From the NCBI GenBank assembly GCA_023334545.1, contig JAADVB010000129.1, forward strand, positions 1-51,191: a stretch of 51,191 nt of DNA, in the 5' to 3' direction. The stretch comes from Salisapilia sapeloensis CBS 127946. Taxonomy: Eukaryota; Protista; Oomycota. The notes beneath the pieces were generated by a model. That model did not search any database, was not told where the DNA came from, and saw nothing but the letters and a program-made list of their open reading frames with translations. This document shows positions 1 to 51,191 of the stretch, piece after piece; the stretch's first letter is position 1; each line of letters opens with the position of its first letter. Position numbers and translations under genes: made by a program.

Positions 1-2400
1 AGTAGCGGCGACGGAGGCGTGGTCGATCCTAGCACCAGCGCTTCTAGTGTTGGCAGCAGCAGTGGCGTTGGCAGTTCGCCTGTATCTCCGTCGAGCAGTG
101 GTGGCGACGACAGCAATGACAATGGCGACAGTAGCGGCGATCGGAAAGGTGACGACACTGATGGAGGTGGGCAGCACAGCGGTTTGGATAGTTCTGAGGC
201 AGACACGGATGCGACTTCAGGGGATAGTGTTGAAGTTTCCTCTAGTGGTAATAGGGATTACCCGCCACGTTTTATTACGCCTGTCCCCTCTCCATTGAGT
301 AGGGATATGGACGGTTCGGATACGCCTGTGGCTAGTTCGTCCTCTGGTCGTTCTAGCAAGGATGGGTCGAGTAAAGAGAAGGACGATGGGAAGGAAAGTT
401 TCGGCGGCAAATGGGCAGATGATGGAGACAGCGTTGCGGACTCTAGCATGTATATCGATGAAAACATTGGCGGTAGACCATACATGTTAGCCCCCGTCGG
501 CGCACCTTCTCCATCTACAGATAGCTCAAGTTCAAGTGACGAAGACATCGACTCTACACTTTCCTTAACTCCAACGCCTAGTGGTGACAGCGACGACGAT
601 AGGTATCGGCAGCAAGACGTTCTCATGTTTAGTTCTACAAGTGATTCATACGATGGTCGCGGTAGCGTTCGACCAGCGATTCCTGAAGACGACTCAGCTG
701 AAAACATTATTGCTAGTGGTGTTATCCCGAACGAAAATCCAATTGATGATGATTCCCTTCGGACAGTCCGTGACACACCATCAGAAATTCGGTACACGGA
801 CGGCAGTACCGATACGACGTATACAAAGTACAGGCGTGGCGACGACACGAGCGGCTCTAACAAAAGCTACGACGGCACCATTGGCGGCGGTCATCGGGAC
901 AACCCTGCGCCTGGTGCAGATATAGATGTTTCTGCCGGTGCGCAAGAGCTACAGAATGCCATGGGTCTATCCAGTTATGCATTATCCATCGCCTCGGCCA
1001 TCTTGATGATGCTGTTCCATTTGTTGGCACTTAACTCTCCAGCGTGGCTCGTGTCACGCACAGGTGGCGGTGGTTCCTTCTTGTCTGTAAACACTTGGGA
1101 GCTCGTAGCAGTCATGGGGTATTTCCAGCACATCGGCTCAATCGGTATGATGGAGCTGACGAAAGCACCGTACATCGTGCTGGACTTTGTTGATACGTTT
1201 TCATGGACCAACTTTAACCTTCGAACTACGCCTGACGATGAAAGTGCGGTGCGTCGACTGGATACAGTCATCCTCACGGGCGTCGTGTCCTATGCCGATC
1301 GGATTAATATCGAGGAAGACAGGCTCTTGGTCTACACCATGCGCTTTTTCCTCGCCGTCATGGGCACTGTCCTCGCTCTGTTCTTCATCAGCTTCATCCT
1401 CCAGCGTTACAAGCTTCGTAAGGCGCAATCCAACTCGTACTCGTATGCAGCACGAACAAGGAAGAGCTACGCGCTGTGTTTCTTAGGACTCGGGATCGCG
1501 ATCTGGCTCATCAGTGTCTTCCCCCTGTCAGTAGTCTCTGTCTACGAGATCCGGATGGAGGTTGAGTATAAGGTCACAGGTCAAATCGCCATCGCGATCA
1601 TCGCGCTGGTGGGTGTCATCATGGGTGTTTCCGCACTTCTCTTCTACCGCGTCCATCGCATCGCCAAACCCGTCACGTTCGACTTCTTCAACGTCGCGCT
1701 CTTCGGAACGTTGTACGTCAACTTCAAGGCGAGTTTCCGCTACTTTTTCCTCCCGCTTGTCATCTACTACACTGTCAGTGGAGCTCTAGTGGGTGGCATC
1801 CAGCACGTCCCAGACCAACTCGTCTCCATGTTCGTTCTCAATGGACTCATGCTGCTCATCCTCGTCATGCTGCGACCTGGCATTGATATGGTAGCAACCG
1901 TTTGTCTGTCGGTCTTGAGCGTCCTCAAAGTCGTGAACCTCGGTCTTTGCTTCGTCTTCATGACCACCAGCGAGGCGTCGAGAGCGACGCGCAAAGGTGC
2001 TGCCTATGCCTTAGTCACGCTCAACTTTATCGTGATCTTCCTCCTCTTCGTCCGGCACATTGTCATGTTTATCGTCATGCTCATTCGTTGGCGGCAGGCC
2101 CAGAAGAGTCAGTTGTGGGAAGACGAAAGCGGTCAAGGTAATTTCGAAGCCTCTGCATGTGCCGAAAAAAGCAAAACGACGTGTCGGAGCTTTTCGGAAG
2201 ACGATTTCGAGCGCCAGTCTTCAGTAGAGGAATGTCGAGTTCTACAACAGAGCGAAGACAAGTCAGCGTCCGGACGTCCGGACGGGAGTAGGGACACTGG
2301 AAGGTATGTGGACGGCGATTACAGCGACTACGGGACCAGTAGTTTCCAGTCCAGTGCTGACCTGGCGTTTCCAGACTATGATAGCCGAAAGGGTAGCTAG
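1..2400 (+). CDS. Multi-pass membrane protein of the TRP-like (fungal FLC/PKD2-type) family with a long Ser/Asp/Gly-rich N-terminal stalk; 5'-truncated by the window edge
   Basis: Frame is open from base 1 (AGT AGC GGC GAC GGA GGC) to TAG at 2398-2400. About 300 aa of low-complexity S/D/G sequence, then NTWELVAVMGYFQHIGSIGMM and many hydrophobic helices typical of oomycete TRP-like proteins. Confidence 0.65.
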   Translation, partial: SSGDGGVVDPSTSASSVGSSSGVGSSPVSPSSSGGDDSNDNGDSSGDRKGDDTDGGGQHSGLDSSEADTDATSGDSVEVSSSGNRDYPPRFITPVPSPLSRDMDGSDTPVASSSSGRSSKDGSSKEKDDGKESFGGKWADDGDSVADSSMYIDENIGGRPYMLAPVGAPSPSTDSSSSSDEDIDSTLSLTPTPSGDSDDDRYRQQDVLMFSSTSDSYDGRGSVRPAIPEDDSAENIIASGVIPNENPIDDDSLRTVRDTPSEIRYTDGSTDTTYTKYRRGDDTSGSNKSYDGTIGGGHRDNPAPGADIDVSAGAQELQNAMGLSSYALSIASAILMMLFHLLALNSPAWLVSRTGGGGSFLSVNTWELVAVMGYFQHIGSIGMMELTKAPYIVLDFVDTFSWTNFNLRTTPDDESAVRRLDTVILTGVVSYADRINIEEDRLLVYTMRFFLAVMGTVLALFFISFILQRYKLRKAQSNSYSYAARTRKSYALCFLGLGIAIWLISVFPLSVVSVYEIRMEVEYKVTGQIAIAIIALVGVIMGVSALLFYRVHRIAKPVTFDFFNVALFGTLYVNFKASFRYFFLPLVIYYTVSGALVGGIQHVPDQLVSMFVLNGLMLLILVMLRPGIDMVATVCLSVLSVLKVVNLGLCFVFMTTSEASRATRKGAAYALVTLNFIVIFLLFVRHIVMFIVMLIRWRQAQKSQLWEDESGQGNFEASACAEKSKTTCRSFSEDDFERQSSVEECRVLQQSEDKSASGRPDGSRDTGRYVDGDYSDYGTSSFQSSADLAFPDYDSRKGS

Positions 2401-2633
2401 CAAGAGTAATTACAAGCTCCAGCGATAGATGATCACGAGGTGCGACGTACATGTGCATGGTCACATTTACTTTAATAAGACTGAGAATATTTTCATTTTT
2501 AAATATCTACTTGTATCTCCCTCGTGATAAAACTAAGTTTTAATAGTACGTGAAGAAAGAAATGATTAAGATGTGTTGTAACCAAGTACGATTCTCTTTC
2601 TGCATTGTATTGGAGTAGCAAGTATATCACGCT

Positions 2634-3242
2634 TTAATGGTTCTCCGCTTGCTCCACACATCGCTTGAGTGGCTCGAGTCCTGGACACAGTTGCTTTGCA
2701 AGAGCTTGCAACGCTCCGATCGAAGCGTCCGGCGACGCGATCAGCGTTAATACGAGCGGGAGGTCGTTCGCATGGACGAACACGACGTTCTCGAAGAACG
2801 CTGTCGCGCTCTTGACTGCTCCAAATTTTAGCTTTCCCACCTAGACAATATCCTCTCTCGTGTTACTTGTGTCGATTGGATTCGAATGGAAAAGCATTCA
2901 TCTACCTGTTCGGCGGCACCTGCAAAGATGGTTGGGAAGACCGTTTCGGCGTACTCGTACGCCAGTTCATCCTCATCATCATCCAGCACTGCCTTGAGCA
3001 ACGGCACTCCTTCCGAAGTGCACACTAAGATCGCCTGGAGTCCATCGAAGCTATCGAGCAAGCGTGAGACCGACGAGGGCATTTATACATCATAGGGAGA
3101 GTGTTTCGTACCGATGCAGCACTTCCTCCAACTTTCTCGTGACCAGAGGACTCTAGAGGCGAGATAACACATACATAAACACGATCGAAGAGGAGATAGA
3201 GGGAGAAGAAGAGGTCCGTACGAGCTCTGCCGCCGTCGCCAT
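2634..3242 (-). CDS. LAMTOR3: Ragulator complex subunit LAMTOR3 (MP1), 4 exons, 137 aa
   Basis: Hand-spliced exons 3242-3222, 3152-3112, 3050-2906, 2840-2634 with GT-AG introns of 69, 61 and 65 nt. Product MATAAELSPLVTRKLEEVLHRFDGLQAILVCTSEGVPLLK...VGKLKFGAVKSATAFFENVVFVHANDLPLVLTLIA fits the roadblock/MP1 pattern. Confidence 0.85.
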
Positions 3243-3438
3243 CTTTTACTAGTTTAACGGTGCGTTCCACAATGTAAAGACACGTGCATATACTATTGCT
3301 GTAAAACTGGGTCCATTTTATCAAGACGCTAGCTACGAAGGAGCTGTCGGGTGCGACTTGTCTTCCGCGGCAGCATGCACTTAGCGTCCTTCGAGATGCA
3401 TTCATCTTGGTCTACTAGTGCGTCAAGCTACAACAAGT

Positions 3439-3927
3439 CTAGAGCTTCCGGATCGCCTCCTCTTCCTCGTGCTCCAGTCGCACCGCTTCCTTGATCGCCT
3501 TGGACTCGGCGTTCACCCACTCGCGCTCAATGTCGTCGTACTCCTCTGGCGGCGCAAACTCGATGCCACGAAGCTGGGCGAATTTGCTCAAGAAGCGGTG
3601 ACGCTCGACGTGCTCGTACTTGTCTTGCAGCATATTGTACGCGTCTTGCTCCGGCACGCCGTTCTCGATGAGCGTCAGCTGCTCGTCGGCGAACTCGTAC
3701 GCGGTCTCGTGGTCGACGATGTCGTCTCGATGGCGAAGATAAATCTCGGCCAGTCGGTCCTGTGGGAATCGGATGACCGGGATCTTCTCTCGGTCCTGTC
3801 GAGGCACCGGCGGAGGCGGGAACCTATCGACTAGAGGCATCCAGCCAGGTTTACGCATTCCGCCATTGCGCACGAGGCCTCGCACCTCGCGCATGACATC
3901 CACCGTCCTCTTCCGAGCTCTGCCCAT
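3439..3927 (-). CDS. MRPS23: Mitochondrial ribosomal protein mS23 (MRPS23/Rsm25-like)
   Basis: 162 aa ORF. N-terminal VRGLVRNGGMRKPGWMPLVDRFPPPP and IRFPQDRL match the mS23 family pattern (LxxxGxxxxPxW...PP...I.FPED). Confidence 0.7.
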   Translation of the reverse strand: MGRARKRTVDVMREVRGLVRNGGMRKPGWMPLVDRFPPPPVPRQDREKIPVIRFPQDRLAEIYLRHRDDIVDHETAYEFADEQLTLIENGVPEQDAYNMLQDKYEHVERHRFLSKFAQLRGIEFAPPEEYDDIEREWVNAESKAIKEAVRLEHEEEEAIRKL

Positions 3928-4036
3928 GACGCTTTTTACTGGTTTTCGTGTCGAGTGGCACTTTATCTCTTACGCGAAAGAAAAGAAAAGAATTATTTCA
4001 TTTGGTACGACATGGATTAAATAGCTCGACATCTAG

Positions 4037-4654
4037 TCACGTCGGGACGAACCAGCCCCAGTCGGCGTTGTCGTCCTTGTCTTCATTCGACTGGGCGTCT
4101 TGTGTGCGGGCGTTGGAAGGAGAGCTTTCGTGATCTTCAAGCTCTTCTTGATGGGGTGGAAAGAGGTGGGGCATGTGGGAATCTTCCTCATGCAGCATGT
4201 GCAGACGCGAGAAGAGGGAGCTCGCGTGGGATCGGAGTCCAGGGGAGCTGCCGACGGAAGAACCGGGTGTGGTGTCTGTCGTGGCCGCACTGGAGCTCGT
4301 TTGCGTCAGTTGGTCGGTCGAGCCGTGGACGTGGACATTCGCGAGTCCGAGCTGGATGAAGGACACGGAGCGCGCGATCTCGTCCTGTGTCGGAGGGGAT
4401 TGGCGTGTCTGTTCTTGAGCGTCTTGGTCTTGAACAAGTAGCTCCTCTTGCTCAAGGTTGTCATAGTACCTAGCAAGCGAGAGGCTGGTGAGTCCGACGA
4501 CGACACCAGCAGCCACGGTCGGATTCTCACGTAGCCACTTGACGCCTTCACGTACTTCGTCTTGCGAGGGGACATAGGTCGAGGAGCTAAGTTTGGATAG
4601 GAGTTGGTCCATGGTACCGCCGGATGCATTCTGACGTGAGTCCTCGGTATCCAT
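4037..4654 (-). CDS. Hypothetical single-pass membrane protein (about 205 aa), head-to-head with the ubiquitin gene
   Basis: Open frame 4037-4804; most likely ATG at 4654 (MDTEDSRQ...). One hydrophobic stretch ([17 protein letters not shown]) and an acidic C-terminus ending [12 protein letters not shown]. Confidence 0.6.
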
Positions 4655-4737
4655 GGTCTCGACTGCGAGCCTGACGCCGCTCCCGTCGATTGGGTTCCGA
4701 TGTCGATGCGACGCTTGAAGATCTCTGTCGAGTATGA

Positions 4738-5223
<486 letters not shown>

Positions 5224-5498
5224 ATGCTCCTTTTAGCATACAATACACCAGGTCTTTCCTGTTTCCCCAATTGTCGCTTCCATTCGCTCTCTATTCGATA
5301 CATTTCTACCAAGACATCGTCATTGGACATTGCTGCCTAGATGAGCACGTTACTGGGCATTGCTACGTAGATAAATTCATCATTGGACATCGGTAGAAGG
5401 AAGAGCTGATCATTGGACATGACATGCAACAATTAATGGAAAAGAAAAAAGAGAGTGACAGCGTCATGGGAACGATGTATTCAGGTACTCGATCGAGC

Positions 5499-6455
5499 TT
5501 AGTTGCCGACGGCCCAGACACGGACGATACCGTCGGTGTAGCCGGCGAAGAGGACGGAGCCGTCCGCAGACCAGGCGAGGGACACACAGTGCGGCGGCTG
5601 CGCGTACTTGCCCTTGGGGAGCTCAATGTCCAACTGGAGGTCGTGGACGACAATCTTGGACTCGAGGTCCCAGATCTTAATGCCGCCCGACGTGGCCGCG
5701 CAGAGCCAGTAACGGTTCGGCGAGAAGGTGAGAGCGTGGATGATGTCGCCGGCGACCAACGAGTAGAGGCGCTTGCCCTCGTTGAGGTCCCATAGGTTGG
5801 CGACACCGTCCTTGCCTCCGGAGGCGCAGATGCTTCCATCCGGGGACACGGTGACCGTGTTCAAGTAGCCTTCGTGGCCGAAGAGGTTGGTGCGGAGCTT
5901 GCAGTTGGTCAAGTTCCAGATCTTGACAACACGGTCCCATCCGCACGAGACGATCAACGGGTTGGCCGTCGACGGCGAGAAGCGGACGCACGACGCCCAC
6001 TCCGTGTGGCCGTCCTCGGTGATCGTGTACTTGCACTCTCCGAGGGTGTTCCAGAGCTTGATGGACTTGTCACGGGAAGCCGAGACGATCTGACGGTTGT
6101 CGGCGCTGAAGGCGACGGACAGCACGTCCTTGTTGTGGCCGACGAAGCGGCGGGTCGTGACACCCGTGTTCAGGTCCCACAGACGGAGGGTCGAGTCCCA
6201 CGAACCGGAGAGCGCAAACTGACCATCAGACGAGATGACGACGTCCTGGACGTAGTGCGAGTGGCCCATAAGGCGGCGACGGGCGAAGCCGTAGCTCTCG
6301 CCGTCCTGCGTCAGCTGCCAGACGAGCAGGCTCTTGTCACGCGAGGCCGTGACGAGCAAGTTCGGGTTCTCGCGCGTGGTCGCGAGGGACGTGACCATCT
6401 TGCCATTGTGGCCGTCGAGTTCGCCGCGAAGGTAAATGTTCGTGTTATCCGCCAT
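5499..6455 (-). CDS. RACK1: RACK1, WD40 40S-associated scaffold
   Basis: 318 aa with seven WD repeats, including [32 protein letters not shown] and [33 protein letters not shown]. Confidence 0.98.
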
Positions 6456-6606
6456 GAGTGCTGTCTACTAAGGATATCCCTAAATGGTGCTGGAAGGTGC
6501 CTCGGCTCCAGTCTTTTTCTTACTCTGGATTGGATGATAATATACGAATAAAACCCAATGAAATGCGAGGAGTGAAAGACAGGAGTTTGTGACCAGGAAA
6601 GTGAGG

Positions 6607-6921
6607 ATGACGTTCTACCGGTTTGGCCAGCGCTTTGTCAAGTCACGCACGGTCCAGCGTGCGGTGAATCGAGCACGGAATAGTCGAACTGTGGCGGATA
6701 TTGAACGTACGATTCAGGGAAAGAAATCGGGCTTTGGAAGCACGGTAGGACTTGGATCAAGTGACACAAGGTGGAGTACTTACAGGACTTGTATTAACGC
6801 TTGGGCTAAATAGGTGAGCCGGACAGTTGCAGGCACTGTACCATCGATTCTGGACTCTGGTCTAGTGTTCCACTCTGCTGAATTCCTCTACTTTGACGAA
6901 GACGACGAAGACGGAACGTGA
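6607..6921 (+). CDS. Two-exon hypothetical small protein (81 aa), basic N-terminus and acidic C-terminus
   Basis: Exons 6607-6744 and 6814-6921, intron GTAGGA...GCTAAATAG (69 nt). Spliced product MTFYRFGQRFVKSR...GFGSTVSRTVAGTVPSILDSGLVFHSAEFLYFDEDDEDGT. Confidence 0.6.
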
Positions 6922-7096
6922 GTCTAGCATTTCCATTCTACCTCGAGCAACTTGGCACTCACTCACGCGCAGTTGACACGACTTGTCTGCATCGGATGTA
7001 TAGATAACCGAGGATGCTGCTGGACCGCCCGAAAGAAAATAAAATAGACTTTTCTTTTGTCGTTCATTCTATCTTTTCTTTCTTCCTGCCAAGACC

Positions 7097-7348
7097 ATGA
7101 CGCCACAAGTGAGCGAGCACTTCCCGCGTGTGCCCAAGGGCTGTGAGACCGTCTCCGAGACATTTTTCAAGTGCTTCTACGAGCACGGTAAACAGGCTAA
7201 AGACACGCCGGACGCCGACATTGGCAACCGCGCGCTCGAGACGTGCAGCAAGTCGCTCGAAGCGTACAACGCATGTGTGGATAGCGCGGCGACAAAAGCG
7301 CCCAAACAGGCTGTACGTGCGCCGGAAGCCTACCGTAAGCGATCCTAA
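7097..7348 (+). CDS. Twin CX9C (CHCH-type) mitochondrial intermembrane-space protein
   Basis: 83 aa with C-ETVSETFFK-C and C-SKSLEAYNA-C, two exact CX9C motifs. Confidence 0.75.
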   Translation: MTPQVSEHFPRVPKGCETVSETFFKCFYEHGKQAKDTPDADIGNRALETCSKSLEAYNACVDSAATKAPKQAVRAPEAYRKRS

Positions 7349-7424
7349 ATAGAACGAAACGAAATGATAGTCGGAAGAACGGCATATTTGATTTCTTCAG
7401 CAAGCATGCATCGTTCCAATGCCT

Positions 7425-8027
7425 CTACTGCGTGTCCTTCTCCCAGTCGAGGTTGGCAATCTCCTCGTCGATCTCGTCGTGGACTTCCGGGTACATGGCC
7501 GTCATCTCCTCCATCTTGGTGTCGTACGTCGTGCGCGTCTCTTCCATGAGCCCCACGAGCTCCTTGAGCTCTTCAATGCGGTTCTTGGAGTCCTCCACCT
7601 TTTCGTTCAGCTGGGCAAAGAGCTGGTCGATCGTCTCCTTTTCGTTCACACGAACGTCTTCGTCGGCCTGCTTGGCGAACTGGTCCAGCTCTTCCGGCGA
7701 AATCGTCGGGAACTCGATGCTCTTGTAGTTGGACTAGTACAAAGCATGAATACCGTCACACGAGACATATAATAGTACAAAACAAACCTCCATGGCGTCC
7801 ACGAGCTCCTTGTTCTTAATGACCGAGCGGTAGTAGTCAAAGTCGATCGGCTCCGGCTCCTGGATGTACTGGCGGGCCTCTCCCTGGAGCTCACCGTGGA
7901 CGTTTCGGAGGCTTTCGAGCGCGGCGCGAGCACGCGGGTCCGTTAGCTTGGTGGCCATGGCATCCCAGTCCGTCGCACGCTGCGCGAGTGCTCGACGCAC
8001 AACCTGTTGCCTCAATTTGCTCAGCAT
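7425..8027 (-). CDS. ATP5PD: Mitochondrial ATP synthase subunit d
   Basis: Exons 8027-7788 and 7733-7425, 54 nt intron GTTTGT...TACTAG. Motifs DWDAMATKL, PEPIDFDYYRSVIKNKELVDAME and MYPEVHDEIDEEI. Confidence 0.9.
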
Positions 8028-8172
8028 CGTATCTCGTTTCTCCTTTTGTCCTCAGCCGCCCATTTCCACGGCTCAATTTATAAACTGTATCTCGTAAACT
8101 TATAAATTATATAAACCCATTTTTTAGGACGAACCTGTCCAAATGCATTAAGGAGTACTCGTAACTAGGACC

Positions 8173-8430
8173 ATGAGCTTCCAACCGCCGAATATGGAGA
8201 CTGGCTTTGAGAAGATGAAGAGACGGATGAGAGAAGAGCCGTTGGTACCACTCGGATGTCTTGCCACGGCGGTGGTGCTTGTGGGTGGACTCCGGTCGTT
8301 CGTTCGAGCGTCGGATCCACGGACGCAGCAGCGGTTCATGCGCGCGCGTGTGGTGGCGCAAGGTGCGACGGTCGTGGCACTGGCGTTCGGGTCAGTGTTA
8401 ACGCTCAAGGATGATGGAGAGAAAAAGTAA
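8173..8430 (+). CDS. HIG1-domain (Rcf1/HIGD-like) respiratory supercomplex factor
   Basis: 85 aa: EEPLVPLGCLATAVVLVGGL...QQRFMRARVVAQGATVVAL, the HIG_1_N pattern. Confidence 0.92.
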   Translation: MSFQPPNMETGFEKMKRRMREEPLVPLGCLATAVVLVGGLRSFVRASDPRTQQRFMRARVVAQGATVVALAFGSVLTLKDDGEKK

Positions 8431-8487
8431 AGCGGGAATACAATATACGCTCTTCTATTTGGTCTTTCGCTACGGACGCCTCGAGCC

Positions 8488-9638
8488 TAGGCGAGGAAGA
8501 ACATGAAGAAGATTAAAAAGACAAACAGGATGGCGGCGACTTTGAGTGCTAGCATCCGGTTGTTCGATAGACTCGTAAAGTACTTGATCAGTTCGTTCTC
8601 GCCAGACGCGACGTTCCCGACCGTGTCTTCCACATTGTCGTCGATCCTAGTAGACTATTAGCTACCTCCTGCTACTGGACAAGAGGAGTCTTACCGTCGG
8701 ACGAGGTCGCCTTGTTCGTGAATGAGCGTCGAGAGGCGGCCGAAGAGCTGACCGATGTCCACGATGTGGCTCTCGATCTGGTTCACGGCATCCGCGCGGC
8801 TCTGCGTATAGTCCTGCTGCTCGGCCACGAGCTGTTCCTGTGTCCTTGTGTTGATAAGAGGCGCCTTGACCTCTTCTCGGTCATCAGCCTGGACGCCGTC
8901 GGGGCGAGGAAGCGCCGCCTGACCGCTCGTCTGGTGGCCAAAGGCGAGCGGTTTGCCCAGCGCACTCGACTGCGTTCGACCGTATCGCGCCTTTCGACTC
9001 TGCTGGAGCTTGAGGTTGGACTGCCGTACCTCTAGGATGTCCTTGAAGCCCTGTGCAGTTGACATGACGTCGGATTTCATGGCCGAGACGACTGCTTCCG
9101 AGTGATGTGCAGCCTGCTGCGACTGATGCTCGGATCGTTTGCTGTTCGTGTACTCCTATCTGGAGTTTTAATAATAAGGTTTTTGATTGTATTAAAGGAG
9201 ACGTGCCTGGAGATTATCTAGTTGGTGGTTTATATCTGTAATGTCTTTCTTCATGAGCGCCGCGAGCTCATTGATCTGGTCCGTCGGATCATTAAACATG
9301 TTATTCTGTCGCACGACTGTCGATAGGACCACGTTGAGCTACACGTAGAGGGGAATATGCATGAGATAATACGTTGTGTGAGCTGCTGTAGACGTTTGGA
9401 CGCCTGGTAGACTTCTTTGGAAATGTCGGATGCAGCGGCATTGAACTCTTTATTCTCCTGTACAGACGATCGCACTTCCCTCGGCGCCACCTTCGCCTGC
9501 TTCTGCTTTTACACTCAATATTTACATACATACACTTTTCCTATACGAGGTAGAGCCTACCAAAGGTGCATTCGAGGTACGTTGTGGCGTCTGACGCGCA
9601 CACAAGGCCTGGAACTCCTTCGTCCGGTCCTCTGTCAT
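8488..9638 (-). CDS. STX5: Syntaxin-5 / Sed5 Golgi Qa-SNARE, 5 exons
   Basis: N-terminal MTEDRTKEF (Sly1-binding RDRTxEF motif), MFNDPTDQINEL, SNARE motif RADAVNQIESHIVDIGQLFGRLSTLIHEQGDLVRRIDDNVED, C-terminal TM ending FLIFFMFFLA. Introns 9560-9506/9503, from 9372, 9206-9156 (GC donor) and 8694-8647. Confidence 0.93.
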
Positions 9639-9663
9639 ATTCGTGTTCTGAGTTTGGTTTTTC

Positions 9664-9739
9664 CTACTTCACTCGTCTACTTCAGCTACTTTTAAAACTC
9701 ACTTTACTCGACTACTTTGACTACTTTTTAAAGCTACTT
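9664..9739 (+). repeat. Cluster of six CTACTT hexamers in the STX5/MRPL49 bidirectional promoter
   Basis: CTACTT at 9664, 9677, 9686, 9712, 9721 and 9734. Confidence 0.8.
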
Positions 9740-9776
9740 CATCCACTCTGACCAGCTAGGGCAGAAAACCATTGGT

Positions 9777-10253
9777 ATGGCGATGCGAAGTGGAGTCGTG
9801 CGTCTAGCGGAGGCTGGCCGCGTCGCGAGTAACCGGCAGCTACGTCGTCGAGCTCGGCACCCGGCCCGCCATCGCGCGATGGTCAAGGATCAGGAAGCGA
9901 ATCCGGTTGTGGCGGACGCGACGCCACTCAAGTACGAGCCGACGTACGAGCCTCCGCAAGTGAGCTTTAATGGCTGGTCGCCTGCTCCATCGGAGCCTGT
10001 ACGCACGGACCTGCCGTTCCAGGTGAAGCGCACGGCCCTAGGTCAGCAATTGCCCGTGTACCGGGACTTTCGCAACGGCCGGACGCGCGTGCTGACGCAG
10101 CTCCGTCGGTTCCGTGGCGACGAAAGCGAGCTCGCGAGTGAGATGAGCAAGGTGTGTCATGGTGCAGAGGTGATGCAGCGTCCAGGTCGGTTGGAAGTCG
10201 TCGGGGACTACGCGTCGGACGTTCGCAAGTGGCTCGTCGGCCTTGGCTTTTAG
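9777..10253 (+). CDS. MRPL49: Mitochondrial ribosomal protein mL49 (Img2)
   Basis: LPFQVKRTALGQQLPVYRDFRNGRTRVLTQLRRFRGD...RLEVVGDYASDVRKWLVGLGF matches the Img2 domain. Confidence 0.9.
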   Translation: MAMRSGVVRLAEAGRVASNRQLRRRARHPARHRAMVKDQEANPVVADATPLKYEPTYEPPQVSFNGWSPAPSEPVRTDLPFQVKRTALGQQLPVYRDFRNGRTRVLTQLRRFRGDESELASEMSKVCHGAEVMQRPGRLEVVGDYASDVRKWLVGLGF

Positions 10254-10315
10254 ACGCTTAGACGAAACGAACACGAATACAGCGACCAGCGTCTCTTTTT
10301 TTCTTTCTCTTGTCA

Positions 10316-12106
10316 TTAAAGCGAGTGCATGCCGTAGACGTCTGCCATGACATTGTTCAAAATATCCGCCACGCTCTTATCTGCACATGCAGCTAACGCT
10401 AGCTCTTGCTCAATGTCAACAAAGTATGGAAACGTCCGGCGATCCATGCTGACGTTACTAAGTGTAGCGACTGCCATGCGTGCTGCTTCCGGTCTCCCGA
10501 TACACGAAGTGAGGAGCATGGCGATGCGTTGGAGGCAGAACGGGTGCTGTGCGAGTCGCATCTATCATATCGTTAGTCCTGCGTCGAGCTCTAGGGACAA
10601 GGGACAATGATACCTTGGCGTCTGCTGCGTCCGAGAGGCGGAAGAGGACTTCGAGGGCAGCGTCCCGCACCTCGTGGTCGATGGCGTCGTCTCCCTGCCC
10701 GACCTTTTCTCCCTCTGGGTTCACGTATACGAGGCCGACGCCAGAGGCCATGGGGACGTCCCACGGCGCCGGCCACGAGCTGTCTTCGTCGTCCTCCATC
10801 TCCTCTTCGCTCTCACCGTCGACGCGATGGGCGTCAAAGTCCATGGGCGTGACGGCCAAGAGCGACACAAGTCGATGGAAGAAGCCTTCGTCCTGCAAAC
10901 TAGCGCTTTGCGCCAGCAGCGGACGTAGCGAAGGGTTCCTACTGCTGCTGGTCAAGAGCTCCAAGGCTCTTAAGACGACTGAGCGTCTCCTACTGACCTT
11001 GACAAGTCGACAGCACTGCTGTAGCAAGAGTTCAAGCGGCAGCATGTCATCCTTTTGCCATAAATGCGCCGACAGGTTGTAGTTTGGATGCCACGCATGG
11101 ACTTGGAGATGCGGATTGAGCTTGAGAAAGTCGATTTTCTTCCCGACGTTGCACAGAATGTCGAGTGCATGGTCTCCAATCTCGTCAGTCCCGACGCCGA
11201 GTTTGCGTAGGAGGAGCATGAGCAACAGAAGCAGATCGTCATGTAACGCCATGTGTCGCTGATTCGCGTCCTGCATGCTGAGGTTCCGGAGGATGTTGAG
11301 GAGGAGGAGCGCTTTGCCTCGCTGGAGCTCCTCTTGCCCAACGTCGCTGCGGGTGTTTAGCAGTCGGTCGCGAGTGGACTTGTTGTCTGCTAGTAGCTGG
11401 CAGGAACAGATCTGGCGGTACAAGGCGTCTAGGAGCTCCGGTGCCATGTCCAGGAGCAGCGGATCCTGCTCTTCCTGCGACGAGGAGCCGTACGAGAGAG
11501 CTGTGAGGATACTGACTGCTCGGAGAGAGTCTTTGGGTGCATTGCTATCGAGAGCTAAGAGGAGACCTTTTAAACTACCGAAATCAGGCGGCTGAGCGAC
11601 CTTGAGACGCTTGTTATGTGTTGGCAAGGGTGTGCCAGTGCCGTTGGAAGCTTGCTGGAGGTCTTGGATAGTGGCGAGCTGTTCGGGAGACCTCTTGACA
11701 CCTTTGGTGGTGGATGGCAACGGGACGTCTCGACCGAAGAGCTGCTTTTCCTCGAATGCGTAGAGGAATCTGGATCAAAGCGGATGAGACGATGCTACCT
11801 GTTTGTGGATACAGGGATGTACCTGTGGTAGTGGGAGGCTAGTTGATACGGCATGACGTCTGCATTGACGGCGGTCTTGACTTCTTGCCATGCTTTCCGG
11901 TCGCAGACAGCAGCATACCCGCCTCGACGCACGACTTCGTCATAGAGCTGGAGCCAGTCGATGGCGGGTGACTTAGGCAGATTCTGGAGCAACTGACTTT
12001 CCCCACGGCCGTCTAGAAAAGTTCGGAGGTCCGTGAGAAGCTGCTCCTTGGCGGCATTGCCCCGAATCCGCTGCTGGAGCGCCGAGAGCGCCGTCGGCTC
12101 AGACAT
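10316..12106 (-). CDS. ARID/BRIGHT-domain protein with ARM-like C-terminal region (ARID1/SWI1-like SWI/SNF subunit), 3 exons
   Basis: IDWLQLYDEVVRRGGYAAVCDRKAWQEV...HYHR|FLYAFE is an ARID domain across the 11822-11770 intron. Later LNILRNLSMQDANQRHMA resembles BAF250_C. Last exon 10561-10316. Confidence 0.75.
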
Positions 12107-12443
12107 GACGATAGCTTGTTTCGACGTCGGTTGTTCGTTCGAGGCACCGATTCCGTGCTTGTAGAAAAATGGATCATCATCAAGTGTTGGTGTTTATATG
12201 AGACACTTTGGAGGATATCGAGGCATTTATTATCGATGGGATTATAGAATTTGGAAATAGATACAAGATATATGGAAAGATTGGATTTGTTGTTGAGATG
12301 GGTATTGACCCGGAATGGTGGCATGGGCGTTCTGAAGGTACAGGAGGTGGAGCATATCCCTCGATAGTCGGTAACTCTATTACACATGGCTTCAGAATCT
12401 CTAATGGTCGTTACGCTCGACTTGATAACTGCTCCCTCCGTCC

Positions 12444-13472
12444 ATGACAATGGCGACGAATACGTCTACACAAGATGAAGGAGTGCTAGATGTCGTTTCT
12501 CTATTTAGTAAGTCATCCGCCAAGTTTCTCCATCGTCGGCAATCACTTCGATCTGAAATGACGGAAACTTCGTCGGATGCTTCACCGTTGCTACGGACAA
12601 AGTCTGAGCCTCCATTACAACCGGAAGACATTGCGAGCATGGATATTTCAGAAGTGAATCGAAGGCTAGCAGAGTTGGAGAATGCAGGAGCTCCGACGAC
12701 GAATGACATTCGAGATCTATTGGACGACTACGGCTCTCTCTCCAGTTCCTACGATGAAAGCGAGAGCGATGATGAGCCGGAGGAAGTCATCTTCAAAGTA
12801 CTTGTCGTTGGAAATGCACGATGTGGAAAGTCTAGTCTCATTAGGCAGTATGTCTCCCATTCGTTTCTAGACGAGTACATTTCGACGATTGGTGCCGACT
12901 TTATCGAAAAGCCGATCGAGTACTCCTCAGACCTCCGGATCAAGCTCCAGCTATGGGATATCGCCGGACAGGATCGATTCGCAAAGCTCACGAGAGCATA
13001 CTTTCGTGAAGCTCGAGGCGCCGTCATCGTGTGTGACTTGACAAGAGAGAACACTGTTGAGGCGGTGGACACTTGGAAGAAAGAGTTGGACGCGTGCTCG
13101 ATGACGCAATCCGAGCAACGCAAGCTTCCGGTCGTTCTCATGGGCAACAAGAGCGACTTGCTCACAGACCCGATGAGTGCCATAGCTCTAGGCGTGAATA
13201 TGCAAAAATGTGTGTCTGCTAATGGCATCCTCGAGTGGTTCCGAGTGTCTGCCAAGCAAGGAGACCACGTAGACGAAGGTTTTCGATGTTTAATCGATCG
13301 CATGGTCTCGGAGTTTTACACGGAGAGGAAGCAAGCATCGCCAGTGGCGCTCCCAGAGGATAGTAGAAGCCAGTTGGGTGATCGTACGGACGTCATTCGA
13401 CTGAGTGACACGAGTAGGAAGCCTGCATCTGTCGCAGGAGGATTTAAAAGTAGTGGATGTGAATGCAATTGA
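12444..13472 (+). CDS. RAB32: Rab32/38/29-family small GTPase with about 110 aa N-terminal extension
   Basis: GNARCGKSS P-loop, TIGADF, WDIAGQDRF (Ile-for-Thr hallmark of Rab32/38/29), GNKSD, SAK, C-terminal GCECN. Confidence 0.8.
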   Translation: MTMATNTSTQDEGVLDVVSLFSKSSAKFLHRRQSLRSEMTETSSDASPLLRTKSEPPLQPEDIASMDISEVNRRLAELENAGAPTTNDIRDLLDDYGSLSSSYDESESDDEPEEVIFKVLVVGNARCGKSSLIRQYVSHSFLDEYISTIGADFIEKPIEYSSDLRIKLQLWDIAGQDRFAKLTRAYFREARGAVIVCDLTRENTVEAVDTWKKELDACSMTQSEQRKLPVVLMGNKSDLLTDPMSAIALGVNMQKCVSANGILEWFRVSAKQGDHVDEGFRCLIDRMVSEFYTERKQASPVALPEDSRSQLGDRTDVIRLSDTSRKPASVAGGFKSSGCECN

Positions 13473-13503
13473 AAGGAAAAGATACTTGTGTTATTCAGTT
13501 CGT

Positions 13504-14259
13504 CTACTGTCTAGGACGCTTCCGACGTACTTCAGCAGCAAGTGTCGCTGTGGAGTGGAGGATCTCGTTGCCTTCCGACGGTCGCTCGACAAAGTACGGA
13601 TCCAAGTCCGCCGCGAATCGACGTAGGCGCTGGGAAGCTTCGTCCAGTCGTTCGTCTGTGGTCAAAGCCCACATCTCGACTAGCAAAGCTTCTACGCGGA
13701 GGTTTTCTAGATCGACCATCCTGTACTCGTCCTTTTCATCCACGTTGTCCAGCGCCTTCATGCGCGTCACTTCGATCGTCAGTCCATTCGGCAGCTGCCA
13801 TCGAGTGCCTAGACGCATGTACCGATAGCTGTGGCGGAAGCCCAAGGTAGACAAAAAGGAACGCACGTTCTGACTGACGGAGACGGCCGTGTGGCTACGG
13901 AAGGGCACACCTAGCGCGGCACTACCAGTCGCTTGCTCCGCCACTTTCTTGCGTTCCCACCGACCAATGTATCTCATCTCCCACTTCTGTCCATCATCCG
14001 CAGGTGCCTCCACAGGCTCACCTTGGAAAGTAGGGCTACCTGCGAGGATGTGTCGTGCTCGGATCTCATAATGAGGCACGCCTTGGATGTACTGTGGGCA
14101 TCGGTCGTCGAAATTGTACACATACTCCTTGTAGGCGATTTTTTCCTTGACTACGCTTTCTCCACATAACCCTCGCAGACGCTCAACCATGTCCGGGTAC
14201 TGGTCGAACTTGACTTCCCCCTGCAAAATGCACTCGAAGCTCTTCCCTGGCCGCGCCAT
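13504..14259 (-). CDS. MED18: Mediator complex subunit 18
   Basis: From ATG 14259: FECILQGEV...MVERLRGLCG, WEMRYIG, VRSFLSTLGFRHSYRYMRLG, matching the Med18 pattern. Confidence 0.8.
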   Translation of the reverse strand: MARPGKSFECILQGEVKFDQYPDMVERLRGLCGESVVKEKIAYKEYVYNFDDRCPQYIQGVPHYEIRARHILAGSPTFQGEPVEAPADDGQKWEMRYIGRWERKKVAEQATGSAALGVPFRSHTAVSVSQNVRSFLSTLGFRHSYRYMRLGTRWQLPNGLTIEVTRMKALDNVDEKDEYRMVDLENLRVEALLVEMWALTTDERLDEASQRLRRFAADLDPYFVERPSEGNEILHSTATLAAEVRRKRPRQ

Positions 14260-14468
14260 CGCGAAGCCTCGAGTTGTGTCCTTGCTGCGACCTGATCGAA
14301 GACTTTTACCTTCGGAGAACATTATAACGAGAAAAACAACTTGAAGTGAGGAAGAGCTATGAGAGTCATTTTCTTAGTTCATTGCTACTGGTAACTCGTG
14401 GAAATGTGGCTACTTGCACCTCTGTATTACTTATTACTAGACCATCTTTAATCTAAGATAGTCTAATG

Positions 14469-15832
14469 CTATACAACAATGGTGGAAGGCTCATTCCGTG
14501 TAGTTTCATCTTCGATACGTTCAGGGCTCATGCTCCTCTTGCGGTACTTGGCTCTCATCTCTCTCTCGTCATTCGCCTGGTGGCGTCTAGCAATGACGTC
14601 CAGATCCTCTTCACTCGCGTCGTCTCGACTAGTCCTCTCCTCTTCATCCGACGAACTAAGCGTCTGTGTCGTAAGACTCTCTTCATCTTCATCGCGACTA
14701 CTCTTCTTCCCATCGCCCTCTCGAATGCACTGCCACTCGACTCGGAAGACGTTCCAGAGCACTCGTCGAACGACTTCTGCTACTTGAGATACCATTTTAA
14801 AGTCCACACCTAGATGCGTCCAGTCCCACCACTTGGACGCCCAGACGATCCGCAAGGCAAAGTCCACGGCGATGGCCATGTAGTACTTGGTCGATTGCTT
14901 GTACACGAGTTTCCGTCGTAGAAACTTGACTTTGGACGGTAGTCGAGGCTGTCCTAGTCCCCAATCCATCACGACGTCCCAGAGGAACGAGTAGAGGCTG
15001 TTGAAGACAGCAGCGCAGAGGAAGAGCGTCGAGTTGTCCGAGATGAACGTGGAAACTTGGGGTGCCGCGCCGACGAAGATGACGACGAGGCTGGACATGT
15101 ACTTGATTGTATTGAGGAGGTGTAGGAACCGGTCGTTGGAGTTGTTCGTGCGCTGGAAGGAGAGGATGCATTGGACGGCACGCATGACGTAGGGTGCGCC
15201 AGCGACCAAGTAGGGCAGAACGTAGTGTTTCATTTTGGATTGGTAGGCGTCACGTAGTAGAGCAGGGTCTTCCTGGTTAAAAGTATGGGCTAGGAGCAAT
15301 ACAGCGACAGATACGTCTTGTAGAAACTTGGAGAGACTCGTGAGTCCATCGGCGACAAAGACCTCGACGAACGGCGTCGGGAGTGACGACTTGTCGAATG
15401 GCCACATGCAGTTGGCTAGACACGAGTTAGCTATGTTTCAAGTAGTTTGGAGTGTATAGATGTACCTAGTCGACGCAATAGGAAGAAGCGAGCTCTCCGA
15501 TGGAGGACGTCAAAGGGACAGAGGAGGAGCATCCCGGCACCGATGCAGTACGTAATCAGCATGACTTCCATCCGGAATTCACTCACGCCAAAGTCACTTC
15601 CTCTCCGCCATGCTTCGACGACAAATAGAGCTGTCTGGAGACTTAGTAGCAAGGCTGCAAAGCATGCGACAGCGAGTGCCGACGGGACTTCCTCCGGTCG
15701 AAGATCAAGTACTTGATCGAACGGGAGTTTGTATTTCCGAAAGACACGTAGATTCCAGGCCAATCCGAAGAGGAATACATTGACGGCGAGTGGACCGACC
15801 ATAAAGTACCATATATTCACCGCCGTGTCCAT
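14469..15832 (-). CDS. EXS-family membrane protein (ERD1/XPR1/SYG1 C-terminal domain, no SPX)
   Basis: Exons 15832-15466 and 15415-14469 (50 nt intron). Motifs FVEVFVADGLTS, FLHLLNTIKY, YSFLWDVVMDWGL, EVVRRVLWNVFRVEWQ. Confidence 0.9.
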
Positions 15833-15970
15833 CTTGTCGAGACTTGACGGCGTGCTACGTGGAGAAGAGCAAATGCACTTGGTTTCAGTATGCGACGTGT
15901 ACCATGGTAATCTGAGCTGTTACTTGAGCCAATCAAATGGGCATAATGGATCGAATCAGACATGGAATTT

Positions 15971-16825
15971 CTATTTACGTGGCTGGATCGCGTTGGCGGT
16001 ATGAATAAGACCAAGCATGTCGTCGTGGATACTACCGCAATTGTTACTTGCTACGACGTGACGAGTCGTTAACTCGAAGTTGCTGCCGTCGCTGTTGGAG
16101 ACGCGCCCGCCGGCTTCAGAGACGAGGAGTGTCCCGGCAGCAACGTCCCACGCGTTCAGATCGAGCTCGAAGAAACCAGTGTGGCGGCCACAGGCTGTCC
16201 AGGCGAGTTCTAGAGCAGAGGCTCCTTGTAGTCGCAGACCACGGCATTTGGATGAGAAGTGGTCTGCGACCGAGAGCATGGGGAGTCGGACGCTGTCTTT
16301 CGTGCCGATGCCAAAGGCGAGGAGCGCTTCTTCGATCGTCTGCTCGGAGCTGACGTTCATGGGCGTGTCGTTGAGGTAAGCTCCCTTGCCCTTGGCAGCG
16401 GAGAAGAGTTCATTTCGGTAAGGGTCGAGGATGACGCCGACGACGACCTCGCCTTGATGGGCACAAGCGACGCTGACGACGCTCGCAGGTCGGTGGTGGA
16501 CAAAGTTGGTGGTGCCATCAATCGGATCGACGATCCATAGCCATTCCTTGGACTTCATCTCCTCCATAGCTTTCGCAGACGCTTCACTCCCAGGGGGAAC
16601 GTCCTCTTCCCCTAGGAATTCATGTTCTGGGAAGTGCGACTGAATCGTTTCGTACACAAGGTCTTGGCATTGTTTATCGACGACCGTCACGAGGTCATCT
16701 TTATTCGATTTAGTCTTTTCCACACGGGAGCTACTTAAGTGAGCGCGCATGTGCGCCCCCGCTCGTAGCGCTGCCTCCTTGGCGACGTGGAGGAGCTTTT
16801 CGTCCATCTTTGGCCTTGTTGACAT
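15971..16825 (-). CDS. Inositol monophosphatase family protein (IMPA/SuhB type)
   Basis: DDLVTVVDKQCQ, FLGEE, WIVDPIDGTTNFVH and AWDVAAGTLLVSEAGG signatures. Confidence 0.95.
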   Translation of the reverse strand: MSTRPKMDEKLLHVAKEAALRAGAHMRAHLSSSRVEKTKSNKDDLVTVVDKQCQDLVYETIQSHFPEHEFLGEEDVPPGSEASAKAMEEMKSKEWLWIVDPIDGTTNFVHHRPASVVSVACAHQGEVVVGVILDPYRNELFSAAKGKGAYLNDTPMNVSSEQTIEEALLAFGIGTKDSVRLPMLSVADHFSSKCRGLRLQGASALELAWTACGRHTGFFELDLNAWDVAAGTLLVSEAGGRVSNSDGSNFELTTRHVVASNNCGSIHDDMLGLIHTANAIQPRK

Positions 16826-16859
16826 ATACGACGTGGTCGATCTGTCTCGTATTCTTGTG

Positions 16860-16896
16860 ATTGGACAGAAATAGACAAATCAGACGTAACGATTGG
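16860..16896. promoter_or_regulatory. Two inverted CCAAT (ATTGG) boxes in the 125 nt bidirectional IMPase/ribA promoter
   Basis: ATTGG at 16860-16864 and 16892-16896, between the divergent ATGs at 16825 and 16951. Confidence 0.4.
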
Positions 16897-16950
16897 ATGT
16901 TGACGTAATGCGTGTCGGACGTACTTTCATTATCGAAATTGAGAGGAAAG

Positions 16951-17736
16951 ATGCACGGTCCAGAGACGCCTGGACTTACTTGTTTGGGAGATAACGTGTC
17001 GACGGCGTTCGTGGCCGAGACGAGATTGCCGACCAAGGATGGCGTGTATCGTATGCGCGCGTATCGAGCGAAAGGGTCGCTACGAGAGTCGGAACCCATT
17101 GCGATGGTCTCGGGAGACGTCCGACAGCAGCAGAATGTGCCCGTGAGGGTGCACGACCAGTGTCTCACGTCCGAAGTCTTTGGTAGTCTCAAATGCGACT
17201 GCAAAGACCAGCTCGACTTTGCCCATCGGTACACGCGCAAGCACGGTGGTGTCGTCATTTATATGCCGCAAGAAGGTCGTGGCATCGGATTGGCGAATAA
17301 GGTCATGGCGTATGCGCAACAGGAACAGGGCATGGATACAGTTGACGCCAACCGCGTGCTAGGGTTTGACGATGACTATCGATCGTATGAACCCGTGAAA
17401 GCGATTCTAGAAGACTTGGAGATCCAGAGCATTCAGCTCTTGACGAACAATCCGAGAAAGGTGCGTCTGCTAACGGAGTTGGGCATCAACATCTCGGGTC
17501 GACTGCCGGTGATTATGAAGGGCGGAGAGCACAGTCAAAAGTATTTGGATACGAAAGCCGCACGAATGGACCATTTCTTGCCAGCCGACACGGTCATGGT
17601 CACGTCGGATGAAGAGTCACTTACGGACGAGAGTCAGGACGAGGATGAGCTGGCGGATCCGACGCCTGTGGCACAGCCATCGAAACGAGCAAAGGCACCC
17701 ATGTGGTGTATAGGGATTTATTCCCCGGAAGGATAG
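16951..17736 (+). CDS. ribA: GTP cyclohydrolase II (stand-alone, riboflavin biosynthesis)
   Basis: VPVRVHDQCLTSEVFGSLKCDC (three Zn-binding Cys), QEGRGIGLANKVMAY, DTVDANRVLGF, DYRSY, LLTNNPRK. Confidence 0.97.
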   Translation: MHGPETPGLTCLGDNVSTAFVAETRLPTKDGVYRMRAYRAKGSLRESEPIAMVSGDVRQQQNVPVRVHDQCLTSEVFGSLKCDCKDQLDFAHRYTRKHGGVVIYMPQEGRGIGLANKVMAYAQQEQGMDTVDANRVLGFDDDYRSYEPVKAILEDLEIQSIQLLTNNPRKVRLLTELGINISGRLPVIMKGGEHSQKYLDTKAARMDHFLPADTVMVTSDEESLTDESQDEDELADPTPVAQPSKRAKAPMWCIGIYSPEG

Positions 17737-17946
17737 AGGCATACGTAGAGGGTGTACGCTTTTTGGAAAGAGGAGGAGAAAGTAGTGTTTAAAATTAAGG
17801 AAGAACCAACTTACCATGCCATGCCGCGTGCGCTTCTTCGTCCTGCTTGCCCATCTCTTGTCCACTGACCAATCGGAAGCGTCCAACTGGCGCTTTTGAA
17901 CCAATCGGAAAGTCGCGCAGAGGATACTTTTAGACTAGAAATCGAT

Positions 17947-18366
17947 ATGCTCGACGATAATCGGCGCATCGGGACGCTGCTCCTCGGCATCGGCTTCGTC
18001 TTCCTCGCGCTTGGCGTCATGATGTTCTTTGACGCCGCCATGCTGGCGCTTGGAGACGTGCTCTTTTTGAGCGGCGTGGCGCTCACGATCGGCCCATCAC
18101 GTACCTTTCGCTTCTTCACACGCAAGGAGCGATGGCGTGGGATCGCGTGTTTCTTTGGTGGCATGGCACTTGTGCTATTGCGAGTGCCGATGATCGGCAT
18201 GTTCATCCAAGGCTTTGGCTTCATCAACCTCTTTGGTTCCTTCTTCCCTGTCGCCGTCGCGTTTTTGCGCCAAACGCCCGTCATCGGCCATGTCCTCGAG
18301 ATGCCGTACATCTCGGACACTGTCGACAGGTTGGCTGGAGTGACCAAGCGAGGATATCAAGTATAG
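17947..18366 (+). CDS. GOT1: Vesicle transport protein Got1/GOLT1
   Basis: [43 protein letters not shown]...[11 protein letters not shown]; 139 aa. Confidence 0.95.
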
Positions 18367-18411
18367 GACTTGACAAGCAGACGTAGGACATGTGATAAAA
18401 CAAAGACTACA

Positions 18412-19513
18412 TTATGATAGACTCGTTGGCATTTGGTTGTTTACAGGCTCTCGATGTCTCCGAGCTTTGTCGTGAGCATCAGGGAGATGCTGCTTGCTAA
18501 ATAGAATCTTTCGCTTGCTACGAGCACTATGCAAGACCATGGGTGCAGACTCGCTGATACTCGCCAATGGAGTTTTCGTGCGCAGTGGAGCGATGCTAAT
18601 CTTAGACTCTAGCTGCAGTCGCCAGCGAGAGACGCCGAGAACCTGCCATAACGACGGTCGATCTGCTGCACGGCTCCATCGATATGCGACTTGGGACATT
18701 CGCGTCAAGCTTTTTACGTCTGCAAACGATAGAATGTGCTCTCGTAGCGACTGTGACAGGTCTGCATCATTTCCGACTGGCTTGGATAATCGAGGACTGT
18801 CCTTGTGTCGAACGGATAGTTCGCTACGTAGCTCGTCATCTAGCGCTTCGTCTTCAGCCGTATCACCGAAACAGTTCCGTCGGTCCACGTCACATTCGCG
18901 ACGCACGAGCAGCGCGATCATACGGATGTGACGCTTTCGGACGGCGTAGAAGAGAGGTGTTTCATCGTCGTCGTTACTGGCGTCGATATCTGCACCTCGA
19001 TCAAGTAGACACTCTGCTACAGAGATACGGTTATGGTAGGCTGCTAGATGCAGTGGAGCTTCGCCAGCGTCATTCCGGTCATTCGGTTTCCACCCGTGTT
19101 TCAAGAGTAGTTCGACTACTGCTAGATGTCCTCTAGCAGATGCATGATGGAGAGGTGTGAAGCCACCCTAGAGATAAAGCGCAGAGATTAGTTAGAGGTT
19201 GTTGGTACAGCACATAAAGTCATACAAGTCCTTTGGATCGTCCCGGATCAATCTCTTCATGTGACAAAAGAGCAGAGACGGTGTGGACGTCTCCAGCCTC
19301 GGCTGACAATAAAAGCTGTTGAGCCATCTCTTCATGCTGGAACCCTAGACTAGGAAAGCTGCTGTCTAGAAGAGATACACCAGCCATATCCCAGGTTTCC
19401 ATAAGATCGTCTTCTTCGCCACCGTCGCTCACGGTGTCCACATGCTCGTCTTCACGATCGTTCTCTTCTCTTATCGAGCTAATACCTCTTCCATCGTCTT
19501 CAGGTCGACTCAT
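18412..19513 (-). CDS. Ankyrin-repeat protein with a C-terminal F-box
   Basis: Exons 19513-19226 and 19167-18412 (58 nt intron). Ankyrin repeats GFTPLHHASARGHLAVVELLL, GEAPLHLAAYHNR, DETPLFYAV, then LSQSLREHILSFADVKSLTRMSQVAYRWSRAADRPSLW (F-box). Confidence 0.8.
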
Positions 19514-19643
19514 TCCAACCTTGAAACATCAAATGGATGACCGCAGAGATATAAATAGCAGCAAGGTAGACGACAATCGATTCTCTTCTTTCATAGCCTT
19601 TCTTTTTTCTTTTCTTTCTTTCGACAACAAAATCGGACACGAA

Positions 19644-20858
19644 ATGGATCAGAACGATTTCAGGCGTCTACTGTCCACTGGGAGCTCTAGTAAAGGAAAA
19701 CGAGAGCAGTATGGTGGTAAACGCAATCTTTCCGAGCATGACTTGGAGGAAGTGCGGCAATTGAGTCGAAAGAAGCCGAAGAAACCATCGAAAAAGAGCT
19801 CCAAATCGACTCAGTCGACCTCTGAGTCCGAATCGACCGTTGCAAGTAACTATCGCGATCGAGCGGCTGAGCGTCGTAGTGGTGCTACTACAGACATGAT
19901 TGATGCAGAGGAGTACTCTCATCTAGATACGAACCAAAGCAAGTTTTTAGGTGGTGATCTAGAGCACACGCATCTTGTCAAAGGTCTGGACTACGCGCTC
20001 TTGGAACAGTTAAAACGCGAGAAGGAGAAGCTACAGGAAACTAGTGAGAAAAATAGAGCCGAGTCTAGTCGACCAGCAGGTCGAGTGTCGGATGAAGGAA
20101 AGAAGGACGAGGTGGTGTTCCACTCTCGACTCGGTCGATTGGTTCATTACTATGGAGTAGAGAGAACAGCTCCTCGTAGGCGTAGTGTGGAGCCCGTAGA
20201 TGCATTCTTACCAGGTAGAACATTCTATACGTTCCGTCTGACGGGAGGTGAGAGCGTGCCATCGATTGTTCAGCGCAGTAAGGAAGACTGTGTGGATCCG
20301 GACGAAGTGGTGAGTGGCATCGTAGATCCTTCACTCATCGATCGTGTCCGTACGGCGTTGTCTCTGAAGCCGAGAAGAAGTCGTAAGAAAGTGGAGAAGC
20401 CAAAGGAGGAAAAAGTGGAGACTATGGTTGTGGAGGAGACGGAGGATATCTTTAAGGATGTAGGTGACTACGTTCCTGTCGACCAGAGGTCGTCGAGTGA
20501 CTCGACGTTGATGCAAAAGGAGAACACGAAGAGCTACTTTGACGGCTTGAGCGCATCGATTTCAGACGCAAGAGAGGAAGAAGTCAAAAGACAGGAAGAG
20601 AATAAGGACGAGTGGAAATACGCATTGAAGCGTGCGATCCACACGAGAGCTAAGGAGGAGGTAGCAAAGCAGCAGAAACGAGAAGTGGAAGTGGAAGAGT
20701 ATGGCGCTGTGGATGCCGACACAGCGTACGATAGTGAAGACGACGAGATGATGACGACTCGGAAGAAGGAGCTAACCACCAATGACTCCGCCGGTAGAAA
20801 GAAACAGAAGCTACAGAGCGAACTGGACAAGATGAAGCAGATGCCCAAGTCGACGTAG
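19644..20858 (+). CDS. IK: RED/IK spliceosomal protein
   Basis: MDQNDFRRLL, YRDRAAERR, KFLGGDLEHTHLVKGLDYALL and FLPGRTFY, all RED_N motifs. Confidence 0.9.
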   Translation: MDQNDFRRLLSTGSSSKGKREQYGGKRNLSEHDLEEVRQLSRKKPKKPSKKSSKSTQSTSESESTVASNYRDRAAERRSGATTDMIDAEEYSHLDTNQSKFLGGDLEHTHLVKGLDYALLEQLKREKEKLQETSEKNRAESSRPAGRVSDEGKKDEVVFHSRLGRLVHYYGVERTAPRRRSVEPVDAFLPGRTFYTFRLTGGESVPSIVQRSKEDCVDPDEVVSGIVDPSLIDRVRTALSLKPRRSRKKVEKPKEEKVETMVVEETEDIFKDVGDYVPVDQRSSSDSTLMQKENTKSYFDGLSASISDAREEEVKRQEENKDEWKYALKRAIHTRAKEEVAKQQKREVEVEEYGAVDADTAYDSEDDEMMTTRKKELTTNDSAGRKKQKLQSELDKMKQMPKST

Positions 20859-21132
20859 CCGAGTTACGTCTGCATTATTTCGGAACACAGGTCTAACCGG
20901 TGTTTGTAATATGAGATTTGTCCCGTATAAGTCTGTCTTGTCCACTGTATACGCTTCATGAGATAAAGGGCCCGTACTAAATCGAGACAAGCAATGATTT
21001 TTGCTCCACTCAAATTGCTTTCGATCGTCTCGAGAGCTTCCGGCGGGACTTCATTTCTACGAAGGTCTCTCTTCCCATCGTTATGTGATCATCTTGGTGC
21101 AAGTATTAACCAAATGATGTCTAGTTAGGACC

Positions 21133-21670
21133 ATGGCTGACGAAATTACTGCTGCGCGTGAAAAGCTTGCTGCCAAGTTTGGCAACGTACGTTACCATTC
21201 GATCGATTCCTTGTACTCTGGTCCTACTCATGTCGATACGATAGGCCCGTACGGGTGGCAAGGGCAGTGTGCGCCGAAAGCACAAGACGACCCGCAAGTC
21301 TGGCGGCGGAGATGACAAGAAGCTCGGCGCGACGCTCAAGAAGCTCGGCGTGACGGCCATCCCGGGTGTCGAGGAGGTCAACCTCTTCAAGGCGGACGGC
21401 CAGGTGCTCCACTTCAACGCGCCTAAGGTCCAGGCGTCCATCGCGTCCAACACGTACGCTGTGTCTGGTGCTGCGCAGAACAAGTCGCTCCAGGAGCTCC
21501 TCCCGGGCATCATCAACCAGCTCGGCCCTGACAACTTGGCGAACTTGAAGCAGATCGCCGAGTCGTACACGGCTGCGCAGAAGAGCGCCCAGGCCGCTGC
21601 CGGTGACGACGACGATGACGACGTGCCGGACCTCGTGGACAACTTTGAGGACGTGAGCAAACAGGATTAA
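21133..21670 (+). CDS. BTF3: Nascent polypeptide-associated complex beta subunit (BTF3/EGD1)
   Basis: Exons 21133-21186 and 21245-21670. [48 protein letters not shown]. Confidence 0.97.
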
Positions 21671-21744
21671 GTCAGAAAGCACGAAACATGGCCCTGCCCA
21701 AGAGAAAATAGGAGGTTTGATCTTTTTTTCCGGTTGTCAAGCTC

Positions 21745-21752
21745 TACATGTA
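21745..21752. promoter_or_regulatory. TACATGTA palindromic intergenic motif
   Basis: Exact TACATGTA in the convergent BTF3/MRPL23 gap. The motif is known as abundant in Phytophthora intergenic DNA; its function here is unknown. Confidence 0.35.
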
Positions 21753-21767
21753 CTCGTCCTCGGTCGT

Positions 21768-22086
21768 CTATTCTCGGATCGTCACGACAGCTTTCTTAAA
21801 GTCCTTTTCCTTATAGACATTCCGTCCAAAGTAAGCACGTTTCCACTTGCCTAGTTACCTGTTAGCATTGTGTCTAGTGGATTAGTCGAGTGGATATACC
21901 TTCGTAGTTCATCGTATTGACTTTGGTCACGTTGAGGCCGTAGAGCTTGGTCAAGTACTCTTTCACGTCGTGCTTGGTGTAGTTGGGCTCGACGCGAAAG
22001 ACGTACTGGTTCGCCGGGGCACCCTTCCGCGGGTTCTTGCCCATGAACGTCACGGCCATGTTCGGAAACCGGAGCTTGTTCCACAT
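21768..22086 (-). CDS. MRPL23: Mitochondrial ribosomal protein uL23m
   Basis: Exons 22086-21900 and 21850-21768. YVFRVEPNYTKHDVKEYLTKLYGLNVTKVNTMNYEG|KWKR...KDFKKAVVT. Confidence 0.9.
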
Positions 22087-22256
22087 CGCTGTCTCTCGAT
22101 CGACTGCTCTTCCGTTCGCCTTTGCGCCACGAATGCCTCGCGACCTCTCTACAAGATACTTTTGATCGTGGCCACTCCTTTGCAGAGGGACGAAAGCCTC
22201 GAAAGCGATCTTGTAGAGAGGTTCAAGAGTACTCGTCCGACCTCCTGACGTGCTTA

Positions 22257-23230
22257 ATGATGGAAATGACGAGCAAGCTACTAGGCATCTTGCTGCTCTC
22301 TACGACGCTCTATGCGGTTGTTGAGGCACAGAAAGCTACAGAAGAGGCTGCGGCTGTGATTGCAGATGAGCTTGTGAAGGAGGGAAAGCAGGATCCGAGT
22401 CTCTTGTATGGTTTTATCTCGCCCTTGTGCTGGGACGCACTCGTCGTCCGACACCAGTTCACCAACGTCGAGTGCATCAAGCTCGTAGTTAGCAAGATGC
22501 TAGGCTATGCTATCATCGGAGGCAGTCTTATCCTCAAGCTGCCCCAGATCCTCAAGATCGTCGCGGCGAAAGACGTGACGGGGCTCACACCAGCTTCTTT
22601 CTACCTCGAAGTCGCTCTTTACTTGTGCTCTACACTTTATAATGTGCTACTAGGCTATCCTATTAGTACGTGGGGTGAGAATGTCATCATCTTGACCCAA
22701 AACATCATCCTAGTGCTCCTCTTGTGGGCGTATTGCAAGCCGTCGATCTCGTACGCAACTCGATTCGGCCTAACGATCGTCTTTGCCGGTGCTGGAGCAG
22801 CTATCTGGACTGCTCTGCCAGAAGAGTACTACTGGGTGCTCTTGGCAGCGACCATCCCCGTGTCTATCGTCGCTCGTATCCCTCAGGTATGTCCACAGAT
22901 ACATGCAAGTAGATTATAACAAGCTCAGAAACGATTACAGGTCATCTCCAACTTCCAACAAGGGCACACAGGTCAGCTAGCGATGATCACACTTGTGCTC
23001 AATCTAGGCGGATCTGTTGCTCGTCTCTTTACGACTCTACAGGTACTCTATCCTCCTACAATCGTCCCTGCGTCTACTAAGAAAGTGTCTAGGAAACGGG
23101 CGACACGGTGATGCTCATTGGCTTTGGCGTCGGCGCCTTCTTGAACGGCATGCTCGTGCTCCAGGTCCTCGTCTACTGGACGGCGACGAACAAGGCATTG
23201 GCGAGTGCTTCGATGAAGAAAACAGAGTAA
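22257..23230 (+). CDS. MPDU1: Mannose-P-dolichol utilization defect 1 (PQ-loop) protein, 3 exons
   Basis: ECIKLVVSKMLGYAIIGGSLILKLPQILKI, STWGE, ARIPQ|VISNFQQGHTGQLA...ARLFTTLQ|ETGD. Introns 22887-22940 and from 23043. Confidence 0.93.
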
Positions 23231-23262
23231 CTCGAGATGAAACAATACACTCTTCTACCACT

Positions 23263-24217
23263 TTACGTCGTCTTCCTCGGCTCTTCCTCCTCCGAGTCCG
23301 TATAGTGTTCTGGCGCTCGAGGTTCCGAGCCATCGAGTCTCCTCACTCGACCTTTGGTCGATGGTTTCTTCGGCTGCGACTGATTGAAAAGCGACGGGAA
23401 GTCACTCGAGTTCACGAAAGTTACAAGTTTCGGTCCGTCGATACGACTGTAGGTTCTTATGCTCTGGCCTTGCATCGGCTGTTTAGGCTGGATAGCCTCC
23501 TCCTTCCTCTCCTCCTCGAGCTGCTCTAGTCTAGACAAGGACTGCGTATTCTCGACTTCTGTCTGCACTGCTTCGGCCAGGAGTTCTGCCTGCGTGAGTC
23601 GCACTTCAGGTTTCGAAGGCGGCGGCTTCTTCTTGATGCGAGAAGCAGTCTCTTCCGACTGCCGACGACGATTCTCCTCTGCTCGAGTGGACTTGACGGC
23701 CGTCGAGTGGCGGAGGTTGGGCAGTTCGAACGATCCGCTCGGTTCATTCCGTTTCGCAGGTTTCTCCTCTGGTTGATCTAGACGACGCTTTCGAGTGACG
23801 GATGGGATCGATACGTCCTTCCTCTCCTTGGTTCTCTACGGTCGTAGCGATTGGCATGTGTATTCGATTGGCCTGGCGTTAGGGATAGTAAGTACCGTTC
23901 GTCGTCGCTGCGGTCGCTTTTCGTCTTCTTCACCGTCATGAACGTCTTCATCCGGTGCCTCTTCTTCGTCAAAGTCCGAATCGACGACGTCCTCTTCCTC
24001 TGTAGCATGGAAATGAGCAAAAGATGAATGAAAAAACGTCGTAAGCATCACCTTCTTCCGTCGAGTAGTCCTCATCGTCTCCGTCCTCTCGCCACACGTC
24101 TTGGCCCCAGAAGGCTTCATCTGCCTCGGCTGCTTCCCCAATGAGCTTGTTAATACGCGTACCTCGCGAACTACGCGCAGGTAGACGCTTCGAAGGTCCT
24201 TCGCTTCGGGAGCTCAT
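23263..24217 (-). CDS. VPS72: Vps72/YL1 H2A.Z chaperone of the SWR1 complex, 3 exons
   Basis: RSSRGTRINKLI...EAFWGQ...DEDY...DVVDSDFD and RLTQAELLAEAVQTEVENTQSL match the YL1 N-terminal domain. Confidence 0.85.
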
Positions 24218-24367
24218 GGTAGATTGTATGTCATCTAGGAACATCACTCTGCTCGATAACGTAATCAAATGGTTAAATGACGGCATACAAATTTTAAATC
24301 GACAGCTTTCTTCAGAAACTTCGGAGCTCGTCATTTGGTCATTTAGCAACGTACCAACTACTTAAAG

Positions 24368-25891
24368 ATGCTGCGTCGATCAATCCAACGAACGTCTCCG
24401 TTTTTCCAATTGCGCCATGGACCTCGAGCCATGAGTAGTGGCAGTGGTGTGCAAGAACGTCCGGACATTACGCCAGACTCGATTGCTGAAGACCATGCTG
24501 AGAACTATAAACTTGCTATCGTCGGCACTGGATGGGCCGGGTATCACTTGTTCAATCAGTGCCAAAAGTACCGAGCGGATATTGAAAGTCAAGTCGGCAA
24601 ACCAGTCGACGTCGTCGTCGTGTCTCGACGCAACGTACGGAGTTATATGATATATAAGATGCTTATGATCACTTATGTTTGTTTATCTTGATAGCACTTC
24701 TTGTACACGCCTTTGCTGGCAAGTACGACTGTCGGGACGCTCGAGTTCCGATCCATCATTGAACCATTGCGAGAGCGTTTCTTCCGACATGAAGACGACT
24801 TTCACCACTCGAGCGTCCGTGCCATTGACCCGGACAACAAGAAGCTCCAATTGACGAGCGAGATCGGCAAGCGCGACTACGAACTACCTTATGATACACT
24901 CATTCTCTCTCACGGGTCTCATCCACAGACGTTTGGCATCAAAGGTGTCCAGGAGCATGCCTACTTTCTAAAGGAAGTGGCGCATGCCAGAGCCATTCGC
25001 GACCAAATCCTTGCGAATGTCGAACAAGCGACGGATGTTGGCTTGAGTACGGAGGAAAAGAAGAGGCTGTTGCACTTCGTGGTGGTCGGTGGAGGGCCCA
25101 CTGGCGTCGAGTTCTGTGCCGAGCTATATGATTTCTTGGAACAAGACCTCACACGCATGTATCCGAAGGCATCCAAGCACTTGGCCGTGACGCTTCTGGA
25201 CGCTGGCGACATTCTAACTGGATTCGATAGTGAGCTACGGAACTTTGCCATGCGCAAGCTCCAGTCTCGACCGAACACACGCATCGTGAAGAAGAACTGC
25301 GTCGCGGTAACAGAGGACGGAGTTACGCTAGAAGGTGGAGAGGTACTGTCGTCTGGTATGGTCGTCTGGACGGCTGGTGTCGGTCCGAACGACCTGACGC
25401 GAGCCATCGACAACTTGGGTAAGAGCAAGCGTGGAAACATTCTTACGAACGAGTTCTGCCAAGTGCTGGAGGCGCCGGAAGTCGAGAAGGAGGCTCCATA
25501 CGGTCTCCCGCTGCGCTCCAACATCTTCGCCATCGGAGACTGCGCTGAGATTGACGGCGCTCCCCTGCCAGCCACGGCTCAGAAGGCTGAGGGACAGGCA
25601 GAGTACCTGCTGAAGATGTTCCGAGGTAAGACACAAGTACCTCCTCCAGCGTATGCTTTCCACAACAAGGGTATGATGGCGTACGTGGGTGGTTTCCAAG
25701 GCTTGTTTGAAGGTCATGTACGTGAACACAAGAACGAGGAGGACGACAAGGTCTCCATGAAGGGATTCGTCGCGTGGCTCATCTGGCGATCTGCTTACTT
25801 GACCAAGTTGGGAAATTGGCGATTGCGGATGCAAGTGCCGGTCGACTGGCTCAAGTCCTTGCTGATCGGACGAGACTCTAGTCGATTCTAA
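24368..25891 (+). CDS. NDH2: Type II (alternative) NADH:ubiquinone oxidoreductase, mitochondrial
   Basis: Intron 24635-24694. GTGWAG, RRN|HFLYTPLLASTTVGTLEFRSIIEP, VVGGGPTGVEFCAEL, IFAIGDCA, C-terminal WLKSLLIGRDSSRF. No EF-hand insert seen. Confidence 0.95.
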
Positions 25892-26790
25892 TCTCTCGTC
25901 TGTAGCTGCCATAAAAGATAGAGCGCAGATGCCTTCTTCGTATACGAGTTTATGAACAAGAGGTGGATGGAACTAAGATAGACAAATGGCATTTTGAACC
26001 TATACTTTGGTTATATCACGTCTTTAAACTAGAATAGTAGTGATCATTGTGTGACTACCGAGTATTGATATAAGCGTCCAACTTTTATATGTCACTTGCC
26101 CGAACAGGCTGCAGACCTTGACGGACGAGTAACTTGATACAGATAGCTATTCGAAATGGAACTTCCAAAGTAAGAAATTTATGAGCTTTTAGACACTCCA
26201 GATATCGATAGGCCTGGATATATCCGGTTATGCAGCACGCCACATTTTTCTGGGGTATCCTTGCTAGGTCAGTTCAGTCGCGCTACGCTAGTTCGACGAC
26301 TTTCCGCTTTCCTCTAAGGCATGCAAGCTATCACGTAGATAGTATGGAATTTTTCACATTGGGACAAAAGGGCTCTGGCGTGCTATTAAAACATTGAAGG
26401 CGAAAAGTTGTGGAAGTGGGCTACATTTAATGTCCTGCACATCCCATCGAAATGGAACGCACGCAATACATATTCTTCATCGAAAATGACAAATGGTCGA
26501 GTCTAGAGTATCATTGCATCTGTATGTCCTTTAAAACAAATACCAAAGTTGAAGTTTTTGGGTGTTGGGGGCTACGTTTGTAATGCTAGAAGGTAGATCT
26601 TCGCAGTTTTAATATGCTGCTTTGTACATTGCAACAAGGGATATGGCACTTGGTCATTTGACCCCTTTTCCATTGTACATTCCAGTACACTACTCTACAA
26701 AACGCAAAATCATATCACTTCGCCAAAATTGACATGGCAATCCGCGTGCTCTTCCTCTTAGGACTAGGGGTTTGGGTTATTTAAGCTCGT

Positions 26791-26799
26791 TGATTGGCT
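26791..26799 (-). promoter_or_regulatory. CCAAT box upstream of the bZIP-like gene
   Basis: TGATTGGCT (reverse AGCCAATCA), about 130 nt upstream of the INR-like element. Confidence 0.45.
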
Positions 26800-26919
26800 A
26801 AAACCAAGGCTCGACCAAACTCGACAGCCAGACTTGGGCTGTAGACACGTTCTATATTTTTTGCCCAGACTATACCCAGTCCTTGCGATAGCGAAGGCGG
26901 GTCGGCCATTTTCTTTCCA

Positions 26920-26937
26920 GCTCATTTCCCAACTTGC
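26920..26937 (+). promoter_or_regulatory. Oomycete INR+FPR core promoter element
   Basis: GCTCATTTCCCAACTTGC closely matches the oomycete GCTCATTYYNCAWTTT element, about 80 nt before ATG 27015. Confidence 0.6.
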
Positions 26938-27014
26938 TTTGCTACCACCATTTCAAGATGTCAATTTCATATTCGGCTGCTTCATGCACATATCCAGCAC
27001 TGATCATTGACCCG

Positions 27015-27959
27015 ATGTCTTCGCTCAACAATTTCAATATCGAGTCCTTCTTTGACGAGTTACCGGAACTCCTCAATCTGGAGATTACTGCTCCTAGGTA
27101 TCGTCTCTAGTATTGTAATTTCCACTATCTTAAACTTTTAATAGCTAATGTCATCGGTATAGCGTGTATCCTACCAGCATGTACGCAACGGATCATGCGC
27201 CTATTAAGATGGATCCATTGTCAACTATCACCGATCCCTACGCAACTCAGCAGCAACCACCAAGTCCCAGCGACAGATACACTTCGTCCTCTTCATCCTT
27301 CCTCGAGCCGATATCCATGCCACATTTTAATCCATTTTGCCATCTGGATTCCACTGCCATTGAAAGCTCATACACCGCGTGCGCTCATGGCAATGTGGAA
27401 ACTACGCCAACATCCACTGTGAACCATCACTTGACAAGCACACTTCCTCCTTCTTGTCAAGACTCACCAGCACAAGCAAAGCCCAAGCAAGAATCAGAAA
27501 AGGAGCGCCTGAGAACGCGTCAGCGTGGGTATGAAAGAGCTTACCGTAAACGCAAGCGAGTAAGTAAAGTATACGACGTACGCTTGTTCTTATAACAGGT
27601 CTAACTGCGTGTATCTGTAGGAGAGTTTCAAGAAACAGCGTAGAAATTGGATCGAGCTAGAGACGAAACTGCGCAAGATCCAAGCAAGCAACAATCGCTC
27701 AGTTACCGTACCATCTAAAGTCGAGCCGACTTCCTTCCAGAGCAAGGTCGAGAAGCTAAAGATGGAAGCGAAGGCACTGACAATGGACGTCATCTACCTG
27801 CGCTCCGTGAAAGCTTGGAGCGAAGCTGCAAAACTACGGAATTACCGCAAATCTTCAGAGCTGATGAATGTAGCCTTGTCGGCTGTTGCTTCGGGTGGTA
27901 TGGCTGATGAGCAACCGCCCCATCCGATCTCGACGGCAAGGTTCGAGTTTTCTTGGTAG
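27015..27959 (+). CDS. Atypical bZIP-like transcription factor, 3 exons
   Basis: Exons 27015-27097, 27163-27559, 27621-27959. S/T/P-rich N-terminal half, basic region EKERLRTRQRGYERAYRKRKR followed by heptad-like WIELETKLRKIQ. Confidence 0.6.
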
Positions 27960-29244
27960 GGGGTTATTCCAAGTATTCACGTTGGGAAGAAACTGCTCGG
28001 AAGAAATAACCTAGTGTTTTCAGAGCACATCGACTTGGGCACAAGTACTTTGCTTTTCATTTTCTACCAAACCGCTAGTATATTCAAGAAGGTTGCGTGC
28101 ATGTAAGATCTCTTGTCGATCTAAAGAGTAAATATAACAAATAAGCTTTTGTCAAGCTATATGACTTGCCTTCTTTCGTCTCATTCTATTTTTATGATGT
28201 CTACTTGTGAGTGTCCTATCGATAGTATGTCAACACGGAAACACAAGATGCTCAAAATGGTATCTCCGAATACTCTTTAGTTGTGGTATTGCGTTCTGTT
28301 CTTAGAAGCTGCACGGAGGCTCACAATCATACATAAGCATAAGGAATTCGTAGAACACGAAAAAGGTTCATAAGCCTACAAAATATAATGTGAGTGGGTT
28401 TCCTATGCCTCTATACGTTCGAAAGAGATAGTTGCAAATGGACGAAAAAGTAGCTGTACAAGAAGTTCAAGCTCGCCAATGACATCGATCCAATACACAA
28501 GCAATTTTGGAAGCTACTCTCATGGCTCATACAAAGAGCCTAATTTGATCTTAGACTTCATGCTTTGAGTGTTTCGAAGCTCTTAGCGACACTGTACGTT
28601 CGGAAATCAAGCCCGGCTAGCACAGATTCCAGACCTGGACTGCACGGAGTTTTCATGGAAATCTAGTGTTGGAACCTTAAATTGCTGGTTGAGCGTATCG
28701 TATGTATTGTTAGGCTTGCTGGGATCTTTCGACTCGTCTAAACTCAATGCGTCTAGCGTGCGCTGGACAGTGGGGTCAAGTTACCATATAGAACCAAGTT
28801 TCCAAAGCGAGATCACTGTACATTGTGCACATCTACGAAATCTTTAGTGTCTCGAGATAAGACGGAGATCAAAGTTTTCATCAACATTGCTAAGACAATA
28901 GCCTTTCTTCGACTGACAATTGCTCTTCATCTTTGCTTCGATGTGGAGTGGTCGCCGACTCCAAATCTAGCGTTGCTTTCCGAACTTTGACTCTATCATA
29001 TGCTTCTATACGACATTTCTCCTCCGTACGAAAAAAAGATAACACCAGATAGAAAGTGTTGCTCATTGGCAATGGTATCCTTATCAAATAACACAACGGT
29101 CTACTTCCAACCCGTTCGGATTGAATAGGTCGATCGGGTCGAGTACTCGTCACTCTGATTCGCTAATAATAACTCCTAGCTTTCTGATTGGTCTTAAACG
29201 GATGGCATCGACACGAACAAATCAAAGCAAACGAAGAGATCATC

Positions 29245-29571
29245 ATGGGGCTCTTGGATGGCGTTCTCGTCGGTCTAGCTCGAAGCAGCAAGTTTGGCAA
29301 ACCGCACTCGATGCGTCCACTAACATCCAAGCGTGCCAACCGTCGGTTCTACAAAGGTAAGGGTGCACGGACGGAAGGTCGTCACGCCAAGCGCGGCCGG
29401 TACGTCGTCGACCCGGAAAAGCAGCTCGAGCTCCAAGTGCCGGACCTCACTGGTTTCAAGGTATCTCTCTAATGTCTTACGAGTACTGGGCAATTTCTAA
29501 CATGTATGCACTCGTAGCTCAAGGCGTACGTGTCTCCTTTGGCGCCGAACCGCCCTCCGTCCTCCAACTAG
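29245..29571 (+). CDS. MRPL41: Mitochondrial ribosomal protein mL41
   Basis: Intron 29461-29517. PLTSKRANRRFYKGKGARTEG...YVVDPEK...VPDLTGFK|LKAYVS. Confidence 0.93.
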
Positions 29572-29659
29572 AGCAGTAGGAAGACCAGCGGACATGGATC
29601 TGAAGACGTACAATCGATCGAGAACGAAATAATACAGTGTTGGTTTCCCTACAAGCTTC

Positions 29660-31537
29660 CTACATCACGACGCAGCAGCCTCCTTTCTGAGTCTTGCGCA
29701 GGTTGTCACATTCGTCCTGCAGTCTCGCCATCTCCGTCTCCTGCTGCTGCTTCTCCCGTAGCACTCGCTCATAGTCTTTCTTCAGCTCTCCACTCTCGCC
29801 ATCTCCAACCCTAGAAGCCCGTTCCGACTGTCGATCCATCTCTTCATGCGGCTTCAAGCTACTTCGTTCCTTGAGCTGCTCCTCCAGCTCTGAAATACGC
29901 TCCTTCTGTGCCTCAGCCTCGGCTTCGTACTTGGCCTTATCGTTCATGGCTTGCGAAGACGTCTGCTGGAGCTGTTCCAGCTGCTCCTTGTAGATTTGTT
30001 CTCTCCCTCCGACGCTCCCGAGCTCTTCCTGGACCTTGGCAACATCCTGCTGGAGTGTCCGCATCTGCTTCTCATACCCTTCCTCTTGCTTGCTTAGAAG
30101 TACGCGCATGGCTTCTGCGTACTTGGCTTCGGAGAAGCGGAGGAGAGACTCGAGCTTGGCACTTCCTTTCGCTTGTTCCAAGTATGCGTCTCGGAACCTC
30201 GACCATTCGTTCGTGAACTGCTGCATGTCGCTAAAGCCGTCATCTCCAGACGTGAGCATAGGCTGTATCATGTCGTTATAAAGCGTCTGGAGCAGACGAT
30301 CACACATGTCTTTACTCTCGGCAGCGTTCCGACTGTATACGGATGCTTGTATCTCATCTACTTGACTCGCTAACTCCTTTTCTAGTTTACTAGCACTATC
30401 TCCCATCGCCATGTCTCGGAATTGTTCTAGAGCAGAGGCATGGAGTGTCTTGAGTTCGGACTGGAGCTCGTCGTCGTCGAGAGGAAGGTCGAGGTTGTCG
30501 CATGCAGTCTTGAAAGTCTCTGACGCTGTGTGGAGGGCTTTGCGACTCTCTCCAGCTGTCACACCGTCCCATGCAGATGTGATGACAGGGACACCGCCGC
30601 TGTTGATCGCATCGACGTAGGCACGTAAGAGACCTGCAAACATACTTCCGTTGAGAGGTCGGTTCTGGAGTGTCTTGGGCTTTAGGAACTCGTTAAAGAC
30701 TTTGGATTGGAGAGACGAAAGCTGTTCTTGGAACTCTGGACGGAGGTCGTCGATGTTGAGTTGATCCACTTGCTGCAAAGCGCCTTCGTCATGCACCGGT
30801 CGGACCATCGTGACGCAATCTCGTTCTCGGAAAAAGTCCTTGAGCATCGATCGAATGCGATTGCGTTCCATGTTGGCTGGGATACGTGGTTGTTCTGCTA
30901 GAGCGTTCTCCAAGTAGTCTTTGCTTGTGATCGGATCGCCGTCTTCATCGACGAGTTCGAGCGTAAAGTCTCGTACGATCCAGAGGAAGGACGGGAAGAA
31001 CTGGTGAAACTGCATTACTTCTTCATCCTTGGCACCAGTGTCTTCCGCCTGTCCACTGATCTTGATGTGCTTGGCCAAGTTCGCGATGAACGAGAGACCG
31101 TTGATCGCTTTCTCATCGACGCTGCCTTGGCTGTTGTAGACTAGCGTCGAGCACAGGAGGAGTGCGAGGGAGAAGATGCGGGCGTCGTACTGCTGAGAGG
31201 CTTCGAGACCGCCGAGACCTTCTGTGTCGAGCACGAGGACGTTGACCTCTTCCTCAGAGCTTGGTAACTTGCGCTTCACGGGCTGTCCCCAGAGCCAAAT
31301 GCCTCGCGTGCATCGCTCGACCGTCGGTCCGACGCGAAAGCCACTCGGTCGACCGAGCAGCCAGTTCAGCATGGATGACTTACCTGTACGGTAGAGCCCA
31401 GCCATGGCGATGACGGCCACTGGACCGTCGAGCTGCTGTAGCAATCGCACGGCGTCATCATTGACCTGTAGTTGGTCCTCAGCTTCACTAAAGGTGATGA
31501 GGGCTACAGGTTCTTCTGAAAAGGCTGTTGAGGTCAT
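29660..31537 (-). CDS. GBP: Guanylate-binding protein (GBP) large GTPase with coiled-coil tail and CaaX box
   Basis: GLYRTGKS P-loop, TVERCTRGIWLW, LDTEGLG, FPSFLWIVRDF, helical C-terminal domain, ends KGGCCVVM. Confidence 0.93.
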   Translation of the reverse strand: MTSTAFSEEPVALITFSEAEDQLQVNDDAVRLLQQLDGPVAVIAMAGLYRTGKSSMLNWLLGRPSGFRVGPTVERCTRGIWLWGQPVKRKLPSSEEEVNVLVLDTEGLGGLEASQQYDARIFSLALLLCSTLVYNSQGSVDEKAINGLSFIANLAKHIKISGQAEDTGAKDEEVMQFHQFFPSFLWIVRDFTLELVDEDGDPITSKDYLENALAEQPRIPANMERNRIRSMLKDFFRERDCVTMVRPVHDEGALQQVDQLNIDDLRPEFQEQLSSLQSKVFNEFLKPKTLQNRPLNGSMFAGLLRAYVDAINSGGVPVITSAWDGVTAGESRKALHTASETFKTACDNLDLPLDDDELQSELKTLHASALEQFRDMAMGDSASKLEKELASQVDEIQASVYSRNAAESKDMCDRLLQTLYNDMIQPMLTSGDDGFSDMQQFTNEWSRFRDAYLEQAKGSAKLESLLRFSEAKYAEAMRVLLSKQEEGYEKQMRTLQQDVAKVQEELGSVGGREQIYKEQLEQLQQTSSQAMNDKAKYEAEAEAQKERISELEEQLKERSSLKPHEEMDRQSERASRVGDGESGELKKDYERVLREKQQQETEMARLQDECDNLRKTQKGGCCVVM

Positions 31538-31783
31538 GGTGAACGTAGGAGCGAGTGAGCGAGTGGAGATATGGAGGAGGAAGGCGTCGGTCCTCCTGGC
31601 TGCGTCAGTCTGGTTTTGGATATGCACGTGGGTGCATTTTCAATACAAGAGCGTCTGGATTAAAGTATGCAAGTGGCTTCTTCAATGCAATACAAGAGTC
31701 GAGAGACTGTAATTTATCTATTTTTATATGATTACGATAAAGTATGCTGGTTCTAGCGCGAAATACAAGACCAAGTCGAAGTT

Positions 31784-33043
31784 GTGTGGCCATCGACAAG
31801 CGGCATGTACTTGGCTCGGCGTCTTGGTGCAGGATGTGTCCGTCCACGGTCACATCTGCAGACTTTGCGGATGCAATGTAGAGGATGGAGCAGTATGGAA
31901 GATAATAAAGGTGACAAGAGTGCGTTGCAACCGCCTAGTATAGACGTCCCGACGTCCCAGGATATTCGGCAGACGATCGAAGCGGCGGAGAAGCAGGCTA
32001 GAAAGAAACAGGTTGAAAGCGCGCGTGTACAACACATGCCAATCCGAGCAGTGCATTTAGCTCGACGCTTTGATATCATCTCGCTCTTTGAAGGGCTCTT
32101 CCCAGATCGATCCAAAGTCTCTCACTTTTTCCATCAAGACTCGGTCGTCCTGCATGTACGTGGCGAACCTCACGTCGATAGTTCTGTCGTCAAGAGCAGT
32201 CCGTTCGACGATCCAGACGATAGTAATGTCTTGAACGTAGCTGGGAACCTCCAGTCTCGACGTGCAGGAGACAAGTGGATCGTGTACTTTGACTATGGCG
32301 CATGTGTCTTCTTCAATTGCGACGAGCCGCTCGTGAATAAACTCGTGCGGCATTCGACACGCTATGGTAGTGGCGTCTTGGATATGCGCGGACATGAAGA
32401 GCAGATGCTGCTGGTGAACAACCCGAAGCTGAATACCTGGAGCAAGCTCACGGACAAGCACATTCTCGTCCGAGAGACGGATCACATCAATGTGCATGTG
32501 ATTGCCGGTGTCTTGGCTCAGACGGTAGCGTTAGAGTATTATGAGCGACAGATTGAAGGTATTTTGCATGAATTCGAGAAGCTCAATACGTCGGTGGAAC
32601 GAAAGGGGCCAGAGGGCGCCTTGTTCGGTCTGTGGCTCGCGGGCAAGCAGAGTGAGGCACAGCAGCAACGCAAGTTGTTCAAGATCGTCGCGACGAACAA
32701 TACGTTGCTCATTGATCTCGTGAGCAAGTTGCGTGTGATCGATCGGAAACGTCCGGGGGAAGCCGCATGGAGTTACACGCGATACCACAACATGTGGGAG
32801 ACGCTCAGCGACGAGTTTGAACTAAACGAACGGTTTAACAATTTGAACTTTAAGCTCGATTTGATCCAGCACAACACCAAGTTCTTCTTGGAAGTCCTCG
32901 GGACGCATCGAGGCGAGCGCATGGAATGGTACATTATCGTTCTCATTGCCGCTGAGCTCGCGCTTGGCGTCTACGAGCTGTTTTTGAAGTTGAAGGAAGA
33001 GAAAGCAGATAAACAGGACGACGTAAAGGTACAAGCAGCTTAA
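31784..33043 (+). CDS. RMND1: RMND1/Sif2 (DUF155) family mitochondrial protein
   Basis: Presequence-like N-terminus, VYFDYGACVFFN, VLAQTVALEYYERQI, FELNERFNNLNFKLDLIQ, MEWYIIVLIAAE. Confidence 0.88.
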   Translation: MWPSTSGMYLARRLGAGCVRPRSHLQTLRMQCRGWSSMEDNKGDKSALQPPSIDVPTSQDIRQTIEAAEKQARKKQVESARVQHMPIRAVHLARRFDIISLFEGLFPDRSKVSHFFHQDSVVLHVRGEPHVDSSVVKSSPFDDPDDSNVLNVAGNLQSRRAGDKWIVYFDYGACVFFNCDEPLVNKLVRHSTRYGSGVLDMRGHEEQMLLVNNPKLNTWSKLTDKHILVRETDHINVHVIAGVLAQTVALEYYERQIEGILHEFEKLNTSVERKGPEGALFGLWLAGKQSEAQQQRKLFKIVATNNTLLIDLVSKLRVIDRKRPGEAAWSYTRYHNMWETLSDEFELNERFNNLNFKLDLIQHNTKFFLEVLGTHRGERMEWYIIVLIAAELALGVYELFLKLKEEKADKQDDVKVQAA

Positions 33044-33541
33044 GTGTAGTCGAATACAACATCAACTTTCCTTTTGTCCGTCTACATTGCTTTTAGCGAT
33101 AGACATGGGGTTGGTAGAGTGCACAGGAAGGGATGGAAGGCTATAGATGCTTTCGTACGTTTGAGGAGACGTAAGATGGCGACGTGGAAATTTGCCGTCG
33201 GAAACGTACGAGAGCAGGGGCAAAGGTCTACTCTATCCTTTGTATTGCAATCGTCAAGTGGGATGGACGTGTTGACCTTCCAGGTAAAGTCATAAGGCAT
33301 CTCAAATGGATAGAGAGACAAGGAGAATGGAGCAGACGATGCAGTCGGTCGACTTATTTCATCATTGATCTGATTGCCTCCAATTTTAATCAAAGATGCA
33401 GGGATTAACCAATCGACAAATAAAGAATGAGGCGAGGGCACGATCGCAAAAAAGAAAAAATTACGCGCTGTGATCGACGGCCTTCTCTACGAATGCCTTC
33501 CTCTTCATTCCTTGTTTGCTACTAGGGCACGTTGCGCCCCG

Positions 33542-34493
33542 ATGCTAGTTGTACGATGTGACCGAGCCTCTCTGCTCCTACTTGCGCTTGTAGCTCTACA
33601 GTGTATACTGTATGCACGTGCGAGTTCCGTCTGTGACAGCATTGCTGAGTGCTGTGATGTTTGTGGCGACGACTCGTATCGATGTGCTCGAGGACCATGC
33701 AGCACGGCGTTTGTGCCAGCCAAGCTCTTTAGCATGTCCGTCCCGACGGAAGATGTGAGCTTCTGGGACGTCGTCATGGTCATGCTAACGATCATGCCGT
33801 ACATGGTGCCGGTGTTTCTGGCGCTTGACTTCCTCTTTTGGCACCACACGTGGGCACGCCTTGTGCTGCTCTTGTTCATCCCGATGTGCGCACTTGTGAA
33901 CATTATCGTCGTTAAGATCCTAACGGCGGCAGGAGGATGCCCAGACTGTCCACGACCATGCGGGTATGTTTTTATCTATCCTTCTAGAGGCTCTCATCTT
34001 ATTGATCTTAACTTCTAGGTCTTGTAATGAAGCCGATGGGATGCCGTCCGGTCATTCAGCGAATGGCGTCGGCTTTGTCCTCTACGTTTTGCTCGAATAT
34101 GCTTCTGGATGCGGCCGAGATTGGGACATCAAGTGGAAAGTTGCCATGTCAGTCTTTTTGATGATTATCCTACTACCGGTGCCGTACAGTCGCATCTTCC
34201 TTGGTGACCACACGGTCGAGCAAGTGCTCATTGGCTGTGCGGAAGGTATAGTGTTTGCCATCCTCTGGTTCATCCTGTTCCGAAAGGTCGTGGCGCACCG
34301 CATGGACGGCGTCAACGAATACTTTGGCCGGACCAAGTACTTGCACTTTATCCATCTCCATAACGACTTTTACGTTGCTCCTCGGGCACCATCCGCCAAT
34401 AACGAGACGGTCGGGACGCAAGACGTTTCCCTTGTTGAGAACGGCAACGCGTCTCCTCGGAGCGACTTCAACTCTAGTAACGAACCCAAGTAA
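33542..34493 (+). CDS. PAP2 (DOLPP1-like) lipid phosphate phosphatase with signal peptide and Cys-rich N-terminal module, copy A
   Basis: Intron 33964-34018. Signal-like LLLLALVALQCILYARA, CDSIAECCDVCGDDSYRCARGPCS, K...CPDCPRPCG|SC, GMPSGHS, SRIFLGDHTVEQV. Confidence 0.88.
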
Positions 34494-34659
34494 ACGACTT
34501 TTGTAGATTTTCTGTCACTTGTAGCAGCTGTTTTCGTGATGGACTGAGATTGCGTAATCGATGACGACAAGATGTCAGTGGAGTAAATTTTGTGTCTCTC
34601 TATCCTTCGACTATCATCAGTCCAGTCACTTTTTTCTTATCGCCTCTCGACAGACTGCC

Positions 34660-35537
34660 ATGGCGCAATGCAGTACGTTTGAAGAATGCTGTGACCTGTG
34701 TGGAGTTGACTCGACTCGATGTGCACGTGGACCGTGCAGTCAGCTTTATCTGATCAATGAGTTCTTTAGCTTTAGCATGCCTCTTGAAGACATTGGCTTC
34801 TGGGACGTCGTCTTTAGCTTCTACGGGATGGTCCCGTACTTATTTATCATTGGTGTCGCGCTCGAGTTTTTATTTCACCGACATAATTGGTCCAGGATTA
34901 TCCTTATGCTCTTCATCGGCATTGAGACCGGGATCAATGGGATCATCGGTATTGCGCTAGGAGACTGTAGCACATGTGACCGTCCGTGTGGAAATTGCTT
35001 GGGATCGCACGGTACTATCGTAATATTACCACATCTAAGATGCAAATGGACTAATTGGAACCTCTAGGTATGCCGTCTGGACACTCGATGAACTCCATTA
35101 GCGTCACGACATTGTGTCTCCTGGAGCTGTATCGAGGACATCTTCGTTACCTGCCGATGACCAAGAAGATCATCATCGCCTCCATCGCCATCCTCCTCTT
35201 GGTACCAGTGCCGTACGGTCGAGTCTACTTGGGTGACCACGACTCGATCCAAGTAATCATCGGCAGTGCCGACGGCATCGTCTTTGCTTTCCTCTTCTTC
35301 ATCGTGCTGCACAAGTGGCTCGTAAATGTCCTTGACTGGATTACAGAAAAGCTTACAAAACTTTCACGAGGCTACATTGTCATCGAGAACGACCTGAAGA
35401 TCGAATCCAAGCTCCCAGTCACCGTCCACGATCGATTGCTCGAGGCAGATGCAGACAATACGAGTAAATATGACAAGGATAGTTCAACAGAAGAGTGTCC
35501 ATGGACGGAAGAAGACACGACGGTCAAAACCACCTAA
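34660..35537 (+). CDS. PAP2 (DOLPP1-like) protein with Cys-rich module, copy B (no evident signal peptide)
   Basis: Intron 35012-35067. CSTFEECCDLCGVDSTRCARGPCS, CSTCDRPCGNC, G|MPSGHS, GRVYLGDHDSIQV. Confidence 0.85.
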
Positions 35538-35594
35538 GTTAAATCTTTTGTGCATCTCCAATTGAAATACATTTTCCCATTTGCATGTACTATC

Positions 35595-36392
35595 CTAGGC
35601 TTGTAGTAGAGGTCTTTCGGCCGAAGATCGACGATCTAAAGTGTAGTCGTCCGTGAATTTCATGTGGTCATTCGTTAGACGTGCGATCCGGCGGGATGCA
35701 GTTACCAAGTGACGGTGACGAACGAGTGTGCGGACGAGGAGTTCGTAGAAGAAGGTTACGAGAATGCCGTGGACGGTGCCGACGAGTACCTGGATGAGGC
35801 TGTGGTCACCGAGGTATACTCGGCTCCACGCGACGGGGCCGAAGAGGATGAGAGTGATGGAGACGTAGAGCATACGCTTAGAAGGGGAGAAGCGCTTGCC
35901 GAAGCCGCAGCTCATTTCCACGATCATCCACAGCGTCAGTCCAGCAGCGTTGGCGGCGTGGCCGGATGGCAGCCCCGAATTACTGACGCAGGCTCCGCAC
36001 GGCCGAGCACAGATCTCGCAGTGCCCGGCGGCTTTGTGTAGGATCAAGTAGACGATGGCGATGCACGCGACGACCATGAGACCAAAGACTCTGGCCCACG
36101 TACGGTGCCAGAAGAGGATATCTAGAAGCACTAGGAACGGTAGGACGTACGGCACCATGCCATAGAACGTCGCAGCGATATTTAGGAAGGAAGGTTCGAG
36201 CGGCATGCTCAGGTCAAAGATATCGGCCATGATAAAGTTGGTCGAGCATGGACCACGAGCACATCGGACGGAATCAGGTCCACACATTTCGCAGCACGAG
36301 TTCTCGGTCGAGCACATTTTCCCATCAGCTTCAAAATCTGCTGCCACAAGCGGCAAGACAAGTAGGAAGAGGATTAGAGGCGAGAAACGCAT
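35595..36392 (-). CDS. PAP2 (DOLPP1-like) protein with signal peptide and Cys-rich module, copy C (intronless)
   Basis: MRFSPLILFLLVLPLVAA, CSTENSCCEMCGPDSVRCARGPCS, HKAAGHCEICARPCGAC, GLPSGHA, SRVYLGDHSLIQV. Confidence 0.9.
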   Translation of the reverse strand: MRFSPLILFLLVLPLVAADFEADGKMCSTENSCCEMCGPDSVRCARGPCSTNFIMADIFDLSMPLEPSFLNIAATFYGMVPYVLPFLVLLDILFWHRTWARVFGLMVVACIAIVYLILHKAAGHCEICARPCGACVSNSGLPSGHAANAAGLTLWMIVEMSCGFGKRFSPSKRMLYVSITLILFGPVAWSRVYLGDHSLIQVLVGTVHGILVTFFYELLVRTLVRHRHLVTASRRIARLTNDHMKFTDDYTLDRRSSAERPLLQA

Positions 36393-36621
36393 GGCTGTCG
36401 TGGTGGACGATATAGAAGTGAGGCTGGAAGGGTGCCAAATGATCTTTAGACCAGATATAAAAAGGTCATTCTTGAAGCTCCTACCGGCATCGATGCTTCA
36501 TGGTAACTTTGGTATCATGTCCTAAGCTGTTGATGGTAATGATAGAGTAGTAGACATTTGCACGTGAAGTATAAAGTCAATTCTTCTGGTGTTTGCATTG
36601 GCATGGATATGGACACTTATA

Positions 36622-37434
36622 CTACGCATCAGACGCTAGTTGGTAGTCATCTCTCGGTGCCCCGTCGAGTGTATAGTCGTCCTTGATGTGCACATGTCCT
36701 TTCGTAAAGCGCTCTACCTTGCCACTTGCAGACTCGAGTTTTCGATGGCGAAGGCATTTGCGCAGGATTATAAAGTAGACCACGGCCACGGCGATCCCTT
36801 CGGCGGTGCCGATGACCAGTTGCTCCCAGACGTGGTCACCGACATATGCGCGTCCCCATGACACGGGCGCGAAGAGAATGAGCGAAATGATAATGGCAGA
36901 GATTCGCGATGACATGGACCATCGACGACCAAAGCCCAAGATCATCTCGAGGATCATCCAAACGGTCAGTCCTGCAGCGTTGGCAGCGTGTCCGGATGGC
37001 ATGCCAGACGAGTCGAGGCAAGTTCCGCACGGACGAGAGCAAATAGAGCACTCTCCGACTGCGTTCTGGATGATCAGGTAGACGATGGCGATGGCTAAAC
37101 ACAGTAGGAGACAGAAGACTCGAGCCCATGAACGGTGCCAGAAGAGCAGGTCCAAGAGAACGAGAAACGGCACAATGTACGGTAGCATGCCGTACAGAGT
37201 CCCGAGGAAGCCGAGGAAGGTCATGTGAGTCGGGGCGCTGACATCGAAGATATGCGTCATGATAAAGTCGCTTGAGCACGGGCCTCGGGCGCACCGAACA
37301 GAGTCTTCACCGCATGAGTTACAGCACTCTTCTTTAGTCGAGCACCCACCATCGCCAGACGATTGCGCTACCACAATCGGAACGAGGAGCAGTAGTAGTA
37401 GCAGCAAGAAGTTGACGCGGGATGGAGATTGCAT
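36622..37434 (-). CDS. PAP2 (DOLPP1-like) protein with signal peptide and Cys-rich module, copy D (intronless)
   Basis: FLLLLLLLVPIVVA, CSTKEECCNSCGEDSVRCARGPCS, CSICSRPCGTC, GMPSGHA, GRAYVGDHVWEQL. Confidence 0.9.
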   Translation of the reverse strand: MQSPSRVNFLLLLLLLLVPIVVAQSSGDGGCSTKEECCNSCGEDSVRCARGPCSSDFIMTHIFDVSAPTHMTFLGFLGTLYGMLPYIVPFLVLLDLLFWHRSWARVFCLLLCLAIAIVYLIIQNAVGECSICSRPCGTCLDSSGMPSGHAANAAGLTVWMILEMILGFGRRWSMSSRISAIIISLILFAPVSWGRAYVGDHVWEQLVIGTAEGIAVAVVYFIILRKCLRHRKLESASGKVERFTKGHVHIKDDYTLDGAPRDDYQLASDA

Positions 37435-37504
37435 CCTTCGGTCGGCGATGGTAACTCAGCAAATGAACTGAATGCTCAAAAGGTGCCTTTGTCCGTTCGA
37501 TGTA

Positions 37505-37677
37505 TATTGATGAATTTTGTTGCTTCCGTACCGATCCAGCTACGTCCGTATGCTCTGGTAGCTTTCCGTCGCATACCGCCCAGTGGTAAGGAAGGAGCGA
37601 ACGAAGGAAGAGTTCAATCGGTAGCACCCACCGTTTGTATTGTATTGACAAATTTTGGTGCTTCCACACCGATCCAG
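37505..37677 (+). repeat. Imperfect 35 bp direct repeat (2 copies, 138 nt apart)
   Basis: 37505-37539 tattgatgaattttgttgcttccgtaccgatccag vs 37643-37677 tattgacaaattttggtgcttccacaccgatccag; 30/35 identical. Confidence 0.8.
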
Positions 37678-37809
37678 ATGCCGTGCACCAGCTTTATCAA
37701 ATCGTCCATGCACACGATATCCTGAGCACGCATGGCTTCACTTTGTCGCATGCTAATGCACTATCCGTTTCACAGTTTTTTCAATGAACATTCAATTTTC
37801 GTTTGCAAT

Positions 37810-40800
37810 ATGTCGCTAGGTGGCCTGGCTCCGATCGGCGGAAATTCCAAGTCTACTTCTGCCAAGCGAGATGATCTGACGAGTGGATTGATGTCCTTGA
37901 CCTCGCCTTTGGGTAGTGCCAGTGAGCATGGAAACGATTTGGATATGGATGACTTTGATGTTGATATGCTCCTTGGTGACGGTCCATCTGCATCGTCGAA
38001 AGCCAAGTCTCCAAGTAGCAAGAAGACAAGTTCTTCGTCAGCCAAGAAGAGTAGTCATGATAAATCAAAAAGTAAAGACTCTAAGTCGAAGAAGAAGAAA
38101 GAAGTACGTTACCACTTAGATCAGTGTGTGTCTGCTATCATTTCACGTTGATCCTTGTACTAGTCCAAGAAGAAATCTACAACCGAATCGCCCTTTAACT
38201 ACTCCTTCGAGGAAGATGTACCATCATCGCCTATCAAGAAAAAAACAGGGCTCGACTCGGAGTTTGCCAGTATACTCGGACTAGACGATGGTATGGAGAG
38301 CTCTAGTTTCACTGCGTTGGAAGATAAAGCGGACACATTTGGACATGAAACTAGCAGTGATATGAAGTATAGTACTGCAAAGGACCCACCTAGAATTAAT
38401 ACTCCACTTGCACAAACCACAGATACAGATTTGGTAGCCGGTCTGCCTACTACACTGCAAGACACCGCAGGTTCAGAGTTTGGTATCGATGCATCTTTCT
38501 TTGCTGATATTGGAGCAAGCCAAAGTGACAATCTACCTTCTTTTCGAAGTGAATCGAACGAACCAACCCGACGTAGAGGTCGTCGCCGACATGCTACGGC
38601 AGAAAAAAGTGACAAGGAGGAATCTCTTACAGATAACGCGACGGATAAACCAAAGCAAGAAGTTCCATTCGAGTCCCGATGGGACAAAATGTTTGGTGGA
38701 TCGAAACCAGCGGCACGAGAGGAGACGAAAGCAGAGTTAGCTTTGGGGAAAGATAGAGATAAAGATGAAGAAATAAAGGGCACGACTCCAAAGTTACAAG
38801 ACCAGGAAACTACGTTACCACCAGCTAAAGTAGCAGATACGAAGCCAACATCAAATGTTAAAGAACAAGAGACATCATCTGCGTTTGCACAGGATGACTT
38901 GCTGGCTGATCTTGGTATTCTGGATATATCTCCACCGAAGAAGATCGAGAAATCTAGTCAAGATGATGTGAAGAATCCAGAGGAAAACATATCAAGCAGT
39001 TTTATGTCGAAAATGTTCCCGAATGAAAAGGTTGAAATTGGGGATGACCAAAAGATCTCTAAACCAGTCGATGAACGGGTGGAGAAAGTATCTGTAGATG
39101 TAGAGCAACCAAAGGAAGCCGTGTTAAAACAAAAGCTAGAAGAGAAAGTTGAAACTATCAGTGCTCGTGATAGTCTACTCCTCGATCTAGTACCAACTGA
39201 CACACCTCCACGAAGTCCTGTTATGGCTCTAAGGAAAAGTTTTTCTTTAAAAGCACCACCTACGCCCGAAGACACCTCGAAGATAGTGCTTGACAAGAAA
39301 GTGGAGCATGAGGAGTTACCAAAGCCTGACAAACTAACCGAGGCAGTTTCTAAACCAAAGGTACAAGAGACCAAGTTTGATCTAGCTATCGACTTTAGTC
39401 CAATGTCGTCTCCAGTACGCGACCCACCAGCGCCATCGCCGGGTACTGTAAAAACATTGCGAGCAAGGACAAACAGCATGAATGAGTCGGAGTTTGAGCA
39501 GTCAAAAGAAAGCTTGCTGGAAGAGATTCTATCTCCACCAGTATCTCCGATTTTGACAAAACAAAGGTCGTCTCCAGCTCTCTTAGAGGTACCTGATAAC
39601 GCGGACGCGTCATCGATGGATGCTGAGAAGCCTCAAGACGATCTCAAGTACAGCGTGACCAAAATACCGGAGGAGGTTGAAGAAGAGAATGCTACAGCCA
39701 CCTTGGCATCGGCTGTAGAAGTAATCAAAGAAGTTGTAGATAGTGATAAAAGCGTAGACGTAGAACCAAAGACCGTGCCGTCATCAAAGCAGCCCCATGG
39801 ACATTTGGATGCTGTTGAAAAGCAAGCATTCGAGTCCCAAATATCTGACCTTCAAAAGCTGCTTCAGGCTAAACAAGAAGAATACGATCAAGCGTTTCAA
39901 CGTTGCCAAGACACGGAAACTGCGAAAAGCGTTTTACAAGCTCAGGTGAACTCACTTCAGCAGGAGATACAACATTTGCATGAGCGTCTGAGCAAGTCTG
40001 AATACGACCGGCAAACGCTTCAGCAGGAGCTATCGTCTGCTCGAGCCGACCTAAGTGCCCAGGTTGCCACTTGCCATCATCTGGAGCAGGATAAGGCATC
40101 ATTCGACCGACAGGCCCAAAGCTTACGAGACCAGCAATCCCGACTGAGTCAGCAGCTCGTCGAGGAGAGGTCTGCGCATCAATCGACACAAAATCGCTTG
40201 GCGGAGCTCCAGCTTCAGACTAGTGAATTGAATGAAAGGCATCGGTCTCAGACGAAGAGCCAAATGGATAGTGTTCTACAGCAGCTCCATACAGCTCTCG
40301 CTCGTTTGCAAAGTCGACAAGAACAGGCTTCGATGGAAGACACATCTCGAGGCGTAGTCGAAGGTGAAAGCAGAATGAGAATGATCACGTCGCTTGAAGC
40401 AAGTGCTCGATCGTGTGCACGGCAGAGTGAAGAAGAGTGCCACCGACTAGCAAGTATCTTGTCGAGCCTAGAGTCGACACTTCGGCAATCTCGGCAAGAG
40501 GTAGCAGACGACAAGGAGAGGCTTCGACAGGAGCAGCATCGACTGGATACGCTAGCATCCCATTTCCAAGCCCAAACCAGTGTTTTGCACACTAGTGCGG
40601 ATGCGAATACGCAGTTGATGTCAAAATGGCTGACAACCTCTCTCCAAGACGTACGCACAGCTGAAGCACGGTTGGCCACACGGCGGTCCGAGCTGGAGGA
40701 TCAAGAGAGACAACTGTTTGATGAAAGAGCTCAGTTCGCTGCTTATCGGGAGGAGACGATGGAGCAGCAGAAGAAAGACAGTAGTAGACTACAGCAGGAA

Positions 40801-41496
40801 AAGCAAAAGTTGGATGCACGATGGCAGAAACTGGCGACCGAGAAGGAGAAGTTCGAAGCACGGGTTCAGTCCTACGACCATGACTTGGATGAAATTAATC
40901 GATGGCATACGTTTTTGCAGGAAGAGCGACAACGTATCGATCGAAAAGCGAGTCATGTAGCACAAGTAGCTTCGGAAGTGGAGCGAATGTCACAAGAGAT
41001 GGTTCAAAGAGAGAGTGTTGCATCGCAGACACAGAAAGAGATAGATGACCGTAGCAATGACGTCGAAAGCAGAAATAAAGAGGTGATAAGGCGCTTTAGT
41101 GAGCTGAAAGACCGTGAGCGTAGACTACAGCAGCATGCTAACCAAGTCGATCGGATGCGTGCGCGACTACTGTCCGAGCGCAAGGCATCCACAACGACGT
41201 CTGACAATACTCCGCCCTCGATGTCCACTTGTAGTAATCAAGAGGAAGACTCCAAAGCTTCAACGCCGATAGGTGGCATGTCTGTGGATGCACCAGTACA
41301 GATGAAGAGCTATAGCTGGGAACCAACTACCGACTATCAAATACACAAAGGTCGGGGGTCGACGTTACCACCAGCCTTGCGAAAGCTAGTGGATGACCAC
41401 TGGAGGACTCGCCGTTTGCTTCATTCAGCCCCCACGTCACTCCAAAGAGACCGCATGTGGCTACATGCGATCGGACTCGGTGTGTCCGATGCATAA
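37810..41496 (+). CDS. Large protein (about 1200 aa) with disordered N-terminus and long C-terminal coiled coil; tentatively FBF1-like basal-body/transition-fibre protein
   Basis: Exons 37810-38103 and 38164-41496 (60 nt intron). S/K/D-rich N-terminal two thirds, then about 450 aa of heptad coiled coil (LEASARSCARQSEEECHRLASILSSLE). The FBF1 assignment is by architecture only. Confidence 0.7.
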
Positions 41497-41557
41497 GAAA
41501 TAAAAGTTTATCGGTACGAACGAAACCTTGTATTCTTGTTTCGTCTGACTCTAGTTT

Positions 41558-42497
41558 CTACGCGCGGCAGTTCTCGAGATCAAACACGATGATGTCCGTG
41601 GCGCCAATCTCGTGGAGCTGGTCCATGACGTCGCTGACCTGCTTCTTCTCGATCATAGCCGACACGGCCAGCGCGTCTTCTCCCGTGAGTTCGCTCACGG
41701 TCGGTGATCGACGTCCAGGTGTGATCTTCTTGGCGTCTTCCAACTTGCCCTTGGACACATTGTACGTGATCATCTTGTATTTGGTAGCCGTGATGTACCC
41801 TCGGATGCGCTGGTGCACCTTATCCACGAGCTTTTTGTGCGTCGTGTTCGGGTTCGAGATCAGGACGGCCTGGGTGTCCATGATGGTCGAGATCATCTCG
41901 AGGCCAGCAGCCTTCATGGTCGTGCCAGTCTCAACGAGATCGACGATACCATCGGCCAAGCCGAGACTACAGGCGGCTTCCACCGATCCAGAGACGTATC
42001 GGATCTTTGTCGCTTCGTCCTTTTCGAATTGACGGAAGTAGCCGGCCGAGACGTTCGGGAAGGACGTGACGATCCGCTTGCCGGCGAGATCGGCAGGGGA
42101 CTGGATCTTGTCGGCCACAAGAGCCTGTACACCGAGTTTGCACTTGCCAAAACCGAGCTGCATGAGCTCGTCGACGCTCGAGTTAGACTCGGCGATGATG
42201 TCCTGACCAGTGATCCCCATGTCGACGTTTCCTTCTCCGACATAGGCAGCAATGTCAGCGGCAGGGAGGAAGACTAGCGTGACTGGGAGACTGGAGCATA
42301 GAGCAATATCGACGCGATTCGGCTATGATACAGCGTGTCAATTGGGTGCATATGCAAAAGCATTTCAAGAAACGTACGCGATAGTAGTCCAGTCCAGCAC
42401 CTTCCAGGACGTGTAGGATACGTTCATACAATCTCCCTTTCTTCGGGACGGCGAAGAGTAGTCGTTCTGAATCACTCGCTGCTACACTCGAAGCCAT
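41558..42497 (-). CDS. hisG: ATP phosphoribosyltransferase, long form
   Basis: Intron 42377-42323. FAVPKKGRL, LPAADIAAYVGEGNVDMGITGQD, IVTSFP, GSVEAACSLGLADGIVDLVETGTTMKAAGL, C-terminal TPGRRSPTV. Confidence 0.97.
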
Positions 42498-42595
42498 TCG
42501 TCCACGATATGTCAATTCGATTAGTGTGTGGTTATTTATAGGAGGAGATGCTATACGTAATCAAGTACTACGGACCATAAGAAAAAGAAAAGAAA

Positions 42596-43083
42596 ATGGA
42601 CGAAAAGGAATTTCAGACGCTGCTGGAGCAGTACCCTGTCGTTCGGAAGAAGACGCATATGCGAGTGGAATGGAACCCTCTGGTATATGTAGATGTATGG
42701 TAGTTGATATAGGAAGAGTCTTAGAGTGTGCTTGTAGAAAGATGATGATTCGAATGCGACTGGGCCGGCCCACACGGAGCGTATGATGTTTCTTTCGACG
42801 CTTATGTGCGATGATTAACCTGTCTTGGTAGTGATGACGGCGTCGATTGATCCAGAGGACTCGTTCCAGACGGCGTTGAGCAAGTTCTTGGAGCCATATT
42901 TCACTGCTTCGGAGCTACCACGCGTCTTACGTGCGTTTGAACAGGTATTCAATGGGATTGATACGTCTATGAGGATACGAGTAGGTAACGAGTTGTTTCG
43001 TGTGATAGTCCCAAGAGAGCTTTATTGCTGGATTATGTCTAGAAGATATAAACGACGTGTGTGTCAACCTAACGACCAACTAA
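42596..43083 (+). CDS. Conserved-looking hypothetical protein, 4 exons, 105 aa
   Basis: Exons 42596-42682, 42738-42780, 42832-42944, 43009-43083 splice in frame: MDEKEFQTLLEQYPVVRKKT...SFQTALSKFLEPYF...SQESFIAGLCLEDINDVCVNLTTN. Confidence 0.7.
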
Positions 43084-43135
43084 TCTACTCGACATCGGAC
43101 ATAGATGCAATACACTTGATTCGCATCGAAAGATA

Positions 43136-43926
43136 TCAAGTCGTTAGTTGTTCCTCGCGTGATATCCCATGTAACTACAGATGAAGTGGTAGTTGGTAGT
43201 ATTCATGTGACAGTAGGATGAGGTTAAAAGTACCTTTTGGAAGCGCTTGGACTGTGTCGAGTGACGGAATGGAGAAGTGCTCCAGGAGAGAATGAGTGTC
43301 TGCAGTTCTTCCGATGGTGTATCAAAGTCGATGATATTGATGATTCCTTCCTAGTTGTACAGCATATTAGAGGTACTTTTATATGATTGACTGGCGTATG
43401 GAGACGTACAATGTGTTGGAAGGATGCTTCATGAGAGGCTACGTCCTGTGACATCTGGAGATAGTACTCTTTTCCATTTCCTACTTGGCTATCTGGTTCT
43501 GGCGCTGAAACTACTTGCATACCAACCGAATGAAGACATGGTCAGTGGTTCATCCCGTACGAGGCATGATGCAAGCATCTACTTACGACACTTTCGAGCT
43601 TGGTCCTGCAGGTTATACATATCATCCAGTAGCTGGGCAAAGTCGGTATGCAGGTCTTTGATCTGCACATACAAGTCTTCTTGCACCCATGGATCGGCCA
43701 TTATGCCTCCACTGTGCCCATCAAAGTCGCCCAGACCTTGAGTAGCGGTCTCCGATAGAGCACGATTACTACTGCTACTTGCATTGGTCTGTGCTTTCTG
43801 AAAGGCTTCTAGTACTTGCATACCAGCATTCTCCTTTTCTCCCCACTCCTTTGCAATTGCAGTCAATTGATCATATAGATCCACTACGCTACTCTCACTA
43901 CGCTTCGAACGCTTCTTCCTCGCCAT
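43136..43926 (-). CDS. Hypothetical helical protein, 4 exons; weak resemblance to the C1orf109/AIRIM-like family
   Basis: First exon is the 43926-start ORF. Downstream exons (LSAPEPDS..., EGIINIIDF...LILSWSTSPF, LHGISREEQLTT*) join in frame through GT-AG introns. Confidence 0.6.
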
Positions 43927-44105
43927 GACCGGAGCTGGTCGTTCCGAGCGAGTTGTTAGAAGACATTTAGGTCGGATCGTATGGTACTTTTATTTGACTT
44001 GGTTTTTGTATACAAGACGACACGAAAGCAGGACAGTTCGGTCGACACTTGTCCTGTATCATCTACCTCGATCCTCCTTCCTCCTAGTGCCCATTAGATA
44101 GTACA

Positions 44106-45143
44106 ATGCAACGCAGTAGATCCTTTGTCAAAACTGCATGTCTAGTGCTACTCATTGTGTCCTTCGTGACGCTCCCAATGTCTACATTCGGTCAAGCAGC
44201 CGAGCCGGAAGTGGAGTTTAAGGAAGCGACGCAGACTGCTCGCGACTTGGATCCGGACATTTCGAACGTCCGACAGATGCGTAATGAAGCTATGCGTCTG
44301 AATGACAAGAGAGACTACAAGGGTGCCATCGACAAACATCGGGAGACCCTGACGATCATGCACGACCGCGTATTCGGAGCAGGCGCAGATAAAGTGACGA
44401 AGAAAGAAGATAAAACGCAGGATGCAGCTCTCTACACGCAACTGCTGAACGACTATGGATCCGTTCTTATCCGTGCGAAGCAGTATGACGAAGCTATTGA
44501 TGTGCTGGAAGACGCAGTGGCGATGGTCGCCAAGATCTATGATGAAAGCCATCCGTCCTACGGTCTCTCTCTCAAGTCTCTCGGAGAAGCCTACATGGCA
44601 AAGAAAGAGTACCAGGAGGCTGTGGATAGATACAAGAAGCTACGGAAGCTGATGAAGAAAGGCTTGGGCGTCAACCATGAAGCCTACGTAGACGTCCACT
44701 TGAAGCTCGTCGAGTGCTATCGCGCCATGGAGAAGCCTAAGCGCGCTTTGAAAGTCATTAAGAAGTTGATTGATGACCAGGGAGGCAATATCGATATGAG
44801 TACCAAGGGTTTTGCGGAAGCGTTCATCGAACTATCTACGCTTTATGTCCATGAAGGGGAGCTGGATGCTGCGATGCAATATGCCGAGGCCGCTCGGACG
44901 ATGGTGCAAAAGAGAGATGGAGAGATGACGATGCCATATGCTTTTAGTCTTAATGCTGTCGCAGGTGTCCACATGCACAAGGGTGAGGTGGAAGAGGCGT
45001 ATCAATTGCTCGTACGAGCGCATGAGATTGCGTTGAAATTAAATGGCAAGAGTAGTGACATTGTCCGATCGAGTCGATCGACGCTAAAGCAAGTGAAGAA
45101 TCGTTTGGATGCGGAACGGGAAGCCAGGAAGGATGAGCTATAG
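44106..45143 (+). CDS. Kinesin-light-chain-type TPR protein with signal peptide and C-terminal KDEL
   Basis: Hydrophobic ACLVLLIVSFVTLPMSTFG, repeats LLNDYGSVLIRAKQYDEAI and HPSYGLSLKSLGEAYMAKKEYQEA, ends ARKDEL. Confidence 0.85.
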   Translation: MQRSRSFVKTACLVLLIVSFVTLPMSTFGQAAEPEVEFKEATQTARDLDPDISNVRQMRNEAMRLNDKRDYKGAIDKHRETLTIMHDRVFGAGADKVTKKEDKTQDAALYTQLLNDYGSVLIRAKQYDEAIDVLEDAVAMVAKIYDESHPSYGLSLKSLGEAYMAKKEYQEAVDRYKKLRKLMKKGLGVNHEAYVDVHLKLVECYRAMEKPKRALKVIKKLIDDQGGNIDMSTKGFAEAFIELSTLYVHEGELDAAMQYAEAARTMVQKRDGEMTMPYAFSLNAVAGVHMHKGEVEEAYQLLVRAHEIALKLNGKSSDIVRSSRSTLKQVKNRLDAEREARKDEL

Positions 45144-45285
45144 ATGCATAATATACAGTCGTTTGCCACCTTTTCATCTCGTTTCGTTTCGTGCAAAGCG
45201 TCGCTAAGAGTGACTCTTGACTGCTACTGGAAGCGTCTTGTCGGCTCGTGGGAAGCAAGAGTCTCTCCACTTGTGAATAGGAGAC

Positions 45286-45928
45286 ATGACGGACTGTGAA
45301 AGCGGCAAGAGTTTTGGCTTTTTATATGAAAACCGAGAACCTTGTCATACGATTGCCTTGGTCCAACTCATCGTGACGCTACTGACGTTTGGATTCACGG
45401 TGGCGGTCTGGTGGGCTCCTCTCTGCGGCATTATCGTTGCTGCGATTGGATTCTATGGCACGGTTGAGCCCGTGACGCAGCGGAAAGTCAGCTTTATCCA
45501 TTTTGTATGCTTTTGTATTGGATTTTATGGAAAGGAATGCTAACGAAGAGCGATAGTACTATTGGGGAAACTGGTTTATGCTTGCACTCCAACTGTGTTC
45601 GGCCGTGCTACTGCTTTTGATTGTGAGTGGATGGGAGACGTACGACGGGTGGGCGTACACTATCTTTTTCACTGGTAGTATCGCCTTTGCAACGCAGTTC
45701 TCATGCACGGTACGATAGTTCCTACTAAGCTAGATGTTCGCTTACTGACACTTGGTCCAGTACGCAGCCATGCAACGATCATATTCGTTTCGAGCTGAAT
45801 TGATGCGCAACCCACCCCCATCAGAAGACTTGTACAACTTTCCAGCGCGTGCACATGGCGACAGTGATGTCCCGTATACTTCGTTTAGCCAGGAGTACAG
45901 AGCGCCATCGGAGCTCAAGACCATCTAA
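45286..45928 (+). CDS. Small multi-pass (about 4 TM) hypothetical membrane protein, 3 exons
   Basis: Exon 1 45286-45504, then YYWGNWFMLALQLCSAVLLLLIV...AFATQFSCT and YAAMQRSY...SELKTI*, joined in frame through GT-AG introns. Confidence 0.65.
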
Positions 45929-46112
45929 AGCCAATACAACTTCAAGTTAGCAACGATATTATCCGTCTCTTGAAGATATCGTGTTTTCTTCCAATCACCT
46001 ATCGCTTATATAATTTGGACGAATCACCGATAGAAGGTTGTCAGCCAGTCACACTCGCCTCGATTGCTACAGTTAGTCGGTCACTACTTGGACGAAAGGA
46101 CAAAAGACAGCC

Positions 46113-46740
46113 ATGGTCTCCCTCAAGCTACAGAAGCGGTATGTTCGTTCGGAAGGATTAGATAGGTCTAGGAACTAAGTTTGCATTGAATGACAGCCTC
46201 GCGGCGTCCGTGATGAAGTGCGGTAAGCGCAAGGTCTGGTTGGACCCGAACGAGACGAACGAGATTGCTCTCGCGAACTCTCGTCAGAACATCCGTAAGC
46301 TCGTCAAGGATGGTTTCGTGATCAAGAAGCCGCAGGTCATCCACTCTCGCTCGCGTTTCCACAAGCGTAACGAAGCCAAGCGCAAGGGCCGTCACACTGG
46401 TATTGGTAAGCGTCGTGGTACCAAGAACGCTCGTATGCCGATCAAGGTGATCTGGATGCGTCGTATGCGTGTGCTCCGTCGTCTGTTGCGCAAGTACCGT
46501 GAGTCGAAGAAGATCGACAAGCACATGTACCACGAGCTGTACATGCGCAGCAAGGGTAACCAGTTCAAGAACAAGCGTGTGCTCATGGAGACCGTCCACA
46601 AGATGAAGGCCGAGAACCAGCGCGAGCGTATGCTCAAGGAACAGTCCGAGGCCCGTAAGGAGAAGGCCAAGGCCGCTCGTGAGCGCAAGAGCCGCAAGGC
46701 TGCTGGCCCGGGCGAGACCGTCGAGGTCAAGAAGGAGTAA
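46113..46740 (+). CDS. RPL19: 60S ribosomal protein eL19
   Basis: MVSLKLQKR|[19 protein letters not shown], intron 46139-46196; [19 protein letters not shown]. Confidence 0.98.
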
Positions 46741-46878
46741 AGTTACTGTCTAGGAAAGTAAGCTCGCGGCATGGCGTGGTGCATGCTCGAATGAAATCGC
46801 TTTCGTCCATCTATTTTCTTTTCTTTTGCGAACATTTGTAGTTTCACTTTTGTAATTTTGGACAAGTAGACGAGCAAG

Positions 46879-47442
46879 ATGGAGCACGGGCAGGACGGCT
46901 CGGTTGTTAAGGCAGAAGTCGATGCTGTGACAGAAGCTAAGCTACATGAGGTGTGCTATGGGGTTATACCTATGTGTGGATGGGGTGTAACGATTGCCTA
47001 GACGTTTGATGCACTCCCGAGCTTGATCGAGGTCCTAAAAGACGTGCTGGCGGCGAGCTCCAGTCATGAGGCCACGAGAGTCGGCGACGTCTCCGAGACC
47101 GTAGGATCCTTGCCATGAAGGCAGATAAGCCTATCTATAGCTAGTGCCTTACGCATTATAATGACAGGCTGTCAAAGTGCGTGATAAGTACGAGGAGATG
47201 CTTCGGCTCCTGGCGGCTCTGCCTGGTACGGACACTTCCTTGGAAGAGCAGGAGAAGGCGATTGTAGATGCCAAGCAAGAGCTCCAACGTATTAGGTAGA
47301 CACATCCGCATCCACAAATCGTCACGAGCATAACATGGTCGTACATAGCGAATTGAGCGAGTTCTATAGCAACACCTTGTACAGAGGCACAGACGAACCT
47401 CGTGAACAAGCAGACGACGCGTTCTCGCGAGAAAAGCTCTAA
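46879..47442 (+). CDS. MED9: Mediator subunit 9-like protein, 4 exons
   Basis: Exons 46879-46950, 47002-47100, 47168-47295, 47349-47442. FDALPSLIEVL...KYEEMLRLLAALPGTDTSLEEQEKAIVDAKQEL resembles the Med9 LPGIDxSxEEQ motif. Confidence 0.65.
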
Positions 47443-47527
47443 TGCACGATAAAGCCACGTTTTTCTCATTGTATTGCGTTCTTTTATTCATATCGAAATC
47501 AACGCTCGGCAATCGCATACTTGGCGT

Positions 47528-48680
47528 CTAGTTAATGCCGATCGAGTTGAGGAATCGAAGCGAGAGCTCTACACCTAGGAAGCAGGCGGCGTTCGCAGGG
47601 AAGGCACGTGCCATCGCTGGACCGAGGCCATGGAAGAGTGCCGACGCGCCCTCTTCCTTCATGAGCACTTGGTAGCAGTGGAAGATGCCGCGGTACGTTC
47701 CGTCCGGAGCGGTCTGGATGCGGCTCTTGAGCACATCTGGAGGCATGGCGAGCGTCCAGTTCATCATACCAGCAAACCCTCCGGCCATGAAGAGTCTCGT
47801 GGCACTCAAGTCCTCCGTACGTGTTCCCTTGGGCGTAAAGGCACGCTTGAGTGCTTCGAATCCACCAAAGTATGCGACGGAACTACAGGAAGATGAGTGA
47901 CATGTAGAGAAGAGAGGAGAAGGAGACGTACGCAGGGATGTCTCGCAGGAGCGTGGCTTCCCAACCTCGGTAGACGCTGCTCAGACCGCCAGTCTTGTAC
48001 AGCTTCTTGCCGCAGTCAACCATGCCGTCGTAGAGCTTAGGCTCGCCTCGCTCCATGGCTTGGTTCTGGATCTGAAGCAGACACTTGATGCGCTCGCCTG
48101 GCGCCATGAAGACCGTCGCGGGGATGGCGGAGAAACCTCCGGCGAACATGAGCTGACCCATGGAGCTCGCTTGGTCCGGAGGAGTGCCCATGGCTTTACG
48201 CTAGACATGATAACGTTAGGAGGATGGTGCAGGAGGAGGAGGGAGGATGCGTACAGCAATGAGCTTGCCCATGTCGTTTCCCCAGAAGCACACGGCAAAG
48301 ATGGGGGTGACGCCGGTGAGAGGGGCGGAGAGGCCGCGGTAGAGACCCTTAGGCCCATCCTTGGCAATAAGCTTCCGGGCGCAGTCCATGGCGCCAGTGT
48401 ACATAGGCGCTTCGCCGGCTGCCGGTTTGGGCATGGTCTGGAGGTTGACCTTGACGAGATCCATGGGGTGTCCGACGGCCACGAGGCACATGCCTAGAGG
48501 TATGTGAGTTTATAGCAAGCAAGTAGAATTGTACGAGTCCGCACCTCCGAATCCGCCGGTGACAAACGAGACGAGTCCAGACGGCGCTAGAGCATATCGA
48601 CAGATAAGATACTTTTGGATCTAATTCGACAGAAACGAAAGTTTACGTTGTTTGTCCTGAGTCTTTGCTTCCGTGGCCAT
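47528..48680 (-). CDS. SLC25A20: Mitochondrial carnitine/acylcarnitine carrier, 5 exons
   Basis: GGFG|GMCLVAVGHPMDLVKVNLQT, APGERIKCLLQIQ, MPPDVLKSRIQTAP, RAFPANAACFLG; three PxD/ExxK carrier repeats. Confidence 0.93.
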
Positions 48681-50085
48681 GATGATGAGGTTGTATAAAG
48701 AGCGGAGGAGATTGTGAATGAGCTGGAGAGGTCGAAAGAGCTCGTATTGTTCACGTCAAACCTCGAATTGCGTTTAGTAAGATGTGGTAATCGTCCTAAT
48801 TAATAGCTACGGTCTCTTCTCTTTATGGAAGATAAATTTTCTCGGGTGTGTACTTAAATTGGGACGGTATCCGGATGACAGATGGATGGTCGGATAGAAA
48901 GAATGAGTCAAGCGTGTATCGCGTCCGTTCAAGATCTCGAGCGAGCACTCGTGCCGTTGGATGTGTGCGAAGGAAGAGGTATTCAGTAGTATCGGTCAGC
49001 TCTGTATTCAGTGGGAATTGCAGTTTTGATTTCTGTTATGCCGTGGGAATTTTGAGAACTAGAGATAACTTTTTACGTTTCGAATATGAAAGCATGGGAT
49101 GGAGACTTTCGGTGGAGACGACGCTTCATACGTCTCATTTAGCTCGCCCCTCGAGCGCTATCCTCTGTTGGAATTGACGTTTCGATTGTCTTGCTCACTG
49201 TAGCATGATTTGTATGGGAATTGCAACATCTAAATGACTTTTATGGACATGGAAACCTAAAAGGCGAGTTACGTTCCGAAACCTGTCTTATTTGTTGATT
49301 CTAAAAGTCTCCGATTCAGGATACAAAATGTCGATTTCATGTTCAAGTTGTTCGTGTTCGTAAAGCCTTTGGTACCTTGTAGAAACAGCGAGTCGGCTTT
49401 CAATAGACACGGACTACACCTTCATGTACATCATTTATCTTTCATTCGAAGCCTTCCATGTCGATGAGATATGTAGTAGAAATGCTTTCGACATGATGGT
49501 TCCACTTTTGTCTCCATAAGTGCAATCGCTTCCATTTTTGGAAAAAAGTTTCATGGCGAGACACCGTCGGCTGGCTAACTGTGTAGATCGGGCGATTGTG
49601 AAGTTTCCATCGATTCACTTCGGAAGTCTATACCTCCCCAAGTATCTCGTGTGCATGCCTCTACTTTGATATCGAGCGGCTGGTATCCAATCCCAAGGCC
49701 GATCGCAGCCAATGAAGCGTATGTTCGCACACAACCACTTCTTTCTATGGCTCCTAGTGGCGGCAACGACGAGGATTGAGGCCAGTGCTGCGGACAAACG
49801 GGTACAATTTTTATGAAAAGCAATACAGCTATTTTTTCGGCCATATCCTGTCTGACTGCGATTTATCCGTCAGTCTTGATTTTGCTTCCGCGCGCACAGG
49901 TCACTTGCAGAACGCTTGTTACCGAGTGCGCTTCTGCTTTCTGTAGCATCCCACACCCCGTTCGTTCACTTGTAGCGCATACTCTAGTTGAACACACGTG
50001 CTCCTGTGCACTACCTACATCCTTACATTCGTGCACCCACTTGCCGTACCCACCTCCCGCACTCGTTGATCTTTCAACAGCAACC

Positions 50086-50562
50086 ATGTTGCACGCTTCT
50101 TTCAACAAAAAGAGGCGCGCGCGGTCCTTATCCCCCGATCCGATCCAGTCGCCGTCGTCAAGACGGCGAGACCATGACGGCATTGCCGACGCGCTCCGGT
50201 CGCTCCAGGTTTCCTTGAAGCGGGAACCGTTGCCGCCGCCGACACCCGTGGCATCGCCAGTCCATAAACCGAGCCCAAAGCGCGCGCGACCTAGTCCAGA
50301 GTCGGTGGAGCATCCGAGTAACCAGACGCAATCGCCTCGACCGTCGTCTCGCACCGCACTTGTTGCCGTGAGCAATCGCATCAAGGATGAAGTCGACAAG
50401 CGGATGCAGAAGCGACGGAAACAACAGTCACACGCTAGAAGACGGGAGAAGCTGAATTATTTTGCCATCGTTGGTGCCTTCCATCGCGCCGCGTTTGAGC
50501 GTCAGCACTCGAGCGCACCTTTCAATTCGTTCGAGTGCGCGGTCGAGACGTCGGCCGAGTGA
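50086..50562 (+). CDS. Hypothetical basic, Pro/Ser-rich (probably nuclear) protein, 158 aa
   Basis: ATG 50086 in the open frame 49813-50562. NLS-like KKRRAR and RMQKRRK; C-terminal KLNYFAIVGAFHRAAFERQH looks constrained. Confidence 0.55.
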   Translation: MLHASFNKKRRARSLSPDPIQSPSSRRRDHDGIADALRSLQVSLKREPLPPPTPVASPVHKPSPKRARPSPESVEHPSNQTQSPRPSSRTALVAVSNRIKDEVDKRMQKRRKQQSHARRREKLNYFAIVGAFHRAAFERQHSSAPFNSFECAVETSAE

Positions 50563-50715
50563 CCGCTCTAGCATCCTACAGAACTGCCGTTGACAGCGAC
50601 AGTCCTAAGATACCAATCTTGCAGACGGGAAGAGGAAAACGTAATATATAAACTTATTCATATTCTCTTGTTCCACTTTCCCTTTCACGACCACTCTCGA
50701 CGGCTTAGTCGAAAC

Positions 50716-50725
50716 GTACATGTAC
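50716..50725. promoter_or_regulatory. GTACATGTAC perfect palindrome (TACATGTA motif) upstream of the NIPA-like gene
   Basis: Exact 10 bp palindrome about 225 nt before ATG 50949. Confidence 0.35.
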
Positions 50726-50948
50726 CTACTACCGATTCTCTTCCTCCAGCTGCAAGCTTCCGTTCTAATATTTCGAAGGCTTCCGGACTCTTCCCATCGA
50801 TTCGCGACGACATGAGGGCATCTGAGCTGGCAATGCTACTGTTGAGTGAGCTTCATGTCGCCACCTCGTGGCCTACTGTTCTCGTCCCGTTCTATTAATA
50901 ACTTGAAGCCAAGGAGCATGGCGATGTTTGCTCGACAACGAATTGCGC

Positions 50949-51191
50949 ATGGAGACGCAGGTGGACGCAGATGAGAAACTGGCTTCCCAATGGTATGTCG
51001 GTGTGATACTGTCTATCCTCGGATCCATCGGAACAAACCTCGGGCAGAATGTCCAAAAGTACTCGTTCATGCGAGAAGCAAAGCGGAGGGCGGTCGATCG
51101 TAGACACTACGTCAAACAGCCGCTATGGGCTCTTGGTAGCACAGCACAGTATCCAGAGTATCTCGACAGAAACCTCTCATTCGTACCCATG
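50949..51191 (+). CDS. NIPA-family magnesium transporter, first exon only (3'-truncated)
   Basis: METQVDADEKLASQWYVGVILSILGSIGTNLGQNVQKYSFMREAKR...YVKQPLWALG followed by a GTAGCA donor near 51136; matches the NIPA N-terminus (G..L..G..+QK...Y...PLWW.G). Confidence 0.7.
   Translation, partial: METQVDADEKLASQWYVGVILSILGSIGTNLGQNVQKYSFMREAKRRAVDRRHYVKQPLWALGSTAQYPEYLDRNLSFVPM

What the first reader, a model, noticed from the sequence alone, without database searches (positions are those of the whole stretch)
33542..37434. Four-gene family: cysteine-knot module fused to a DOLPP1-like PAP2 phosphatase with a CxxC-RP-CxxC active-site loop
Seen: four paralogs (A+, B+, C-, D-, facing inward) share an N-terminal C-x5-CC-x2-CG-x-DS-x-RCARGPCS module with six invariant Cys. 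They also carry four Cys bracketing the C1 RP (CxxC-x-RP-CxxC). Three have clear signal peptides. Known: PAP2 enzymes use KxxxxxxRP, PSGH and SRxxxxxHxxx(D/Q) motifs on the extracytoplasmic face; the C3 ending in Q and the RPCG...GMPS context resemble DOLPP1/Cax4, which has no such Cys module. Inference: signal peptide, then two TMs, puts all ten Cys on the lumenal/extracellular side, where they could form a disulfide-stabilised lid over the active site. This would be a surface or secretory lipid-phosphate phosphatase family (PA, DGPP, polyprenyl-PP or sphingoid-P substrates), perhaps acting at the host or environment interface. It is the only paralog expansion in an otherwise single-copy housekeeping region.
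Basis: partly seen in the sequence, partly recalled or inferred. Interest (0 to 1): 0.8.

Follow-up and report, generated by a model that had tools for sequence, protein, structure and literature searches.

The report
Oomycete PAP2 phosphatases with disulfide-stapled cap
Four neighbouring, expressed genes encode membrane lipid-phosphate phosphatases related to the dolichyl-diphosphate phosphatase DOLPP1, with a small cysteine-rich cap that seems disulfide-bonded onto the catalytic loop; the family is oomycete-restricted and unstudied, so it is a moderately interesting new variant of a known enzyme type.

Summary
Four paralogs lie at 33542-37434 in the order A+, B+, C-, D-. All are intact and all are transcribed. 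Transcript contigs confirm the single short intron in A and in B. Each copy has the six-Cys N-terminal module and a C-x2-C-x-RP-C-G-x-C loop.

Only PAP2 (PF01569) matches in Pfam. The module has no Pfam model. An AlphaFold2 model of copy C (pLDDT 89.6) matches DOLPP1/Cwh8 best among reviewed proteins, and the match starts only after the module.

The family occurs in Phytophthora, Peronospora, Nothophytophthora, Pythium, Globisporangium and Lagenidium. It usually forms 2-4 tandem copies and carries only generic names. I found no paper on it.

New findings here:
- Cysteines are lost or gained in pairs across homologs (module Cys4 with loop Cys3, module Cys6 with loop Cys4). This argues for two disulfides that staple the module to the catalytic loop.
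- The canonical C1 lysine position is Gly in 38 of 39 family sequences (Asn in one), while two module arginines are invariant.
- Copy B has no signal peptide.
- The nearest relatives are protist DOLPP1-like proteins with a simpler two-Cys N-terminus.

Substrate and cellular location remain inferred. Other first-stage notes cover this same stretch; none concern other DNA.

The parts
33542..34493 (+). Gene A (298 aa): exon 1 33542-33963, intron 33964-34018 (55 nt, GTATGT..TAG), exon 2 34019-34493. It encodes a signal peptide, the Cys module and a 5-TM PAP2 domain.
   Evidence: ORFs, splice reconstruction, intron skipped in transcript contigs of 4 runs, PAP2 hit of 45.8 bits on exon 2.
34660..35537 (+). 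Gene B (273 aa): exon 1 34660-35011, intron 35012-35067 (56 nt, GTACTA..TAG), exon 2 35068-35537. It has no signal peptide; the module begins at residue 4.
   Evidence: searches (contigs start at 34625-34657; no N-terminal hydrophobic segment), PAP2 hit of 43.1 bits.
35595..36392 (-). Gene C (265 aa, no intron): signal peptide, Cys module, 5-TM PAP2 domain. This copy was modelled.
   Evidence: PAP2 42.4 bits; AF2 pLDDT 89.6, pTM 0.85; transcribed.
36622..37434 (-). Gene D (270 aa, no intron): signal peptide, Cys module, 5-TM PAP2 domain. It is sister to C.
   Evidence: PAP2 30.4 bits; transcribed; C+D clade, SH-aLRT 99.
33632..33700 (+). Six-Cys module of A (residues 31-53).
   Evidence: Motif scan.
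34669..34737 (+). Six-Cys module of B (residues 4-26).
   Evidence: Motif scan.
36246..36314 (-). Six-Cys module of C (residues 27-49), with the invariant R43 and R46.
   Evidence: Model pLDDT is 76-95 over this part.
37276..37344 (-). Six-Cys module of D (residues 31-53).
   Evidence: Motif scan.
35958..36020 (-). Catalytic C1-C2 loop of C (residues 125-145): C-x2-C-x-RP-C-G-x-C...PSGH.
36988..37050 (-). Catalytic C1-C2 loop of D (residues 129-149).
33938..34055 (+). Catalytic C1-C2 loop of A (residues 133-153). The intron interrupts it after RPCG.
34966..35084 (+). Catalytic C1-C2 loop of B (residues 103-123). The intron interrupts it 8 codons further on than in A.

Best explanation
The four genes encode an oomycete-restricted branch of the DOLPP1-type PAP2 lipid-phosphate phosphatases.

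Proposed architecture. After signal-peptide cleavage (in B, by translocation of the acidic N-tail) a module of about 25 residues lies on the lumenal or extracellular face. Five TM helices follow. They place the C1 (RP), C2 (PSGH) and C3 (R-x5-H-x3-Q) motifs on that same face, and the basic C-terminus lies in the cytosol.

Proposed staple. The module is tied covalently to the short C1-C2 catalytic loop by at least two disulfides: module Cys4 to the Cys of RPC, and module Cys6 to the last Cys of CGxC. The remaining six Cys form three more. The result is a rigid cap over the phosphate-binding pocket.

Proposed chemistry. His197 (C3) is the nucleophile, His145 (C2) is the acid, and Arg130 and Arg191 bind phosphate, as in other PAP2 enzymes. 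The canonical C1 Lys is absent. One of the invariant module arginines probably fills its role.

Most likely substrates are polyprenyl (dolichyl or shorter isoprenoid) diphosphates in the exoplasmic leaflet.

Shown: genes, expression, family, fold, paired Cys changes. Inferred: topology, disulfides, chemistry, substrate.
For: - Gene structures and transcription.
- PAP2 above the Pfam cut-off in all four copies.
- R130, P131, P142, S143, G144, H145, R191 and H197 are invariant, and Q201 is present in 38 of 39 family sequences.
- The AF2 model is confident (pLDDT 89.6) and shows five TM helices plus three short module helices.
- The best reviewed structural matches are DOLPP1/Cwh8. The best solved structure is B. 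subtilis PgpB, 5jki.
- The profile-profile match to protist DOLPP1-like proteins has probability 100% and E 2e-50, and it includes the N-terminus.
- Hydropathy and charge: the module region has net charge -4 to -6, and the TM1-2 loop, TM3-4 loop and C-tail are basic.
- Paired Cys changes. Every sequence without module Cys4 (W or Y) also lacks loop Cys3 (A, E; R in P. sojae). Every sequence without module Cys6 (A) also lacks loop Cys4 (I or A). No sequence has one change without the other. The other pair stays intact in each clade.
- dN/dS is roughly 0.14-0.35 between paralogs, with saturated dS.
- A DOLPP1 homolog can act on short isoprenoid diphosphates: Candida Cwh8 (PMC12505894).
Against: - The canonical C1 Lys position (-7 from Arg) is Gly in 38 of 39 family sequences (Asn in one), whereas the outgroup has Lys in 6 of 6. 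The Lys at -10 is variable: Ile in B and Asn in D; in A that aligned column is Thr, with a Lys three residues upstream after a 3-residue insertion. Activity may therefore be reduced or altered.
- Each Cys-pair change maps to a single clade, so it is one evolutionary event per pair.
No Cys-Cys or Arg-to-active-site distance was measured.
- There are no enzymatic, localisation or disulfide-mapping data.
- B lacks a signal peptide.
Confidence: 0.6

Rival explanations
1. These are simply the oomycete orthologs of housekeeping DOLPP1. They would recycle dolichyl diphosphate in the ER lumen after N-glycan transfer, and they happen to be duplicated and decorated in this lineage.
For: DOLPP1 proteins are the best structural matches. 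The nearest sequence relatives include proteins named dolichyldiphosphatase by their sources. Lumenal orientation of the active site is what DOLPP1 needs.
Against: A separate AlphaFold DB fold cluster named 'Dolichyldiphosphatase' (A0A0W8DF57) matches only weakly and without the module. That accession block is used for Phytophthora proteins in PMC8092109, which hints at a canonical DOLPP1 besides this family; this is indirect evidence. A housekeeping enzyme would not be expected to lose its catalytic Lys, to exist as 2-4 diverging copies (35-57% identity) or to lose its signal peptide in one copy.
Confidence: 0.15
2. The family, or at least copies B and D, has lost phosphatase activity. It would then act as a lipid-phosphate-binding protein, sensor or regulatory subunit, that is, a pseudo-enzyme.
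For: The canonical C1 Lys position is Gly in 38 of 39 family sequences. The nearby Lys (-10) is absent in B and D. The C3 Ser is Gly in B and D.
Against: All other catalytic residues (both His, both Arg, the PSG of C2) are invariant over 39 sequences spanning several oomycete orders. That is hard to explain without catalysis. Lys(-10) and the C3 Ser also vary in other species' copies, so B and D are not special. Purifying selection acts on all copies.
Confidence: 0.12
3. The ten cysteines form a metal (zinc) cluster or a reversible redox switch next to the catalytic Arg, not permanent structural disulfides.
For: Two CxxC motifs flank RP, and CxxC is a classic metal or redox motif.
Against: The predicted exoplasmic location is oxidising. 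Cys numbers stay even (10 or 8). Clades that lost one pair kept the other pair over long divergence, which fits independent disulfides and not a four-ligand metal site. Replacement residues are hydrophobic or unconstrained.
Confidence: 0.1
4. They are PAP2-superfamily lipid phosphotransferases, like sphingomyelin or inositol-phosphorylceramide synthases, and not hydrolases.
For: Aur1 IPC synthase appears among weak PDB fold matches (TM 0.43). The C1 Lys is missing, as it is in the transferases.
Against: The RP of C1 and the R of C3, typical of the phosphatases, are invariant. DOLPP1 and PgpB score far better than the synthases.
Confidence: 0.03

Closest known systems
DOLPP1 / Cwh8 (Cax4) dolichyldiphosphatase, eukaryotic PAP2 subfamily
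   Same: Best structural match among reviewed proteins (TM 0.58-0.67). Both have a short C1-C2 loop with RPC...GMPS(G/S)H and a C3 motif ending in Q. From knowledge of the family, the active site faces the exoplasmic or lumenal side.
   Different: DOLPP1 has no signal peptide and no Cys module; the alignments start after model residue 50. DOLPP1 has a canonical K-x6-RP, whereas this family has G-x-C-x2-C-x-RP. Identity is only 18-20%. DOLPP1 is normally single-copy, whereas this family forms tandem arrays of 2-4.
Protist (dinoflagellate, Amoebophrya, Colponema, MMETSP) DOLPP1-like PAP2 proteins, unnamed family
   Same: Nearest sequence relatives (E 1e-18 to 1e-10; hhalign E 2e-50). They share the C-terminal (N/D)(D/N)(Y/F) motif, the GSC of the loop and an N-terminal mini-domain with two Cys that align to module Cys2 and Cys5.
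   Different: They keep the canonical Lys. They have only four Cys (two N-terminal, two in a C-x3-C loop). They lack the RGPC insertion, the CxxC before RP and the invariant module arginines. At the position of module Cys4 they have Trp.
Bacillus subtilis PgpB (YodM), PDB 5jki
   Same: Best solved structure by sequence (E 1e-5) and by fold (TM 0.47/0.60). It has the same PAP2 helical core and the C2 and C3 motifs.
   Different: It is a bacterial enzyme with no Cys cap and a canonical C1 Lys. Its substrate is phosphatidylglycerophosphate.
Glucose-6-phosphatase G6PC1 (PDB 9j7v and others)
   Same: A PAP2-type ER enzyme with a lumenal active site. Its C3 ends in Q and it has a Cys next to the C1-C2 loop.
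   Different: It has nine TM helices, a soluble sugar-phosphate substrate and only a weak fold match (TM 0.35).

Membership tests
PAP2 superfamily (PF01569) | Pfam model match above the gathering score | tested here: met
   Scores are 45.8 (A), 43.1 (B), 42.4 (C) and 30.4 (D) bits against a cut-off of 27.2.
PAP2 superfamily (PF01569) | C1 motif K-x6-R-P | tested here: not met
   R and P are invariant, but the position 7 before R is Gly in 38 of 39 family sequences, against Lys in 6 of 6 outgroup sequences. A Lys 10 before R is present in only 22 of 39.
PAP2 superfamily (PF01569) | C2 motif P-S-G-H | tested here: met
   Invariant in 39 of 39 sequences, including A-D.
PAP2 superfamily (PF01569) | C3 motif S-R-x5-H-x3-(D/Q) | tested here: met
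   R and H are invariant. Q is present in 38 of 39. S is present in 34 of 39 and is Gly in B and D.
PAP2 superfamily (PF01569) | Helical membrane core fold | tested here: met
   The AF2 model (pLDDT 89.6) matches PgpB 5jki, LpxE 6ebu and G6PC1.
DOLPP1 / Cwh8 dolichyldiphosphatase | Closest fold and motif context (short RPC...GMPS(G/S)H loop, C3 ending in Q) | tested here: met
   Nine of the top eleven Swiss-Prot matches, including the top seven, are dolichyldiphosphatases. The motifs are read directly from the sequences.
DOLPP1 / Cwh8 dolichyldiphosphatase | Orthology: the one DOLPP1-type gene of the genome | tested here: inconclusive
   The whole genome could not be searched. A separate AFDB cluster named Dolichyldiphosphatase, probably from Phytophthora, exists. 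The family is multi-copy.
DOLPP1 / Cwh8 dolichyldiphosphatase | Hydrolysis of dolichyl diphosphate; complementation of yeast cwh8 | not testable with these tools
   This needs enzyme assays or genetics.
Oomycete Cys-module PAP2 family (unnamed; ESM Atlas cluster of 67 members, two AFDB fold clusters) | Six-Cys module C-x5-CC-x2-CG-x-DS-x-RC-x-RGPC plus loop C-x2-C-x-RP-C-G-x-C | tested here: met
   All four window copies have both features. The homologs have them too, apart from two clades that each lack one Cys pair.

The most novel reading that the evidence does not exclude
The cap would be part of the active site, not merely a lid. Disulfides would hold it so that an invariant module arginine (R43 or R46 of copy C) replaces the missing C1 lysine. 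That would make a PAP2 catalytic centre assembled from two covalently stapled segments. This re-tooled pocket would have shifted the family away from dolichyl-PP recycling towards another exoplasmic lipid or isoprenoid phosphate, at the plasma membrane or cell surface of oomycetes.
Probability: 0.25. Interest if true: 0.7.

Novelty: new variant of a known kind. Interest (0 to 1): 0.5.

Why it matters
PAP2 enzymes are well understood, but I found no description of one whose catalytic loop is disulfide-stapled to an N-terminal mini-domain and whose canonical C1 lysine is missing. If the family is active, it shows a new way to build or stabilise the PAP2 phosphate site.

The family is restricted to oomycetes, a group that includes major crop and fish pathogens. 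It is multi-copy and expressed, and its catalytic face is predicted to point outward. It is therefore a candidate lineage-specific marker or inhibitor target. Functional work on exoplasmic lipid-phosphate or isoprenoid-phosphate metabolism in these organisms could start from it.

The paired Cys changes give a directly testable disulfide map.

Tried and rejected
- Pfam scans of whole proteins at E up to 1, and of the module alone at E up to 10, found no domain for the module. The only hit was a non-significant spider-toxin match at E 0.16 on the module of the P. sojae homolog P0159.
- The word-indexed search with copy D alone found just one homolog. The exhaustive representative search and the profile search were needed to see the family.
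- A profile search with the protist outgroup, meant to reveal a canonical oomycete DOLPP1, returned only marine-protist sequences among the 8000 candidates scored, so it was uninformative.
- Six literature searches found no paper on the family. They covered oomycete PAP2, DOLPP1/CWH8 with Phytophthora, dolichyldiphosphatase with oomycete, locus tags of homologs, Phytophthora lipid phosphate phosphatase, and UniProt accession prefixes.
- Model coordinates are not exposed, so Cys-Cys distances could not be measured.
- dN/dS is only rough because synonymous sites are saturated.
- I rejected the idea that B and D are special pseudo-enzymes. The same Lys and Ser substitutions occur in copies of other species, and the canonical Lys position is Gly in 38 of 39 family sequences.
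- I rejected the upstream ATG at 34561 for B, because transcripts start downstream of it.
Full report
**What is there.** ORF listing, alignment and splice reconstruction show four paralogous genes in the order A+, B+, C-, D-.
- A runs 33542-33963 and 34019-34493, with a 55-nt GTATGT..TAG intron.
- B runs 34660-35011 and 35068-35537, with a 56-nt GTACTA..TAG intron.
- C (35595-36392) and D (36622-37434) have no intron.

Pairwise identity is 35-57%, with C and D closest. A self-BLAST of all 228 ORFs of at least 80 aa in the window finds no other paralog family, apart from a weak internal repeat near 47.5-48.5 kb. DNA repeats spaced 1030 nt (C/D) and 1037 nt (A/B) fit two tandem duplications of a unit of about 1 kb, arranged as an inverted pair of pairs.

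**Expression and gene models.** Transcript contigs from four RNA runs (two samples, one study) cover all four genes at 99-100% identity. They skip exactly 55 and 56 nt with GT..AG ends at the predicted places. B's contigs begin at 34625-34657. The upstream ATG at 34561 is therefore not in the mRNA, and B starts at 34660 with the module at residue 4 and no signal peptide. A, C and D have an N-terminal hydrophobic stretch followed by ARA, VAA or VVA. Synonymous sites between copies are saturated and dN/dS is roughly 0.14-0.35. The copies are therefore old and under purifying selection.

**Family assignment.** Pfam finds only PAP2 (PF01569), above its cut-off in all four copies. The match covers the C2/C3 half. 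The module alone matches nothing, even at E up to 10. PDB sequence search gives B. subtilis PgpB (5jki, E 1e-5) and human G6PC1.

An AlphaFold2 model of C, built on a 102-sequence alignment, has mean pLDDT 89.6 and pTM 0.85. It shows:
- a signal-peptide helix;
- three short helices in the module (30-37, 42-46, 53-58);
- five TM helices (69-94, 99-122, 144-162, 170-193, 199-223).

Against reviewed AlphaFold models the top hits are dolichyldiphosphatases from Dictyostelium, human, other mammals and yeast (TM 0.58-0.67, 18-20% identity). All of them align only from model residue about 50-61. Against AFDB fold clusters, only two clusters cover the module (A0A662WRL2 and K3X7F5). Every other hit starts after residue about 46.

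**Distribution.** The exhaustive representative search gave 11 clusters at E below 1e-30, of which ten cover the module and one (P0012) is N-terminally truncated, and then hundreds of weaker hits that start after the module. A profile search named the sources: many Phytophthora species, Peronospora farinosa, Nothophytophthora, Pythium insidiosum, [Pythium] brassicae, Globisporangium and Lagenidium giganteum. All are labelled 'hypothetical' or 'PAP2/haloperoxidase domain-containing'. The ESM Atlas holds a 67-member Oomycota cluster.

In [Pythium] brassicae, three copies sit next to the ortholog of the coiled-coil gene that flanks copy D in the window, in the same divergent orientation. The locus is therefore ancient. 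P. sojae has two tandem copies. No paper on the family was found.

**Origin of the module.** The nearest non-family relatives come from marine protists: MMETSP transcripts, Colponema, Noctiluca and Amoebophrya. One is named dolichyldiphosphatase by JGI, and an Anaeramoeba protein is named DOLPP1. They have a canonical K-x6-RP, a loop RP-x-GSC-x3-CGMPSGH and an N-terminal C-x-P-x-W-x7-CP(Y/F)G motif.

Profile-profile alignment (probability 100%, E 2e-50) puts their two N-terminal Cys on module Cys2 and Cys5, and their Trp on module Cys4. RGPC appears as an insertion. The oomycete module is therefore an elaboration of an older mini-domain, not a fused foreign domain.

**Disulfide evidence.** Across 39 family sequences the ten Cys are invariant except in two clades.
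- In one clade (Phytophthora, Nothophytophthora and unnamed assemblies), module Cys4 is W or Y and loop Cys3 (RPC) is A, E, or R in P. sojae.
- In the other clade, module Cys6 is A and loop Cys4 (CGxC) is I or A.

No sequence shows one change without its partner, and each clade keeps the other pair. On the tree, the first clade is sister to all the rest and shares its W/non-Cys state with the outgroup. That pair was therefore probably gained together. The second clade is nested (SH-aLRT 97), which makes it a joint loss.

This pattern is what two independent disulfides would give: Cys37-Cys132 and Cys49-Cys135 in copy C numbering. It is not what a four-ligand metal site would give. The caveat is that each pair rests on one evolutionary event, and I could not measure distances because model coordinates are not exposed.

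**Topology.** The module region is acidic (net -4 to -6). The TM1-TM2 turn, the TM3-TM4 loop and the C-tail are basic. The conclusion rests on the positive-inside rule and known PAP2 topology, not on an experiment.

**Catalytic residues.** R130, P131, P142, S143, G144, H145, R191 and H197 are invariant, and Q201 is present in 38 of 39. The canonical C1 Lys position (7 before Arg) is Gly in 38 of 39 family sequences, whereas the outgroup has Lys in 6 of 6. A Lys 10 before Arg occurs in only 22 of 39. In that column B has Ile, D has Asn, and A has Thr with a Lys three residues further upstream after a 3-residue insertion. The C3 Ser is Gly in B, D and three other sequences.

These substitutions therefore do not single out B and D as dead copies. 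The module residues R43 and R46 are invariant (38 of 38) and absent from the outgroup. They lie within a few residues of the Cys that bond to positions 2 and 5 after the catalytic Arg. My inference is that one of them substitutes for the lost Lys. This is untested.

**Function.** The best-supported reading is an exoplasmic-facing, DOLPP1-derived lipid or isoprenoid diphosphate phosphatase with a disulfide-stapled cap. Candida Cwh8 shows that DOLPP1-type enzymes can also act on farnesyl-PP (PMC12505894), so substrate shifts in this subfamily are plausible.

An AFDB cluster named Dolichyldiphosphatase (A0A0W8DF57) matches weakly and without the module. Its accession block is used for Phytophthora proteins in PMC8092109. 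This hints that oomycetes keep a canonical DOLPP1 and that the module family is a paralogous offshoot. The evidence is indirect.

There is one localisation lead. The S. parasitica plasma-membrane proteome lists a 32.2-kDa 'phosphatidic acid phosphatase', SPRG_12554, with a signal peptide and six predicted TM segments, enriched in detergent-resistant membranes (PMC11302233). I could not check whether it carries the module.

**Verdict.** Corrections are the non-canonical C1, the module's older roots and B's missing signal peptide. The host-interface role remains speculation. This is an uncharacterised, lineage-restricted variant of a known enzyme kind, and it is of moderate interest.

Noticed in passing
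window 33964-34018 and 35012-35067: The single introns of A and B lie 8 codons apart, in different phases (after RPCG in A, before GMPSGH in B). They are absent from C, D and the Pythium and Phytophthora homologs. Both are confirmed by transcript contigs. They look like independent or slid lineage-specific gains.
   Followed up: partly
window 35537-35595: Convergent genes B and C end 57 nt apart. Transcript assemblies in three of four runs join them into one contig (about 34625-36434), so their 3' ends probably overlap.
   Followed up: no
window 37732-41496 and L001 269-5206: The coiled-coil gene next to copy D has its ortholog next to the PAP2 cluster of [Pythium] brassicae, in the same divergent orientation (E 1e-10 and 3e-8). 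This is conserved synteny. The window gene appears split into two ORFs (37732-38151 and 38293-41496), so an intron or frame change lies between them.
   Followed up: partly
P0153, P0154, P0002 (homologs); L001 8001-9550: Several public gene models fuse two tandem paralogs (P. palmivora 489 aa, P. insidiosum 469 aa, a 400-aa MetaClust entry). The [Pythium] brassicae model P0001 adds a doubtful intron and tail; the plain ORF L001:7971-8894 gives a normal 307-aa protein.
   Followed up: partly
C-termini of homologs (alignment A3, columns about 350-375): Pythium and Phytophthora members end in a conserved Y-(V/A)-(N/Q)-x-P-x-T-P motif on the cytosolic tail, possibly a sorting signal. The four window copies lack it.
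   Followed up: no
PMC11302233, Table 1: Saprolegnia parasitica SPRG_12554 is a 'phosphatidic acid phosphatase' with a signal peptide, 32.2 kDa and 6 predicted TM segments. It is enriched in detergent-resistant plasma-membrane fractions.
   Followed up: no
window 47531-48509, minus strand: Three adjacent ORF pieces show weak mutual similarity (E about 3e-6 to 5e-6). This is probably an internal repeat within one gene.
   Followed up: no
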